Source: Alphaproteobacteria bacterium (lineage in GTDB: Bacteria; Pseudomonadota; Alphaproteobacteria; SP197). From it: DNA of 64,000 nt. A model generated the notes under the pieces. It did no database searches, was not told the DNA's origin, and saw nothing but the letters and a program-made list of their open reading frames with translations. Both the position numbers and the translations under genes were made by a program. The stretch spans positions 416,001-480,000 of the forward strand of contig OZ219920.1 of the NCBI GenBank assembly GCA_964291415.2. The letters run 5' to 3'. Within the stretch, counting starts at the first letter, position 1. The number at the start of each line of letters is the position of its first letter. Shown here piece by piece: positions 1-64,000 of the stretch.

Positions 1-501
1 CTTGGCCGAGGCGAAGAGGGTCGGGAAGTCGAGCTGTTCATCGCTGGCATCGAGGGACGCGAAGAGGTCGAACATTTCCTCTTCGACTTCACGCGCCCGC
101 TGATCCGGCCGGTCGACCTTGTTGACGACACACATCGGCCGCAGCCCCAGGGCCAGCGCCTTGGAGAGCACGAATCTGGTCTGGGGCATCGGACCTTCCG
201 TGGCGTCCACCAGCACCAGAACGCCGTCCACCATGCCGAGGACACGTTCGACCTCGCCCCCGAAGTCAGCGTGCCCGGGCGTATCCACGATGTTGATCGT
301 TGTCCCTTCCCAGACCACCGAGGTGCACTTGGCGAGAATGGTGATGCCGCGCTCACGCTCCAGATCGTTCGAATCAAGCGCCCTGTCGGCGACCCTCTGG
401 TTGTCGCGGAAGGTGCCCGACTGGCGGAACAGCACGTCCACCAGTGTGGTCTTTCCATGATCGACATGGGCGATGATCGCAACGTTGCGCAGGTTCATCA
501 T
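1..501 (-). CDS. typA: Translational GTPase TypA/BipA, 5' part (runs off the window)
   Basis: Manual minus-strand translation gives [22 protein letters not shown]...[11 protein letters not shown]...[14 protein letters not shown]...NKVD (G1-G4 motifs). Absent from the ORF track because it is truncated. Confidence 0.97.
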
Positions 502-781
502 GAGGACGGCAAGGCTGGAAGGGAGGCACCCCTCAGGGTGCGCGGCACCATACCGACGGAGTGCGTGGATGCAAGGACCCAAGGCCGAAATCGGGGTCGC
601 CTGCCGCCACGATATCGGAAAGGAACCCGAGCTTCACATCACCTTTTCATGAGCCCGAAGAGGACGACGGTACGACACCGAATGGTCACCATTCGCTCGC
701 CGGGTGACAGCTCCGCGAGAACGGCGGCCTGTGCGCCACAGCATGCGGCCTTTCGGTGTTCGATTTGGTACCGGAGGGGCT

Positions 782-1846
782 TCAGTCGGCAAGCGCGACC
801 ACATCGTCTGGATTGACATAGAGGTTCAGGCGATCGCCGGGGCGCACCGCCGTGCGTGCCGGCAGGTGTATCTGAATCTCGCGGTCGCCGTCACGCCCTG
901 CCATGAGGCGGCAGCGGACATGCGTACCGCTGAAGTGACACTCCCTGACAATGCCTTCGCCGAGCGCCGCGAATCCCTCGCCGGGCGCCGTCTCGATCTG
1001 TTCGGGCCTGAGGGAGAGGACCACCCCGCCTTCGCGAAGGTCGCCGGCCGGAAGCTCCAACGCACCGAACGCGGTGGCGACCGTGAGGCCCTGGTCGTCT
1101 CGACGCGTGACCGTGCCTTCGATCAGATTGCTGTCGCCCATGAACGTGGCGACGAACCGCGTTGCGGGCTTCAGGTAGATCCGGGCGGGAGGTCCCTGGT
1201 CCTCGACCCGGCCTTCGTTGAGGACCACGATCGTGTCAGCCATGTTCATGGCTTCGTCCTGATCGTGAGTCACGTGGACGAAGGTGGTCCCCAGGTGCCG
1301 CTGCAAATGGAGCAGTTCCTCCTGCATCTGCCGCCTCAGGTTGAGATCGAGCGCTCCCAGGGGTTCGTCCAGAAGCAGGACCTGGGGATCGACGACGATG
1401 GCCCGCGCCAGGGCGACCCTCTGCCGCTGGCCGCCCGACAGCTCGTGCACACGCCGGTCGCCGGAACCGGCGAGGCCCACGAGATCGAGGGCCGCCTCGC
1501 TTCGCTGCCGCCTCTGCGGCACCGGAACGCCGCGCATCGCGAGGCCGAATGCGACGTTCCGGGCGACACTCATGTGGGGAAACAGGGCATAGTCCTGGAA
1601 CACCGTCGTGGTCGGCCTCTTCGCAGGAGGCACGCGGCCCATGTCCATGCCGGAGATCAGCACCCGGCCGCGCGTCGGTTCCACAAAACCGGCAAGAATG
1701 TTGAGCAGTGTCGTCTTGCCGCTGCCCGAGGGGCCGAGAAGCACGACGAATTCACCTTCGCCGATCTCCAGGGAAACGTCGCTCACCGCAGCGGCCTCGC
1801 CGAACAGTTTCGTGACGCCTTCCAGGCTGACGAGCGGTTGGGTCAT
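782..1846 (-). CDS. ABC transporter ATP-binding subunit, PotA-like
   Basis: Walker A GPSGSGKTT, signature LSGGQRQR, LLLDEP, TOBE-like tail. Start MTQPLVS overlaps the upstream stop (ATGA). Confidence 0.93.
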   Translation of the reverse strand: MTQPLVSLEGVTKLFGEAAAVSDVSLEIGEGEFVVLLGPSGSGKTTLLNILAGFVEPTRGRVLISGMDMGRVPPAKRPTTTVFQDYALFPHMSVARNVAFGLAMRGVPVPQRRQRSEAALDLVGLAGSGDRRVHELSGGQRQRVALARAIVVDPQVLLLDEPLGALDLNLRRQMQEELLHLQRHLGTTFVHVTHDQDEAMNMADTIVVLNEGRVEDQGPPARIYLKPATRFVATFMGDSNLIEGTVTRRDDQGLTVATAFGALELPAGDLREGGVVLSLRPEQIETAPGEGFAALGEGIVRECHFSGTHVRCRLMAGRDGDREIQIHLPARTAVRPGDRLNLYVNPDDVVALAD

Positions 1847-2634
1847 GCGCGGACCCTCCTGCGGAACACGAAGAGCTCCATGACGATCACGAGAGCCATG
1901 GAGATCGCGAACACCACGGTCCCGACCGCGTTCGTCGTGGGATCGAGACCGCTTCTCAGCAGACTCCATATCTCGACTGGAAGGGTGACGTCGAAACGCG
2001 TCACGAGCCAGGCGACGATGAATTCATCCCACGACAGGGTGAACGACAGGAAGAACGACGCCGCGATTGCCGGCCACATCATGGGTACGCTGACAAGCGC
2101 CAGGACCTGCCATTCCCGCGCCCCCAGATCCCGCGCGGCGCGCTCGGCGCTGACCTGGTGGCCACCCAGTTGCGAGTAGCAGATGCCGAAGGCCAGCGGC
2201 AGGTTGATCACGACGTGTCCGATGACGACGGACAGCAGCGACTTCGGCATGCCGGTTGCCGTGAAGGTGATGAGAAGCCCGAGGCCGATGATGAGGTAGG
2301 AGACCGAAAGCGGGGCCATGAGGAGCCACTGGAAGAGGACGGAGCCGGGTATGCGGTGGCGCGCCAGGGCATGGGCCGCCAGAAAGCCCAGGACGGTCGC
2401 CAGCGCCGCCGACACGACTCCCACCATGACGGAATTGACGAGAGCCTCCATGAGATCGGAGTCCGAAAAGACCTCGTGATACCAGCGCAGCGACACGCCC
2501 TTGAAGGGAGGAACGGGGAGCCTTCCGTCCTGAACCGAAAAGATCACGAGGACGACCACGGGAAGGTAGATGAAGGCGTAGACCGCCAGCACGTAGACGG
2601 CGGCAGGAATGGCGGCGAGCGCCTGGGGCCTCAT
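1843..2634 (-). CDS. ABC permease, PotC-like
   Basis: C-terminal half of ORF 1843..3429 from MRPQALAA. Hydrophobic, EAA-type loop ERAARDLGA, SWDEF. Confidence 0.92.
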   Translation of the reverse strand: MRPQALAAIPAAVYVLAVYAFIYLPVVVLVIFSVQDGRLPVPPFKGVSLRWYHEVFSDSDLMEALVNSVMVGVVSAALATVLGFLAAHALARHRIPGSVLFQWLLMAPLSVSYLIIGLGLLITFTATGMPKSLLSVVIGHVVINLPLAFGICYSQLGGHQVSAERAARDLGAREWQVLALVSVPMMWPAIAASFFLSFTLSWDEFIVAWLVTRFDVTLPVEIWSLLRSGLDPTTNAVGTVVFAISMALVIVMELFVFRRRVRA

Positions 2635-3479
2635 CAGACCCGGTCCATCTTCAGCCAGCGCGCGCACGCCAGGAAGACGGCGGAGACGACGAGCATGAGA
2701 ACGAGCGACATGGCGGACGCCATGGGAAAGTCCGCACGGCGCTGGACCTGCAGGAGGATCGCCTGCGGCATGACCAGTTCGCGGTTGCCGCCCAGGATCT
2801 GCGGCGTGACGTAGTCGCCGATCGCCAGCACGAAGGTGATGAACCCGCCGATCATCACGCCGGGCAGGCTCAGCGGAAGGACGACATGCATGAAGCTCTG
2901 GAATCTGGATGCCCCGAGATCCTCGGCTGCCCTGCGGTAGTTCGGTGATATCTGGACCAGATTGGCGTAGATCGTGAGCGCCAGGAGCATCGTGAAGAAG
3001 TGGACGAAACCCAGGACGGTGGCCCCGTTGCTGTTGGCGAACGACATGGTTTCCGAAAGCAGGCCCAGGGTGACCAGTGTCTGCGAGATGACGCCGTTCT
3101 CCGACAGCACCAGCAACCAGCTGTAGGAGCGCACCAGATAGGACGTCCAGAACGGCAGGATGGCGAGGACGAGACCGAGACGCTGCCAGCGCCGGGGCAC
3201 GAGGAAGGCCAGGATGTAGGCCAGCGGGTAGGCGAAGAGCACCGAGAGCACCACCGTGATGGCCGTGATCTCGAGAGAGTTGAAGAGGGCGTCGAGAAAG
3301 TAGCTCTTGCTCAGGAAGGCCTCGTAGTTCGCGAGCGAGGCCTCGCGCACCAGTTGCGTGCCGTCCCGTCTCCAGAGGCTGTAGAGCGCCATGACGGCGA
3401 AGGGCACGACGAAGAACGCGGCGACCCACAGGAGTGCCGGCGCCAGCAAGAGCCAGCCTGCGAGTCCCCGCCGGTTCAT
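2634..3479 (-). CDS. ABC permease, PotB-like
   Basis: PFWTSYLVRSYSW, AAEDLGA and GDYVTPQILGG motifs. Confidence 0.93.
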   Translation of the reverse strand: MNRRGLAGWLLLAPALLWVAAFFVVPFAVMALYSLWRRDGTQLVREASLANYEAFLSKSYFLDALFNSLEITAITVVLSVLFAYPLAYILAFLVPRRWQRLGLVLAILPFWTSYLVRSYSWLLVLSENGVISQTLVTLGLLSETMSFANSNGATVLGFVHFFTMLLALTIYANLVQISPNYRRAAEDLGASRFQSFMHVVLPLSLPGVMIGGFITFVLAIGDYVTPQILGGNRELVMPQAILLQVQRRADFPMASAMSLVLMLVVSAVFLACARWLKMDRV

Positions 3480-3490
3480 CCCGTCATTCC

Positions 3491-3522
3491 CGTCCCGGCC
3501 CGCAGCCGTGCGGGCCGGGACG
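3491..3522. terminator. Intergenic 14-bp GC hairpin between SBP and permease (mRNA stabiliser or partial terminator)
   Basis: CGTCCCGGCCCGCA-gccg-TGCGGGCCGGGACG, a perfect inverted repeat. Confidence 0.7.
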
Positions 3523-3551
3523 TCTGCGGTTCGTGTTAAGGGCGCGCAGAA

Positions 3552-4604
3552 TCAGTGCTGCAGCATTTCCGTCCAGATATCGAGGAACATGGCATCCAGC
3601 TCGGAATCCGGAATGAAATAGGGCCAGGAATTGGCAATGAAGGTTTCCTGTTCATCCCAGCGCAGTATCGCCTTTTCCTCGTCGGTGAGAGCGGCCTTGC
3701 TGTTCGAGGGCATGGCCCAGTAGCACGACGAGGTCGCCAGCCGCGCCTGGCCTTCGGGGCTGAGGACATACTCGACGAACTTGCGGGCCAGTTCCGGATT
3801 GCCGGCGTCGCTGAAGACGCCGATCGACTGGGACCAGCGCACGCCGCCCTGATCGGGATTCACCCACTCCATGTTGGGATCCTCGGCCATCAGCACCGCC
3901 GTCGCCCATTCGCCGCCGCCGGCGATGATGTCGACGTCGCCGGTTGCAAGAGCGGTCTGCACGGAGACGACCTCGCCCACCATCGCGGAACGTTCCTTCA
4001 TCTTGAGCAGGTGCTCGCGGATTGCCGGCAACTCGTCCTCGGTGATGCCGTCCTCGCGCAGGCCAAGGCCGACCGCCACCAGGTTGATGAGCGGAATGTA
4101 GTAGTCGTAGATCGCAATGCGGCCGCTGTAGTCATCGCTCCAGAGAACGGCGATGTCGCGCATGTCGTCGGCATTCACCTTCGAGGAATTGTACGAGATC
4201 GTGTTGTAGCCGAACTTCTCGGGCACGGCGTAGAGTTCGCCGTCGATCTCGTGAATCTCGGAATCGCGTATGCCGGGGAAGATATCGTCGAGCGGCAGGC
4301 CTTCCCGGTCGAGCGGCGCGAGGTAGCCGGCCGCCACGACCCGTGGAACATCGACCCCGTCGACGACGAAGACATCCCAGTCGCCGGGCTGCGACTGCTC
4401 GAGCAGCGCCAGCGCGGTGCCCGTTCCTTCGTATTCCTTGATGTTGACCGTCACACCGTGCTCTTCCTCGAAGGGCTCGAGAAGCGCCGGGTCGGAATGA
4501 TCGCACCAGACCAGCGCGTTGAGTTCGTCGTCTGCCGCGTGAAGGGGTGCGATCCCTGCAAGGAACACGGCGGCCATGCCGAATGCTCTCGTCCAGAATG
4601 TCAT
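3552..4604 (-). CDS. Periplasmic substrate-binding protein, PotD/PotF family
   Basis: Signal peptide MTFWTRAFGMAAVFLAGIAPLHA. PotD-like sequence (YAVPEKFG, ARKFVEYVLSPEGQ). Confidence 0.9.
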   Translation of the reverse strand: MTFWTRAFGMAAVFLAGIAPLHAADDELNALVWCDHSDPALLEPFEEEHGVTVNIKEYEGTGTALALLEQSQPGDWDVFVVDGVDVPRVVAAGYLAPLDREGLPLDDIFPGIRDSEIHEIDGELYAVPEKFGYNTISYNSSKVNADDMRDIAVLWSDDYSGRIAIYDYYIPLINLVAVGLGLREDGITEDELPAIREHLLKMKERSAMVGEVVSVQTALATGDVDIIAGGGEWATAVLMAEDPNMEWVNPDQGGVRWSQSIGVFSDAGNPELARKFVEYVLSPEGQARLATSSCYWAMPSNSKAALTDEEKAILRWDEQETFIANSWPYFIPDSELDAMFLDIWTEMLQH

Positions 4605-5764
4605 GAAACTGTCTCCCCTGGTGATGTTGATGGATGCCGGGCCACGGCCCGTCCGGGCGCATCGTAGAGCCCCTGAAGACGGTGGTGAAATCGCCACACG
4701 GCCCGTTCGCTGTGCTGCGTTTCCCCGTCGTTGACGACGTAGCGGCCAACCCGCGGCGCCGCAAGGGACTTCAGTCCCTGCCAGACCCCTTCGACAAGCG
4801 CCGTGTCTTCGGCCTGCAGCGCACCGTCCATCGAGATGTGCGCCTGCTGCTCGGGAAGCAGGTCGTCCTCGGGCCGGTCGAAGAAAAATGAGTGACGGAA
4901 CACGGTCCGTTCCCATGAAAGGGGAATCGCTTCCCAGATGAAGAGATTGGCGGGACCGGGAGAGAACAGCACCATCGTCGTCGGCCAGGCCCAGTTGTAG
5001 CGGTTCGCCGTCACGCCGGGAGTTCCGTGCCGGCGGCAGGACTCCATCACGTGCCGGGCCGGCGGGCCTCCCATCAGGGTATGCCACGGGCCGTCCTCGA
5101 CGAAGGCGCGGTCGAAGTCCGCGTATTCGCAATAGCCGGGATGGGCGACTTCGGTGTGGTAGGACTCGACAAAATTGTCGATCACCACCTTCCAGTTGGC
5201 GCGGATCTCGTAGTCGATATGGCGCGCCTTGAGCAGACCCGCCGGCTCCACGCCGCAGGCGCGGGCATCCGCGAAGACCGGCCCGAAAATCTCTTCGGCA
5301 GGAGGCGCCGTACCATCGATGTTGACGAAGACGAACGAGTCGATTTCCGCGAACCGCACCGGCAGGAGGCCGAGCGAGGTCCTGTCGAAGGACTCGAGAT
5401 GCGCCGTGCGCCTGGCGCCGACGAGACGCCCGTCGAGATCGTAGACCCACCCGTGATAGGGACATTGCAGAACGTTGCGGCGGCACGGCTCCTTCACGAC
5501 CTGCATGGCGCGGTGCTGGCAGACATTGTGGAAGGCGCGGAGTTTCCCCTCGCGATTGCGCACGACGACCAGCGGCTCGCCGTGGATCGTCCGCGGCAGC
5601 ATGGAGCCCGGTTCCGGCACTTCGCCGGCATGACACATGTAGATCCACGAGGCATGGAAGACGCTCGCCCTTTCCGCCTCGAACACCGCCGGATCCGTGT
5701 AGTAGCGGGGAGCGAGGATCGGCGAAGCCAGAGGATCGTCGCTGACGCGCTGCCCGGCGGTCAT
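4601..5764 (-). CDS. Rieske non-heme iron oxygenase alpha subunit (choline/carnitine monooxygenase-like)
   Basis: Rieske motif CQH...CPYHGW, NWKVVIDNFVESYH...H mononuclear Fe ligands, ED...Q.G tail. Start MTAGQRV. Confidence 0.9.
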   Translation of the reverse strand: MTAGQRVSDDPLASPILAPRYYTDPAVFEAERASVFHASWIYMCHAGEVPEPGSMLPRTIHGEPLVVVRNREGKLRAFHNVCQHRAMQVVKEPCRRNVLQCPYHGWVYDLDGRLVGARRTAHLESFDRTSLGLLPVRFAEIDSFVFVNIDGTAPPAEEIFGPVFADARACGVEPAGLLKARHIDYEIRANWKVVIDNFVESYHTEVAHPGYCEYADFDRAFVEDGPWHTLMGGPPARHVMESCRRHGTPGVTANRYNWAWPTTMVLFSPGPANLFIWEAIPLSWERTVFRHSFFFDRPEDDLLPEQQAHISMDGALQAEDTALVEGVWQGLKSLAAPRVGRYVVNDGETQHSERAVWRFHHRLQGLYDAPGRAVARHPSTSPGETVS

Positions 5765-5771
5765 GTCGGTA

Positions 5772-6161
5772 TCAGGACGCGCCGGCGGCGACCGTCTCGT
5801 AGTCCGCCGGCGCTGTGACCTGGAGGAGTTCGCAGTCCGGCGAGACGGTGACAACGCGATGCGCAATTCCCGGCGGCTGGTGCACGAAGTCGCCCTTCGC
5901 GAACGTCACCTCGCCTTCACCCTCGTACCAGAATGTCGCGGTCCCCTCGAGCACGTAGACGATCTGGAAGTCGAGCATGTGGGAGTGAAGTTCCTCGAGC
6001 TGGCCGTGTCCGGTCGCCCGGCTGACATCGGCGGCGAACCTGCCCCCGGTCGCCGCCTCGAGTCCGAGGTCCCGGCTGACGAACGCCGAATTCCCGTCAT
6101 CGGCCGTCCACGAGGCATCCGACGCCCTGCTCACGAGGAATCCTGCCGCCCGGTCCGTCAT
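5772..6161 (-). CDS. Cupin domain protein
   Basis: HSH...YVLEG...GDFVHQPPGIAH cupin motifs. Confidence 0.88.
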   Translation of the reverse strand: MTDRAAGFLVSRASDASWTADDGNSAFVSRDLGLEAATGGRFAADVSRATGHGQLEELHSHMLDFQIVYVLEGTATFWYEGEGEVTFAKGDFVHQPPGIAHRVVTVSPDCELLQVTAPADYETVAAGAS

Positions 6162-6335
6162 CCGCCCCTCCCGTTTTCCCTCTCACAATACTATCGACCG
6201 TGCAGCCTCTTCACCAGTGGTCCGCACGGCGGGCGCAGCCACGATGCCCGTCGACGGCTTGGCTTTCCGCGCGCCACCGCCAGGCGGAACGTTCCGTTCG
6301 CGAAGGCCGGTCGAACGATGCGCCGAATGGCGCCT

Positions 6336-7061
6336 TCATGTCCCCTGGTCGAGCCAGGCGGCGATGAGCGCGCGGTAGCGTCTGCCGTCGAAACTCGGAA
6401 AGTGGCCGCCGTGGACGACACGAACCGGAAGATCCAGAATGCGCTTCATGGTGGCGGCATAGGCTTCGCGGTCGGAATGATAGGCGTCGTCGATGAGCGG
6501 TCCGTCATAGACCGTGTCGCCGGAGAACAGGATGCCCGTGGCCGCTTCCCACAGCATGATGCTGCCGGGGGAGTGTCCGGGCGTATGCATCACCTCGAAA
6601 CTCCGGTCGCCCAGATCGACGCGGTCGCCGTCGTCGATGAGCCGCGTCGCCGGCGCGGACCTGACTTCGTAGCTTTGCGAACTGTAGGGTCCGGGAGGGC
6701 GCCGCGTGAAGATGTCGTCGGTGACATAAGGGTCCGCAAGGGTGTTGGCGCGTGTGGGTCGCGCCATCAGTCCGGCCTCGTCACGATGGCACAGACGCTC
6801 GGCGAACTCGTGGTGGCAGCCGATGTGGTCGAAGTGGGTGTGGCTCGCCACCGCCAGGCAGGGGCGCTCGGCCACCAGCGCCACCTGTTCAACGAGACTC
6901 ACGACACCCATGCCGCTGTCCACCAGCATGTCGCAGTCGCGGCCGCGCACGTGCCAGATGTTGCAGCGGAAGAAGGCCTTGATGAAGGGCTCGTGAACAT
7001 GGGTCACGCCGTCCTCGAGGGAGGTCGTCTCGTACCAGGTTTCGGGTGTGGCGATACGCAT
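6336..7061 (-). CDS. MBL-fold metallo-hydrolase
   Basis: HTHFDH, HTPGHSPG, FSGD and HGGH motifs. Confidence 0.92.
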   Translation of the reverse strand: MRIATPETWYETTSLEDGVTHVHEPFIKAFFRCNIWHVRGRDCDMLVDSGMGVVSLVEQVALVAERPCLAVASHTHFDHIGCHHEFAERLCHRDEAGLMARPTRANTLADPYVTDDIFTRRPPGPYSSQSYEVRSAPATRLIDDGDRVDLGDRSFEVMHTPGHSPGSIMLWEAATGILFSGDTVYDGPLIDDAYHSDREAYAATMKRILDLPVRVVHGGHFPSFDGRRYRALIAAWLDQGT

Positions 7062-7079
7062 GACGGGATCTCCCTTTTG

Positions 7080-7711
7080 TCACGGGCCGGGCAGCGAACG
7101 GTACGACATGGCTGATGCCGGCGGTTCGGCGGTCATGTCCCGTCCGATCTGCCGGGCCATGGCGAGCCAGGCCGGACGCGCGTCGCTGTCGTCGTCCACT
7201 CCCGGAAAGACGTGCATGGCAACATCGTCGATGCCGCAGTAGCCCAGGACGCCGACGTCGATCGAGCGGCGCATCGCCTCCTGGTAACCATAGCGCCGAT
7301 AGGTGGCGGCGGACGACCCGGCGGAGCAGAGCAGAACGGCCTGCTCCAGTGCCAGAAGGCCGCGGGATTGCCGGATCGTGAAATCGTAGGCCCAGCCCTG
7401 GCACCACACCCGGTCGATCCAGCCCTTCAGCATCGCCGGAAACGACCACCACCAGACGGGGAAGACGAAGGCGATGGCCTCGGCGCGCATGACGCGCTCC
7501 TGCTCGTCGAGAACGTCCGGGGGCATTGCCGCCGGCCCCTTCGTGAACTGGGCAAAATCGTCCGGGCGGAACCGCGGATCGAATCCTTCGCCGTGAAGGT
7601 CGGCCAGTTCCCATGCATGGCTGGCATCCTCAAGCCCTGCAAGGAACGCATCGAGAAGCGCTCCGGTGAAGGACTCCCTTTGGGATGGCAAAAGATCGTC
7701 AGGACGCGCAA
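7080..7711 (-). pseudogene. NAD(P)H:quinone dehydrogenase (flavodoxin_2 family) with a 1-nt frameshift near 7680
   Basis: TTG start gives MRVLTIFCHPK in one frame; RESFTGALLDAF...FPVWWWSFPAMLKGWIDRV continues in the -1 frame at CCCAAAGGGAG. Confidence 0.8.
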
Positions 7712-7885
7712 CGTGTTCCCGCTCGTGACCGTCGACGGACATTGTAGGCACCTGTGCGCCGTTTCGCACATCCAGATGACCTCGTCCTGACAAGGAGTCA
7801 TGTTTCGATGAGCGATGCCGCGACATCCAAGCGAACGACCTGTCGGCGCTGCCGGGCCTGCTTCTCCGATGTCAAGGTCGGCACG

Positions 7886-7999
7886 ATGACGCCGGGCGAG
7901 ATCGTCGCAAAGCGGCGGGCAGCACAGCCCAAGGAGCGCTCGCCATTGCAGGAGTACATGATCGACCTGTCGCATCTGCCCGGTGTCAAACCCGACTGA
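7886..7999 (+). pseudogene. Degenerate N-terminal remnant of an MmeI-like (type IIG/IIL) restriction-modification enzyme
   Basis: MTPGEIVAKRRAAQPKERSPLQEYMIDLSHLPGV resembles the family N-terminus MTP.EFI.KW....KERS..QEHFIDLC.LLG, then stops. Confidence 0.55.
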
Positions 8000-8162
8000 A
8001 AATCTGTCGCTTCCGCTTTTGCTCTGTCCTCCCGGGCGAGTGCGTCGATGAAGTGACCCACAGCGGGCGGCTCGCACCGAAGTCGTAGTAGGCGGTGGTG
8101 ATCATGATCCTTCTTTCTTCCGACTGGGCTCGTGCGCCCGGTCGCACGACCTCGGACTTCGC

Positions 8163-8189
8163 GTCTTCGTCGACCGGGTCGACGAAGAC
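8163..8189. repeat. Perfect palindrome/hairpin
   Basis: GTCTTCGTCGACC-g-GGTCGACGAAGAC, 13-bp arms. Confidence 0.75.
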
Positions 8190-8277
8190 TCGACCTTCGA
8201 TGTGCAGACGCCGCGCTCCTACGCGGGTGCCCCTGGAAGCTTCTGGTCGGCGTCGGTTCCGAGTTTCTTCGACCCTG

Positions 8278-8680
8278 TCACAGGGCGGCGTAGACGGCCT
8301 CGATCATGCGTTGGCGACGGATCCGCAGCTCCTCACTGCGGCCGAGCATCCGGTTCATGACAGAGGCGACGCCGAGGCTCGTGTCCGGATCGGCGAAGGC
8401 GCCACCCCAGCCGTTGTGGCCGAATGACAAGGGATCGGGATCCTGCGGGTTCTCTTGGTTTGCGAGTACGAAGCCGGCACCGAAACGGCAGAGTTCGTTG
8501 AGAGAGTCGTCCATGCCGTCGAAGCGCTCGGCTGTCGCCCGGGCGACGGCCCGCCGGTGAGATCAGGCCTCCGCCGCCATGGCGACAGCCAGTGCCAGGA
8601 CACCCTTGCTCGTTGACCAGATGTTGGCCAGCATGTCGTCCCGCCACGGCACCGTCTGATCCCTGTGGTAGACCATTTCA
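8278..8680 (-). pseudogene. Serine hydrolase (beta-lactamase/EstB family) remnant with a large internal deletion
   Basis: One fragment carries PWRDDMLANIWSTSKG (SxxK motif). The other carries SFGHNGWGG...FADPD...VMNRM...IEAVYAAL. The middle of the protein is missing. Confidence 0.7.
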
Positions 8681-8783
8681 ATGCGCGGTCTCGCTATGTG
8701 CCTCGACAATCGCGGGTGCTGTCGATGTCGACAGGCGTCCAGCTTCGCGGATCCCGCAATGACCCGGGCGAAGGATCCTGTGT

Positions 8784-8999
8784 TCAGCTCTCCCGACGGC
8801 CTCCACCGCCGCCATCGGACGACGATGACACAGATTTTCGTCCGCTGCTTCCCTGATTGGGCGGATTGGAGGGCGGGCTGCTCGGAGACGCCTCGCTGGT
8901 GGCAGGCCGATGCCCGCCGATCACGCCGGGGGCGCCGACGGTTCCGGGCTGATAGCCTTTCTCCACGGTGGAGGGCCTTGGTCTATCCGGTCTCGTCAT
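8784..8999 (-). CDS. Small Pro/Ser/Gly-rich peptide (71 aa) coupled to the DUF6338 gene
   Basis: ATGA overlap with the upstream stop and a GGAGG RBS inside the upstream gene end. Motifs KGYQP, GGHRP, NPPNQGSSG. Confidence 0.6.
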   Translation of the reverse strand: MTRPDRPRPSTVEKGYQPGTVGAPGVIGGHRPATSEASPSSPPSNPPNQGSSGRKSVSSSSDGGGGGRRES

Positions 9000-9613
9000 C
9001 GTGTTTCCTCCATTGGCGAGTAGCGCCAGAACTCAATCGACTGAATCTCACCTGCGGCAATGAGGACTCCCTTCTCATTGCTCGTCGTCCAGTTGTTGTC
9101 GTCGTCCACATCATAGATCCACTGGATGTAGATATCACGCTCGCTGGGTTCGGAGGACATGAACGAGTTCTTCCCGCAGAATCCGGCGAAGCGGGTGCCG
9201 TCCTTGAGGGTGACGAGAACCCACTGTTCGGGCATGCCGGAGAACTTCCAGTCCCAGGCAGTCGGCATGACGTGGACCGGATTGAGACCCATTCGCTGCA
9301 GCAGGCCCCGCACCAGGTTGCGTTGCACGTCGATCCCCAGCAGGAGGCCAAGGAGTGCCGGCCCGAGGATCACCAGCGCGAACCACGTCACAACAGGGTA
9401 GGTCCCGGACATGACGACGAGCGATTCGAGCTCAACGAACGGAAGCGCGAGTGCATAGTAGATGACCGACACGGTCAGATAGCTCAGCAGCGAATCCGAA
9501 TGGGACGGGCGCCGCCCGGCCACGAACTGCGATCGAACGAACAGCACGATGAGGCCCGGAACGATGAATCCCAGGGTCAAGGCGACGTCGTCGAACGAAA
9601 CGGATTCCAGCAC
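8996..9613 (-). CDS. DUF6338-like membrane protein
   Basis: Three N-terminal hydrophobic segments starting IVPG, then AWDWKF, WVLVTLKDG...G, SF.SS....RDIYI and GVLI....IQSIEF. Family recognised from memory. Confidence 0.75.
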   Translation of the reverse strand: MLESVSFDDVALTLGFIVPGLIVLFVRSQFVAGRRPSHSDSLLSYLTVSVIYYALALPFVELESLVVMSGTYPVVTWFALVILGPALLGLLLGIDVQRNLVRGLLQRMGLNPVHVMPTAWDWKFSGMPEQWVLVTLKDGTRFAGFCGKNSFMSSEPSERDIYIQWIYDVDDDNNWTTSNEKGVLIAAGEIQSIEFWRYSPMEETR

Positions 9614-9909
9614 GGATCAGAGGGTCCCGATCCCAACAATTGAGCCAGGCGACGCAGACCATGCCACCATCTCGTGGTGAATTCCATGGGACGGCGGACC
9701 CGGCTCCGGCACGCTACTTCAGACCTTCCCTCAAGACACGAGCCACGCGACTGGAACGGAACCAGACTATCGCTCCCCGGGGGCGTCTGCATGAACATTC
9801 CCGGCGTTCTTGCGTGAGGAGAGGCTTGTGTCACGACGCGGGGTGTGTTCTGAAACAGGAAAGTCCTGTGACTGTGTATCTTGACCTGCCAACCGCTGGA
9901 GGAATGCGA

Positions 9910-11127
9910 ATGGTCAAGGAAAGCGATCTGAGCGAGGCGTCTCGCAATTCCTTCCTGACTCAATACACGTTCGAGGTGTTCGAAGATCGGCCATGGACCG
10001 AACCGCCGCCGAAGTCCGAAAGACGCGTGGCGATCGTGTCCACGGCGGCCATCCATGCGCCCGAAGACCAGCCGTTCGGATTCGGTGCCCATGATTTTCG
10101 GACCTTTCCGCGAAACCAGCGGCAGTTCCTGTGCAGCCACAATTCCGTCAACTGGGATCGAACCGGCATGATGCGTGACATCAATGTCGCGTATCCGATC
10201 GACCGGCTCGAGGAGATCTGCGAGGAAGGCGGCGTCGGCTCCGTGGCCGACCTGCACTACGCTTTCAACGGCGGCACCGATGACGTCGCCAAGTATGAGG
10301 CACACGCCAGGCGAGCCGCGGCCGCGATGAAGGCCGACGGCGTCAACACGGTCGTACTCGTTCCCGTCTGACCAGGATGCACGCGCGCCGTGGGCGGGCT
10401 TGCACATTATCTGGAGCGGGAGGGACTTGCGACGGTCAACATCGCCCTGGTCTACAGGCACGCCGCTGTCGCTCAACCCTCACCACGCGCCCTTTGGGTG
10501 CCGTTCTGGTATGGTCGCCCCCTGGGCGCGCCGAACGAGCCCGCGCTGCAGCGTCGGGTGCTGAACGCCACGATGGCGTTGCTCGATGAACCTGGCGACA
10601 GGCTCTTGAAGGAGTTTTCGCAAGATGCGCCGCCGACGGCAGGCGCGTTGGATTGGCGGCCGCCATTTGATCTGCCGCGCGTTGAAGAAGATGGCGATCG
10701 CAAGGCTCTGGCAGACGCCTTGCGCGATGAAGTCGCCATCATGGCGGCTCGCCACGAAGAGGCGAAAGCCAGGCGGAACAGCAGTTTCGTCGGGCTGAGC
10801 GGACTCTCCCTGGCAGGCGTTGCAGACGTGCTCATCGGTTTTCTCCACGCACGCGAAGAGACAATCACGTCGACCAATCGCCCCGGCCTTGCCTTGAAGT
10901 TCGGTGCGCAGGAATTGGTTGACGCCTATGCGGAATGCGTGATCGCGGCCGGCGGCGCGGACTCGCCCTTTGGGTTCCGCCGCTGGTACTGGCACGAGAC
11001 GACGGCGGGTTTGACAGTGCGCCACCTGGCCGAAATCGCGAAAATCTCGACTGACTATCGGGCCCGGATGGCTGCGCGCTTCCAGTCCTTGCTCCCCAGA
11101 GAATGGGACTTTGTGCCTGGTTCCTGA
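9910..11127 (+). CDS. Selenoprotein of the PrdB/GrdB (proline/glycine/betaine reductase selenoprotein B) family; Sec at TGA 10369-10371 (U154), 405 aa
   Basis: ORFs 9640..10371 and 10390..11127 are in the same frame. Read-through gives VVLVPV-U-PGCTRAVGGLAHYLEREG (UxxC). GGAGGA RBS before ATG 9910. PrdB-like N-terminus (RVAIVST, DINVAYPIDRL). SECIS-like hairpin follows. Confidence 0.88.
10372..10405 (+). promoter_or_regulatory. Bacterial SECIS-like stem-loop
   Basis: TGCA-c-GC-g-CGCC[GTG]GGCG-g-GC-t-TGCA (10378-10404). The G-starting apical loop lies about 19 nt 3' of the UGA. Confidence 0.72.
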
Positions 11128-11399
11128 CTGAAGTCTGACGTGTGCCGAGGAAAGGCGCGCGCCAGACTGCAGTTGGCGCATGCTGAGTGAACTGCGTCGG
11201 GTCCCTTCCGTCAGGGGACCGGTCTCCTCGAAGACCGCTCGCACCGCGGCAGCCCATCACAGGCCGTCTCGAAGACGGGCGTATTCTGGACGCCCACCGC
11301 GCCGGGCGAGTCGGGCCATGGGATTGTGGTTGAAGTTGACGGGCGTCGCCAGGGGACGCCATATTGGCTGTGGTCCAGCGAGTGGGGAGAGCCTCCATC

Positions 11400-11819
11400 G
11401 TGGTTCCGACACGCAGGGATGTCTTGCTGGCGAGCGCGTCCATCGTCGGCGCCGCGCTGATCCCCGTCGGCGTGGCCCACGCCTCGAACAACGTCTTCGA
11501 GGCGATTGACGCGTTCACCGGCGGCGCGCCGCGCCTGGAAGGGGGCATGCTGATCGATGCGCCGGAAATCTTCGACAACGGCGGCGCTGTGCCGATCCGG
11601 GTCGTCGCCGAGGGTGCGCGGCGCATCGCGCTCTTCAACGACGGGAACCCCAATCCCGGCGTTGCGGTGTTCTCGTTCGGCAGGCTCGTGCGGCCGGAAG
11701 CGACGATCCGTATCCGCCTGGCCCGCAGCCAGACCGTGTATGCCGTGGCGGAAATGGCGGACGGCACGTTCCGCGAGGCGTCCCAGAAGATCGCGGTGAC
11801 GGTCGGCGGCTGCGCCTGA
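11400..11819 (+). CDS. soxY: Sulfur carrier SoxY
   Basis: Tat signal TRRDVLL, GNPNP, IRIRLARSQ, C-terminal arm VTVGGCA. GTG start chosen after a GGAG. Confidence 0.88.
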   Translation: MVPTRRDVLLASASIVGAALIPVGVAHASNNVFEAIDAFTGGAPRLEGGMLIDAPEIFDNGGAVPIRVVAEGARRIALFNDGNPNPGVAVFSFGRLVRPEATIRIRLARSQTVYAVAEMADGTFREASQKIAVTVGGCA

Positions 11820-11829
11820 GGAGCGGGCG

Positions 11830-12156
11830 ATGGCGGAACCCAGGCCGCGCGTGAAGCTGCCAAGGTCGATCGAGGCGGGCGTCCCGTTCACGGTCAAGAC
11901 CCGCATCACCCATCCGATGCACACGGGGGAGCGCCACGACAGCGACGGTGTGCTCGTGCCCCGCCAGATCATCAATCGCTTCGAGGTGAGCTACAACGGC
12001 GAGCTGGCGATTTCCGTCGATCTGGAGCCTGCGGTCTCGGCCGATCCCTACGTCCAGTTCGAGATGGCCGTACCGGAATCGGGCCATCTGGAATTCCAGT
12101 GGTTCGACGATGATGGCTCCGTCTACAGCCTCAGCAAGCGGGTTGACGTCGACTAG
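11830..12156 (+). CDS. soxZ: Sulfur carrier SoxZ
   Basis: KPRVK-like start, THPMHTGER, PRQIINRF, PAVSADPY, WFDDDG. Confidence 0.92.
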   Translation: MAEPRPRVKLPRSIEAGVPFTVKTRITHPMHTGERHDSDGVLVPRQIINRFEVSYNGELAISVDLEPAVSADPYVQFEMAVPESGHLEFQWFDDDGSVYSLSKRVDVD

Positions 12157-12898
12157 GGCCGCCGCGCGACGTCGGCCGGCGGGCCTTGCGGCATGTCTGG
12201 CCTCGGGGCTGCTCGCGTTGACGCTGCTGCTGGTGTTCCAGGCCGCCGGCGTATGGAGCGACGACGGCGACCGCGGCAAGGAGCTTTTTGGCCAGTGCAA
12301 GCGCTGCCACCAGGTGGGCAGCGGCGCGGCGCATCGGATCGGCCCTCACCTCAACGATGTCTTTGGCCGCGCTGCCGGCTCGCTCGCAGGCTTCCGCTAC
12401 TCTCCAGCGATGCGCAAGGCCGGTGCCGGCGGCCTGGTCTGGGACGATGCGACCCTCGATGCCTTCCTTGCCGATCCGAACGCCTTTGTGCCACGCTCGC
12501 GCATGAGCTTCGCTGGCATGGAGGGTACGGACGACAGAGCTGCGCTGCTTGCGTGGCTGCAAGGCTATTCCGGCGGCCGCGCCGATCTGCCGCCAGCGGA
12601 GCCAACGGCCACGCCCGAGGAATACGGCCTCGATCCCGCGATTCTCGCCATGGCGGGAGACCCGGAATACGGCGCCTATCTGGCGGGAGAGTGCACCACC
12701 TGCCACCGGACGGACGGCGCCGACAAGGGCATTCCCTCGATTGTGGGATGGCCGGTCGACGACTTCGTGATAGCCTTGCATGCCTACAAGCGAGGAACGA
12801 GGGTCCATGCCGTGATGCAGATGGTGGCTGGGCGCTTGTCGGACGAGGAGATCGCCGCCCTCGCTGCACATTTTCAAGAGGCGGAAGGCAATCCGTGA
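12143..12898 (+). CDS. soxE: Diheme cytochrome c, SoxE-like (start uncertain)
   Basis: Two heme motifs (CKRCH, CTTCH), signal/anchor segment, located between soxZ and soxF. Confidence 0.8.
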   Translation: MTSTRAAARRRPAGLAACLASGLLALTLLLVFQAAGVWSDDGDRGKELFGQCKRCHQVGSGAAHRIGPHLNDVFGRAAGSLAGFRYSPAMRKAGAGGLVWDDATLDAFLADPNAFVPRSRMSFAGMEGTDDRAALLAWLQGYSGGRADLPPAEPTATPEEYGLDPAILAMAGDPEYGAYLAGECTTCHRTDGADKGIPSIVGWPVDDFVIALHAYKRGTRVHAVMQMVAGRLSDEEIAALAAHFQEAEGNP

Positions 12899-12915
12899 AC
12901 CAAGGAGAGCGAGTG

Positions 12916-14202
12916 ATGCGCAAACAGAACGGAAAGAGTGATCTGAGCCGCCGTGGATTCCTTGCATCCGCGGCCGCAGCGACAGCGGCGGCATCGGCGC
13001 CAGCGGTGCTCGCCGAGGGGCGCCCCCGCGTCGTGGTCGTAGGCGGAGGCGCGGGCGGCGCGACGGCTGCGCGCTACATCGCCAAGGATTCGAATGGTGC
13101 CGTGGACGTGACGCTCGTGGAGCCGAGTCGTACCTACTACACCTGCTTCTTCTCGAATCTCTTTATCGGTGGCTTTCGCGAGTGGGCGTCGATCGGACAC
13201 AGCTACGGCGCGCTGGCAGCCAATCACGGCATCAACGTCGTGCACGACTGGGCGGTCTCCGTCGACCGCGACGAGCGGAGCGTCGGGCTCGCCGGCGGCG
13301 GCAGCCTCGCCTACGACCGCCTCATCCTGTCGCCCGGCATCGACTTCCGTGACGGCTCGGTTCCCGGTTGGGACCTGTCGCAGCAGAATCGCATGCCGCA
13401 CGCCTACAAGGCGGGCTCGCAGACTCAGCTTCTGAAGGCGCAGATCGAGGCCATGCCGGAGGGCGGCACCTATTGCATGGTGGCGCCGCCCAATCCGTTC
13501 CGCTGCCCGCCGGGGCCCTATGAGCGGATCTCGATGGTGGCTCACGTGCTGAAGCAGGCCAATCCGACGGCGAAGATCATCATCGTCGATCCCAAGGAGA
13601 AATTCTCCAAGCAGGGGTTGTTCGAAGAGGGTTGGCAGCGCCATTACCCCGGCATGATCGAGCGCATCGGCCCGGACTTCGGCGGCGACATGGTCGAGGT
13701 CAGGCCGGAGGCCATGGAGGTCGTGGTGGACGGCGAGGCCATGAAGGTGGACGTCTGCAACGTCATCCCGGCGCAGCAGGCGGGGCGCATCGCGGCGGCG
13801 GCGGGCATCACCGACGACTCCGGCTGGGCGCCGATCGTGCCGCACACCATGCAGAGCAGGGCCGACGAGAACATCCACGTGCTGGGCGATGCCGCGCTGC
13901 AGGGCGATATGCCGAAGTCGGGCTTCTCGGCCAACAGCCAGGCGAAGGTCTGCGCCATGGCGGTGCGCGGTGCGCTCACCGGATCCTCGGTGTTCCCGCC
14001 GCGTTTCTCCAACACGTGCTGGTCGCTCATCGCCACCGGCGACGGCGTCAAGGTCGGCGCCTCCTACGAAGCGACAGACGAGAAGATTGCCAAGACCGAT
14101 GGCTTCATTTCCCAGACCGGGGAAAGCGCGGAGCTGCGCCAGGCGACCTACGAGGAGTCGCTTGGCTGGTACGACGGCATGACCGCCGACATGTTCAGCT
14201 AG
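12916..14202 (+). CDS. soxF: Flavocytochrome c sulfide dehydrogenase flavoprotein (SoxF/FccB)
   Basis: Tat signal SRRGFL, GGGAGG FAD motif, FRCPPGPYER, MPKSGFSANSQAK, NTCWS. AGGAG RBS. Confidence 0.93.
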   Translation: MRKQNGKSDLSRRGFLASAAAATAAASAPAVLAEGRPRVVVVGGGAGGATAARYIAKDSNGAVDVTLVEPSRTYYTCFFSNLFIGGFREWASIGHSYGALAANHGINVVHDWAVSVDRDERSVGLAGGGSLAYDRLILSPGIDFRDGSVPGWDLSQQNRMPHAYKAGSQTQLLKAQIEAMPEGGTYCMVAPPNPFRCPPGPYERISMVAHVLKQANPTAKIIIVDPKEKFSKQGLFEEGWQRHYPGMIERIGPDFGGDMVEVRPEAMEVVVDGEAMKVDVCNVIPAQQAGRIAAAAGITDDSGWAPIVPHTMQSRADENIHVLGDAALQGDMPKSGFSANSQAKVCAMAVRGALTGSSVFPPRFSNTCWSLIATGDGVKVGASYEATDEKIAKTDGFISQTGESAELRQATYEESLGWYDGMTADMFS

Positions 14203-15229
14203 GCCCGCCGGCGGCGAGGCGCAGGCCGACCGCTCTCGCAGAGACCGCCATGGCCGCCAGCGCCAGCAGGGCGGCAAGGCTTGCCGTCGAGACGCCGGAA
14301 AGACCGGCGCCGACGGTGCAGCCGCCCGCCAGCACGCCACCTGTGCCCATCATCACCGCGCCGGCGAGGTAGCGCCCGGTCTGCCGCGGCCCTTCCAGGC
14401 TCCGCCACTGGAACTCGCCTGCCGCCAGCGCCGCGGCCAGGCTGCCGAGAAGGACGCCCGCCACGAGGCCGGTGCCGAAGCCTGCCGGTATCGAGGTTGC
14501 CGCCACGGTCCAGAACAGCGTGTCGGCCATCGGCCCCGTGAAGCCCATGGACTGCACGGGGATTGGATCGAAATCATCCAGCAGCACAAGGCCCGTGCCG
14601 ATCCAGCCCAGCGGCACCAGCAGCCCGATCGCGCCCGCCATGGCCAAATGGGAGATTTTCGCGCGCGAGAGGAGCGCGCAGACGAGCGCCGCGCCCGCGA
14701 TCAGGAGCGGCCAGACCTCGCCACCGGGCCAGGCCGAGAGCGCCACCGCATCGCCTCCGGGAAGGGTTGCGTCGCCGAGCGCCTCGCGGACCGGCGCCAG
14801 CGCGCCCTTCATCACCGCGTGGGCCGTGATGGCGAAGACGACGAGGACGAGCAGGGCGCGCAGATTGCCGGTGCCGACCAGCACCGTGAGCCGTGAGACG
14901 CAACCGCCTGTCAGCACCATGCCGGCCCCGAAGAGCGCACCTCCCAGCAGTGCGGAAGCGACCGGCAGGTCGGAGGAGAGAAACCGGTGTGCCTCGAAGG
15001 AGATCAGGTCAAGGGCGACGGCCAGCCGGGTGCCGACAATTGCGCACGCGAGCGCCATCACCCAGGTACCCAGCGCCGGCAGGCAGTCGCGCCACTGACC
15101 CACCAGGCTGCGGCGCAGGCAGAAGGCGCTCCGCTGTGCCAGCGCACCGTAGGCGCAGCCCAGCACCAGACCCAGCAGCACGGAGGCCCCGAGCGGCGTC
15201 AGTTCCTCGAATCCCAGCTCCTCGAACAA
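14195..15229 (-). CDS. YeeE/YedE family sulfur-compound transporter (SoxT-like)
   Basis: FCLR, GMVLTGGCVSR and GGVLAGGCTVG conserved Cys motifs; multiple TM segments. Confidence 0.9.
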   Translation of the reverse strand: MFEELGFEELTPLGASVLLGLVLGCAYGALAQRSAFCLRRSLVGQWRDCLPALGTWVMALACAIVGTRLAVALDLISFEAHRFLSSDLPVASALLGGALFGAGMVLTGGCVSRLTVLVGTGNLRALLVLVVFAITAHAVMKGALAPVREALGDATLPGGDAVALSAWPGGEVWPLLIAGAALVCALLSRAKISHLAMAGAIGLLVPLGWIGTGLVLLDDFDPIPVQSMGFTGPMADTLFWTVAATSIPAGFGTGLVAGVLLGSLAAALAAGEFQWRSLEGPRQTGRYLAGAVMMGTGGVLAGGCTVGAGLSGVSTASLAALLALAAMAVSARAVGLRLAAGGPS

Positions 15230-15385
15230 TGGCGCGTCCTCCTGCCGGCAACGTTCATGTCAATCGGGGACGAGTGCGGCCAGACACGGTAGCGCGTAAC
15301 CGGTCGAAATCGTAGGCCCTGTCGGCCAGCGAGCAGGGCATGAGCCGTCATGCGTCCGGACCGAGGGAGAGGCGCGGTGCCTCGA

Positions 15386-16387
15386 TCAGCCCGGCTTGCG
15401 CGCCTCGTGGAAGTACATCGGGGTGAAGATCCCGAGGCGACCGGCCGCCACCAGGCTGTCGGCGGCGCCGTTGAGAACTTCCGATACAGCGAACGATCCC
15501 TTCGGCACGGCGCGCACGGTCTCGAGCAGGCGGAGCGCCGTCGAGGTGACCCTGCGGCCGAGCGCCGTCCGCGGAAATCCCTTGAGCGTCAGGCCGTTGC
15601 CTTCCAGCGGTCGGTACCACGGCGTCGCGGGATCAGCGTCGAATGCGCGGTCACGCGTCTCGATGCTCTCGAAGCCGGTCGCGCGCAACCCGTCACAGAC
15701 CTCTGCGAAGGAAGCGATTTCCGGCAGAGCGTTGCCGCACTCGATGCCCTTCTTGAGCTCCTGGTGCACCGGGTCGCCGCTGTCGTAGAGCGAGGTCATG
15801 CACCAGTCGTAGCCGGCGAATGCCGCCCCGGGACGCAGCACCCGGAATATCTCGCGATAGACCGCCGTCTTGTCGGGTGCATGAGGGATGGCCTCGACAT
15901 GGTAGGCTGCGTCGAAGCTCAGGTCCTGCGCCGGTATCGCCATGAAGTCGCCGTGGAGCACGCTGCACAGATCCTCGAGCCCGGCCTGGCCGTTGTAGGC
16001 GGCACACTTGCCGATCTGGTACTCGCTGATGTTGAGCCCGACGATCTCGGCGCCGAATCTCCTGGCGAGGGCGCGCTGGGGACCGCCCACGCCGCAGCCG
16101 ACATCCAGCACCCGCATGCCGGGCGCGAGCCCGAGGGCCTTGCCCAGGTAGTCCTGGTGGTCGGCCATGGCTTCCTCGAAGGATGCCCCGTCCCGTGCCG
16201 GGGCGAAGTGAAACGACTGGCCCCAGCCGTACTCGTAGAAATCGGTGATCAGGTCGTAGAACGTCTCCACCATGGCGGCATGTTCTTGCCTGCCCCGGCG
16301 CTGGCTGTCGCGGTAGCGCGCCAGCACGTCGGCGGTGTCCTCGGGCCGGACCGCCCGGGAGATCGGGTTGTGGAACTCAGTCGCCAT
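15386..16387 (-). CDS. Sterol C-24 methyltransferase (ERG6/SMT-like)
   Basis: YDLITDFYEYGWGQSFHF, LDVGCGVGGP, EA..HAP, YDWCMT, IECGNALP, PWY.PL, GIFTPMY. Start MATEFH. Confidence 0.9.
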   Translation of the reverse strand: MATEFHNPISRAVRPEDTADVLARYRDSQRRGRQEHAAMVETFYDLITDFYEYGWGQSFHFAPARDGASFEEAMADHQDYLGKALGLAPGMRVLDVGCGVGGPQRALARRFGAEIVGLNISEYQIGKCAAYNGQAGLEDLCSVLHGDFMAIPAQDLSFDAAYHVEAIPHAPDKTAVYREIFRVLRPGAAFAGYDWCMTSLYDSGDPVHQELKKGIECGNALPEIASFAEVCDGLRATGFESIETRDRAFDADPATPWYRPLEGNGLTLKGFPRTALGRRVTSTALRLLETVRAVPKGSFAVSEVLNGAADSLVAAGRLGIFTPMYFHEARKPG

Positions 16388-16803
16388 GGCCAAATGCTCC
16401 GCACGGGCGTTCGGCAAGCCCGTCAGGTTGGAAGTATCCGTACCGCGCACACATCCTGCCCGGCGTGTCGTCTTCCGCAACCCCCGGAGGGCTTCGCCGG
16501 CAGATCTTCCCCTGCCAGATCGCCACGTCCGGTTCCCGATTGAGCAGGACACCGGGATCCGGTGGGCAGCGAACCGGCGGCAGGTCACCCGCCGCTTCAG
16601 CGGTTCAACCGGGGAGTGGGTCCGGAACATCGCTATCTCGCCGATGCCGGGTACGTGGAAATCGAACTTCATGAGACTCCCCGGGCCAGGAAAGGTGATC
16701 GACGCCCTGGATCGCGTATTCTCGAGGACCGGTTTCCCCTATGCTCTGTCAAATGTATATCAGTGGTGGAAACCGCCTTCATTACAATATGATAGAGCAG
16801 ACC

Positions 16804-17811
16804 ATGCTTACAGAAATCAACAACGCCCAAAGACGCCAGTTCGTCGATGTGGTGCAGATATTCGAGGCGTGGGAAGACTCCAGAGCCGAGCTCGCGCGAC
16901 GCTTCGCCGGGTCCATGCGGTGGGCGGAGCGGAAAGGGCACGTTTACCTGTTGCGAAAGCAAGCCAGCCGCGAAGCTTCCCTTGGCCGGAAGACCGGGAA
17001 GACCGAGGAGATCTACCGTGCGTTCCGCGAGGGCCGGGATGCAGAGCGGCACCGATACAAGGAGCTGGGTGCGCGCCTCGAGGAAATGGCGCCGGTGAAC
17101 CGGGCGCTGCGTCTGAACCGCGTTCCGCTCACCACTGCCCGGATTCTCCGCCACCTGGCGAGCGCACAGGTTCTCGGGCGGAACATCTCGGTGGTTGGCA
17201 CCAACAGCCTCTACCTCTACGAGGCGCTGGCCGGCGTCCAGCTGAGGAGCGACCTGCTTGCGACCGGTGACGTCGACCTTCTCTGGGACGCCCGCCAGAG
17301 CCTGAGCCTGTCCGTGAGTGACTTCCGCCGCGAGGGTGTCATCGGCTATCTCAAGCGCGCGGACCGGTCGTTCCGACGCAGCAGAGGTCAGCAATTCCGC
17401 GCCGTCAACCGGCATGGCTTCATGGTTGATCTGATCCCTCCGGTCGGAGACCTGCTGCCGGCCAGCGAAGAAGACCTGGTCGGAGCAGGCATGGAGGGCC
17501 TGGAGTGGCTCGTCAATGCGCCGAAGGTGGACGGTGTCGTCATCGGCGAAGATGGCATTCCGCTTCGATGCTGGTCCGTGGATCCACGTGCCTTCGCCTT
17601 GCACAAGGCCTGGGTGGCGCGGCGGGCCGACCGCGAGCCGGTCAGGCGCAATCGCGACCGGGCCCAGTCGCGGGAAGTGGCGCGGATAGCCGGACAGTAC
17701 CTGGGAATGGAAATGTCGGATTCGGCGCTTTGCGCACTGCCTTCATTCATGCGCGCGTTCGCCGACGATCTCTCCCGCTCTCGCCAGGACGGGATCCATG
17801 ATGATCCCTGA
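16804..17811 (+). CDS. GSU2403-like nucleotidyltransferase-fold protein
   Basis: GSMRW, VVGTNSLYLYE, ATGDVDLLWD, GFMVDLI, DPRAFALHKAW, RDRAQ. Confidence 0.75.
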   Translation: MLTEINNAQRRQFVDVVQIFEAWEDSRAELARRFAGSMRWAERKGHVYLLRKQASREASLGRKTGKTEEIYRAFREGRDAERHRYKELGARLEEMAPVNRALRLNRVPLTTARILRHLASAQVLGRNISVVGTNSLYLYEALAGVQLRSDLLATGDVDLLWDARQSLSLSVSDFRREGVIGYLKRADRSFRRSRGQQFRAVNRHGFMVDLIPPVGDLLPASEEDLVGAGMEGLEWLVNAPKVDGVVIGEDGIPLRCWSVDPRAFALHKAWVARRADREPVRRNRDRAQSREVARIAGQYLGMEMSDSALCALPSFMRAFADDLSRSRQDGIHDDP

Positions 17812-18107
17812 CCCCATCAGGATCAACGGTGAGCCCGTTGCTGCTCTGGTCTTGGCAGTCGGCAGGGGCTGCATTCGTTGCGGCGCACGCACGCGCAGAT
17901 GAGGCGCGCTTCGCGACTGTCCGGAATCAGACGATGGCCGGGGCTCTGTTCCAGTTGAGCGGACCGCGGGGAACAACGGTGTTGAACCCGGCTTCGAGCC
18001 GTGTCGCGTGGCCTGATGGGGCGCGATCTCCATACTCGGAGACATCGGGAATTGGCGTGGCACGATGCGGGTGATGATCGCAATCCGCAACGTGTGCCGA
18101 CGGCGTG

Positions 18108-18443
18108 TCAGGAGACGTCGAGTTCGAGGCGCTCGTTGATCCACAGGGCGTTGTCGCGGTGATCGGCGATGAAGTTGCCGGTCTCCGGGTGGATGAGGAT
18201 GGAGAGACCCTGGTGATTGAGGCTGAGCCAGGGGACCAGGCTGGCGAACTCGCCGGCGGGGAACTCCGCCATGAACATGGGCCTGGGGTGGGGACCGACC
18301 GGCTCGTCTCTCATGCGTCCGAGACGGACGTCGAATCTGGAACCGATCTCCTCGCGCAGCAGGAGCGCCTGGTCGCGGGTTTCGGGGTCATAGCTGACAT
18401 GGGCGTGCCAGAGCGTGATGTCACCCGGATCGTCGAAGGTCAT
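18108..18443 (-). CDS. DOPA 4,5-dioxygenase family protein
   Basis: WHAHVSY, PVGPHP, LSILIHPETG...DH...ALW. Start MTFDD overlaps the grxD stop. Confidence 0.9.
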   Translation of the reverse strand: MTFDDPGDITLWHAHVSYDPETRDQALLLREEIGSRFDVRLGRMRDEPVGPHPRPMFMAEFPAGEFASLVPWLSLNHQGLSILIHPETGNFIADHRDNALWINERLELDVS

Positions 18444-18784
18444 CAGACGGGATCGGTCTCGATTCCCATGTCGGCGAGGTGGCTCTGCAGTTCGCCGCTG
18501 ACGTACATCTCCTTCAAGATGTCGCAACCGCCCACGAACTCGCCCTTGACGTAGAGTTGCGGAATGGTCGGCCAGTCGCTGTAGGTCTTGATTCCCTCCC
18601 GGATCTCCGGTGCCTCGAGGACGTTGATCCCCTTGAAGCGCACCCCGAGGTGGGACAGGATCTGGACGGAGGCCGCCGAAAAGCCGCACATCGGGAACAC
18701 CGGCGTGCCCTTCATGAAGAGAACGACGTCGTTCCCGGAGAGTTCCCTGTCGATCTGCTGCCTTGTGTGTTCGTTCAGTGCCAT
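18443..18784 (-). CDS. grxD: Monothiol glutaredoxin Grx4
   Basis: FMKGTP..PMCGFS and WPTIPQLYVKGEFVGGCDI. Confidence 0.96.
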   Translation of the reverse strand: MALNEHTRQQIDRELSGNDVVLFMKGTPVFPMCGFSAASVQILSHLGVRFKGINVLEAPEIREGIKTYSDWPTIPQLYVKGEFVGGCDILKEMYVSGELQSHLADMGIETDPV

Positions 18785-18858
18785 GGTGTCGGTCTCCTTC
18801 GAAGCGTCGTCTTGTGCCGTGTCCGGCGGTTACATTACGGCAAGCGGCGTGCCAATGG

Positions 18859-19095
18859 CTACTGGTCCGGTGTGCGCGTGGTGAGTGCCAGGGCATGCAG
18901 CTCACCACCCATCTTTCCCTTGAGCGCCCGGTAGACCAGCTGGTGCTGCTGCACCCGTGTCTTTCCGGCGAAGGCGCCGCTGACGACGGTGGCGGCATAG
19001 TGGTCGCCGTCGCCACGCAGATCCTCGATCTCGATCGAGGCATCGGGGAAGGCCTCGAGAATGAGATGTTCGATTTCCGCAGCACTCATGGCCAT
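18859..19095 (-). CDS. bolA: BolA family protein
   Basis: GDGDHY, RVQQHQLVY, LHALAL; adjacent to grxD. Confidence 0.94.
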   Translation of the reverse strand: MAMSAAEIEHLILEAFPDASIEIEDLRGDGDHYAATVVSGAFAGKTRVQQHQLVYRALKGKMGGELHALALTTRTPDQ

Positions 19096-21290
19096 CAGGA
19101 TGTCTCCCCCGCGCCGGCCATGGTGTCCGGCAACCAGCGCTCGTGGACCGTTCGGACACTCTCAATCGATATGGGCCGGCCGTCATCGACTGTCAACACG
19201 TCGCCGCCGGTGCGCCCCAGAACCGCGCACGCGACACCGGCGTCGTCGGCCGCGGCGGCGATCGCCTTCCCGGCGCAAGGCGAGGAGACGACATAGCGCC
19301 CCTGATCCTCGCCGAACCAGAAGGCGTGGGCGGCAACCGATGCGTCGGGCCGCCTGACCGAGAAACCGATGCCCGAGGCCAGGGCCATCTCGGCGAGGGC
19401 GACGAGAAGACCGCCATCCGAGACATCGTGGCACGTGGCGAGGCCGAGGTCGCGGACCAGGCCGAGAACGAGTTCGCCGGTGCGCCGTTCGGCGTCGAGG
19501 TCGACAGGCGGCGGCGGGCCGTCTTCCGCGCCGGTGATTTCGCGCAGCCACAGGCTGGCGCCGAGGTGACCCGACGTGTCGCCGAGGAGATGGATGGTCT
19601 CGTCGGCGCCGCCGAAGGCAAGGGATGCCATGCGGTCGAGATCGTCGATGAGGCCGATGGCGCCGATGGTCGGCGCCGGCTGGACCGCCTCTCCCCGGGT
19701 CTCGTTGTAGAACGAGACGTTGCCGGAGACGACCGGCATGGCGAGCGCCCGGCTGGCCTCGGCAATGCCGTTGACCGATCCGACGAAGGTTCCCATGACG
19801 GCGGGAGATTCCGGGTTCCCGAAATTGAGGCAGTCGGTCACGGCAAGCGGTCGGGCGCCGACGGCGACGAGGTTGCGCCATGCCTCGGCCACCGCCTGGC
19901 GGCCGCCCGCCTCGGGGTCGGCTTCGCAATAGCGGGGCGTGGCATCGGCGGTCATGGCCAGACCCCGGTCCCCGGGAAGCTCGATGACCGCGGCATCGCC
20001 GCCAGGCGGGGCAACGGTGCGGCCCATGACCAGATGGTCGTACTGTTCCCAGATCCAGCGCCTCGATGCGAGGTCGGGGCAGCCTGCAAGAGTGAGGAGC
20101 GCCGCTTCCACGGTCACCGGAGATGCGGGAACGCCGACCGGCGGGCGCGGTTCGGGAAGGGTCCAGGGACGCTCGTAGAGAGGTGCCTCGTGGGCCAGGG
20201 GGCCGATCGCGATATCGGCCTCGACACGGCCGTTCATGGTGACCACGAGGCGCCCGGTCGTCGTGATGCGGCCGATCGGTGCACAGTCGAGGTCCCACTT
20301 GTCGAAGATTCCGCGGGCATGTTCCAGGGCATGCTCGTGAATCACCATCAGCATGCGCTCCTGGCTCTCCGAGAGCATCATCTCGTAGGCCGTCATGCCG
20401 GTCTCGCGCTGTGGCACGGCGTCGAGATCGAGGTCGATGCCTGTCCCGCCCCGGGCGGCCATTTCTACGGCGGAAGACGTCAGTCCGGCCGCTCCCATGT
20501 CCTGGATGGCGATGATCGACTCCGAGGCCATGAGTTCGAGGCACGCCTCGAGGAGGAGTTTCTCGGTGAAGGGATCGCCGACCTGCACGGTCGGTCGTTT
20601 CGCCTCGGCTTCGTCATCGAACCCGGTCGACGCCATGCTGGCGCCGTGGATGCCGTCGCGGCCGGTCTTGGAGCCGACATAGATGACGGGGGCGCCGGGC
20701 TTGCTGGCCGCTGCGTAGAAGATGCGATCCGCCGGCGCGATGCCCACGCACATCGCGTTGACGAGATTGTTGCCGTTGCAGCTGGCATGGAAGGTGGTCT
20801 GGCCGCCCACCGTGGGCACGCCGGTACAGTTGCCGTAGCTGCCGATGCCGCTCACCACGCCCGACACGAGATGGCGCGTGCGCGGATGCGACGGACTGCC
20901 GAAGCGCAGCACGTCGAGAAGGGCAACCGGCCTCGCACCCATGGTGAAGACGTCGCGCATGATGCCGCCGACGCCGGTGGCCGCGCCCTGGAAGGGCTCG
21001 ATGAAGCTCGGGTGATTGTGGCTTTCCATCTTGAACACGGCGGCGAGACCGTCGCCGATGTCGACGACACCGGCGTTTTCGCCGGGACCGCAGATCACCC
21101 ATGGCGCGTTCGAGGCGAGAGTCTTCAGCCAGCGCCGGCTCGACTTGTAGGAACAGTGCTCGCTCCACATGGCCGAGAAGATGCCGAGTTCCGTCAGATT
21201 GGGCTCGCGCCCCATGTGGTCCAGGACCCTCGCGTATTCGTCGGCCGTGAATCCGTGGCGCGCCGCGATGTCGGGAAGGACCGCATTCAT
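19095..21290 (-). CDS. purL: FGAM synthase subunit PurL
   Basis: WSEHCSYKSS, ESHNHPS, QDMGAAGL, SESQERM, HDVSDGG. Confidence 0.98.
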   Translation of the reverse strand: MNAVLPDIAARHGFTADEYARVLDHMGREPNLTELGIFSAMWSEHCSYKSSRRWLKTLASNAPWVICGPGENAGVVDIGDGLAAVFKMESHNHPSFIEPFQGAATGVGGIMRDVFTMGARPVALLDVLRFGSPSHPRTRHLVSGVVSGIGSYGNCTGVPTVGGQTTFHASCNGNNLVNAMCVGIAPADRIFYAAASKPGAPVIYVGSKTGRDGIHGASMASTGFDDEAEAKRPTVQVGDPFTEKLLLEACLELMASESIIAIQDMGAAGLTSSAVEMAARGGTGIDLDLDAVPQRETGMTAYEMMLSESQERMLMVIHEHALEHARGIFDKWDLDCAPIGRITTTGRLVVTMNGRVEADIAIGPLAHEAPLYERPWTLPEPRPPVGVPASPVTVEAALLTLAGCPDLASRRWIWEQYDHLVMGRTVAPPGGDAAVIELPGDRGLAMTADATPRYCEADPEAGGRQAVAEAWRNLVAVGARPLAVTDCLNFGNPESPAVMGTFVGSVNGIAEASRALAMPVVSGNVSFYNETRGEAVQPAPTIGAIGLIDDLDRMASLAFGGADETIHLLGDTSGHLGASLWLREITGAEDGPPPPVDLDAERRTGELVLGLVRDLGLATCHDVSDGGLLVALAEMALASGIGFSVRRPDASVAAHAFWFGEDQGRYVVSSPCAGKAIAAAADDAGVACAVLGRTGGDVLTVDDGRPISIESVRTVHERWLPDTMAGAGETS

Positions 21291-21961
21291 GACAGGCTGT
21301 CGACAATGCCCTGGAAGAGGGGCAGGGCGTCCCGGCTCTGCTGGCGGGGTCCGGTGGCATCCTCGGGGTGCGGCATCATGCCCAGGACATTGCCGGCCTG
21401 GTTGATGATGCCGGCGATGTCGCCGGTGCTGCCGTTGGGATTGCCTGTGCCGCGGCCATCCGGGACATAGCGGAAGACGACGCGGTCCTCATCCTCGAGC
21501 CTCCGGGCGAGGTCCGGATCGGCAAAGTAGTTGCCGTCCCCGTGGGCCACCGGAACCCGGATGATGTCGCCCACGCCGAGATGTCCGCTCAGGCGACAGC
21601 GCCTTTCGAGGCGCAGGCGAACGGTCCGGCACACGAATCGCAGCCCGGCATTCCTCAGGAGCGCACCGGGGAGGAGCCCCGCCTCGATGAGAATCTGGAA
21701 TCCGTTGCACACGCCGAGAACCGGAACGCCGCGTCCGGCGCTTTCGACGATGGCCGCCATGACGGGCGCGCGCGCCGCCATGGCGCCGCAGCGCAGATAG
21801 TCGCCGTGGGAAAATCCTCCCGGGAGCACGACGAGATCGGCGGCAGGAAGCTCCCGGTCGCGATGCCATGCGGTGACGACCTCGGCGCCGGCCCGGCGCA
21901 GGGCGTCAGCCATGTCGGTTTCACGGTTGGTGCCTGGAAACAGGACGAGAACGGCCTTCAC
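21287..21961 (-). CDS. purQ: FGAM synthase glutaminase PurQ
   Basis: PGGFSHGDYLR, GVCNGFQ, MMPHPE. Confidence 0.97.
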   Translation of the reverse strand: MKAVLVLFPGTNRETDMADALRRAGAEVVTAWHRDRELPAADLVVLPGGFSHGDYLRCGAMAARAPVMAAIVESAGRGVPVLGVCNGFQILIEAGLLPGALLRNAGLRFVCRTVRLRLERRCRLSGHLGVGDIIRVPVAHGDGNYFADPDLARRLEDEDRVVFRYVPDGRGTGNPNGSTGDIAGIINQAGNVLGMMPHPEDATGPRQQSRDALPLFQGIVDSLS

Positions 21962-22027
21962 CGGTCCGGTCCCGCACCAGAGAGGGGGTGCTGACCGCTG
22001 AGATGGCCGGCCTGCGCCATGATCGGT

Positions 22028-22267
22028 TCAGACGAACTCAATTGTGTAGTCTTCGATCACCGTGTTGGCGAGCAGCTGCCGGCACATGCGGTCCACCTGC
22101 TCCCTGGCCCCGGCCTCGTCGGCGCAGGCGAGTTCGAGATCAATGACCTTGCCCTGGCGGGCATCCGTGACGCCGGCGAACCCCAGGGTCTCCAGGGCGC
22201 GGTGAATGGCCTTGCCCTGGGGGTCGAGAACACCGTCCTTGAGGGTGACGTGCACGCGGGCCTTCAA
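22028..22267 (-). CDS. purS: FGAM synthase subunit PurS
   Basis: TTG start [19 protein letters not shown]...[10 protein letters not shown]. Confidence 0.95.
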
Positions 22268-23019
22268 CGTCCCGGCACCTCGGAGAGATTGTTGAGTTCG
22301 GAGAGAATCCCCAGGCGCGTCGCGACCTCGCGGTAGCCCTCGACGACATTGTCGAGATCGCGGGCGAAGCGGTCCTTGTCCATCGGTTCGTTGGTCCGGG
22401 CATCCCACAGGCGGCAGCTGTCCGGACTGATCTCGTCGGCCACCACGAGGCGCATGTCGTCCTCGTGGTAGAGACGACCGAAGGTCAGGCTGAAATCGAC
22501 GAGGCGGATGCCGACACCGGTGAAGAGCCCGGTCATGAAGTCGTTGACCCGCATGGAGAGGTGCACCATGTCGTCGATATCGTGGGTGGAGGCCCAGCCG
22601 AAGGCCGTCATGTGCTCCTCGCTCACCAGGGGGTCGGCGATCTCCTCCGAGCGAAGGTAGAACTCGATGATGGAACGCGGCAGCACGGTCCCTTCCGCGA
22701 GCGAGAACTTCTCGGCGAATTCTCCGGCGGCGATGTTGCGGACCACCACCTCGACAGGCAGCACCTCGACCTCATGGATGAGCTGCTCCCTCATGTTGAG
22801 GCGCCGCACGAAATTCGTCGGTACGCGGATCTCTGTCAGGCGGGTCATCAGGTACTCGCTGATGCGGTTGTTGATGACTCCCTTGCCGTCGATCACACCG
22901 ACTTTCCTGGATCGGCGGACCCAGGCGGAATCCTTGAAGTGCTGGACGAGGAGGCCCGGGCCCGGGCCTTCGAAGAGGTCCTTTTCCCTGCCTTCGTAAA
23001 CACACCTGCGACGAGCCAT
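22264..23019 (-). CDS. purC: SAICAR synthetase homolog with degenerate active-site motifs
   Basis: Full length and in the canonical purC position ([34 protein letters not shown]), but with DFSLTFG for DFKLEFG and other substitutions. Confidence 0.85.
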
Positions 23020-23255
23020 GCGATGGTTCCCGTACCTGATGTGTGCCGTGACGAACCGCTTCCTACCCTAAAGTCCCGCCCTCTTCAACACAATGGACTG
23101 TGTCCACAGGAGGGATCATCCGTCACATGCTGAGAGTGCCCGGCATGACGCCACGGCGTTGATGACGGGCCGGGAAGGACGACGGTTCCAGCGGACAAGA
23201 CAGGACCCTCCCAATGGGCTTATAGTCCACGAATTGTTCGGCGAGGAAGGCTGCC

Positions 23256-23576
23256 ATGGCACTGTTTGATGATCGCGAGAAGGGTGAGGAAAGCAAGTTC
23301 GCCCGTAACGAAGACCTCAAGTTCAGGATCACGGCACGGCGCAACAAGCTGCTCGGGCTGTGGCTTGCCGGCGAACTCGGCCGCAGTGGCGAGAGTGCCG
23401 AGGCTTACGCCCGGGAGGTCATCGAGGCGGACTTCGAGCGCCCCGGTGATGACGACGTGGTCGACAAGGTGCTGGCGGACATCCGCGAAGCGGGTCTCGA
23501 CATTGACGAGCACAAGGTCAGAGCACGCCTGAAAGCCCTCGAACGGGAAGCCGAAACCCAGGTCCGGTCCGAATAG
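23256..23576 (+). CDS. DUF1476 family protein (ATP synthase zeta-like)
   Basis: FDDREKGEESKFA...ARRNKLLGLW; usual position between purC and purB. Confidence 0.92.
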   Translation: MALFDDREKGEESKFARNEDLKFRITARRNKLLGLWLAGELGRSGESAEAYAREVIEADFERPGDDDVVDKVLADIREAGLDIDEHKVRARLKALEREAETQVRSE

Positions 23577-23591
23577 GCCCGAAGCGTCCGG

Positions 23592-24899
23592 TTACGTCGC
23601 GGCGTCGGGGACGAGCGCCCGTTCGATGATGGCGCTGGCGTGCCGCGTGAAGAAGCCGTAGTCGAAGAGGCCGTCGAGGTCCCGCGCGGCGAGGATCTCC
23701 GTGATGGCCGGATCGCCTTCCAGTCTGGCCCTGAAATCGTCACCTCCCTCCCAGGCGGCCAGGGCGTGGCGCTGCACCATGGCGTAGGCCGTCTCGCGGC
23801 CGATGCCCCTGTCGATGAGGGCCAGCAGGACCCGCTGGCTGAAGACGAGTCCCCGCGTCGCCTCGAGGTTGTCGCGCATGCGTTCGGCATGAACCACGAG
23901 GCCTTCGACGACACCGGCGAGCCGGTGAAGGGCAAAGTCGAGGCCGATGGTGGCGTCGGGAGCGATGTTGCGTTCCACGGCGGAATGGGAGATGTCGCGT
24001 TCGTGCCACAGGGCGACGTTCTCCAGGGCCGGCACCACCGTCGAGCGCACGAGGCGCGCCAGGCCCGTCAGGTTTTCCGAGAGCACGGGGTTCTTCTTGT
24101 GCGGCATGGCCGAACTGCCCTTCTGTCCGGCGGCGAAGGCCTCCTCGACCTCGCGCACCTCGGTGCGCTGCAGGTGGCGGACCTCGACGGCGAGGCGTTC
24201 GACGGAGGTGGCCACGACGCCCAGGGCGGCGAAGAAGGCCGCGTGGCGGTCCCGCGGAATCACCTGGGACGAGACGGATTCCACCTTGAGGCCGAGCTGT
24301 TTCGCGACATGGGCCTCGACGGCCGGGTCCACCGTCGCGAACGTTCCCACCGGGCCCGAGATGGCGCAGACCGCGATTTCGTCGCGTGCCGTCTCGAGGC
24401 GCCGCTTCGCCCGGGCGAACTCCGCATGGTGGCCCGCGAGCTTGAGACCGAACGTGGTGGGCTCGGCGTGAATGCCGTGGCTGCGTCCGGCGCACAGAGT
24501 CGCGGCGTGTTCGCGGGCCCGCCGTGCGAGGGCGTCGAGCAGGTGGTCCGTGTCGGCGATGAGGAGCGTGGCGGCATCCTTCAGCTGCACCGCCAGGGCG
24601 GTGTCGAGGACATCGGAGGAGGTCATGCCCTGATGCAGCCAGCGGGCCTCGTCGCCCACCTGTTCGGTCACGCTCGTGAGAAAGGCGATGACATCATGGC
24701 GTGTCTCGCGCTCGATGTCGTCGATGCGAGCGACATCGATGCGGCCACGCTCCCGTGCGGCCTGCGCCACGCCTGCCGGAATGGTGCCGGCAGCTTCCAT
24801 CGCCTCGGCGGCAAGGATCTCGATGTCGAGCATGATCCGGAAGCGGTTCTGCGGTTCCCACAGGGCGGCCATGGCCGGGCGGGTGTAACGGGGAATCAT
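23592..24899 (-). CDS. purB: Adenylosuccinate lyase
   Basis: MIPRY start, RHDVIAF, GRSHGIHAEP, GSSAMPHKKNP. Confidence 0.97.
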   Translation of the reverse strand: MIPRYTRPAMAALWEPQNRFRIMLDIEILAAEAMEAAGTIPAGVAQAARERGRIDVARIDDIERETRHDVIAFLTSVTEQVGDEARWLHQGMTSSDVLDTALAVQLKDAATLLIADTDHLLDALARRAREHAATLCAGRSHGIHAEPTTFGLKLAGHHAEFARAKRRLETARDEIAVCAISGPVGTFATVDPAVEAHVAKQLGLKVESVSSQVIPRDRHAAFFAALGVVATSVERLAVEVRHLQRTEVREVEEAFAAGQKGSSAMPHKKNPVLSENLTGLARLVRSTVVPALENVALWHERDISHSAVERNIAPDATIGLDFALHRLAGVVEGLVVHAERMRDNLEATRGLVFSQRVLLALIDRGIGRETAYAMVQRHALAAWEGGDDFRARLEGDPAITEILAARDLDGLFDYGFFTRHASAIIERALVPDAAT

Positions 24900-26887
24900 G
24901 TCCGTGCTCTCCGCCGGCGCCGCCCCGTTCCTGCTTGCTGCGCCGACGCCTTGCGCCGGGGGAGAGAGACGACCTCGGAAAGGCAGGGATAGGCGGCCGT
25001 CCTGTGGGGGAGCGCCATGGCATCGACGAAGTGCTCCTGAAACTTCGGCTCCACCGCGGTCTCGATCTTCTCGATACGCCGCACCTCCCGTTCGAGTTCC
25101 TTTCTGAGGGCGCCGTTGAGCAGGGCAATGCGCGCGCCGGTTCCGGCGGCGTTGCCGGCCGAACCGGTGTTTTCGAGGGGGCAATCGGGAATCAGGCCGA
25201 GGACCATCGCATGGCGCGTGTCGATATGGCTGCCGAAGGCGCCGGCCAGGGTGACGCGATCGACCGTGTCCACGCCCATGTGATCCATCAGCAGCCGGGC
25301 GCCGGCATAGAGCGCACCCTTGGCGAGCTGGATCTGCCGGATGTCATTCTGGGTGACGACGATGGGTGACGTTCCCTGGTGGAGGACATAGGCGAAGGTG
25401 CGGTCCTGCGGGATGATGCGCGGCGTGCGGCCGGCCATGGCGCCGTCAATGATCCCGTCCTCCGTGAGCAGCCCGGCGAGGTACATCTCGGCCAGAAGCT
25501 CGATGATACCCGATCCGCAGATTCCCGTCGGTTCGCCGGCAAAGCCCGCCTCGTTCGACCAGTGTTCGTCGCCGATCACCCGGAATGCCGGTTCCAGGGT
25601 TTCGGCATCGATCCGCACCCGCTCGATGGCACCCGGTGCGGCGCGTTGTCCGGAACTGATCTGGGCCCCCTCGAAGGCGGGCCCGGTGGGAGAGGAGGCG
25701 GCCAGCAGCCGCTTGCGGTTGCCAAGGATGATCTCCGCGTTGGTGCCCACGTCGACGATGAGCGTCATCTCGTCGTTGCGGTAGGGCATTTCGGCCAGCA
25801 GGACGCCGGCCGCATCGGCGCCGACATGGCCGGCGATGCAGGGAAGCACGTAGATGCGGCTGCCCGGATTGAGCTCGAGTCCGATATCGCTGGCCAGCAT
25901 GATCGTCGCATCGTCGGTGGCGAGCGCGAAGGGAGCGAAGCCCAGCGGTGTGGGATCGAGACCCAGGACCAGGTGGTGCATCACCGGATTGCCGGCGATG
26001 GTGACCTCGAGGATGTCCTCGAGATCGACACCCGCTTCGGCTGCCGTCTCGCCGGCAAGTTCATTGAGCGCCGTGCGCACGACGTCCGTCATGGCCGCCG
26101 CGCCGTCCTCGTTCATCATCGCGTAGGACACGCGGCTCATCAGGTCCTCGCCAAAGCGGATCTGCGGGTTCATGCGCCCCGCCGAGGCGAGAACGTCGCC
26201 CGTCTGGAGATTGCACAGATGGGCGGCGATGGTGGTCGAGCCGACATCGATGGCAAGGCCAAAGAGCCGGTCATGGAAGCCGGGGCGGATATCGACGAGA
26301 CGCTTGCCGCGACGCACCAGCACCGTGGCCCGGTAGCTGCCCTCCTCGAGAGTGGCGTGGAGCTTCCGCAGGACATGGGCGTCGACCCCGGCGACGGTGA
26401 CGTTCCACGTCTCCTTCAGCGCCGTCTCGAGCCGGCGCAGGTGCGATGCCGGTTCGTGCATGTCCGGTTCGGCGATCTCGACATACATCGCTCTGACCAC
26501 CGGATCGACCTCGACGGCGCGGGCATCGGCGCGCTTGCGGACGATCTGCCGGTGCACCTGGCTCTCCGCCGGCACGTCCACCACAAGATCGCCGCCGATC
26601 CGGGCCTGGCACGACAACCGGCGATTGTCCTTGAGCAACCCGCTGGCCCGCTGGCGGTGTTCGGCGTCACCGAGAGGCGTGAGGTGTTCGCTCGAGGAGA
26701 CTATGCCGTGCTTGGCGAACTCCCCCTCGGCGATCCTCACCTGGCAGCGCGTGCAGATACCGCGTCCGCCGCACACCGAATCGAGGTCGACACCGAGATC
26801 GCGCGCCGCCTCCAGCAAGCCGGTGCCGCGGCGGAACCTCTTTCTCAGGCCCGAGGGCGTGAAGACGACGAGGGGGTCGTCAGCCAC
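24896..26887 (-). CDS. ASKHA-domain reductive activator of corrinoid proteins (RamA/RACo-like) with 2Fe-2S domain
   Basis: CGGRGICTRC...LSC, DVGSTT, DVGTNAE, GPAFEG, GICGSG, LAGAFG. Confidence 0.92.
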   Translation of the reverse strand: MADDPLVVFTPSGLRKRFRRGTGLLEAARDLGVDLDSVCGGRGICTRCQVRIAEGEFAKHGIVSSSEHLTPLGDAEHRQRASGLLKDNRRLSCQARIGGDLVVDVPAESQVHRQIVRKRADARAVEVDPVVRAMYVEIAEPDMHEPASHLRRLETALKETWNVTVAGVDAHVLRKLHATLEEGSYRATVLVRRGKRLVDIRPGFHDRLFGLAIDVGSTTIAAHLCNLQTGDVLASAGRMNPQIRFGEDLMSRVSYAMMNEDGAAAMTDVVRTALNELAGETAAEAGVDLEDILEVTIAGNPVMHHLVLGLDPTPLGFAPFALATDDATIMLASDIGLELNPGSRIYVLPCIAGHVGADAAGVLLAEMPYRNDEMTLIVDVGTNAEIILGNRKRLLAASSPTGPAFEGAQISSGQRAAPGAIERVRIDAETLEPAFRVIGDEHWSNEAGFAGEPTGICGSGIIELLAEMYLAGLLTEDGIIDGAMAGRTPRIIPQDRTFAYVLHQGTSPIVVTQNDIRQIQLAKGALYAGARLLMDHMGVDTVDRVTLAGAFGSHIDTRHAMVLGLIPDCPLENTGSAGNAAGTGARIALLNGALRKELEREVRRIEKIETAVEPKFQEHFVDAMALPHRTAAYPCLSEVVSLPRRKASAQQAGTGRRRRRART

Positions 26888-27791
26888 GGCGCCTGCGGCC
26901 CTCGCGGCGCCGCGCCCGCGCCTGGGCGATGGAATCGCCCGTTGCCCCGGCGCTCGAGTTGAGGGCGATCCACTTCCGGCAGTTGCGGTCCACGCCCATC
27001 ATCACGTCACCGGCGCGGATCGCCGTCATGATTTCGGACTCCAGCGGGTTGGTGATCGCCGATGTCATCCCGCTGGCCATGGCCATGGTGAGGAACGCGG
27101 CGTTCAGCGCCGGGCGGGCCGGCAGCCCGAAGGAGATGTTGGAGGCGCCGCAGGTGGTGTTGACCTTCAGTTCCTCGCGAAGGCGCCGGATGATGCGGAA
27201 ACTGGTGCGCCCTGCCTCGCCGATGGCGCCGATGGGCATGACCAGCGGATCGACCACGACATCGGCCGGAGGGATGCCGTAATCGGCCGCGCGTTCGACG
27301 ATCTTGCGGGCGACGTTGAAGCGTTCGTCGGGGTCCTCCGAGATTCCCGTCTCGTCGTTGGAGATGGCGACCACCGCAGCGCCGTGTTTCGCCACCAGGG
27401 GCAGCACGGATTCGAGCCGCTCCTCCTCACCGGTGACCGAATTGACCAGGGGCTTGCCGACATAGGCCTCGAGGCCCCGTTCGAGGGCGGCGACGATGGA
27501 ACTGTCGATCGACAGCGGCGCATCGGTCAGGGACTGCACGAGCCTGATGCAGTCATGGAGGATCTGCGGCTCGTCGGCGAGCGGCACGCCGGCGTTGACG
27601 TCGAGCATGTGGGCCCCGGCGGCCACCTGGGCCACGGTGTCGGATTCGACGCGGGCATAGTCGCCGTCGGCCATTTCGGCGGCAAGGCGCTTGCGGCCCG
27701 TGGGATTGATCCGCTCGCCGATGACGGTGAACGGACGGTCGAAGCCGATGACGACGGTTTTCGTCGCCGAACTGATCACGGTCTCTGTCAT
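26880..27791 (-). CDS. Methyltetrahydrofolate:corrinoid methyltransferase (pterin-binding module of split MetH)
   Basis: IGERINPTG, LDVNAG, SIDSS, VNSVTGE, DPLVMP, GASNISFGLP. Confidence 0.92.
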   Translation of the reverse strand: MTETVISSATKTVVIGFDRPFTVIGERINPTGRKRLAAEMADGDYARVESDTVAQVAAGAHMLDVNAGVPLADEPQILHDCIRLVQSLTDAPLSIDSSIVAALERGLEAYVGKPLVNSVTGEEERLESVLPLVAKHGAAVVAISNDETGISEDPDERFNVARKIVERAADYGIPPADVVVDPLVMPIGAIGEAGRTSFRIIRRLREELKVNTTCGASNISFGLPARPALNAAFLTMAMASGMTSAITNPLESEIMTAIRAGDVMMGVDRNCRKWIALNSSAGATGDSIAQARARRREGRRRRG

Positions 27792-28876
27792 GCCTTGGCC
27801 CACACCTTCCTGTGCATGTAGTCGGGGATCACGGGATGAACGGCATGCGGAGTGCGTCCCTTGAGCACATCCGACTCCGCAATGATCCAGGCGACACTCT
27901 CCTCCTGACGATAGGCCATCAGGTGTATCCCGGAAATGCCTTCGATATCGCGTATGCGCTGAATGAGTTCAACACACAGCCGCTTTCCTTCCTCTCGTGC
28001 GTCCGCCGCACGGCTCAGCCTGTCGATGACGGCGTCGGGAATGTGGACGCCGGGGACACGGGCGCGGATCCATCGCGCCGCCCGGGCCGAGGCCAGCGGT
28101 CCGACCCCCACCAGGATGAAGCACCTCTCGTGAAGCCCCAGATCGCGCACGCGCTCCATGTAGCGCTCGAGGCGGGCGATGTCGAAGCAGTACTGGGTCT
28201 GCACGAACTGTGCGCCCGCCTCGATCTTGCGCTGCAGCCGCAGAGGCCGGTAGTCGAAGGGCGGGGCGAAGGGGTTGGCGGCGGCGCCGAGAAAGAGTTC
28301 AGGCGGGTGGTCGAGACGGCGCCCCGATGCGAACGTGCCTTCATCACGCATGGTGGAGAGCATGGCGAGCGACGTCATGCAGTCGAGATCGAAGACCGGC
28401 CTCGCTTCGGGGTGATCGCCGCATTCGACGCCGTCTCCGGTCAGGCAGAGGATGTTGGTGACCCCCATCGCCGCCGCCGACAGGACATCTCCCTGGATGG
28501 CGATCCGGTTGCGGTCGCGGGCCGAGATCTGCATCACCGGCGCGTAGCCGACGCGGGTGAGAAGGGCGCACACGCCGAGACTGGACATGTGACAGTTGGC
28601 GCCGGAGCCATCGGTCGCGTTGATGGCGTCGACCCAGCCGTCGAAGATCGCCGCCCGCTCGAAGACATCCATCGGGTTTGCGGAATCGGGCGGCGAGAGT
28701 TCCGCCGTGACGGCGAACTCGCCTGCCCTCAGCACCCGTTCGAGACGGCCGCGCGACGAGTGTCCCGGCAGCCGGTCAAGGGGAGCCCCGGGATCGATGG
28801 GTCCGGGCGACTTCATTGAAGGGAATGCCGGTCCCTCGTTGAGCGGTCCGGTGCCCGGATGGCGCAGGCCCGTCAC
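27788..28876 (-). CDS. metF: Methylenetetrahydrofolate reductase (paralog 1)
   Basis: TAELSPP, NATD, RDRNRIAIQ, CLTGD, KIEAGAQFVQTQ. Confidence 0.88.
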   Translation of the reverse strand: MTGLRHPGTGPLNEGPAFPSMKSPGPIDPGAPLDRLPGHSSRGRLERVLRAGEFAVTAELSPPDSANPMDVFERAAIFDGWVDAINATDGSGANCHMSSLGVCALLTRVGYAPVMQISARDRNRIAIQGDVLSAAAMGVTNILCLTGDGVECGDHPEARPVFDLDCMTSLAMLSTMRDEGTFASGRRLDHPPELFLGAAANPFAPPFDYRPLRLQRKIEAGAQFVQTQYCFDIARLERYMERVRDLGLHERCFILVGVGPLASARAARWIRARVPGVHIPDAVIDRLSRAADAREEGKRLCVELIQRIRDIEGISGIHLMAYRQEESVAWIIAESDVLKGRTPHAVHPVIPDYMHRKVWAKA

Positions 28877-29325
28877 CGCGCGCTCGCCTTCGAACGCTGC
28901 CGCAGGATGCGCAGCCAGGACGACCGCTGAAACAGGCGGTGATCGCTGGCCGGCAGGAGGGCGATGGTGCCGCCCCCCATGTTGCGGTCTCCTTCAACGG
29001 CCTTCACCCAGACACAGGTCATGTCGGGCAGGACCTCGCAGGCGCCGTCGGCGCGCACGCCGCCACAGGGTCCGTTCAGCACGTTCTTCGGGCAGTTGCG
29101 GGGACACGACATGCCGGTCGACGAGAGCACGCAGGCGCCGCACATGCGGCAGTCGAAAAGGGTTCCCTTGATCTTTCGCTCGACGGCGGCGACCGGCCGT
29201 TCGAGGCGTTCGTGGCCGATGAGGCGCACCAGGGGCGCGATGGCAACGATCAGATGCTCGAAGACGACATAGAGACGCGCGAGGCCATGCGCATGGCGAA
29301 CCGACCAGTCTCTCATGGAGCGCAT
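28873..29325 (-). CDS. MTHFR C-terminal/MetV-like Cys-rich protein
   Basis: CRMCGAC...CP.NCPK...NGPCGG....CEV.....CVW. Confidence 0.88.
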   Translation of the reverse strand: MRSMRDWSVRHAHGLARLYVVFEHLIVAIAPLVRLIGHERLERPVAAVERKIKGTLFDCRMCGACVLSSTGMSCPRNCPKNVLNGPCGGVRADGACEVLPDMTCVWVKAVEGDRNMGGGTIALLPASDHRLFQRSSWLRILRQRSKASAR

Positions 29326-29353
29326 GGAGGGACGCCTCCCGCCAGCCTTCGGA

Positions 29354-30268
29354 TCAGCCGCGGATCCGGTAGTCGGTCAGGGTCCGGGCGATCGCCTTCT
29401 CGCCCCTTGGAGCCATCAGGTGGGCGCCGGCGATGCCCCTGATCTCCCTGAACTGCTCGATGAGTTCGGCGCACACCTTGCGTCCTTCCTCCTTCTCGTC
29501 CGCCGCACCCTCGATCCGGCGGATGACATGGTCGGGCACGTGCACGCCAAACAGGTTGGCGTCCATCCAGCGGGCCGAGCGGGCCGACATGATCGGCCCG
29601 ACGCCGACGATGAACCGTGCCTTGCGGGTGATTCCGTGATCGTCGAGCGCCGCCATGTAGCGGCGGAGAACGTCGATGTCGTAGGCAAACTGGGTCTGGA
29701 AGAAATCCACGCCGGCGGCGATCTTGGCATCGAGGCCGTCGGTGTTGAATCCGGCGCCGGGATCGCGGGGGGTGTCGGCAGCGCCGATCAGCAGGCCCGG
29801 AGGCGGATCGATGGCCCGGCCCGACGGCAGGCATCCCTCGTCGCGCAGCTGCCGCGCCATGGAGATGAGGCCGCGGCTGTCGGTGTCCTCCACCGCCTTC
29901 GCCTCGGGCTGATCGCCCTTGGTGATGCTGTCGCCGTGGAGGCACAGGATCGAGGGAACGCCGAGGGCCGCCGCACCGATCATGTCGCCCTGGATGGCGA
30001 GGCGGTTGCGGTCGCGAACCGTGAACTGCAGCACCGGCTCGATGCCGTTCGCCGCCAGGATCGCCGCGCAGGGCAGGGCGGACATGTGGGTCCTGGCTCC
30101 GGCGCCGTCCGTCACGTTGACGGCATCGACGAGGCCCTTGAGACAGCCCGTGCGCTCCATGACCGCATCACGGGTGGCGGCATCGGGCGGCGTGGTCTCC
30201 GCGGTGATGACGAAGTCGCCTGCGGCGAGGCGCGCCTCGAGCTGTCCGGGTGATTTCATGATCGGCAC
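29354..30268 (-). CDS. metF: Methylenetetrahydrofolate reductase (paralog 2)
   Basis: TAETTPP, NVTD, RDRNRLAIQ, KIAAGVDFFQTQF. Confidence 0.88.
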   Translation of the reverse strand: MPIMKSPGQLEARLAAGDFVITAETTPPDAATRDAVMERTGCLKGLVDAVNVTDGAGARTHMSALPCAAILAANGIEPVLQFTVRDRNRLAIQGDMIGAAALGVPSILCLHGDSITKGDQPEAKAVEDTDSRGLISMARQLRDEGCLPSGRAIDPPPGLLIGAADTPRDPGAGFNTDGLDAKIAAGVDFFQTQFAYDIDVLRRYMAALDDHGITRKARFIVGVGPIMSARSARWMDANLFGVHVPDHVIRRIEGAADEKEEGRKVCAELIEQFREIRGIAGAHLMAPRGEKAIARTLTDYRIRG

Positions 30269-30274
30269 CGTCTT

Positions 30275-30577
30275 TCAGGGTTCGCGGCCGCCGGCCCGGA
30301 CATGGGCCGCCAGCACGTCTGGTGTGAATGTCGCTTCGAGGCGCGCCACCGCTTCGTCGGCCGCCGTCGCGAGATCGTCGCCACAGACGACCGGCGACGA
30401 GCGGCGCCAGTGCTCGAGATAGGCGTCCGAGCCGTGGAGCCCGGCATGCATGGCGGCCTGGTCGATCGCCTTCTCGAAGCGGGTCGAGAGCACGCGCCTC
30501 TCGGAGCGGCGGCCGGCCTTGGCGATCACCTGGGCGGGGATGTCGCGCCAGTAGACAACGGTCAGCGTCGCCGCCAT
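30275..30577 (-). CDS. 'Virulence factor' family small protein of corrinoid methyl-transfer clusters
   Basis: VVYWRDIPAQV...RFEKAIDQAAM...YLEHWRR. Start MAATL. Confidence 0.85.
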   Translation of the reverse strand: MAATLTVVYWRDIPAQVIAKAGRRSERRVLSTRFEKAIDQAAMHAGLHGSDAYLEHWRRSSPVVCGDDLATAADEAVARLEATFTPDVLAAHVRAGGREP

Positions 30578-31190
30578 CACTGTTCTCCCGCCGCCTGCTG
30601 CGCCTCGGCCAGCAGGGTCTGAAGAGCGCCGTATCCCACGTGACGCATGTCGAACTCCAGGCCCAGACGCGCCGCCGCGGCCCTTGCCCTCTCTTCGAGG
30701 TCGGGATCCGGCGCCTGGGCCAGCCACACCAGCCGGCGGTAGTTGCCGAAGTAGACGGGCTCGAGTTCCGGGTGACGGTCGATGCCCAGTCCCTTGATGA
30801 TCAGGGTGTTGAAATGACGCACCAGGTAGTCGGTGAGATAGAAGGTGCCGGGCTCCTCGTCGTGGAGGGCCTCGAAGACGTCCCTGCCGGCGAAGAACTG
30901 GTAGCAGTGGGGCCCACCGATCCTCGCCACACCCTCGTCTTCCAGCACCTCATCGAGGGCGCCGCCGGTGCCGCAGTCTGCGTAGGCGACAAAGATGTGC
31001 TCGAAATCGCCTCGTGCCTCGCGGATCTTGCGGCGTACGCCTTCGGGAATCAGCGAGGGCCGGTTGTGCCAGTCGGCCGGCAGGCACTGGACTTCGATCG
31101 CGTCCCAGCCATGGGCGCGCACAAGGGTCATGATGTCGTGGGCCAGCGCGCCACAGGCGATGACGAGACTGCGCCCGTGATCGGTCGCGC

Positions 31191-31194
<4 letters not shown>
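30577..31194 (-). CDS. DUF1638 domain protein, probably starting at a CTG
   Basis: Conserved VIACGALA lies upstream of the first ATG (31131). An in-frame CTG overlaps the upstream TGA. Also YADCGTGG, GPHCY, FYLTDYL, YFGNY. Confidence 0.85.
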
Positions 31195-31898
<704 letters not shown>

Positions 31899-31968
31899 CA
31901 GCCTGCTCCCATCAGTCGATCTCCAAGGGCACACGTATGACCATCATATTCCCGTGTGTAGTGTGTTC

Positions 31969-31995
31969 GCGACTCCGGTTGTCGCAAAAGCGACA
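31969..31995. promoter_or_regulatory. Palindromic operator candidate upstream of the corrinoid operon
   Basis: GCGAC-N6-TGTCGC-AAAA-GCGACA, three alternating half-sites. Confidence 0.5.
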
Positions 31996-32075
31996 CATTC
32001 ACCGCATTGTTTCGCCCGGCCCATGCGACGGACCGTCCTCATCCCCACACCGGGAACTCCCGTTCCCGGCAGGCG

Positions 32076-35000
32076 TCAGCCGGCCGGGGCGCTGTCGCGC
32101 AGTCTTTCGGCCGCATCGAGGTCGACGGAGACGAGCTGCGAGACCCCCGGTTCGCTCATGGTGACGCCGAACAGCCGGTGCATGCGCGCCATGGTGACGC
32201 GATGGTGGGTGATCACCAGAAACCGGGTGCTGTCCGTGGCGGCGAACTCGTCGAGCAGGTCGCAGAATCGCGCCACGTTGGCATCGTCAAGGGGTGCGTC
32301 CACCTCGTCGAGGACGCACACCGGCGACGGGTTGGTGAGGAAAAGGGCGAAGATGAGGGCGATGGCCGCCATCGCCTGTTCGCCGCCGGAAAGCAGCGAC
32401 AGCGCCTGCAGCTTCTTGCCGGACGGATTGGCATCGACCTCGAGACCGGCCTCGAGGGGATCGTCGGAATCCACCAGCGAGAGGCGCGCTTCGCCGCCCG
32501 TCAGACGGCGATGCAGGTCCTGGAAGTGGCGATCGATGTCATTGAAGGCAGCGAGCAGCCGCTCGCGGCCCTCGCGGTTGAGCTCGCCGATGCCGCGGCG
32601 CAACCGCTGGATGGCTTTCTCGAGATCGCTGCGCTCGCGGCTGAGGGCGGAGATCTGCTCGGCGAGTTCCGTCATCTCCGTTCCGGCCATGAGGTTGACC
32701 GGGCCCATGTTGTCGCGCTCGCGCACGGCCCTCGCGTAGCGCTGCTCCAGGTCCCCGGCCTCAGCGAGAGCGCCGGCGTCCGGCACCTGGCCTGCCAGGT
32801 CCTCGGGCGCAAGCGAGAGGTTGTGGCGGATCTGGTCGGCAACGTCCGCCGAACGCTGCCTTGCCTGCGCGAGGTCTGCCTCGCGCCGTGCCCGTTCCTC
32901 GCGCCTGGCATAGAGAGCCTGTTCCTGCTGGCGCATCGCGCTCTCGCGTTCGGCCAGCTGCGTTTCGGCCGTGGCGAGACGATCGGCGTCGGCCTTGCGC
33001 CGTTCCCGGGCTCGACTGATCCGGTCGCCGAGGTCGCGCCGCTGGCGGGCAATGCGCTCCGGCGCGCTCTCGAGTTCCTCGCAGGTGGCGCGCCGCGACG
33101 CGATGCGTTCTTCCATGCCGGTGATGCGCTGACGCGCCTCGCTGGCGCGCGAGCGCCACGATTCCCGCTCGCGGCCGATGGCTTCGATGCGCCTGAGGCG
33201 CATGTCGCGTTCCTGATGCAGCCGGTCGCAGTCGCGCTGGCGTTCAAGGACTGCCTGGCGCAGGAGTTCGAGCCTCTCGCGCAGCGCCTCGAGGTCGCCT
33301 TCGTCGTCCGCTTCCGGCAACCCTTCGAGGTCACTGCGGCAGCGGGCGAGGGTCTCTTCGAGAGAGGCCTGCTCCGCGGCCTTGCGTTGCGCCTCGACGG
33401 CGCGCCGCTCCTGACGTTCTTCCAGATCCAGGAGCATCCGTGCCGCCGCGGCCGCCTCGTTGACGCATGTCGCGAGGCGGTCGGCGAGACGGGTGGCCGT
33501 GCGCCGCGCCTCGTCCTCTCCAAGGCGCGCCGCGGCCTCGGCTTCCACGGCGGCCGCGTGCGCATCGTAAGCCCGTTGGCGATCGGGCCTGGCCTCGTCG
33601 AGATCCCGGTTGAGGGCGTCGAGGCGGGCCCTCTGAGCGAGGCGGGTGGCGGCGCCCGACCGGGAACCGGTGACGTAGTAGCCGTCCCAGCGCCACATGT
33701 CGCCCTCGCGACTGACGAGGCGCTCTCCCGGTCCAAGGGACGCTGCCAGCTCGCGGCCCGAAGAGGCGTCGACAACCCCGGTGCGTTCGAGGCGGCGGGC
33801 GAGTTCCGGCGGGCCCTTCACGTGACGCGTGAGGGGTTCGGCCCCGGCCGGCAGGGAAGGGGGTACGGCCGGCGTGGCAACGAGATGCCAGCCGCGTTCG
33901 TGCCCGTCGCCCGACGGGGCCTCGAGATCGTCTCCCAGGGCGGCACCCAGGGCGTTCTCGTATCCGGCCGACACCTCGACCGAGTCGAGCAGCGGTTTCA
34001 GGTCTCCCGCCTCGTGGCTCCAGGCCTCGGCCTCGAGGGCCTCGGCCGCACTCTCGAGTCTCTCGACGCGATGGTCGGCGCCGCGCAGGGCAAGGCGGGT
34101 CTCCTCTTCCACGCGCCGGGCCGTCGCGTGGGCCTCTTCGTGGCGCAGGAGGTCACGGCGGGCGCTCTCGCGCGCCAGTTCGGCCTCCTCCTCCTGCCGG
34201 CGCCGCCTTGAGAGGTCGGCACGGGCTGCGTCGATCGCCGCGCCGCCGTCATCGGCCGGCACATCCTCCTCAAGGGAGGCGAGACGGGCCTCGCAGTCGG
34301 CGATCTCCCGGATGAGGGCCTGGCGTTCGGCGGAGAGCGCGGCTGCTCTCCTGGTCGCGTCGTTCACCTGGGCCTCGATCTCCCGGACATCCTGCAGTGC
34401 CAGGCGCAAGGCCTCCTCGGCGGCGGCGATGACGGGCCCGTCGCTTTCGTTCGCAAGGCCTTCGCGCTCCGCATCGAGACGGGCGAGGGTCTCCTCGCCC
34501 TCGGCCTCCAGCGCCTGTTCCCGCCTCAGGTTATCGGCGAGCTCGACGAGAGCGCTCCGCGCCTCCTTCAGGGCGTCGTCGATCCGTCCCCCTTCGGTCT
34601 CGAGAACGCCACGCGCCACGTCGAGCTCATGGAGCGCCCGGTCGGCATCGCTGAGCGCCTGGCGTGCCGGCGGCACCGCTGCGGCAGCGCTCTCTCGCGC
34701 CGAGGTGGCCGCGGCCACCACGCCGGTGAGTTCGGCGACCTCCGACTCGATGGCGGTGAAGGCATCGTCGGCTGCGACGAGGGCCTCGCCGGCGTCCTGC
34801 CACAGGCGCAGGCGCCAGCGCATCTCGGCATCCCGGATTCGCTTGGCGAGGTTGCGGTAGCGTTGCGCCATGCGTTCCTGGCGGCGCAGGTTGGCATGGC
34901 GGTCTTCCAGGCCATCGATGACGACGATCAGATCGTCGAGATTCCTCTCCGCTCCCTGGAGACGCAGTTCGGCCTCGTGACGGCGCGCCTGCAGGCCGGC

Positions 35001-35510
35001 GATTCCGGCCGCCTCCTCGAGGAGATGGCGGCGGCTGGCCGGCTTTCTCTTGATGATGTCCGAGATCTGGCCCTGGTTCACCAGGGCCGAGCTCGATGTG
35101 CCCGACGCGATGTCGGCAAAGAAGTGGCGCACGTCCCGCGCCCGCATGTCCTGGCCGTTGATGGTGTAGGCCGAACCGCTGCCGCGCTCGATGCGCCGCG
35201 TGATCTCGATCTCGTCGATGTCATTCCACCGCGCCGGGGCATCGCGGCCCGGGTTGGCAAGCGAGAGGGTCACTTCCGCCAGGTTGCGCGACGGCCTGAG
35301 ACTGGTTCCGGCGAAGATGACGTCCTCCATGCCGCCGCCGCGCACCCTGGTCGGCGACGCCTCGCCCATGATCCATCGCAGGGCCTCGAGCAGGTTGGAC
35401 TTGCCGCAGCCGTTGGGGCCGACGACGCCGGTCAGCCCGGGTTCGATCAGGAGGTCGGCGGGGTCGACGAAGGACTTGAAACCGACGAGGCGCAGACGGG
35501 AAAAGTGCAT
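32076..35510 (-). CDS. smc: Chromosome segregation protein SMC
   Basis: GFKSF, GPNGCGKSN, long coiled coils, LSGGE, LDEVDAPLD, ITH. Confidence 0.97.
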   Translation of the reverse strand: MHFSRLRLVGFKSFVDPADLLIEPGLTGVVGPNGCGKSNLLEALRWIMGEASPTRVRGGGMEDVIFAGTSLRPSRNLAEVTLSLANPGRDAPARWNDIDEIEITRRIERGSGSAYTINGQDMRARDVRHFFADIASGTSSSALVNQGQISDIIKRKPASRRHLLEEAAGIAGLQARRHEAELRLQGAERNLDDLIVVIDGLEDRHANLRRQERMAQRYRNLAKRIRDAEMRWRLRLWQDAGEALVAADDAFTAIESEVAELTGVVAAATSARESAAAAVPPARQALSDADRALHELDVARGVLETEGGRIDDALKEARSALVELADNLRREQALEAEGEETLARLDAEREGLANESDGPVIAAAEEALRLALQDVREIEAQVNDATRRAAALSAERQALIREIADCEARLASLEEDVPADDGGAAIDAARADLSRRRRQEEEAELARESARRDLLRHEEAHATARRVEEETRLALRGADHRVERLESAAEALEAEAWSHEAGDLKPLLDSVEVSAGYENALGAALGDDLEAPSGDGHERGWHLVATPAVPPSLPAGAEPLTRHVKGPPELARRLERTGVVDASSGRELAASLGPGERLVSREGDMWRWDGYYVTGSRSGAATRLAQRARLDALNRDLDEARPDRQRAYDAHAAAVEAEAAARLGEDEARRTATRLADRLATCVNEAAAAARMLLDLEERQERRAVEAQRKAAEQASLEETLARCRSDLEGLPEADDEGDLEALRERLELLRQAVLERQRDCDRLHQERDMRLRRIEAIGRERESWRSRASEARQRITGMEERIASRRATCEELESAPERIARQRRDLGDRISRARERRKADADRLATAETQLAERESAMRQQEQALYARREERARREADLAQARQRSADVADQIRHNLSLAPEDLAGQVPDAGALAEAGDLEQRYARAVRERDNMGPVNLMAGTEMTELAEQISALSRERSDLEKAIQRLRRGIGELNREGRERLLAAFNDIDRHFQDLHRRLTGGEARLSLVDSDDPLEAGLEVDANPSGKKLQALSLLSGGEQAMAAIALIFALFLTNPSPVCVLDEVDAPLDDANVARFCDLLDEFAATDSTRFLVITHHRVTMARMHRLFGVTMSEPGVSQLVSVDLDAAERLRDSAPAG

Positions 35511-35533
35511 GCCGGTCTACTGGCACGCTCCGC

Positions 35534-36127
35534 TCACAAGGCGGCCTCGATGTCCTGGAGCATCGCGTCGAGCGCCGCGTAACCGGGATCGCCGGAGACC
35601 ACCTCCCCGTTGAGGACGAGCGTCGGCGTCACCCTGACCCCATGGGTCGCGCGGGCCTCCTCCAGGCCCTCGAGGATCCGCTGCATCACCGCGCGGTCGT
35701 CGATGCACTGATCGACGATGGCCGGATCGCGTCCCCCGGATGCGACGATGGCTCTCAGTTCCGCCACCGGATCGTCCGCACCGGCCCAGCGGTCGCGGGT
35801 GCGGAAGAGCACGTCGACGAAGCGGAAGAAGCTGTCGCCGCCGGCACAGCGGGCCAGCGCCGCCACCCTCAGCGCCAGGCCGTCCAGGGGATAATCGCGG
35901 AACACCAGCCTGGCGCGTCCCGTCTCGAGCCAGTTGGCCTTGAGATCGGGAAGCGTGTTGGCATGGAAGGCGGCGCAGGCGCCGCAGGTCATCGAGGCAT
36001 ACTCGATGATCTCGATGGGAGCCGCGGGATCGCCGAGGATCATGTCGCCCCCGTCGGCCCGCGCCCTGACGAACGGCGCCACCACCGCTCCCGCCGCCAG
36101 TCCCACAAATTCGCGTCTCTTCCACAC
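35534..36127 (-). CDS. DsbA/thioredoxin-4 family protein
   Basis: EYASMTCGAC (CxxC), TP cis-Pro motif, RR-type leader; typical upstream neighbour of smc. Confidence 0.9.
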   Translation of the reverse strand: MWKRREFVGLAAGAVVAPFVRARADGGDMILGDPAAPIEIIEYASMTCGACAAFHANTLPDLKANWLETGRARLVFRDYPLDGLALRVAALARCAGGDSFFRFVDVLFRTRDRWAGADDPVAELRAIVASGGRDPAIVDQCIDDRAVMQRILEGLEEARATHGVRVTPTLVLNGEVVSGDPGYAALDAMLQDIEAAL

Positions 36128-36139
36128 GGCCGGACACGC

Positions 36140-36190
36140 CTCCCTGAAAGACGCCGCCGATCATAAGGCAGGCACCCGCGCCATCTCAAG
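36140..36190 (+). repeat. About 50-bp imperfect direct repeat, copy 1
   Basis: ctccctgaaagacgccgccgatcataaggcaggcacccgcgccatctcaag, matching 36688-36737. Confidence 0.8.
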
Positions 36191-36687
36191 ATGCCGAAGC
36201 CGGGCGATACCGCACGATCGCGCTAGTCATACCGACGTTCTTGCATGCTGACAGACTGCCCGTGCCGGTTCCCTGCAGCTCGCGTCGTACGCCGTGCGTG
36301 TGCAATTGCCGGGATTCCCGCCACCGCCCATGACACTGCGGCCTTGTCTTGGGGAAGCAGCCACGCCCTCGAATACGTGCTTCGCGTCTACGATATCGAG
36401 ACGGAGGCGCAGAGAATGACAGCACACGACTCCAGGCAGGACTGATCTGGAGGCGGTCATGGCACTGGGATTCCGTATCGTGCCTTCCTTGTTGTTGCGG
36501 GCGCAACTGCCAGGACTACGAGCGCATCCTTGAAACTGCCGAGTGGATTTCGCCAGCCACGCGTGCGTGGATCCAACACCTCAGCCGAGTACCCGAAATG
36601 CTTGAAACCGGGTGTGCCGACGGAGCATTTCGTTTCTGAAGGATCAGAAACGGTCGAGAGTCCGGGCGCTATGTGTCCGAGGAACTC

Positions 36688-36737
36688 CTCCCCAAGAGAC
36701 GCCGCCGATCACAAGGCAGGCACCCCAGCCATCTCAG
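36688..36737 (+). repeat. About 50-bp imperfect direct repeat, copy 2
   Basis: ctccccaagagacgccgccgatcacaaggcaggcaccccagccatctcag. Confidence 0.8.
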
Positions 36738-36764
36738 GACACGGAGGCCAATTTCGGCTTGCTC

Positions 36765-36804
36765 TTGACATCGACGGAAATGTAACTACAAGAAAGCAAC
36801 TACA
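36765..36804 (+). promoter_or_regulatory. brnTA promoter/operator candidate
   Basis: TTGACA (36765-70), then palindrome TGTA-AC-TACA overlapping a TACAAG -10-like box, and a second AACTACA. Confidence 0.55.
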
Positions 36805-36818
36805 GGAACGCCACCTCC

Positions 36819-37109
36819 TTGCGCTGGGCATGGGACTACGGAAAGAACCTCACCAACAGGGGATAGCATGGTCTGGATTTCGAGACAGCGCAGCTCGTGT
36901 TCGATGATCCATTGGCGGCCTCGCGCCAGGAGACGCATTCTGACGAAGAGCGATGGCAGACAATCGGGACGATCGGGAACGTTGTCGTGATAGTGGCTCA
37001 CACCTTCCCTCGTCTCGATCGTGAAACCGGCGACGAGACCGGGCGTATCATCAGCGCCCGAAAGGCCACGACACATGAGAGGAGACTCTATGAAGAAGGC
37101 GACTTCTAG
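36819..37109 (+). pseudogene. brnT: BrnT toxin with premature TAG
   Basis: TTG start MRWAWDYGKNLTNRG*HGLDFETAQLVFDDP...EERW...RIISARKAT. TAG 36864-66 replaces the K of the conserved KHG. Confidence 0.85.
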
Positions 37110-37374
37110 AACACTGACCGAGGCACAGAAGGCGGATCTGGCCGCGCTTGAGGCTTTGCCCGACGATCAAATTGATACGAGCGACTTGCCTGAGATCGTG
37201 AATTGGCCAGACGCCCGACGTGGCCTCTTTTATCGACCGTTGAAGAAGCAGATCACATTGCGCCTGGATGTCGACGTACTGGCCTGGTTCAGGAGAAATG
37301 CACCGGGTGGGCGTGGATATCAGACCGAGATCAACCGCGCCTTGCGGCAGCACGTTCAACGCAACCGACGGTGA
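37090..37374 (+). CDS. brnA: BrnA antitoxin
   Basis: IDTSDLPE, KKQITLRLDVDVLAWFR, GYQTEINRALR. Confidence 0.93.
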   Translation: MKKATSRTLTEAQKADLAALEALPDDQIDTSDLPEIVNWPDARRGLFYRPLKKQITLRLDVDVLAWFRRNAPGGRGYQTEINRALRQHVQRNRR

Positions 37375-37382
37375 ACCCGAAC

Positions 37383-38291
37383 TCATCGGCACACGGTCTC
37401 AATCCAGGGACCTCCGGGAGGCCACGAGGCAACCTCTGCTTTGGTCAGCATCGGCTGCAGGAAGGCACGCAGACAATCGATGACCTCGACGAGTGAGGGG
37501 GGCGCCACTGCGAGCCGGTTGCGCTCCAGGTAGGCCTGCCACTGGGTTTCCTTCTCAAGGGCGAAGCCATCACTGAGGCCGACAGGTACTTGTCCCGGCA
37601 AGGAGGTTCGGCGTCGTTCGAAGGTCCGACGGATGGCCTTCGACAGGTCGTCGCCTTCGAACGAAAACACCTGCGCGATCATCCAGAGGTCGTAGAAATC
37701 CTTCATGCGGCTGTTTGCGATACCGCGCGTCACGATTGCTTCAGCTTTTTCGGCGACGACGGTTTCTGGCGGATAGGCACGCAGGATGGGCGCGGGCGCG
37801 TCGAGCAGCGTGGGGTATTCGATTTCGATCGCCCCGGGCGTGATCACGTCTCCGAAACCGACATCGATCTGAATGGGCAGTCGCGCCCCGGCGATGGTTG
37901 CGCTGGTTCTGATGCGCACACCGGGATACGCGTCCTCGTCGCGGATTGGAGCGGCTTCAACGCGCGCAGCGTCGAAGACAACCCCGTCGTCAGGAACTTT
38001 CACGGAGCAGACGGAGCGGATGCTTGCCGCAATCGACGCGGGATCGGGATCGCCCTGACCCAGCAAGTCGAGGTCACGGGTCGGTCGGAAGAGATCCTCC
38101 TGCCAGACTGCGAGGAGCATCGCTCCCTTCAGGACAAGCTGTTCGCGCTGGTTGGAGACGCTGAGTCGGTAGAGCAATCGCTCGAGCGCGTAACGGGTCA
38201 GAAGCAACTGAAAATCCGCCTGTTCGGCACGGGCGCGCGCGAGCAGGCGGGTACGCACGGATGCGCCGACGTTGCGAAGTTCACGCGCCAT
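37383..38291 (-). CDS. abiEii: Type IV TA / Abi nucleotidyltransferase toxin AbiEii (system 1)
   Basis: LKGA, RPTRDLD, IDVGFGD, AEK, NSRMKDFYD. Confidence 0.92.
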   Translation of the reverse strand: MARELRNVGASVRTRLLARARAEQADFQLLLTRYALERLLYRLSVSNQREQLVLKGAMLLAVWQEDLFRPTRDLDLLGQGDPDPASIAASIRSVCSVKVPDDGVVFDAARVEAAPIRDEDAYPGVRIRTSATIAGARLPIQIDVGFGDVITPGAIEIEYPTLLDAPAPILRAYPPETVVAEKAEAIVTRGIANSRMKDFYDLWMIAQVFSFEGDDLSKAIRRTFERRRTSLPGQVPVGLSDGFALEKETQWQAYLERNRLAVAPPSLVEVIDCLRAFLQPMLTKAEVASWPPGGPWIETVCR

Positions 38292-38904
38292 CGGCGACCA
38301 TCGCTTCGACATAGGGCCGCATCACTGACCAGGCACGCTCCGAGCGAGCGAACTCCCAAAGCTGGTCGGGTGTGACGCGACGGCTGCGGAGCCCTTCCCG
38401 GAGTCCTTCCAGCGCGATGTCGAGCCCGATCTTGCTGCGGTATCGGAAGCAGTCGACAATCGACTTGGCCGGCTCGAATATCGGGACCTCAATTCCCTCG
38501 ATGAGATGCCGCTTCACCCCCCCCATCAGGGCGTGGCCGCTGAATCTGACAAAGCGGACCAGGGGGTATTCAACGTTGGGCTTCCATCCGGTGCGGTCGA
38601 TGGCGATCCAGACAGCGGAAGGCATCTGGAGTGTCAATTCATGAAACTGAAGCGCGGATGTAAGGCAAATCACTCCCCTGGGCACGAGGGCCGAGGCCTC
38701 TGCAAGGCTGCGTCGGGGATCCGGAATCGCGTCAGCAAGCTGGTAGAGGCCGCGTGCGACTCGCGTGACAATGCCCTTGCGAACCAACCGGGCAACGGTC
38801 TCGGGCCCAACGCCGGCGTCACGAAGATCTCGCATGCGGACCAGCCCCCTCTGGCGACAGAGAGACAGGACCATGTCGCGTTGTTTCGTCGGGTAATGTG
38901 ACAT
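38281..38904 (-). CDS. abiEi: Type IV TA antitoxin AbiEi (system 1)
   Basis: wHTH RVARGLY, CLTSALQFHELT, SIVDCFRYRSKIGLD. Confidence 0.92.
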   Translation of the reverse strand: MSHYPTKQRDMVLSLCRQRGLVRMRDLRDAGVGPETVARLVRKGIVTRVARGLYQLADAIPDPRRSLAEASALVPRGVICLTSALQFHELTLQMPSAVWIAIDRTGWKPNVEYPLVRFVRFSGHALMGGVKRHLIEGIEVPIFEPAKSIVDCFRYRSKIGLDIALEGLREGLRSRRVTPDQLWEFARSERAWSVMRPYVEAMVADGA

Positions 38905-38947
38905 TATCTCTGCTATAATGAACAGACGCAGAGGTTATGTCACATTA
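38894..38947. promoter_or_regulatory. 20-bp inverted repeat, probable AbiEi autoregulatory operator
   Basis: TAATGTGACATTATCTCTGC-N14-GCAGAGGTTATGTCACATTA (18/20 match) at the abiEi start. AbiEi proteins are known to bind promoter inverted repeats. Confidence 0.75.
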
Positions 38948-39270
38948 GTGTTGTGAAGTCCAGTGCACATTCTGACGTTCCAGTTGAACGGTAGCGGGGC
39001 ATCCGACCTTCCGCGGCCCCTTGACTTTCGGGTTGCGGCGGGCGATGGCCACAACGATGCGCATCGCGGGGCAGCGTCGATGTCCTTGAGCGATGATTGG
39101 CGATCCGCGACCGGCAGGCAGGTGAGGTCGATATCGTCGGACAGCCTTGGCATGTCCCTATAGAACAGGCTGATGGCGGTGCCGCCCTTACACGTGAACA
39201 CGGTTTCGTTGTCGATACTCTGCAGCGTGTCCAGGAGCAGTCGGACCGGCGCCACGTACCGGTCAAGCAT
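38935..39270 (-). pseudogene. Truncated diverged copy of AbiEii of system 2
   Basis: MLDRYVAPVRLLL...KGGTAISLFYRDMPRLSDDIDLT matches the N-terminus of 40419..41333, then homology ends. Confidence 0.85.
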
Positions 39271-39400
39271 CGCCGTGGGCCGTTCGCGGTGTCCCGGGCA
39301 GGAACGCTTCGGGCACGCAAATGCGGTAGATCGGATGACATCTCCCGCCCTCTGCCAGGGCCGCGGCCCGGACCCGAAATTGATCTCTGAAGTGTCCAGG
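39263..39400 (-). pseudogene. C-terminal remnant of an AbiEi copy of system 2
   Basis: Clear DNA similarity to about 41326-41460. Confidence 0.75.
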
Positions 39401-39409
39401 AGGGTTTCA

Positions 39410-40140
39410 GGCTGATCGGTTTCCGGGTTGACTCAATGGCTCGGCAAGACCTCCAGCGCTCACCGTCGCTTAACCCATGACTCAGTGCGTCGGGTGAAAG
39501 CACTGACAGATGTGGCGATCCAGTGGGCGTTGACGCTCCCTGGCCAGCCTGCCGATGTTCACCGTGTTCCTGCCGCTGCAATCGGCTGTCCTGGGCGGAG
39601 AAACCGCGAAGGCAATCCGTGCCGGTTCCATTGTGCCCCGTCGATCATCGATGGGGCCGTCGATCAGGTCTGGGCCGCCTCGCCGATGTTGTCGACGCCG
39701 CGTTCCTCGAGGACCGTGTTGAGCCAGTTGGGATCCATCTCGGGCACCGAGGAGAGCAGGAGGTCCGTGTAGGGGTGATGGGGCGGCGTGAACATGACGT
39801 CCTTTGGACCCATCTCGACGACGCGCCCCTCCTTCATGACCACGACCTCGTCGGCGATGGAGCGCACGGTTGCGAGATCGTGGGTGATGAACATGTAGGC
39901 GAGGTCAAGTTCCTCCTGCAGGCGATCGAGAAGCCTCAGGATTCCCTCGGCGACCAGCTGGTCAAGGGCACTGGTGACCTCGTCGCAGATGATGAAGGAG
40001 GGCTCGGCCGCCAGGGCCCTGGCGATGCCAATCCGCTGTTTCTGCCCACCGGAAAGCTCGGGCGGAAAGCGGCTGTAGAACTGCGACGGTTCGAGCTCGA
40101 TGAGGTCGAGGAGCTCGTCGACCCGGTTCTTCAGCTGCGC
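39410..40140. repeat. 731-bp direct repeat copy 1 (3' end of ABC ATPase gene plus downstream flank)
   Basis: Colinear with 42360-43090 (offset 2950); about a dozen mismatches by eye. Confidence 0.95.
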
Positions 40141-40418
40141 AACCGTGAGCCCGCCGTTGGACCAGATGACCGGCACTCTCAGGGATGCCGCCGACAGTCC
40201 CTGTGGGTCGCATCTCATCCATACGGCCGGGTGCCCCTCTCGCACGTCGTCGCCAATCGCGAGGCAGGTGTCCCTGCCATCTCAGGATGCGAGGGCTGAG
40301 CGGCGCCATGCGATCGCGCCACGTCAGCCTCCCTGCGGCTTGCCCCGTGCATAGTGCGTGCCTGGAAGCGCCATGCGGTATGCAGGTGCGCGGGCAGAAT
40401 GCTGGGGGGCGCAAGGGA

Positions 40419-41333
40419 TCACCGGAATAGCCTTTCAAGCGCGTCGCGCTGGGCCCTGTGTTTCCGGGGATTCGCTCGCTTCAGCTTTTCCAGGTTCACC
40501 AGCTTCCAGCGAACGGCCGGCAGGTTGACGGCTTCGGGCAAGTTGATCAGGCGGAAGTCCGGATCGGCATCGTGCAGGGAGAGCAGGAAGTCCGAGACGT
40601 CACCCGTCAATCGCGAACCGATGTCGGCATGAAGAAAGCGACGCGTTTCGATCAGGGCATTCCAGGAGACGGGCTGGCGAGTCATCCCCACGAACTCCTC
40701 CCCATACAGCTCCTCCCTGAGAGACGCCGCCGGCGCCAGCAGCTCGTGCATCGGGCGGGCAGATCCCGCCACATAGACCATGAACGTTCGGAAGAGGTCT
40801 GCCGTCAGGCCCTCGTTCTCGTACAGGAGCTTCACATCGTAGAGATCGCGCGGATGCTGGCGATCGAGCGCCGCGTGAAGCTTCCCGCCGTACAGATCTT
40901 CGAATGCCAGTACGTTCGTCTCGACGAATCCGAAGAGCTCAGTCACGGCCTCCGAAGCAGTCATCGTCGCCGCCGGATACACCGCCCCTCGCGCAACCGG
41001 GGAAGTCTCGATCTTGATCTGCGACTGGCCGTCGCTCACCATGATGCGCGTGCTGGCGTTTCCACTACCCGCAGCGCGGCGAGCCTCGACCCGCGGGTTG
41101 CGGCGGGCGATCGCAGTGACGATGCGATCGAGGGCATTGTCGATGTCCTGCAACGAAGATTGGCGGTCCGCCACCGGCAGGTAGGTCAGGTCGATGTCGA
41201 CGGACAGTCTCGGCATGTCTCTGTAGAACAGGTTGATGGCGGTCCCGCCCTTGAGCGCGAACACGGTCTCGCTGGCGATATCCTGCAGCGTGCTCAGGAG
41301 CAGGCGAACCTGCGCCACGTACCGGTCAAGCAT
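40419..41333 (-). CDS. abiEii: Type IV TA / Abi nucleotidyltransferase toxin AbiEii (system 2)
   Basis: FALKGGTAINLF, RLSVDIDL, KLHAALDRQHPRDLYD. Confidence 0.93.
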   Translation of the reverse strand: MLDRYVAQVRLLLSTLQDIASETVFALKGGTAINLFYRDMPRLSVDIDLTYLPVADRQSSLQDIDNALDRIVTAIARRNPRVEARRAAGSGNASTRIMVSDGQSQIKIETSPVARGAVYPAATMTASEAVTELFGFVETNVLAFEDLYGGKLHAALDRQHPRDLYDVKLLYENEGLTADLFRTFMVYVAGSARPMHELLAPAASLREELYGEEFVGMTRQPVSWNALIETRRFLHADIGSRLTGDVSDFLLSLHDADPDFRLINLPEAVNLPAVRWKLVNLEKLKRANPRKHRAQRDALERLFR

Positions 41334-42177
41334 CGCCGTCTGCCGCTCGCTGTGTCCCGGGCAGGAATGCTTCGGGCACGTAGATGCGGTAGGAGGGATG
41401 AAATCTGCCGCCCTCTACCAGGGCCCGCGGTCCGGACCCGAAATCGATCCCCGAGGTGTTCAGGTGCTTGCGCCATGCGTGTTGGTGCTTGTCGGCAAAC
41501 ACGAAGAACAGTCTTCGCACCTTTACGCTGCGACATGCGCTCAAGAGTGCCGAGAGCCGTCTGGGTCGGAGCGCCACAAGGCCCTCAAAGACCTTGTCGA
41601 GGTTTGTGAAGCTCGCATTCCGCGGCAGCTCGTCGAGGGCCTCGAGGATGGCGCGCTCCGGCGACGACGCCCTGAGGGGCCAGCGCCACACCCCGACCAT
41701 CGTCGGGGTTGCCGTCGCGCCAGGATTGACATCGTCGAGACCGAGAGGGTCATCGCCGAAAAGCGTGCGCCGGCGCACGATGATCTCGGTCTGCATGGGT
41801 AGCCGCTTCAGCCAGGACGGTACCTCGCCATAGAACTGAACGCGCGATCTTCCTCCGAGGCTCAGGTTATGGGCGTAGCCGGCCATGTCGAGGGCGCTCT
41901 CTCCGCCGAGATGCACCGCGTACTTCATGAGCCATTGCAGGGAAAGAAGCGGGATCGCCCAGGATTCCTCGCGGCTGCCCAGCGCGCCTTGGGGCAGCGG
42001 GCGTCGGTACACGCCGCGGACGACGCGTTCGAGCCACCCGCGGGCGACATAGTCGTGAATGGACTTCGGGTCGATTCCCTGGGATCTCAACCATGGAGTG
42101 TCCACCATGAAACCGGGAGGGACGGCGTCCAGCAGAGGTTTCAGGCGCGGTGTTCTTTGACGGTTCATAACCATCAA
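41326..42177 (-). CDS. abiEi: Type IV TA antitoxin AbiEi (system 2)
   Basis: GWLERVVRGVY, HLGGESAL, SSPERAILE, CRSVKVRRLF. Confidence 0.92.
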   Translation of the reverse strand: MMVMNRQRTPRLKPLLDAVPPGFMVDTPWLRSQGIDPKSIHDYVARGWLERVVRGVYRRPLPQGALGSREESWAIPLLSLQWLMKYAVHLGGESALDMAGYAHNLSLGGRSRVQFYGEVPSWLKRLPMQTEIIVRRRTLFGDDPLGLDDVNPGATATPTMVGVWRWPLRASSPERAILEALDELPRNASFTNLDKVFEGLVALRPRRLSALLSACRSVKVRRLFFVFADKHQHAWRKHLNTSGIDFGSGPRALVEGGRFHPSYRIYVPEAFLPGTQRAADGDA

Positions 42178-42178
42178 A

Positions 42179-42220
42179 ATACTTTAGTATCAAAATTTGT
42201 GCAAGTCATACTTTTATGAC
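42179..42220. promoter_or_regulatory. AT-rich abiE2 promoter with two palindromes
   Basis: ATACT-TT-AGTAT (42179-90) and GTCATA-CTTT-TATGAC (42205-20). Confidence 0.6.
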
Positions 42221-42359
42221 AAGTGAAAGCGCATGGCCAATAACCATGTAGATCGCTTTACGTCGCAATCATGATGTACAGCAAGCATTCAGCCTCACGG
42301 CAGACGAGGCCGTGTGGCTCACCCTCCAGGGCATTTGCGTGTCGTCTGAATGCTCTTCT

Positions 42360-43090
42360 GGCTGATCGGTTTCCGGGTTGACTCAATAGCTCGGCAAGAC
42401 CTCCAGCGCTCACCGTCGCTTAACCCATGACTCAGTGCGTCGGGTGAAAGCACTGACAGATGTGGCTATCCAGTGGGCGTTGACGCCACATGGCCAACCT
42501 GTCGATATTCACCGTGTTCCTGCCGCTGCAGTCGGCTGTCCTGGGCGGAGAAACCGCGAAGGCAATCCGTGCCGGTTCCATTGTGCCCCGTCGATCATCG
42601 ATGGGGCCGTCGATCAGGTCTGGGCCGCCTCGCCGATGTTGTCGACGCCGCGTTCCTCGAGGACCGTGTTGAGCCAGTTGGGATCCATCTCGGGCACCGA
42701 GGAGAGCAGGAGGTCCGTGTAGGGGTGATGGGGCGGCGTGAACATGACGTCCTTTGGCCCCATCTCGACGACGCGCCCCTCCTTCATGACCACGACCTCG
42801 TCGGCGATGGAGCGCACGGTTGCGAGATCGTGGGTGATGAACATGTAGGCGAGGTCGAGTTCCTCCTGCAGGCGATCGAGAAGCCTCAGGATTCCCTCGG
42901 CGACCAGCTGGTCAAGGGCGCTGGTGACCTCGTCGCAGATGATGAAGGAGGGCTCGGCCGCCAGGGCCCTGGCGATGCCAATCCGCTGTTTCTGCCCGCC
43001 GGAAAGCTCGGGCGGAAAGCGGCTGTAGAACTGCGACGGTTCGAGCTCGATGAGGTCGAGGAGCTCGTCGACCCGGTTCTTCAGCTGCGC
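42360..43090. repeat. 731-bp direct repeat copy 2 (native locus)
   Basis: Matches 39410-40140. Confidence 0.95.
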
Positions 43091-44263
43091 TCCCTTCAGT
43101 CCGCTGTAGAATTCGGCCGGTCGGCCGATGATGTCGCTGATCCGGACCTTGGGATTGAGCGCCGTATCGGCCATCTGGTAGATCATCTGCGCCTGGCGCA
43201 GCTGGTTCTTCGAGCGTGCCCGGAAGCTGGCCGGGAGCTCTTCTCCGGAAAACAGGATGCGCCCCTTGGTGGGCGGCAGCAATCCGGTGATGCAGCGGGC
43301 CGTGGTCGACTTTCCGGAACCCGACTCTCCCACCACCGCCACGGTCATGCCGGCGTGGATGTCGAAGGAAACATCCTCGAGCACCTTGGTCTCGCCGTAG
43401 GCCGCGTCGACGTCATCGATGGTGACGATCGGGACGGTGGCATCCTCGGGCCTGGTTTTCTGGGGCCGCTGGAAGCTCCGCACCGCCCACAGGGTCTTGG
43501 TGTAGTCCTCCTGCGGGTCGTCGAGCATGGTCACGGTATCCGCTTCCTCGACTTCGTCGCCCTTGAGCAGGACCTTGATGGTGTCGGCCATCTGGGCGAC
43601 GACGGCAAGGTCGTGGGTGATGTAGATGGCGGCGGTGTCGAACTGGTCGACGATGTCGCGAATGGCCGCGAGGACCTCGATCTGCGTGGTGACGTCAAGC
43701 GCCGTGGTGGGCTCGTCGAAAATGATGAGATCAGGTCGGCAGGACATTGCCATGGCCGTCATCGCCCGTTGCAGCTGTCCGCCAGAAACCTGGTGAGGGT
43801 AGCGGAACCCGATCTCCCTGGGATTGGGAAGGCGCAGGCGGTCGTAGAGTTCCATGGCGTCTTCCTGGCTCTCCATGCGCTTGCGGATACGGTAGTGAAC
43901 CGGTGCTTCCGTGTGCTGATCGATCAGCTTGTGGGCCGGATTGAACGATGCCGCCGCGGACTGGGCGACGTAGGCAATACGCGAGCCACGGAGAACGCGG
44001 CGGTCGGACTCGGGGGTGGTGGTGAGCTCCATGCCGTCAAACTCGACCGAACCTCCCGATATCCGGCAACCGTCCCGCGCAAAGCCCATGGCTGCGAGTC
44101 CGATGGTCGACTTGCCGGCGCCCGACTCACCGATCAGACCAAGGACCTCGCCACGATGGAGCGTCAGATCGACGCCGTGGACAATCTCGATCCACTTTTC
44201 GTCCGAATAGCCCTCGATCCGGAGACCCTGGATCTTGAGGAGAACGCGCTTGTCGTCGGCCAT
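42614..44263 (-). CDS. Peptide/nickel-type ABC ATPase with two nucleotide-binding domains
   Basis: GESGAGKST and GESGSGKST; SGGQLQR and LSGGQKQR. Start MADDKR. Confidence 0.93.
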   Translation of the reverse strand: MADDKRVLLKIQGLRIEGYSDEKWIEIVHGVDLTLHRGEVLGLIGESGAGKSTIGLAAMGFARDGCRISGGSVEFDGMELTTTPESDRRVLRGSRIAYVAQSAAASFNPAHKLIDQHTEAPVHYRIRKRMESQEDAMELYDRLRLPNPREIGFRYPHQVSGGQLQRAMTAMAMSCRPDLIIFDEPTTALDVTTQIEVLAAIRDIVDQFDTAAIYITHDLAVVAQMADTIKVLLKGDEVEEADTVTMLDDPQEDYTKTLWAVRSFQRPQKTRPEDATVPIVTIDDVDAAYGETKVLEDVSFDIHAGMTVAVVGESGSGKSTTARCITGLLPPTKGRILFSGEELPASFRARSKNQLRQAQMIYQMADTALNPKVRISDIIGRPAEFYSGLKGAQLKNRVDELLDLIELEPSQFYSRFPPELSGGQKQRIGIARALAAEPSFIICDEVTSALDQLVAEGILRLLDRLQEELDLAYMFITHDLATVRSIADEVVVMKEGRVVEMGPKDVMFTPPHHPYTDLLLSSVPEMDPNWLNTVLEERGVDNIGEAAQT

Positions 44264-44268
44264 GACGG

Positions 44269-45330
44269 TCACTCCTTCAGTCCGGACGAGCGGAACAGCA
44301 TCCAGTCGACCACAAAGTTGACGGCCACGGTCAAGAGCGCGATGGCCGCGGCAGGAATGAGTGGCGTGATCTCGCCGAACGAGATGAGCGTCGCATTCTC
44401 GCGCACCATCGACCCCCAGTCCGCCGTGGGCGGCTGGATGCCGAGGCCGAGGAACGAGAGACCCGCCACGAGGAGGAAGACGAAACAGAATTCCAGTCCG
44501 AACTCGGCGATCAGCGGCGCCGTCGAATTCGGCAGGATTTCCTTGCGGATGAGGTACCACATGCCCTCTCCGCGCAGGCTTGCCGCCTCGATGTAGTCCA
44601 TGACCACCACGTTGCCGGCGACGGCGCGGGTCAGGCGGAAGACGCGCGGTGCGTAGATGAGACCGATGATGATGACGAGGATGATGAGGTTGGTGCCGAA
44701 GATGCTGAGCAGCAGCAGGGCGAAGATCAGTCCGGGAATGGACATGACGACGTCGATGATGCGTCCCATCAGCTGGTCGAACCAGCCTCCCTTGACGGCG
44801 GCGACCATGCCCAGCAGCACGCCGATGACGAAGGCGATCATCGTCGCCACCAGGGCCAGTCCCACGGTGTTCCGGGCGCCATAGACGATACGGCTGAAGA
44901 GGTCGCGGCCCAGCTGGTCGGCGCCCAGCAGCATGTTTTCGTCGGCCGGTGCAAAGGACTGGGAAATCACCTCCGCCTCGCCGAAGGGGGCGATCACGGG
45001 AGCGAAGATTCCGAGCACGGCGTAGGTGAAGATGACGAACATGCCGAAGGATGCCGTCAGGGGCGCCGTGCGCAGGGCCTTGGCCGTTTCGGTGCCGCTG
45101 ATGATGACGAGGAATTCGCGGAAGGCGTAGGCCGTGCCTCCGGCGAGCGCCAGGAGGCCCGCGGCGATCGACACGGCCCACAGGGCGTCCTGCCCGCCGA
45201 CGATGCCCATGACGAAGGACGCCAGGGTCAGCGAGAAGAGGGCGAGGAAGATCTCCCGCCTCTTGAAGTAGGCGGCCAGGCACGACCCGCCGATGAGAAG
45301 GGCGTAGTAGACGATGACGAAGTAGTTCAT
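44269..45330 (-). CDS. Peptide-type ABC permease (DppC-like)
   Basis: LGADQLGRD, YIEAASLRGE, LSFLGLG...WG. Confidence 0.92.
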   Translation of the reverse strand: MNYFVIVYYALLIGGSCLAAYFKRREIFLALFSLTLASFVMGIVGGQDALWAVSIAAGLLALAGGTAYAFREFLVIISGTETAKALRTAPLTASFGMFVIFTYAVLGIFAPVIAPFGEAEVISQSFAPADENMLLGADQLGRDLFSRIVYGARNTVGLALVATMIAFVIGVLLGMVAAVKGGWFDQLMGRIIDVVMSIPGLIFALLLLSIFGTNLIILVIIIGLIYAPRVFRLTRAVAGNVVVMDYIEAASLRGEGMWYLIRKEILPNSTAPLIAEFGLEFCFVFLLVAGLSFLGLGIQPPTADWGSMVRENATLISFGEITPLIPAAAIALLTVAVNFVVDWMLFRSSGLKE

Positions 45331-45340
45331 GGCCGCCCTC

Positions 45341-46297
45341 CTACTTCGGGTGGCGCAGGCGCGGGTTGGTGAGAATGGCGCCCACGTCTGCGGCCAGGTT
45401 GAGGAGAATGAACGTCGCGGCGAAGATCAGGCAGCACGCCTGGACCACCGGGAAGTCGCGCTTGGTCACGGCGTCCACCAACAGCTGGCCGATGCCGGGA
45501 TAGACAAAGACCACCTCCACGAGGACGACACCGGTGATGAGGTAGGCGAGATTGAGGGCCACCACGTTGATGATGGGGGCCCACGCATTGGGCAGCGCGT
45601 GCCGCGCGATCACCCGCCACGCCGGTGTTCCCTTGAGGCGCGCCATCTCGATGTAGGGGGAGGCCAGGAGGTTGATGATGGCCGCCCGGGTCATGCGCAT
45701 CATGTGGGCGACGACCACGAGAACCATGGTCAACGCCGGCAGGAAGGTCCGTTCCAGGAGTTCGATGAACGTCAGGTCGTCGCTCAGCTTGGCGATGGCC
45801 GGGAACATGCCGGTCTTGACCGAGAAGTAGAGGATCAGGATGTAGCCGAGAAAGAACTCCGGCGACGAAATCGACGTCAGGGTGGCGACATTGGCGACGC
45901 GGTCGAACAGCGTGTTGCGCAGGAGGGCAACGATGATGCCGAGAATGATGGCGACCGGCACGGCGATAACCGCGGCGTATGCTGCCAGGAAGAGGGTGTT
46001 GGCGAACCGCGGCGCGATGGTGTCGGTCACCGACGACTGGGTCAGGAGCGAGTTGCCGAAGTCTCCGACGATAGCTCCCGTCAGCCAGTCGAAGTAGCGG
46101 ACAGGCGCGGAGCGATCGAGGCCGAGCTCGGTCCTGAGCGCCCTCAGGTTCTCTTCCGTGGCGCCCTGTCCGAGGACGGCCTGGGCGATGTCGCCCGGGA
46201 GAAGTTCGACCGCACCGAAGATGAGGACGGATATCACCAGCAGGGTCAGCACCCCCAGACCCAGCCTGGTGATGATGATACGTGTCACGTCACCCAT
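45341..46297 (-). CDS. Peptide-type ABC permease (DppB-like)
   Basis: PGD, GDFGNS, YIEMARLKG, HALPNA, RDFPVVQ. Confidence 0.92.
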   Translation of the reverse strand: MGDVTRIIITRLGLGVLTLLVISVLIFGAVELLPGDIAQAVLGQGATEENLRALRTELGLDRSAPVRYFDWLTGAIVGDFGNSLLTQSSVTDTIAPRFANTLFLAAYAAVIAVPVAIILGIIVALLRNTLFDRVANVATLTSISSPEFFLGYILILYFSVKTGMFPAIAKLSDDLTFIELLERTFLPALTMVLVVVAHMMRMTRAAIINLLASPYIEMARLKGTPAWRVIARHALPNAWAPIINVVALNLAYLITGVVLVEVVFVYPGIGQLLVDAVTKRDFPVVQACCLIFAATFILLNLAADVGAILTNPRLRHPK

Positions 46298-46754
46298 GCG
46301 TCCTCCAGTACGTCCCCGGGACAAAAAGGGTAACCCAATTCATGAAGCCGTGTCATCCCGTCCCTTGAGGGGACATCTACATTGCTGCGGATTTCAGCGA
46401 TCTGCGGTGCGAGTCCGACCGTTGCGTTCGCCGCGGAGCCGCGTCGAAGGGATCCCGGTGCCGGTGCCGGACGGGCGGTTTCGGAGGGGTTCCGGGCGTC
46501 GTGCGGGTCCGACTGCGACACCGGCGGGCGCGTATGCCTTGCACGGGACCGGTGCGTGGATGCCGGGCGGGCGTGTCAGCCGGGATCAGCTGGCGTTGTC
46601 AGGAGTTCCGGCGCCCGCCAGTCTCCTGCATCGGGTGAGGCCGCCGTTCCCAGACCGGGCGGTAGGGAAGGCGCGGAGCCATCCTTCGAGGAGCCTGCCT
46701 TGGCGGTGTGGATGAACATGGGCGGCACCGTAGGTCCCGGCAAAGCGGCATAGG

Positions 46755-47258
46755 CTAGGACCGCAGCAGCCCCTCGACCTCGGACATGCGCAAGACCAGC
46801 ATGAGTGGTTCGTGGTCTGAGAACGGTCGGAAGCCGAACTTCTCGTAGAACCTCCGGGCGCATTCATTGATTGCCTGCACGACTATGGCGCGGGCGCCGA
46901 TCACGCTGGCGGCGACGAGGGAACGCCTTGTCGCGTCGATCAGGAGGTCCGATCCCAAGCGTCGGCCGCGGCAGGCCTCATCTACCGCGAGTTGTCCCAA
47001 CAGAATGACCGGGACTGGGTCGGGCATGTTTCGGCCAACCCGGGACGATACCCGGCGGCGCTCAACGGAACTCGCCGCGAGGCTGTAGAACCCGGCCACT
47101 CGGTCGCCGTCGCAGACCACATAGGTGCGGGCGCCGCCCCTGGCCTCGTTCAGCCGTGCCTTTCCCCGGAGCCAGGCGTCAAGGGTTGGGACGCCCGAGG
47201 AGAACTGCGAGATGTCGTGGCGGGAGGCGAAAGGTTCGGGCGGGCCTAACGGTCCCAC
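46755..47258 (-). CDS. GNAT acetyltransferase toxin (AtaT/TacT-like)
   Basis: FSSG...LD.WL, GFYSLAA, PVPVILLGQLAVD...G..LG, FYEKFGF. Confidence 0.9.
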   Translation of the reverse strand: MGPLGPPEPFASRHDISQFSSGVPTLDAWLRGKARLNEARGGARTYVVCDGDRVAGFYSLAASSVERRRVSSRVGRNMPDPVPVILLGQLAVDEACRGRRLGSDLLIDATRRSLVAASVIGARAIVVQAINECARRFYEKFGFRPFSDHEPLMLVLRMSEVEGLLRS

Positions 47259-47536
47259 TGGGGTGCGCGCGCATAACGCGCCTTCACCGCGGGGTCGATC
47301 TCCACCGGCGCGTCGAGCGCGGCGATGAAGTCGTCCCAGGCCTTGTCGTCGAGGCAGATGACGGGTCGCTCGTTCAGGATCTCGATCGCCGCCGTCTCGC
47401 TGGAACTTAGCACGAACTCGGTCCGGCTGACGCCGCGAATCGCCGCCGCGCGGTCGATGACGGCTAGGCGCTCACTGGATGCGCGGAAGTTCACCTGGGG
47501 CACGACGTTTTCCTTCCCTTGGGTTGCGCGCAGCAT
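47246..47536 (-). CDS. DUF1778 RHH antitoxin
   Basis: IDRAAAIRGVSRTEFV...LD...WD.F..ALDAP...PW; overlaps the GNAT gene. Confidence 0.88.
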   Translation of the reverse strand: MLRATQGKENVVPQVNFRASSERLAVIDRAAAIRGVSRTEFVLSSSETAAIEILNERPVICLDDKAWDDFIAALDAPVEIDPAVKARYARAPQWDR

Positions 47537-47707
47537 TGCGTCGATTCCGCGATATAGCAATTGTATAGATGATCGGCAAGTCAACCGGCGCTCGGAAGTG
47601 TTCTCGGTCGATTGAAGTGTCTGCTCTTGAACATATCTCGGACCAGGCCACGACTTCAGCCACGTGTCCGAATCCGACCTCTCGCTGAAGTCACTACCAT
47701 TGTCCCG

Positions 47708-49663
47708 TTACATCTCCACGGCCGCTTCGAACCCTTCCAGAATCGCTTCCTCCGCCGTGCGCGGGGTGCGGCAGTCGCCGATGTAGCGCACGGATCCGGC
47801 CCAGCCGTGCAGCTCTTGTTCGAGCGTCATGTCGGGCGCGTTGCCCAGGCTGGCGACTACCGTCTCGATACCCTCGATGATGATGGGCTCGCTGTTGGTC
47901 GTGTGTTGCAGGTAGGCGGTCGCGCCGTCCACGCCGACCAGGCGCGCGAGAGGAATCGTCTCGACACCGAGCTTGTGCAGCCGGCCCACCCAATCGGCCC
48001 GCACATAGCCTTGCAGAAACTCTCCCGGTCCATAGCCGAGGTGCGCGAGCCGGACATGACAGCCGTCCCGAGCCAACAGCTCGGCGACGCCAAGGCCCGT
48101 CCAATCACCCCGCCAGTCAGCGACCAGCACGCTGCCCCCGACATCCGCCGAACCGGACACAACGTCGTTGGCCTGAACGATCGCGCCGTCTTCCGCGCCC
48201 ATGATGTCCGGTAGCCACGGATGCGCGCCGGTGGCGACGATGACGTGATCCGGCGCCTCACGCTCGATCATCGCCCGGTCGACAGCGACGCCCTTGCGCA
48301 CCGCTACGCCGGCAAGGTGCATCTCCCGTTCGAGGTTCGTGATCACCCCGCCGAACTCCGATCGGTCCGGCAGGCTCTGTGCAAGCCGCGCCTGACCGCC
48401 GAGGGCCGGCTCCCTTTCGTAGAGCGTCACGCGATGGCCGCGGGCGGCGGCGACGGCGGCCGCCTTCATCCCGCCCGGCCCGCCGCCGGCCACCAGCACG
48501 TCCCGGGGCGAGGATGCTGGTGGCAGGTCTCGATAGATATGTTCCCGTCCGGTGACCGGGTTCAGGATGCAGGACACGAAGGCGCCGATATTGCGGTGAC
48601 CGATACAGGCCTGGTTACAGCCGATACAGGCACGGATGTCTTCCGGCCGCCCTTCGCGCATCTTTCGGACGAAGTCCTCGTCCGCGATCATCGCCCGCAC
48701 CGTGCCGACCATGTCGGCCTCGCCGTCGGCGACGATCCGCTCGATTCGCGCCGGCTGGGTGATGCGCCCCGCGACCAGCACCGGTTTCGACACCACTTCC
48801 TTCACGGCCGCCGCTCTCGGCACGGCGGCATCCGTGTGATTGCCCATCGGCGGGATGTTGAGCAGCGAGTTCGCCAGCGAGCCGAAGGACCCGGTGGTGA
48901 TGCTGTAGAAATCCAGACTCACCGACCGGTCCAGGTGTGCGCAGGCCTCGACCAGTTCGGTTTCGGAAAACTCCCCGTCCCAGAGATGACTGGCCGACAG
49001 CCGGACACCGATGGCGTAACCGTCACCCACCCGCTCCCGGACCGCCTGCGCGATGCGGACCAGGAACCGGCAGCGATTCTCCACCGGCCCGCCATAGGCG
49101 TCGGTTCGCTTGTTCAACCCCGATGCCAGGAACTGCTCCAACAGGTAGCCGTGGCAGGCGATGATCTCCATGCCATCGAACCCGGCCCGTTTCATCCGGT
49201 CCGCCGCATCGGCATAGAGATCGACGATTCGGTCGATATCCGCGACCGTCATTGCGCGCGGCATGTGCATCAAGCGTTCATCCGGCAGGGCGGAAGCGGA
49301 ATAGGCGACAGGCCGCGTGCCGTCCGGGTTCCGGATCAGCAGCCGCCCCGGATGAAACAGCTGTCCGAAGACCTTCGCTCCCTTGGCATGCACCGCCTCC
49401 GTCAATCGCGCGAAACGCGGAATGGCGGCGTCCGCCGTCAGGCGCGGCGATGGCGCATGGATCGCCGTCTCGTCAACATGGATGATCTCGGTGAAGATCA
49501 GATCCGTCCCGCCGTCGATCCGCGCTTCGTAGTAGGCGATGCTCTCGTCGCCTGGAGCGAAATCCCGGGTCTGGCCGATGCCGTGGCCGGGAAAGAAGGA
49601 CCGGTTTCGCAAGCGCACCGGCCCAAGCGAGATCGGGGAGAAGAAACTGGGATAGGCCGCCAT
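47708..49663 (-). CDS. NADH:flavin oxidoreductase (OYE/TMADH-like; FMN, 4Fe-4S and FAD domains)
   Basis: QLFHPG, HGYLL.QF, RTDAYGG, CIGCNQAC...C, GGGPGG. Confidence 0.92.
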   Translation of the reverse strand: MAAYPSFFSPISLGPVRLRNRSFFPGHGIGQTRDFAPGDESIAYYEARIDGGTDLIFTEIIHVDETAIHAPSPRLTADAAIPRFARLTEAVHAKGAKVFGQLFHPGRLLIRNPDGTRPVAYSASALPDERLMHMPRAMTVADIDRIVDLYADAADRMKRAGFDGMEIIACHGYLLEQFLASGLNKRTDAYGGPVENRCRFLVRIAQAVRERVGDGYAIGVRLSASHLWDGEFSETELVEACAHLDRSVSLDFYSITTGSFGSLANSLLNIPPMGNHTDAAVPRAAAVKEVVSKPVLVAGRITQPARIERIVADGEADMVGTVRAMIADEDFVRKMREGRPEDIRACIGCNQACIGHRNIGAFVSCILNPVTGREHIYRDLPPASSPRDVLVAGGGPGGMKAAAVAAARGHRVTLYEREPALGGQARLAQSLPDRSEFGGVITNLEREMHLAGVAVRKGVAVDRAMIEREAPDHVIVATGAHPWLPDIMGAEDGAIVQANDVVSGSADVGGSVLVADWRGDWTGLGVAELLARDGCHVRLAHLGYGPGEFLQGYVRADWVGRLHKLGVETIPLARLVGVDGATAYLQHTTNSEPIIIEGIETVVASLGNAPDMTLEQELHGWAGSVRYIGDCRTPRTAEEAILEGFEAAVEM

Positions 49664-49665
49664 GC

Positions 49666-50853
49666 CTATCGTGCCATGTAGTCGGCGACGCGTTGCTGAA
49701 AGGCATGCACCTGGCTTTCCCAGGCTGGCGCAAAGATGCCGCCGTCGAACGCGGGAGACCCGCGTCCCGCCTGCAAGGTGCGGCAGACGTCGATATCCTC
49801 CGCGTTGACCATCGACCAGAAGTCGACGCAGTGTTTTCGGCCCGCCGCCAGGTTGTCATCGAACGCCGCATCCCCATGGAAGAAGATTTTCAGCGTCTGA
49901 TGCGCCCGGTCTGGCGCGACCGGCGTTTCGATGATGCTGACGATGTGATCCGGATGCACGAACAACAGGATGTTTGGAAAGAAATGCAGATAGACAATCC
50001 GGGTCCGCCATTCCTGCGGCATCGAGTCCGGAATCGGCATGCCGAAATGCGCTTCTTCCGACTCCGCCGGATAGTCGTAAATGATCGGAAAGAGGGGCCC
50101 TTCGACCGACGCTCGCCGGACGGAGTCCGTGACCGTTTCCCCGCTTCCGTACAACGCCTCGTTCCGCTTGACCAGGCTGTCACCGTGAATGTAGGGAATG
50201 TGATAGCAATCGAAGAAGTTCTCGAGGGTCAACTTCCAGTTCGCCTCGAAAACAAAGTCCGTCGCTGCCGCCAGTCTCAGGTCCGAAAAATCGTAGCTCT
50301 CCAGACATGCGATCAGCGGCGCCGCATGCTCATCGAAGTTTTCCGCCTCCTCGTCGAGCGTGACGAACAGCCACCCGTGCCAGTTGTGGAGCCGGACCGG
50401 CCGTAAACCCAGATTCTCTTTCCGCCGCGCGGTACCCTCCCACTCTTTGCCCATGCCGCCGAAGTTGGGCGTCGCGCTCAAACTGCCGTCGAGCCTGTAG
50501 GTCCAGCAATGATAGCCGCAAACAATGGATCGCTGCTGCTTGCGACTGCCTTCGACAAGGACGTTGCCCTTGTGTCGGCAGACATTGTGGAAAGCTCGCG
50601 GCTCGCCATCCTGACCGTGGACCAGCATGATCGGCGCGCCGCCGACGGAAACGGCCGTGATATCGCCTTTGTCCGGAATATCCGTGATGTGACCGGCGCA
50701 AACCCAGGTTCGGCGGAAGATCTTTTCCTGTTCCAGTCGGAAGTACGCCGGGTCCGTATAGGTCTCCCCCGGCAGACCGTAGGCTTCATCAATCGGAAGG
50801 TTGAGCCGCTCTCTGTCCTGCGAGCCGATCGGCGTGTCCTGCCTGAACGACAT
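49666..50853 (-). CDS. Rieske oxygenase alpha subunit (choline/betaine-type)
   Basis: CRH...CGYHCW, NWKLTLENFFDCYH...H, EDIDVCRTLQAG. Confidence 0.9.
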   Translation of the reverse strand: MSFRQDTPIGSQDRERLNLPIDEAYGLPGETYTDPAYFRLEQEKIFRRTWVCAGHITDIPDKGDITAVSVGGAPIMLVHGQDGEPRAFHNVCRHKGNVLVEGSRKQQRSIVCGYHCWTYRLDGSLSATPNFGGMGKEWEGTARRKENLGLRPVRLHNWHGWLFVTLDEEAENFDEHAAPLIACLESYDFSDLRLAAATDFVFEANWKLTLENFFDCYHIPYIHGDSLVKRNEALYGSGETVTDSVRRASVEGPLFPIIYDYPAESEEAHFGMPIPDSMPQEWRTRIVYLHFFPNILLFVHPDHIVSIIETPVAPDRAHQTLKIFFHGDAAFDDNLAAGRKHCVDFWSMVNAEDIDVCRTLQAGRGSPAFDGGIFAPAWESQVHAFQQRVADYMAR

Positions 50854-51449
50854 TGGACGTCACTCCTCTTCGCCAACGACCACGCGAATGTACCATGACT
50901 CAGGTCTTGAGCATCTCCCGTCAGCCAACCTCCGTTATCAACGGCAGCAACGAGCAGAACCCGCCTGACGGCGTGTTTTCGAGGGCCGTCCTGGTGCTCA
51001 CGGTCGATCAGCCCGTGCGTGTGACGATCTGAGCCGCCACTGCCACCATCATACATGGGCTCCTGGCCGCCCCGATGAGGGAGCTGCAAGGGGGAACGCG
51101 TCCCGATCCCCAGGATGTTGCCCCGCTGTTCCGAATGCCCGGTGCCTCACGACGCCGGATCGGAGCAGTCGCAACCCGACTGCAGGTCAAGGGCAGCAAT
51201 GGGCGCGGTCGATCCAGGGGAGTTGTGCCGGTCCCTCGGAAGGGCAATCCATTGCGAGACCTCTGCACTCTCAACGAGTTGAAATCGCCGTAAAGGCCTC
51301 ATCCCTTGCTCTTCATCATCGAAGGGCTGGGCCCTGTGACCTTGCCACACGCAGCGCTTGTCGCGTATCGTGATGACAACCGGGTCGCGATAAAGAAACC
51401 GATCAAGCCCGGACCGACTTGAATCGGCCCACCATGGGGAGACCAGACC

Positions 51450-53057
51450 ATGTCGTCACATGAAGACAAGACCCTGCTTGAACGCATTGTCCGTGCGAGC
51501 AGGCACAACAGGATTTCACGCCGGAATTTCATGGCTGAGGCCTCGGCCGCCGGCCTGACGGTCGCCGCGGCTTCCACGCTGTGGTCCGAGAACGCCGCGG
51601 CAGAGACGCCGCAGCAAGGCGGCACGTTCCGCCTCGGTCTGCACGACGGAAACACCGCCGATACGCTCGATCCGGGCAAGTACCAGAGTGTCAGCGAGAT
51701 CCAGCTGGCCCACACGTTCCGCAGCTACCTCACGGAGATCACGGAAGACAACGGGCTCGGCGGCGACATGGCGGTGTCGTGGAGCGCCTCTCCGGACGCC
51801 AGGGTGTGGACGTTCGAACTCAGTCCGGACGCCACCTTCCATGATGGCCGCGCGTTCACGTCGAAGGATGCGGTCGCCTCGCTCAATCACCACCGTGGTG
51901 ACGACACGACGTCGGCGGCCAAGCCGCTTCTCTCCAACGTTGTCGATCTCAGGGCCGACGGCGATCATGCGATCGTCATCGAGGTCGACCAGGGATTTGC
52001 CGATCTTCCCTGGGTGATGGCGGACTACCATCTTACCATGCTGCCGGCGACCGAAGACGGCGGCGTCGAGTGGGAAAGCGGTCTGGGAGCCGGACCCTAC
52101 AGGATCGTCAACAACGAGCCGGGAGTCGGCGCCAACCTCGAACGCCATGACGGGTGGCACCGCGAAGGGGCGTGGTTCGACGACATCGAGATCACCATTC
52201 TGAACGATCCCAACGCCCGCCAGACGTCGCTGATCACCGGCGACGTGGACGCCATATCGTCGGTCGACCTCAAGACGCTCACATTGCTGGGTCGCGATCC
52301 CAACATCGAGATCGACAACGTCCCGAGCGGTTCGGCCATCACCCTGCCGATGTTCTGCGACCACGCGCCCTACGACAACGTCGATGTCCGCCTGGCTCTG
52401 AAATACGCCATCGACCGGGAAGAGATCGTCGAGAAGATCCTGTTCGGCACCGGCACTCCCGGCAACGACTTTCACGTCTCGCCGAACATGCCCTACTGGC
52501 CGGACATCGAGCAGCGCGTCTATGACCCGGACAAGGCTAAGCACCACCTCAAGCAGGCCGGCATGGAGGGGCTCCGTGTCGAGCTTTCGGCGGCCGACAG
52601 CGTGTTGCCGGGCGCCGTCGACATGGTCGTTCTCTACAGCGAGCAGGCCAAGGCGGCCGGCATCGACCTCGTGCCGGTGCGGGAACCCAACGACGGCTAC
52701 TGGTCGGACGTGTGGCTGAAGAAGCCCTTCGTGTTCGTCAAGTGGGGTGCGCGTCCGACGCCGGACAACATGTTCACGCTCGCCTACAAGGACGACGCCC
52801 CGTGGAACGAGGCGCACTGGCAGAATGCTCGTTTCAACGAACTCCTGCTGATGGCGAAGGCGGAACTCGACGAGACGCGGCGCGCCGAGATGTACCGCGA
52901 GATGTGTCAGATCGCCCGTGACGACGGCGGCACCATCATCCCGCTCTTCGTGAACTTCGTGTATGCACGGCGCAGCAACGTGCGCCATGGTCCGAGTGTC
53001 GCGGCGAGCTGGGAATGTGACGGCGCCCGTTCCGCCCACCGCTGGTGGTTCGCCTGA
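51450..53057 (+). CDS. Peptide-family ABC substrate-binding protein with Tat signal
   Basis: SRRNFM leader, TLDP, TFHDG, GAGPY, VRLALKYAIDR. Confidence 0.92.
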   Translation: MSSHEDKTLLERIVRASRHNRISRRNFMAEASAAGLTVAAASTLWSENAAAETPQQGGTFRLGLHDGNTADTLDPGKYQSVSEIQLAHTFRSYLTEITEDNGLGGDMAVSWSASPDARVWTFELSPDATFHDGRAFTSKDAVASLNHHRGDDTTSAAKPLLSNVVDLRADGDHAIVIEVDQGFADLPWVMADYHLTMLPATEDGGVEWESGLGAGPYRIVNNEPGVGANLERHDGWHREGAWFDDIEITILNDPNARQTSLITGDVDAISSVDLKTLTLLGRDPNIEIDNVPSGSAITLPMFCDHAPYDNVDVRLALKYAIDREEIVEKILFGTGTPGNDFHVSPNMPYWPDIEQRVYDPDKAKHHLKQAGMEGLRVELSAADSVLPGAVDMVVLYSEQAKAAGIDLVPVREPNDGYWSDVWLKKPFVFVKWGARPTPDNMFTLAYKDDAPWNEAHWQNARFNELLLMAKAELDETRRAEMYREMCQIARDDGGTIIPLFVNFVYARRSNVRHGPSVAASWECDGARSAHRWWFA

Positions 53058-53069
53058 TCACCTCGATCA

Positions 53070-53099
53070 AGGCGGGGCCGGGAACTCCCGGCCCCGCCT
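53070..53099. terminator. Hairpin terminator after the SBP gene
   Basis: AGGCGGGGCCGGG-aact-CCCGGCCCCGCCT. Confidence 0.8.
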
Positions 53100-53336
53100 G
53101 ATTCTCCGCAAGGATCTCAATTCCGAAAGGGTTTCTGGAAACGAAGAGCGCCCACGGGTTCGCGTGCTCCCGGAACTTTACACTGGTTGCAGGGCCAGGG
53201 TCGACGTGGAGACCTCTTGGGGTCCGGGTCAGCAAGGTCGAGACCGCATCGCAAGACGCTTCCCCTTGCCTCGCAATCCGAAAGCGTCGAGGCAACGATC
53301 GAGCTTCAGGAGTTGCAACCACCGTTATCGGACTGT

Positions 53337-53713
53337 CTAAAGATCCAGAAAGCCCTTCGGCGACAGTATCGGGATGTTCTGAAAAGCAGACATCTCGAGA
53401 AGGTCCTGGTCCCCCGTGACCAGGCAAGCCGCCGCGCCCATCAGCGCCGTCTCCAGCAGCTTGTCGTCATCGGGATCCCGGCACCCGAGTTTCGCGCCGG
53501 CGATCGGGACCCATTCGGAGACCGCTTCGAGCTGGGCCAGGTAAAGAGCTCTCCCCTCCCGGCTGACATATCGATCGAACTTCGGTGGATGCAACCGCGT
53601 TTGCAGCTCATCGAACGTCCCGTCGGAGAATAGCAGCACGCCGCGTTCCCCTGCACGGCGTCGACAACTGCGCGCGGCCGCCCATCGCGGCGAAGCGCTG
53701 CACTGATCAGGAC
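53337..53713 (-). pseudogene. PIN-domain toxin remnant (5'-truncated and frameshifted)
   Basis: VLISAAL... in one frame, then ...CRDPDDDKLLETAL...LVTGDQDLL...IPILSP in another. The DTN start is missing. Confidence 0.82.
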
Positions 53714-54628
53714 CGAACTGCCTGGCTTCGGTGTCCGAGTGTACCCCTCCGGCAAGAAGGTCTTCGTCGTCCAGACCCGCGCCTTCGGCCGCTCCAAGCG
53801 CGTCAGCCTCGGCACCCATGGCGACACCGGTTTCTCCGTCGACCACGCCCGCAGGAAGGCCACCGACGTCATCGCGCGCATCAAGGACGGGCAGCCGCCG
53901 GTTCCGCCGGACCCCGCGCCCGACCCGACCGTCGCCGACCTTGCCGAGCGCTACGAGCGCGAGTACGTCGCGATGCACTGCAAGCCGGCCACCATCTCGC
54001 ATTACCGCCTCATGTTGCGCAAGCATATCGTGCCGGCCCTCGGGGAGCGCCGCGTCGCGGAGGTCGAGTACAAGGACATCCTCGCCTTTCACAACAGCCT
54101 GCACCACATGCCGACCGTCGCCAACCGGGCGGCCGACATCCTGGTGAAGATGTTCAACCTGGCGGACGCGTGGGGCTGGCGTCCCTCGGGCAGCAACCCG
54201 GCCCGGAGCGTGCCCCGCTTCCGGGTCGAGAAGCACGAGCGGTTCCTCACCCGCGAGGAGCTGTTCCGGCTCGGCGAGGCATTGCGGGCAGCCCCGGAAA
54301 AGCGGCTCGCCTCGACCCACGCGGCGGCCGCGATCCGGCTCCTCGTGCTCACCGGATGCCGGCGCAACGAAATCCTCGGGCTCCGGTGGGACGACCTCAA
54401 CTTCGACACCGGCGAGATGAGGCTCCCGGATACGAAGACTGGTACCCGGATGGTGCCACTGACCCCCGCCGTCGCGCGCGTATTCGACGGCCTCGCTCGC
54501 ACGCCCGGCAGTCCGTGGGTGTTCCCGGGCAAGAAGAAAGGCACCCGGCTGGTCAACCTCAATGACTCGTGGGACCGCGTGCGCAAGGAGGCCGGGCTCG
54601 AAGACGTCCGCCTGCATGACTTGCGTCA
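53712..54628 (+). pseudogene. Tyrosine integrase with arm-binding domain, 5'-truncated and interrupted by the RIT element (N-terminal part)
   Basis: ELPGFGVRVYPSGKK...TGCRRNEI...VRLHDLRH, ending at the RIT left end. Confidence 0.88.
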
Positions 54629-54654
54629 TTATTGCCGGATCCGTCTTATTCCGG
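54627..54654 (+). repeat. RIT left inverted repeat
   Basis: CATTATTGCCGGATCCGTCTTATTCCGG. Confidence 0.9.
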
Positions 54655-54784
54655 CTCGTCTGGCATGAACATCTGAGATTGGTGTGACTTCAGTATGTTG
54701 TGCAGGGTCATGATGGTTGAAGTTCCGGAGTAATCCGGTGGTCTTCTCGTGCTGGCAATGTCGTCAGCGCAATGGAGAAGGCCG

Positions 54785-56026
54785 ATGTCGACAGAGTTTT
54801 ACTTTCCCAGCCGAACCAGCCAGCGGTGGTTGCGTGTCGGTCCACTGGCCGGCGATCTCGAGCGGTTCGCCACCCGGCTCAAGGCCCAGGGCTACGCTCG
54901 GCCGACGGCGGTGAGCAAGCTGCGGCTGGTGCGCAATCTCAGCCGCTGGCTCGAGCACCGGGGCCTGGGGGTCGAAGCGCTCGATGAGCTGCGCATCGAA
55001 GCGTTCCTTGTGACCCGCGGACCGCGATGCGTGCAACGCGGCGAGGCTGTGACCACCCGGCAGTTGCTGAGCCATCTGCGCACGGATGGGCGGATTCCTT
55101 TCGCTGCGCCATCCCCGCAGGTCTCGAACCCGTTCGCGTCGGTCGAACGCCGCTACGAGCGCTTCCTCGTCAACGAGCGGGGCGTGAGCCGGGCGACGGT
55201 GGAGACCTACCTGCCCATCGTCCACGCCTTCCTTGCCGAACGCTTTGCCACGCGGGCCGTGGCGCTTGAGACGCTCACCGTACGCGACGTCAACCGGTTC
55301 ATCGTGCGCCAGTCCCGGCGCTTGTCCCGATCGCGCGTCAAGCTCGTCGTCACCGCGCTGCGCAGCTTCCTGCGCCACCTCCATCAGCGTGGGGACATTC
55401 CCGTCGATCTCGCCGGCGCGCTCCTTGCCGTGGCGAGCTGGCGGCTCTCAGGCGTGCCGAAGTCGCTCGCGCCCGAGCAGGTGGAGGCGGTCATCCGCAG
55501 CTGCGATGCGCGCACCGCCGCCGGACGGCGCGACCGTGCCATCGTGCTGCTCCTTGCGCGGCTGGGGTTGCGCGCCGGTGAAGTGGCCGCGATGACGCTC
55601 GGCGATCTCGATTGGGACACAGGCGTCGTGAGCGTGACCGGCAAGGGCCCGCGGCGCGAGGCGCTGCCGCTGCCCCGTGAGGTCGGCGAGGCCCTGGTCG
55701 CCTGGCTGCGCGACGGGCGCCCGCAGTGCCCCACCCGGCACGTGTTCGTGCGCCTTCACGCACCGCATGTGGGGTTCGCCGGAGCGGTCGCGGTCATCAA
55801 TGTCGTGCAGCGGGCGTTGGCCCGGGCCGGCATCGATCCGCCGTTCAAGGGCGCGCATCTGCTGCGTCATTCCCTGGCTACCACGATGCTGCGCCACGGC
55901 GCCTCGCTGGAAGAGATTGGGCAGGTCCTGCGCCATACCTCACCCGACACCACGTGGATCTACGCCAAGGTGGACCTTGAAGCGCTCCGCACGCTCGCGC
56001 CGGCGTGGCCTGGAGGTGCATCATGA
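54785..56026 (+). CDS. ritA: RIT recombinase A
   Basis: LGLRAGE, GK, HLLRH, LRH...YAK. Confidence 0.9.
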   Translation: MSTEFYFPSRTSQRWLRVGPLAGDLERFATRLKAQGYARPTAVSKLRLVRNLSRWLEHRGLGVEALDELRIEAFLVTRGPRCVQRGEAVTTRQLLSHLRTDGRIPFAAPSPQVSNPFASVERRYERFLVNERGVSRATVETYLPIVHAFLAERFATRAVALETLTVRDVNRFIVRQSRRLSRSRVKLVVTALRSFLRHLHQRGDIPVDLAGALLAVASWRLSGVPKSLAPEQVEAVIRSCDARTAAGRRDRAIVLLLARLGLRAGEVAAMTLGDLDWDTGVVSVTGKGPRREALPLPREVGEALVAWLRDGRPQCPTRHVFVRLHAPHVGFAGAVAVINVVQRALARAGIDPPFKGAHLLRHSLATTMLRHGASLEEIGQVLRHTSPDTTWIYAKVDLEALRTLAPAWPGGAS

Positions 56027-56955
56027 ATGACCTCGCACTGCTGCTCGAGGAGTACCTCGCAACGCGCCGTGCGCTCGGCAACCGGCTGGTGCTGCCCGGC
56101 CGGCTGTTGAAGCGCTTCGTCGCGTTCACCGTGCAAGACGAGATCCCCTTCATCACCACCGAGTGCGCGCTGCAATGGGCCACCGAGCCGCGCGATGCAC
56201 GGCCCGCCCAGTGGGCGGGCCGTCTGAGCATGGTGCGCGGCTTCGCCCGCTACGCCCACGGTGTTGACCCACGTCACGAGGTCCCGCCGCAGGGGCTGTT
56301 GTCTGGGCAGTATCGCCGCCGCACCCCCTATCTGTACCGCGACGCAGAAGTCGCCGCGCTCATCGCCGCGGCGCGAGCGCTCTCCGGCATCACCGGACTG
56401 AGGCCCCTGACCTATGCCACGATGCTGGCGCTGTTGTCCGTCACCGGGATGCGGGTGAGCGAGGTGGTGAACCTCGACCGTGACGATGTCGACCTCACCG
56501 ACGGGGTGCTGAGTGTGCGTGACAGCAAGTTCGGCAAGTCGCGCTATCTGCCGATGCATGCCTCGACCGCACGGGCGCTGCGCCGCTATGCACGACATCG
56601 CGACCGCCTCTGTCTTCGTCCTCTCGTCCCGGCCTTCTTCCTTGCCGAACGCGGCACCCGGATCACCGAGTGGGCGTTGCGCTGGACCTTCGCAAAGCTG
56701 TCGAAGCAGGTCGGTCTGCGTGCTCCCTCGTCGTCGCACGGCACCGGTCCGCGCCTGCATGACCTGCGCCACCGGTTCGCCGTGAACACGCTGCTTGGGT
56801 GGTATCGCAACGAAGTCGATGTCGAACGTCACATCCCGCAACTCGCGACCTGGCTCGGCCATGCCCATGTGAGCGATACCTACTGGTATCTCACCGCCAC
56901 GCCGGAGTTGCTGCATCTGGCCGCCCGACGTCTCGACCGCAGGGCGCCGTCATGA
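56023..56955 (+). CDS. ritB: RIT recombinase B
   Basis: TGMRVSE, SKFGKSR, HDLRHRFA, LGH...TYWYL. Confidence 0.9.
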   Translation: MNDLALLLEEYLATRRALGNRLVLPGRLLKRFVAFTVQDEIPFITTECALQWATEPRDARPAQWAGRLSMVRGFARYAHGVDPRHEVPPQGLLSGQYRRRTPYLYRDAEVAALIAAARALSGITGLRPLTYATMLALLSVTGMRVSEVVNLDRDDVDLTDGVLSVRDSKFGKSRYLPMHASTARALRRYARHRDRLCLRPLVPAFFLAERGTRITEWALRWTFAKLSKQVGLRAPSSSHGTGPRLHDLRHRFAVNTLLGWYRNEVDVERHIPQLATWLGHAHVSDTYWYLTATPELLHLAARRLDRRAPS

Positions 56956-57950
56956 GCGATGCGGCAGACTTCCCGCGGCTGCTCGCGCTGTTCTTCACCG
57001 AGCGTCTCATGCGACAGCGCCAGGCCAGCCCGCACACCATCGCCAGCTACCGTTCGACGTTCCGCCTCCTGGTGCTCTACGCCCAGCGCGTGTTGAACAC
57101 ACCGCCCTCGGCGATGGCGCTCGCCGACTTCGACACCGAGCTGCTCGGCGACTTCCTCGGCCATCTCGAGACCGAACGCGGCAACGATGCGCGGACCCGC
57201 AACACCCGCCTTGCCGCCATCCGTTCGTTCTTCCGCTTCGTCGCCTTGCAGGAACCCCGCCACGCCGCCCTGGCCCAGAGGGTCCTGGCCATCCCGGACA
57301 AGCGCTACACCCGCCGCCCCGTGACCTGGCTCGAGCGCCCCGAAGTCGAGGCGCTCCTCGCGGCGCCGGACCCGCGATCCCGCAGCGGACGCCGCGACCG
57401 CGCCTTGCTGCTCGTGGCAGTCCAGACCGGACTGCGCGCCTCGGAGCTCACCGGACTGCGATGCGAGGATGTTCAGCTCGGCGCCGGCGCCCACGTGCGG
57501 TGTCACGGCAAGGGACGAAAGGAGCGGTGCACGCCGCTGCGCAAGGATGCGGCGAAGGCACTCCGGGCGTGGCTGGCCGAACGCCGCGGCGAGCCGCGCG
57601 ACCCCGTGTTCCCCAATCAGCGCGGCGGCCCGCTGAGCCATGACAGCCTCGCCTACCTCCTGGGCAAGCACGTGACGACCGCGCGGGCTCGATGTCCCTC
57701 GCTCGCCAGGAAACGTGTCAGCGCCCATTCATTGCGCCATTCGTGCGCCATGGAACTCCTTCACAGCGGTGTCGACCGCGCGGTCATTGCATTGTGGCTC
57801 GGTCATGAATCCGTCGAGACCACGTACGTCTATCTGCACGCCGACCTGAAACTGAAGGAAAAGGCCATGGCGCACACTCAACCTTCACATGTGCCGCACA
57901 CGCGTTACCGGCCCGACGATGACGTGTTGGCATTCCTGAACAGCCTGTGA
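56952..57950 (+). CDS. ritC: RIT recombinase C
   Basis: SPHTIASYR, TGLRASE, GKGRKER, HSLRH, LGHES...Y, FLNSL end. Confidence 0.9.
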   Translation: MSDAADFPRLLALFFTERLMRQRQASPHTIASYRSTFRLLVLYAQRVLNTPPSAMALADFDTELLGDFLGHLETERGNDARTRNTRLAAIRSFFRFVALQEPRHAALAQRVLAIPDKRYTRRPVTWLERPEVEALLAAPDPRSRSGRRDRALLLVAVQTGLRASELTGLRCEDVQLGAGAHVRCHGKGRKERCTPLRKDAAKALRAWLAERRGEPRDPVFPNQRGGPLSHDSLAYLLGKHVTTARARCPSLARKRVSAHSLRHSCAMELLHSGVDRAVIALWLGHESVETTYVYLHADLKLKEKAMAHTQPSHVPHTRYRPDDDVLAFLNSL

Positions 57951-58007
57951 TTATCCCGGAATCAAGGTCCCTTCGAGCACGCTCCCCGCCCGTCTCCGCC
58001 GTCGATT

Positions 58008-58035
58008 CCGGAGTAAGACGGATCCGGCAATAATG
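58008..58035 (-). repeat. RIT right inverted repeat
   Basis: CCGGAGTAAGACGGATCCGGCAATAATG. Confidence 0.9.
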
Positions 58036-58065
58036 CCTCTTACTCCGGAACCGGAATAAGAGGCA
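58034..58065. repeat. 32-bp palindrome abutting the RIT right end
   Basis: TGCCTCTTACTCCGG-AA-CCGGAATAAGAGGCA (14/15 match). Confidence 0.85.
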
Positions 58066-58267
58066 CACGTTCGCCTCGCGCGCGCTGGCGCTCGGCGAGG
58101 GGCTGCCGATGATCGGCGACCTGCTCGGTCACCGCATGGTGACCACGACCGCGCGGTATGCGCATCTCGCCCGCGACTCGGTGCGCCATGCCACGGCCAA
58201 CATCGGCGATGACCTCGGCCCCAGGCTCGTGCCGCCGGACGGCCCCCAGCACGTCGGCGTCAACTGA
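58061..58267 (+). pseudogene. C-terminal part of the interrupted integrase
   Basis: RHTFASRALALGEGLPMIGDLLGH...TTARYAHL; continues the 53712-54628 fragment. Confidence 0.88.
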
Positions 58268-58287
58268 ACTTCTCACGGGAGACCGCC

Positions 58288-59490
58288 ATGCCAAGCCCGA
58301 ACAAGCTCGTCCTTTCCCGGCGCGCCGTGGACGCCCTGCCGGTGGCCGAGCGTGAAGCCCTGTTCTGGGACCGCGACCTCACCGGCTTCGGGGTGCGCGT
58401 CCATCCCTCGGGCTCGAAGGTCTACATGGTGCAGACCCGCGCCCGGGGGAAAACACGCCGCGTCACCATCGGCCGCCACGGGGTGTGGACGCCCGAGCGG
58501 GCGCGGCGCGAGGCGGGACGGCTGCTTGCCAGCCTCAAGGCGGGAGAGACGCCGACCCGGCCGGGCGCGGACTCGCCCTCAGCCAACGGGCCCACGATCG
58601 CGGAGATGGCCGAACGCTACATGACCGAGCATGTCGCCGTGCGCTGCAAGCCCACCACCCAGCGCGGATGCCGCGATATCCTGGACAGGTTCCTGCTGCC
58701 GCGCTTCGGGGCGCTTCGCCTGAGCGAGGTCACGCCCGACCACGTTGCGGCGCTGCACTACCGCATGCGCGACACGCCGACCATGGCGAACCAGACGGTC
58801 TCGCTCCTCTCCCGGCTGTTCTACACAGCGGCGAAGACGGGCGAGGCGCCGGCCGGGGGCAATCCCTGCCGGTTCATCCAGAAGTATCCGACCCGCGCGC
58901 GCGAGCGCTTCCTGTCGGAACAGGAGTTCGACCGCCTGGGCCGCGTCCTCGCCGAGCTCGAAGCCGCCGGCACGATCTCGACGAGCGCGGCCGGGGCGCT
59001 GCGCCTGCTGATGCTGACCGGCTGCCGGCGCAACGAGGTCGTGACGCTCAAATGGGAGCACGTCGATCTCGAACACGACGAGCTGCGGCTCCGCGACGCG
59101 AAGACCGGCGCCCGAGAGGTGCCGCTTTCGCCGGCGGCGAAGCAGCTTCTCACCGCGCTGCCGCGCCGGCCCGGCAACCCCTGGGTGTTCCCCGGCCGCG
59201 TGAACGGTTCCCGCCTGCGCACGCTGAACGCGTCGTGGCAGGTCGTCCGCAAGGAGGCCGGGCTCGAAGATGTCCGCCTGCATGACTTGCGTCACAGCTT
59301 CGCCTCGCGGGCACTCGCGCTCGGGGAGAGCCTGCCGATGATCGGCAAGCTGCTCGGTCACGCGAAGGTGCAGACGACCGCGCGCTACGCCCACCTTGGG
59401 CGGAACTCGGTCAAGGTCGCCGCCGTTCGGATATCCGATAGCCTCGAAGCCGACATGGACACCCCGCCGGAGGTTTCCGCTACCTCGTGA
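58288..59490 (+). CDS. Intact tyrosine integrase with arm DNA-binding domain
   Basis: WDRDLTGFGVRV, TGCRRNE, HDLRHSFAS, LLGH...TTARYAH. Confidence 0.93.
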   Translation: MPSPNKLVLSRRAVDALPVAEREALFWDRDLTGFGVRVHPSGSKVYMVQTRARGKTRRVTIGRHGVWTPERARREAGRLLASLKAGETPTRPGADSPSANGPTIAEMAERYMTEHVAVRCKPTTQRGCRDILDRFLLPRFGALRLSEVTPDHVAALHYRMRDTPTMANQTVSLLSRLFYTAAKTGEAPAGGNPCRFIQKYPTRARERFLSEQEFDRLGRVLAELEAAGTISTSAAGALRLLMLTGCRRNEVVTLKWEHVDLEHDELRLRDAKTGAREVPLSPAAKQLLTALPRRPGNPWVFPGRVNGSRLRTLNASWQVVRKEAGLEDVRLHDLRHSFASRALALGESLPMIGKLLGHAKVQTTARYAHLGRNSVKVAAVRISDSLEADMDTPPEVSATS

Positions 59491-59731
59491 TCTACGGTGC
59501 CGCTAAGCATCGCGGGCTCTCGCCGGATGCCGCCGCCTAACGATGATTGCCATACTCCTTGGTCGCCGTTGCCCTAGACAACTGCCCGCCGTGCGCCCAC
59601 CATGTTCAGGACTCAGCAGGAACTTCCGCCGAGAACGTTGCGGACAGCCATCTCACCGACGATTTCGCCGCCCCGAAGCATCCCGATGCCACCCAATACT
59701 CCAATTATCGTGAGAATAGGCGATGGCTACT

Positions 59732-62700
59732 TCAATCGACTTCTACACCATACCCTGCATATCGAACCTCGGGCATTGCGTCCGCCTTTGCTTCTTTGAT
59801 ACAGGTCTCCGTAAACCTTTCAACTACCCCGCCCTTTCGCAGCGCCATGCAAATTTCCACGACCGCCTTCCTTTGCAACCCAACGTCTGAGCTACGAGTT
59901 TCATCCTCCCAATTTCTGTAATCTGTTTCCGCCCACATCAATTCCAGAGCTGCCACAAGTCGGCCAACATCCTCCTTAGGCACATTGCCTGCTTCCGCAA
60001 ATTTCTGCACCCAGATTAGCGCACCCAGCAGTCCAGGCTCCCGTCTCATTACACAAATGGAAAGAATGTCACTAACAATCTCCGGTGGTATCTGATCGCT
60101 CAACTCCTCAAACCAAAAAACCGCGTTTAATGCCATGTTGATGATATCTGAATCGTGGCTGATCAATCCTTTTTGGATAAGTCGAGTCGCACGATCCCGT
60201 AATTCCGGAACCTTGCTAGCTATTACAGGCGCGGCACAAATCAAATGTGGTCTATCCAATGACTCAATTCTTACCAAAAGATCGTCAACCTTTGCTCGAT
60301 CACCACCGAACACCGAACTAGAAGGTAGCACGGTCGAAGCCAAACACCGTCCCATGCGTATCATAATATTTCGATCTTCTATGCCACGATCCACAAATGG
60401 ATCGCGCATCTTGGGTCTAGGTCTCCATTGAAGAATATTTTCCAGTATTTTATCCGCATCTTTGACGTCTAGCATAAACGGACTATACTTTCTATTCTCA
60501 TCGAATGACACTCCATCTAGACTCACCAGACTATCTTCGGTCATATTTCCTTGTACTAGTTCGGCTACCACGGTCTTCTGAAAAATCTCTTCACCATTTT
60601 GATTCTCCGCGTCTGGGAGTAGACGAATAATGTGTGGGTACAATGCACACGCCGCTGGACTACCATCCTCGCTTACATGACTCCAAATTGCGCCTCCGTA
60701 CTCATCAATCTCATGCTCCGTCAACAAGTCGGCCTGACTTAGCTCGAATAACCTATATATTGCGTCTCCCCGCGACACATCACAACTCCCTTCCGCCGCA
60801 ACACGGCACATTCTTTCTATCACACCCGGCCACTCACTGGTTCGCGTTGCGTGCCGCCAAACCTCTACATCCATCACTTCCAACACAGCAGTCCAATTGA
60901 CCGTCTCCTTAGCCACCAAATCCTTTTCGCAGGCGAATGGAAGTTTAAGGAGAATAAGGCACACCTCCGATCTTCGATTTGGTTCTACTGCCGCCAAGCT
61001 TCTTGCGATTAGAGTCGCTAAATTAGGAAAGAAATTGTGCGATACATGATCGTACCGCCGTGCCAGCCTTGCTCCAAATCGGATCAGATCCAATGCTTCC
61101 TCTGTTCCACATCGCATAGAGAGAAACGACAACACTTCTAGCAGCGCCGTGGCGATTTCCGGTCTGTTAGACCATGTTCTGTATGATGGGTCGAAAGCCC
61201 CTTGGTCAACTCTCCTCAACATGAAGTCTATCGCAGCGGTGATTCTTTCGATCATGTCTCGGACTAGATCAATGTCGATTCTCGCAACCAAGGAGCGCGA
61301 GAATTGTTCCCGTATTGCATCTAGTCGCCCATTTACAACACACCTCAAACTCCACCATATGCGCAATCTCTGGTCTTGATGCGAACATAAGGTTGCGTCT
61401 GTAAACCGTGATGCCAGCAAATCTGTATGTCCTAAACGAAGAGGTACGCCCACTACTTCAGATAGCCAGACAAGTTCCGCGTCTGGAAACGCCACTCCGA
61501 CTCCGTAGAACTTCCTGCCAGGAACAACGTAACTGCCGGGATCAAAGCTGGGTACCCGAGTCCGAAAGGCCGCAGCTCGGTCCTTCGAAGCCTTCACTAT
61601 CTCAGCATCTTGCCAATGTACCTCCTCCCACGGGTCTGTTCTCGCCTCTCTGTATCGAGTATTAGCCCCTTCCTGTTTGTGCTCAAATCCTAGTTTGGAA
61701 AGTTCGTAACGCGCCGCATCCAACAGCCAAGACGCCCATGCCTCCCTTGACAATAGCCAAATTGAGTTCGGACTTTGAGCGCGACGGTCCTTTATGACGC
61801 GGAAAGCTTCGTACACAAGTTGTACTGGCTCTCGTGAGTCTCCCAGCTCACTCAACAAAGCAGCGCGTCGAATCTTCCAAATAGGATCATCACCCTCAAT
61901 CTTGTCGATATGGTTCATCATTGAAGCATAATCCTGATATTCCCGCGCCATTAGACATCTTTCGTAACTTGCCTCAGCAACAGCAATGGGACTATTCAGT
62001 GCCTCTAGCAGTTCCACTCTCTCCTCAAAAGGAGCAACATCATGGCTCCTACGTGCGGCTTGTGTCAGTCCGCGTCGCAAAATTACGCGGTCTTCTAATG
62101 GAAGTATGCGATCCCTGTCTTGTGCGACTATTTCGTGAACTTGGCGCTCCAAAGAATCAGTAAGCACATTGAACGAAACGTGGTGACGCCATACTACCTC
62201 AACAGCGAGCCGAACATTGTTGACAAGCGATGTGTCCAAATCAAAACTCTGCAAAGCTCGCAGTTCGTACATCAACTCAGAGCGTATTTGCCAACGATAC
62301 GACACCGGCATTACTAACCAGCCAGGATATGCTCGTCTATCGGACTGCAACATTTCAACTACTTCGTCTTCGCTGAGTGGCGTGCCTGTTCCTTTCGAGT
62401 TGTCCGCAAGTTTGGATATGTTCCATTCAGCAGGACGGGGACGACCTTCCTGCATAAAGTGGAGAAACATTTGCGTTGCGCAATAGTGGCGGTCATCGCC
62501 TACTTGGTCACGCACCAAGGGCGTAAGATCGATGACAGTCACGTTTCGCTCTTCAAAGTATCGACGGCGGGAATGGGACAGATCGAGCGCACCAATAAGC
62601 CGGATAGGTCGAGCAGACGATTCAAGATGATCCCGAACCCACCCGGACCACTCAATGAAGTTCGGATCATTGCCGGAAAAGCCCAACATACAGAGCTCGT

Positions 62701-63310
62701 TTTGAAGAAGCACTTGTCGGGCGAGGTTAACAAAGGCGGGAAATTCTGTTGGGTATTTTCGAAAATCCTCTTCCGTAAATGTGAATGGCCCGTGAGAGGG
62801 CAAGGTGCCATGGAGCTTTGTAATACGTGGAGAAGTGGTTCTAGCAATATCCGAGGTAGTACGAACTACGTCATAGGTCATGTCAGGGTTTTGCTGGACT
62901 GTTCGTTCCAGTAAAGTATCCCAGTTTGTGGTAAGCACGTCATTCCACGGGAGCTTGAGCAATTGGCTATGGAGGTCGCCAGGGCTCCATTCCGTGTCGC
63001 GAACCTTATCACGGATCAGATTTTCTAAAGCGCTTGGACCCAGCGCGGCACTATACTCTTGCGCCAATGCTAGCGGGTCGTGGCTAGCAGGAGTGTCGTC
63101 GTGGGGGTAAAGCTCCGCCAACATCGAATGCACGAAATCGTGCCACAAGGGAGGCTTAGGGACCGTTTCAGCGGCTCTCTTAGCAAACCTGCTAAATCCG
63201 GACCCAACCATAACCGCTGCACCGCGTATTGACCCCTTGTTCCATAGCGCGTCGCGAATTTGGCAAAGGGCGGCGTAGTCCGGCAATGAAGAAATGTCGG
63301 GATTTGTCAT
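59732..63310 (-). CDS. Large SIR2-domain protein (DSR-like defence-associated sirtuin/NADase)
   Basis: VGSGFS, LTTNWDTLLE, ITKLHG, LGFSGNDPNF, then about 900 aa of C-terminal region. Visibly AT-richer than the host DNA. Confidence 0.85.
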   Translation of the reverse strand: MTNPDISSLPDYAALCQIRDALWNKGSIRGAAVMVGSGFSRFAKRAAETVPKPPLWHDFVHSMLAELYPHDDTPASHDPLALAQEYSAALGPSALENLIRDKVRDTEWSPGDLHSQLLKLPWNDVLTTNWDTLLERTVQQNPDMTYDVVRTTSDIARTTSPRITKLHGTLPSHGPFTFTEEDFRKYPTEFPAFVNLARQVLLQNELCMLGFSGNDPNFIEWSGWVRDHLESSARPIRLIGALDLSHSRRRYFEERNVTVIDLTPLVRDQVGDDRHYCATQMFLHFMQEGRPRPAEWNISKLADNSKGTGTPLSEDEVVEMLQSDRRAYPGWLVMPVSYRWQIRSELMYELRALQSFDLDTSLVNNVRLAVEVVWRHHVSFNVLTDSLERQVHEIVAQDRDRILPLEDRVILRRGLTQAARRSHDVAPFEERVELLEALNSPIAVAEASYERCLMAREYQDYASMMNHIDKIEGDDPIWKIRRAALLSELGDSREPVQLVYEAFRVIKDRRAQSPNSIWLLSREAWASWLLDAARYELSKLGFEHKQEGANTRYREARTDPWEEVHWQDAEIVKASKDRAAAFRTRVPSFDPGSYVVPGRKFYGVGVAFPDAELVWLSEVVGVPLRLGHTDLLASRFTDATLCSHQDQRLRIWWSLRCVVNGRLDAIREQFSRSLVARIDIDLVRDMIERITAAIDFMLRRVDQGAFDPSYRTWSNRPEIATALLEVLSFLSMRCGTEEALDLIRFGARLARRYDHVSHNFFPNLATLIARSLAAVEPNRRSEVCLILLKLPFACEKDLVAKETVNWTAVLEVMDVEVWRHATRTSEWPGVIERMCRVAAEGSCDVSRGDAIYRLFELSQADLLTEHEIDEYGGAIWSHVSEDGSPAACALYPHIIRLLPDAENQNGEEIFQKTVVAELVQGNMTEDSLVSLDGVSFDENRKYSPFMLDVKDADKILENILQWRPRPKMRDPFVDRGIEDRNIMIRMGRCLASTVLPSSSVFGGDRAKVDDLLVRIESLDRPHLICAAPVIASKVPELRDRATRLIQKGLISHDSDIINMALNAVFWFEELSDQIPPEIVSDILSICVMRREPGLLGALIWVQKFAEAGNVPKEDVGRLVAALELMWAETDYRNWEDETRSSDVGLQRKAVVEICMALRKGGVVERFTETCIKEAKADAMPEVRYAGYGVEVD

Positions 63311-63732
63311 GTAACGGACACTCCAGTCGCACGAAACGCTCTCGCAGATATCGTCAATCGGTCCCGCACAAGAACGTGCAGAGCGGCATCTCTACGGCCG
63401 ACAGGAACGGCTCGGACAGTTCGTCGAGAATCGCTCCCATTCGTCCGTGGAAGCGGAGTGATTGATGCCCTCCGCGACAAGAACACTAGCTTCTTCATTT
63501 CCTGACTCCTGCGCGGATCCTACGGTCCCGCCCAATCTATCAGCTGATCCCCTAACCGTAGCCTGCGGACGCGTTCGCCGCGTGCTGCGAATACTCCCCA
63601 GCCTCTCGACCCGTTCCCTGAATGTGTCCGCCAGGAGGCCGAGGCCGGTGGCGGTCGGCCGAGGCTGTTGTCCCCGAGTGGACCAGCCACCGCATTCCTG
63701 GACATTCGGAAAGTTGTGCACGGGGTCCCACC

Positions 63733-64000
63733 ATGGCTACCACCACCAAGAAACGTCGTCACTCCATATCTCCTTCCGGAACCGATGAAAACTCCCACTC
63801 TGCGCTCGTGAATTATGCCAGCAACGGGGAAGGGATCGCTTGCAAGTTTGCCATCAATGAACCCCTGGAGACCAACTTCCCTATCCCGTCACAATGCGCA
63901 GACCTGATTGGTCGCGGAGCGCTGTTGGCACTTTCCCACTCCGGCGGAAAGGACAGTCAGGCCATGACCATCCTGCTCTCCCGCGTCGTTCCCCGAGACC
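63733..64000 (+). CDS. PAPS-reductase family (PP-loop) protein, 5' part (start uncertain)
   Basis: Manual translation ...RGALLALSHSGGKDSQAMTILL; open to the window edge. Confidence 0.75.
   Translation, partial: MATTTKKRRHSISPSGTDENSHSALVNYASNGEGIACKFAINEPLETNFPIPSQCADLIGRGALLALSHSGGKDSQAMTILLSRVVPRD

Follow-up and report, generated by a model that had tools for sequence, protein, structure and literature searches.

The stretch of DNA analysed here (the window) comprises 64,000 nucleotides of one contig from an apparently sponge-associated alphaproteobacterium, whose genome is a metagenome-assembled genome (MAG) of 4.44 Mb in 5 contigs, rated 100% complete with a contamination of 8.99. Judged from its sequence, the plus strand between 9910 and 11127 very probably carries one gene for a 405-residue selenoprotein, a long form of the PrdB-like family that is neither a D-proline nor a glycine reductase. 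The following features were assigned to the locus, all on the plus strand.

9898..9903, plus strand: Shine-Dalgarno-like GGAGGA, 6 nt upstream of ATG 9910, as read from the sequence
9910..11127, plus strand: predicted long-form stand-alone PrdB-like selenoprotein gene, 405 codons and a TGA stop
10006..10638, plus strand: N-terminal alpha/beta domain, PrdB-homologous core, residues 33-243 (TIGR04483, AlphaFold2)
10369..10371, plus strand: in-frame UGA, predicted selenocysteine U154, motif PV-U-PxC; TGA column conserved in relatives
10369..10380, plus strand: UxxC redox motif (U154-P-G-C157), which opens helix 155-170 and follows strand 147-151 (DSSP on the AlphaFold2 model)
10372..10414, plus strand: outer stem (10372-10376 paired to 10410-10414), confined to the window copy and its closest relatives
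10378..10404, plus strand: conserved SECIS-like hairpin of 10 pairs, kept in 74 distinct family sequences
10642..11124, plus strand: C-terminal all-helical domain, residues 245-405 (about 160), conserved throughout the family and without counterpart in the PrdB model

Within 9700-11400 on the plus strand the frame opened by ATG 9910 runs to the TGA at 11125-11127, and its sole internal stop is the TGA at 10369-10371. The two open reading frames 9640/9910..10371 and 10390..11127 share this frame and are parted by that TGA alone, just as had been stated in an earlier reading of the sequence. Decoding of the codon as U yields the 405-residue product with VPV-U154-PGC157, which contains the V-U-P-G-C predicted there for the read-through. 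The first residues of the homologs align as MV(K/R). Residues P152, V153, U154, P155, C157 and T158 around the motif are invariant in the family alignment. At the aligned end of the gene the relatives have TAA or TAG in place of the terminal TGA of the window gene. Because the window gene ends in TGA, this codon also serves as an ordinary stop codon of the source genome.

The conservation of the internal TGA was assayed in several sets of relatives. A match was present in 35 of 61 related genomes, and of the 50 matches with E <= 2e-46, 49 contained an in-frame TGA; the one without it, in genome G042, has TGC at the Sec column. The TGA falls into a single column, within the motif PV-U-PxCT(R/C)AV, in each of the 22 homologs of the alignment, and the sequence is conserved before and after it, the C-terminal part included. 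A wider scan with one genome per species yielded 252 relatives, and inspection of the TGA site in the best 80 of these 252 loci revealed TGA in 80 of 80. The scan used two search patterns, one of which would have favoured Cys codons. Of 16 full-length proteins inspected from the database (379-419 residues), 15 have Cys at the site, and the motif is missing in the remaining one (P0092). The comparison of TGA and Cys among homologs thus came out as the sequence-only reading had anticipated, with TGA as the rule and TGC in G042. The hosts of the relatives are Alphaproteobacteria and Rhodospirillaceae MAGs, Desulfobacterales, the Olavius Delta 1 symbiont, Dehalococcoidia/Chloroflexi, Nitrospinota, Gemmatimonadaceae and Gammaproteobacteria, with Desulfobacterota and Gemmatimonadota among the phyla. 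The named Alphaproteobacteria MAGs among them agree with the alphaproteobacterial host that had been supposed from the letters. One locus (L111:4001-6900) holds a tandem pair of family members with TGA in the UPxC motif of both.

The public gene calls list the halves only and TGA is a normal stop in the source genome, as would be expected if two separate genes or a pseudogene were present, i.e. if TGA 10369-10371 were a true stop and the ORF from GTG 10390 were translated alone or never. A nonsense mutation, however, is not expected to persist at a single column in all 22 and again in all 80 homologs from several phyla while others have Cys, and the alignment to the PrdB model runs directly over the stop. 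In addition, the genome has the machinery for selenocysteine: selA (521 bits), selB (383 bits) and selD (270 bits) all scored above their curated cut-offs, and a single tRNA-SeC lies at C1:1063305-1063400. The selA/selB/selC/selD set, for which the earlier reading had proposed a search, is thus complete. We consider two genes or a pseudogene extremely unlikely.

An assembly or sequencing error that hides a real TGC or TGT, or a frameshift nearby, has to be weighed because the source is a MAG with a contamination of 8.99. A contig of 1311 nt assembled from the public run X1, at a depth of 26, spans 9922-11232 and departs from the window at 4 positions, all outside 10369-10371; run X1 is possibly the source sample and hence perhaps not independent of the assembly. 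Reads with TGC or TGT had been named beforehand as evidence against selenocysteine, and this assembled contig shows TGA. Orthologs of the window gene at 89-90% identity in two other genomes have the TGA too, which speaks against an error. Its probability appears negligible, and a single gene with an internal selenocysteine codon is the reading we follow below.

A SECIS-like hairpin behind the TGA had also been claimed, and this claim is borne out by conservation (86.9% pairing in 74 sequences) and not by stability (z -0.67). An initial set of 20 relatives and a larger one of 74 distinct family sequences both keep the hairpin at 10378-10404. In the latter set 86.9% of cells in columns 19-45 are paired, compared to 28-44% with the 3' side slid. 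The apical loop spans 10389-10393 in most of the family and 10390-10392 where pair 30-34 forms, as it does in the window copy. Two loop bases, G10390 and U10391, are invariant and correspond to +22 and +23 from the U of UGA. The SECIS of E. coli fdhF is a hairpin directly behind the UGA whose apical loop carries a G and a U some 20 nt on, and the family hairpin is close to this geometry. Most of its pairs are invariant: four never vary, and two change on both sides, one of these in a single sequence. Pair 25-39 is C-G in 58, U-A in 15 and broken in 1 of the 74 sequences and amounts to one covarying pair. The overlapping protein-coding constraint contributes to the invariance of the pairs. Folding of the window hairpin gave -35.6 kcal/mol with a z of -0.67, i.e. 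it is not more stable than shuffled sequences.

A constraint at the RNA level was further indicated by the synonymous codons. In homolog pairs less than 60% identical, synonymous-codon identity peaks in the sliding segments of codons at the TGA with 0.72 against a gene mean of 0.48. The segment with 0.72 contains the TGA column, which is identical by construction; segments that start just after it have 0.64-0.65 and are still among the ten highest. The peak points to an RNA constraint beyond that of the protein. In the outer stem (helix 1) 57% of cells pair, so that this stem is no feature of the family. A search of 10300-10500 against Rfam (E <= 10) returned no SECIS family and two chance matches on the opposite strand. 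In a separate observation, the 32 nt at 10378-10409 were the only stretch where contigs from a paralog in runs X1 and X2 match at 90% identity or more; it represents the SECIS core, where the DNA of the gene family is conserved best.

The likeness to PrdB and GrdB that the sequence-only reading had recognised was confirmed with curated models. The NCBIfam model of PrdB (TIGR04483) aligns residues 34-226 with its positions 26-219 across U154 at E 1.2e-25, and the score of 90.3 bits is below the curated equivalog cut-off of 300. The Pfam model GRDB (PF07355) aligns residues 71-151 with positions 267-345 of 347 and scores 28.6 bits, above its cut-off of 22. TIGR01918 matches from model position of about 270 with 36.3 bits and is below its cut-off of 65.45, and all models of GrdB/GrdF/GrdH and the selenoprotein-B subfamily (TIGR01917/TIGR01918) stayed under the NCBIfam cut-offs. 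Because the models of the superfamily match and the scores lie below the cut-offs, the protein is a member of the PrdB/GrdB superfamily and none of its characterised equivalogs.

The comparison with the individual enzymes leads in the same direction. With PrdB of the clostridial D-proline reductase (TIGR04483) the window protein shares the homologous core and Sec at the matching UxxC place. It differs by its length of 405 residues, since the model has 238 positions and covers a core of about 240 residues only, which leaves residues 245-405 outside. PrdA is normally adjacent to PrdB, whereas the genome of the window protein is without a PrdA match (in a search that had no positive control), and its host reads as a sponge-associated alphaproteobacterial MAG and not as a Stickland fermenter. 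With GrdB, GrdF and GrdH of the glycine, sarcosine and betaine reductases the likeness consists in the Sec-flanking region, which falls on the C-terminal part of the models; the N-terminal 270 or so residues of GrdB are lacking and no GrdA was found.

A pyruvoyl partner, which the earlier reading had missed in the window, was not found in the whole source genome either. PrdA/GrdE (PF09338) had 0 matches in this genome, rated 100% complete, and none in 14 control genomes either; GrdA (PF04723) likewise had 0 matches in the whole source genome, and the 14 control genomes were also without a match, so that there is no positive control. Among the conserved neighbours of any clade no PrdA-like gene was found. 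That neither the pyruvoyl partner PrdA/GrdE nor GrdA was found in the genome argues against a D-proline or glycine reductase. Could the protein nonetheless be the B subunit of a true D-proline (or glycine/betaine) reductase, with an unrecognised or distant pyruvoyl partner elsewhere? PrdB is the best family match, some full-length Cys forms bear the JGI label 'D-proline reductase (dithiol) PrdB', and the PF09338 search lacks a positive control. Against this stand the scores (90.3 vs 300 bits for TIGR04483 and 36.3 vs 65.45 for TIGR01918), 405 residues vs a model of 238 positions, the empty PF09338 and PF04723 searches in a genome rated 100% complete and the lack of a PrdA-like conserved neighbour in any clade. 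Thus a reductase B subunit is very unlikely. The different reaction suggested by the earlier reading is plausible, since the protein falls outside the PrdB equivalog by its score, its length and the lack of a partner match.

We then considered the domain architecture of the protein. AlphaFold2 on an alignment of 17 sequences modelled the full protein with a pLDDT of 84.9 and a pTM of 0.87. In the model U154 is located between strand 147-151 and helix 155-170 according to DSSP. The junction of a strand with a helix is the usual place of a redox-active CxxC-type motif. A wide structural comparison of the N-terminal domain returned generic Rossmann-like matches only (SDR, LacI) with Z of 8-9.3. 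The about 170 extra C-terminal residues pointed out by the earlier reading correspond to a domain of about 160 residues that is conserved in the family, with W249, G295, W359, W361 and P396 invariant. Folded alone, this domain was modelled with a pLDDT of 84.1. A Pfam search with 20 C-terminal domains gave no match below E 0.06, and the best hits of a wide structural comparison were designed or generic helical bundles with Z up to 5.6. Foldseek with the whole model and with the C-terminal domain retrieved nothing from the PDB at E <= 0.001, and the family profile found one chance match among PDB sequences (E 0.19) and no solved relative. Generic structural matches of this kind (Z 8-9.3 and Z 5.6) are no evidence for a new fold.

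The size of the family was estimated by a profile search of 1.84 billion representatives, which gave 3451 matches at E <= 0.001, 443 of them at E <= 1e-30. The best 150 of the 3451 matches were mostly C-terminal halves of 235-255 residues that start at about profile position 160. The downstream halves dominate the best 150 because gene callers stop at TGA. In a separate database search for the window protein 19 of 19 matches were partial pieces; the window gene itself is mis-split in public annotation. Members are named 'D-proline reductase (dithiol) PrdB' (JGI) or 'hypothetical protein' by their sources, and a Cognatishimia protein of 415 residues is a 'glycine/sarcosine/betaine reductase selenoprotein B family protein' in UniRef and hypothetical at NCBI.

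The PrdB model detected exactly three copies in the source genome, with 76-95 bits and one TGA each. Besides the window gene these are two paralogs identified by the model.

C2:282890-284002, strand not given: paralog of the window gene
C1:1065599-1066711, strand not given: paralog of the window gene, referred to as paralog 3 below

In a FastTree of 89 members, which has local support only and several long branches, the window copy falls into a clade of 10, apart from the other two paralogs. Its fellows in this clade are the 89-91% orthologs, two relatives at 64-65% and a group at 45-48%. A TnpB/IS605 OrfB-like gene with a Cas12f1-like TNB domain is found about 1.6 kb downstream of paralog 2 (L035:12162-13394).

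The clades of the family differ in their gene neighbourhoods, which were counted in sets of 21 and of 80 loci, the latter being the best 80 of 252 relatives. In the clade of paralog 3 an amidohydrolase gene lies upstream on the same strand in 10/21 and 16/80 loci, a gene for a Pyr_redox_2-SelD fusion is convergent in 11/21 and 21/80 loci, and DUF917/S-Me-THD genes are conserved neighbours. In the source genome paralog 3 is part of a selenium cluster at C1:1063305-1068186 (L036:7100-12000), which consists of tRNA-SeC, the 745-residue Pyr_redox_2-SelD fusion, the convergent PrdB-like paralog, the amidohydrolase and then two divergent S-Me-THD/DUF917 genes. The tRNA-SeC gene immediately precedes that of the SelD fusion. 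The same layout was met in 10-11 of the 21 and 16-21 of the 80 loci. A further clade has a family III CoA-transferase on one side and a D-2-hydroxyacid dehydrogenase on the other in 13/80 loci.

No conserved operon partner was found among the neighbours of the window's own clade. A flavodoxin-like gene (7080-7826, minus strand) and soxY (11364-11819) were considered as partners and rejected, being syntenic only in near-identical genomes; the relatives at 65% and 46% have other neighbours (2-hydroxyacid dehydrogenase, SDR, EamA, HIT). Just downstream of the window gene lies a sulfur-oxidation cluster (11364-15229) with SoxY (11364-11819), an ORF of 108 residues at 11830-12156 that may encode SoxZ, an FCSD/SoxF-like flavoprotein gene (12193-14202) and, encoded on the minus strand, Sulf_transp. 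Upstream, about 1.8 kb (approximately 7826-9640) including a DUF6338 gene (8996-9613, minus strand) separate the flavodoxin-like from the selenoprotein gene, and the orthologous loci in genomes G006 and G019 lack this segment at the corresponding position. An ORF of 428 residues at 15386-16672 (minus strand) combines SAM-methyltransferase domains with Sterol_MT_C (E 4e-21) and would be a bacterial sterol-methyltransferase-like gene in an apparently sponge-associated alphaproteobacterial MAG.

A hint of expression came from the sponge metatranscriptome X2, in which contigs matched 9708-10087, 10449-10807 and 10835-11136, i.e. both halves of the gene. In X2 no RNA contig was seen over 10088-10448 or bridging the TGA. 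RNA libraries of this kind can contain DNA.

The novelty implied by the sequence-only reading was overstated, as UxxC selenoproteins named 'proline reductase PrdB' have been listed in surveys as stand-alone genes since 2005 (PMC1088965, PMC2398784, PMC1976440). In the Sargasso Sea set 'Proline reductase (PrdB)' with its 42 genes ranked third in abundance among the known selenoprotein families (PMC1088965, 2005), and the GOS survey counted 235 PrdB genes under pfam07355 (PMC2398784, 2008). According to these two surveys PrdB-like selenoproteins are among the most abundant selenoprotein families of marine samples (PMC1088965, PMC2398784). Five PrdB genes were assigned to the Olavius delta-1 symbiont (PMC1976440, 2007), and PrdB is listed in Anaeromyxobacter and Geobacter (PMC1794560). 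We found a long-form family member with TGA (L109) in the database record of 'Olavius sp. associated proteobacterium Delta 1'. The PrdB genes of the surveys resemble the window gene in Sec within UxxC, likeness to pfam07355, occurrence in symbionts and marine bacteria and faulty annotation at the TGA codon. The window gene fits this type by its UxxC Sec and pfam07355 likeness, and no Stickland partners were found in its genome. The survey passages on PrdB give no length, domain make-up or partner analysis. In the relevant passages of two reviews PrdB and GrdB are listed and stand-alone forms are not set apart (PMC13188914, PMC9312934), and those of PMC9751293 do not treat stand-alone forms. 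A literature search, which did not extend to supplements, found no paper on partner-less PrdB-like forms or their C-terminal domain. We concluded that the window gene belongs to the catalogued stand-alone PrdB-like family of marine and symbiont bacteria, of which it represents the long form of about 400 residues. Added here are this long form and the domain at its C-terminus, the presence of three paralogs in a single genome and a paralog clade next to a SelD fusion gene. Useful as they are, neither the C-terminal domain nor the three paralogs nor the neighbourhoods that set the clades apart make this a new kind of system.

How could the protein operate? SelB with Sec-tRNA(Sec) would read UGA 10369-10371 as selenocysteine, and the hairpin at 10378-10404, to go by its conservation, would guide the recoding. 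The product is predicted to have two domains, a PrdB-like alpha/beta core with U154-x-x-C157 and the conserved helical C-terminal domain. By analogy to PrdB and GrdB the selenol may attack a substrate or a protein disulfide, Cys157 would resolve the adduct with formation of a selenenylsulfide, and a thiol system, e.g. thioredoxin, might re-reduce the latter. From the same analogy the protein most likely works as a selenol/thiol redox enzyme.

A more far-reaching idea is that the form of about 400 residues acts by itself as a selenium-dependent reductase in aerobic bacteria of the sea and of sponges, and that the C-terminal domain replaces PrdA/GrdE in holding the substrate. We regard this as speculative and rather improbable. 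If it were true, Stickland-type reductive cleavage of C-N or C-X bonds would occur outside anaerobic fermenters, and the different paralog clades would serve different substrates. As a hint at these, the amidohydrolase, DUF917/S-Me-THD and SelD fusion neighbours of one clade would suggest cyclic amides, and the CoA-transferase and D-2-hydroxyacid dehydrogenase neighbours of another 2-substituted acyl-CoAs.

Reading of the UGA as selenocysteine corrects a systematic annotation error, as most of the best 150 database matches are halves cut at this codon. Three paralogs of the family coexist in a single sponge-associated alphaproteobacterial genome, and a Sec codon was present in every locus examined. 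Taken together, the clade-specific neighbourhoods and the conserved C-terminal domain provide handles on the function of PrdB-like proteins in oxic marine bacteria.
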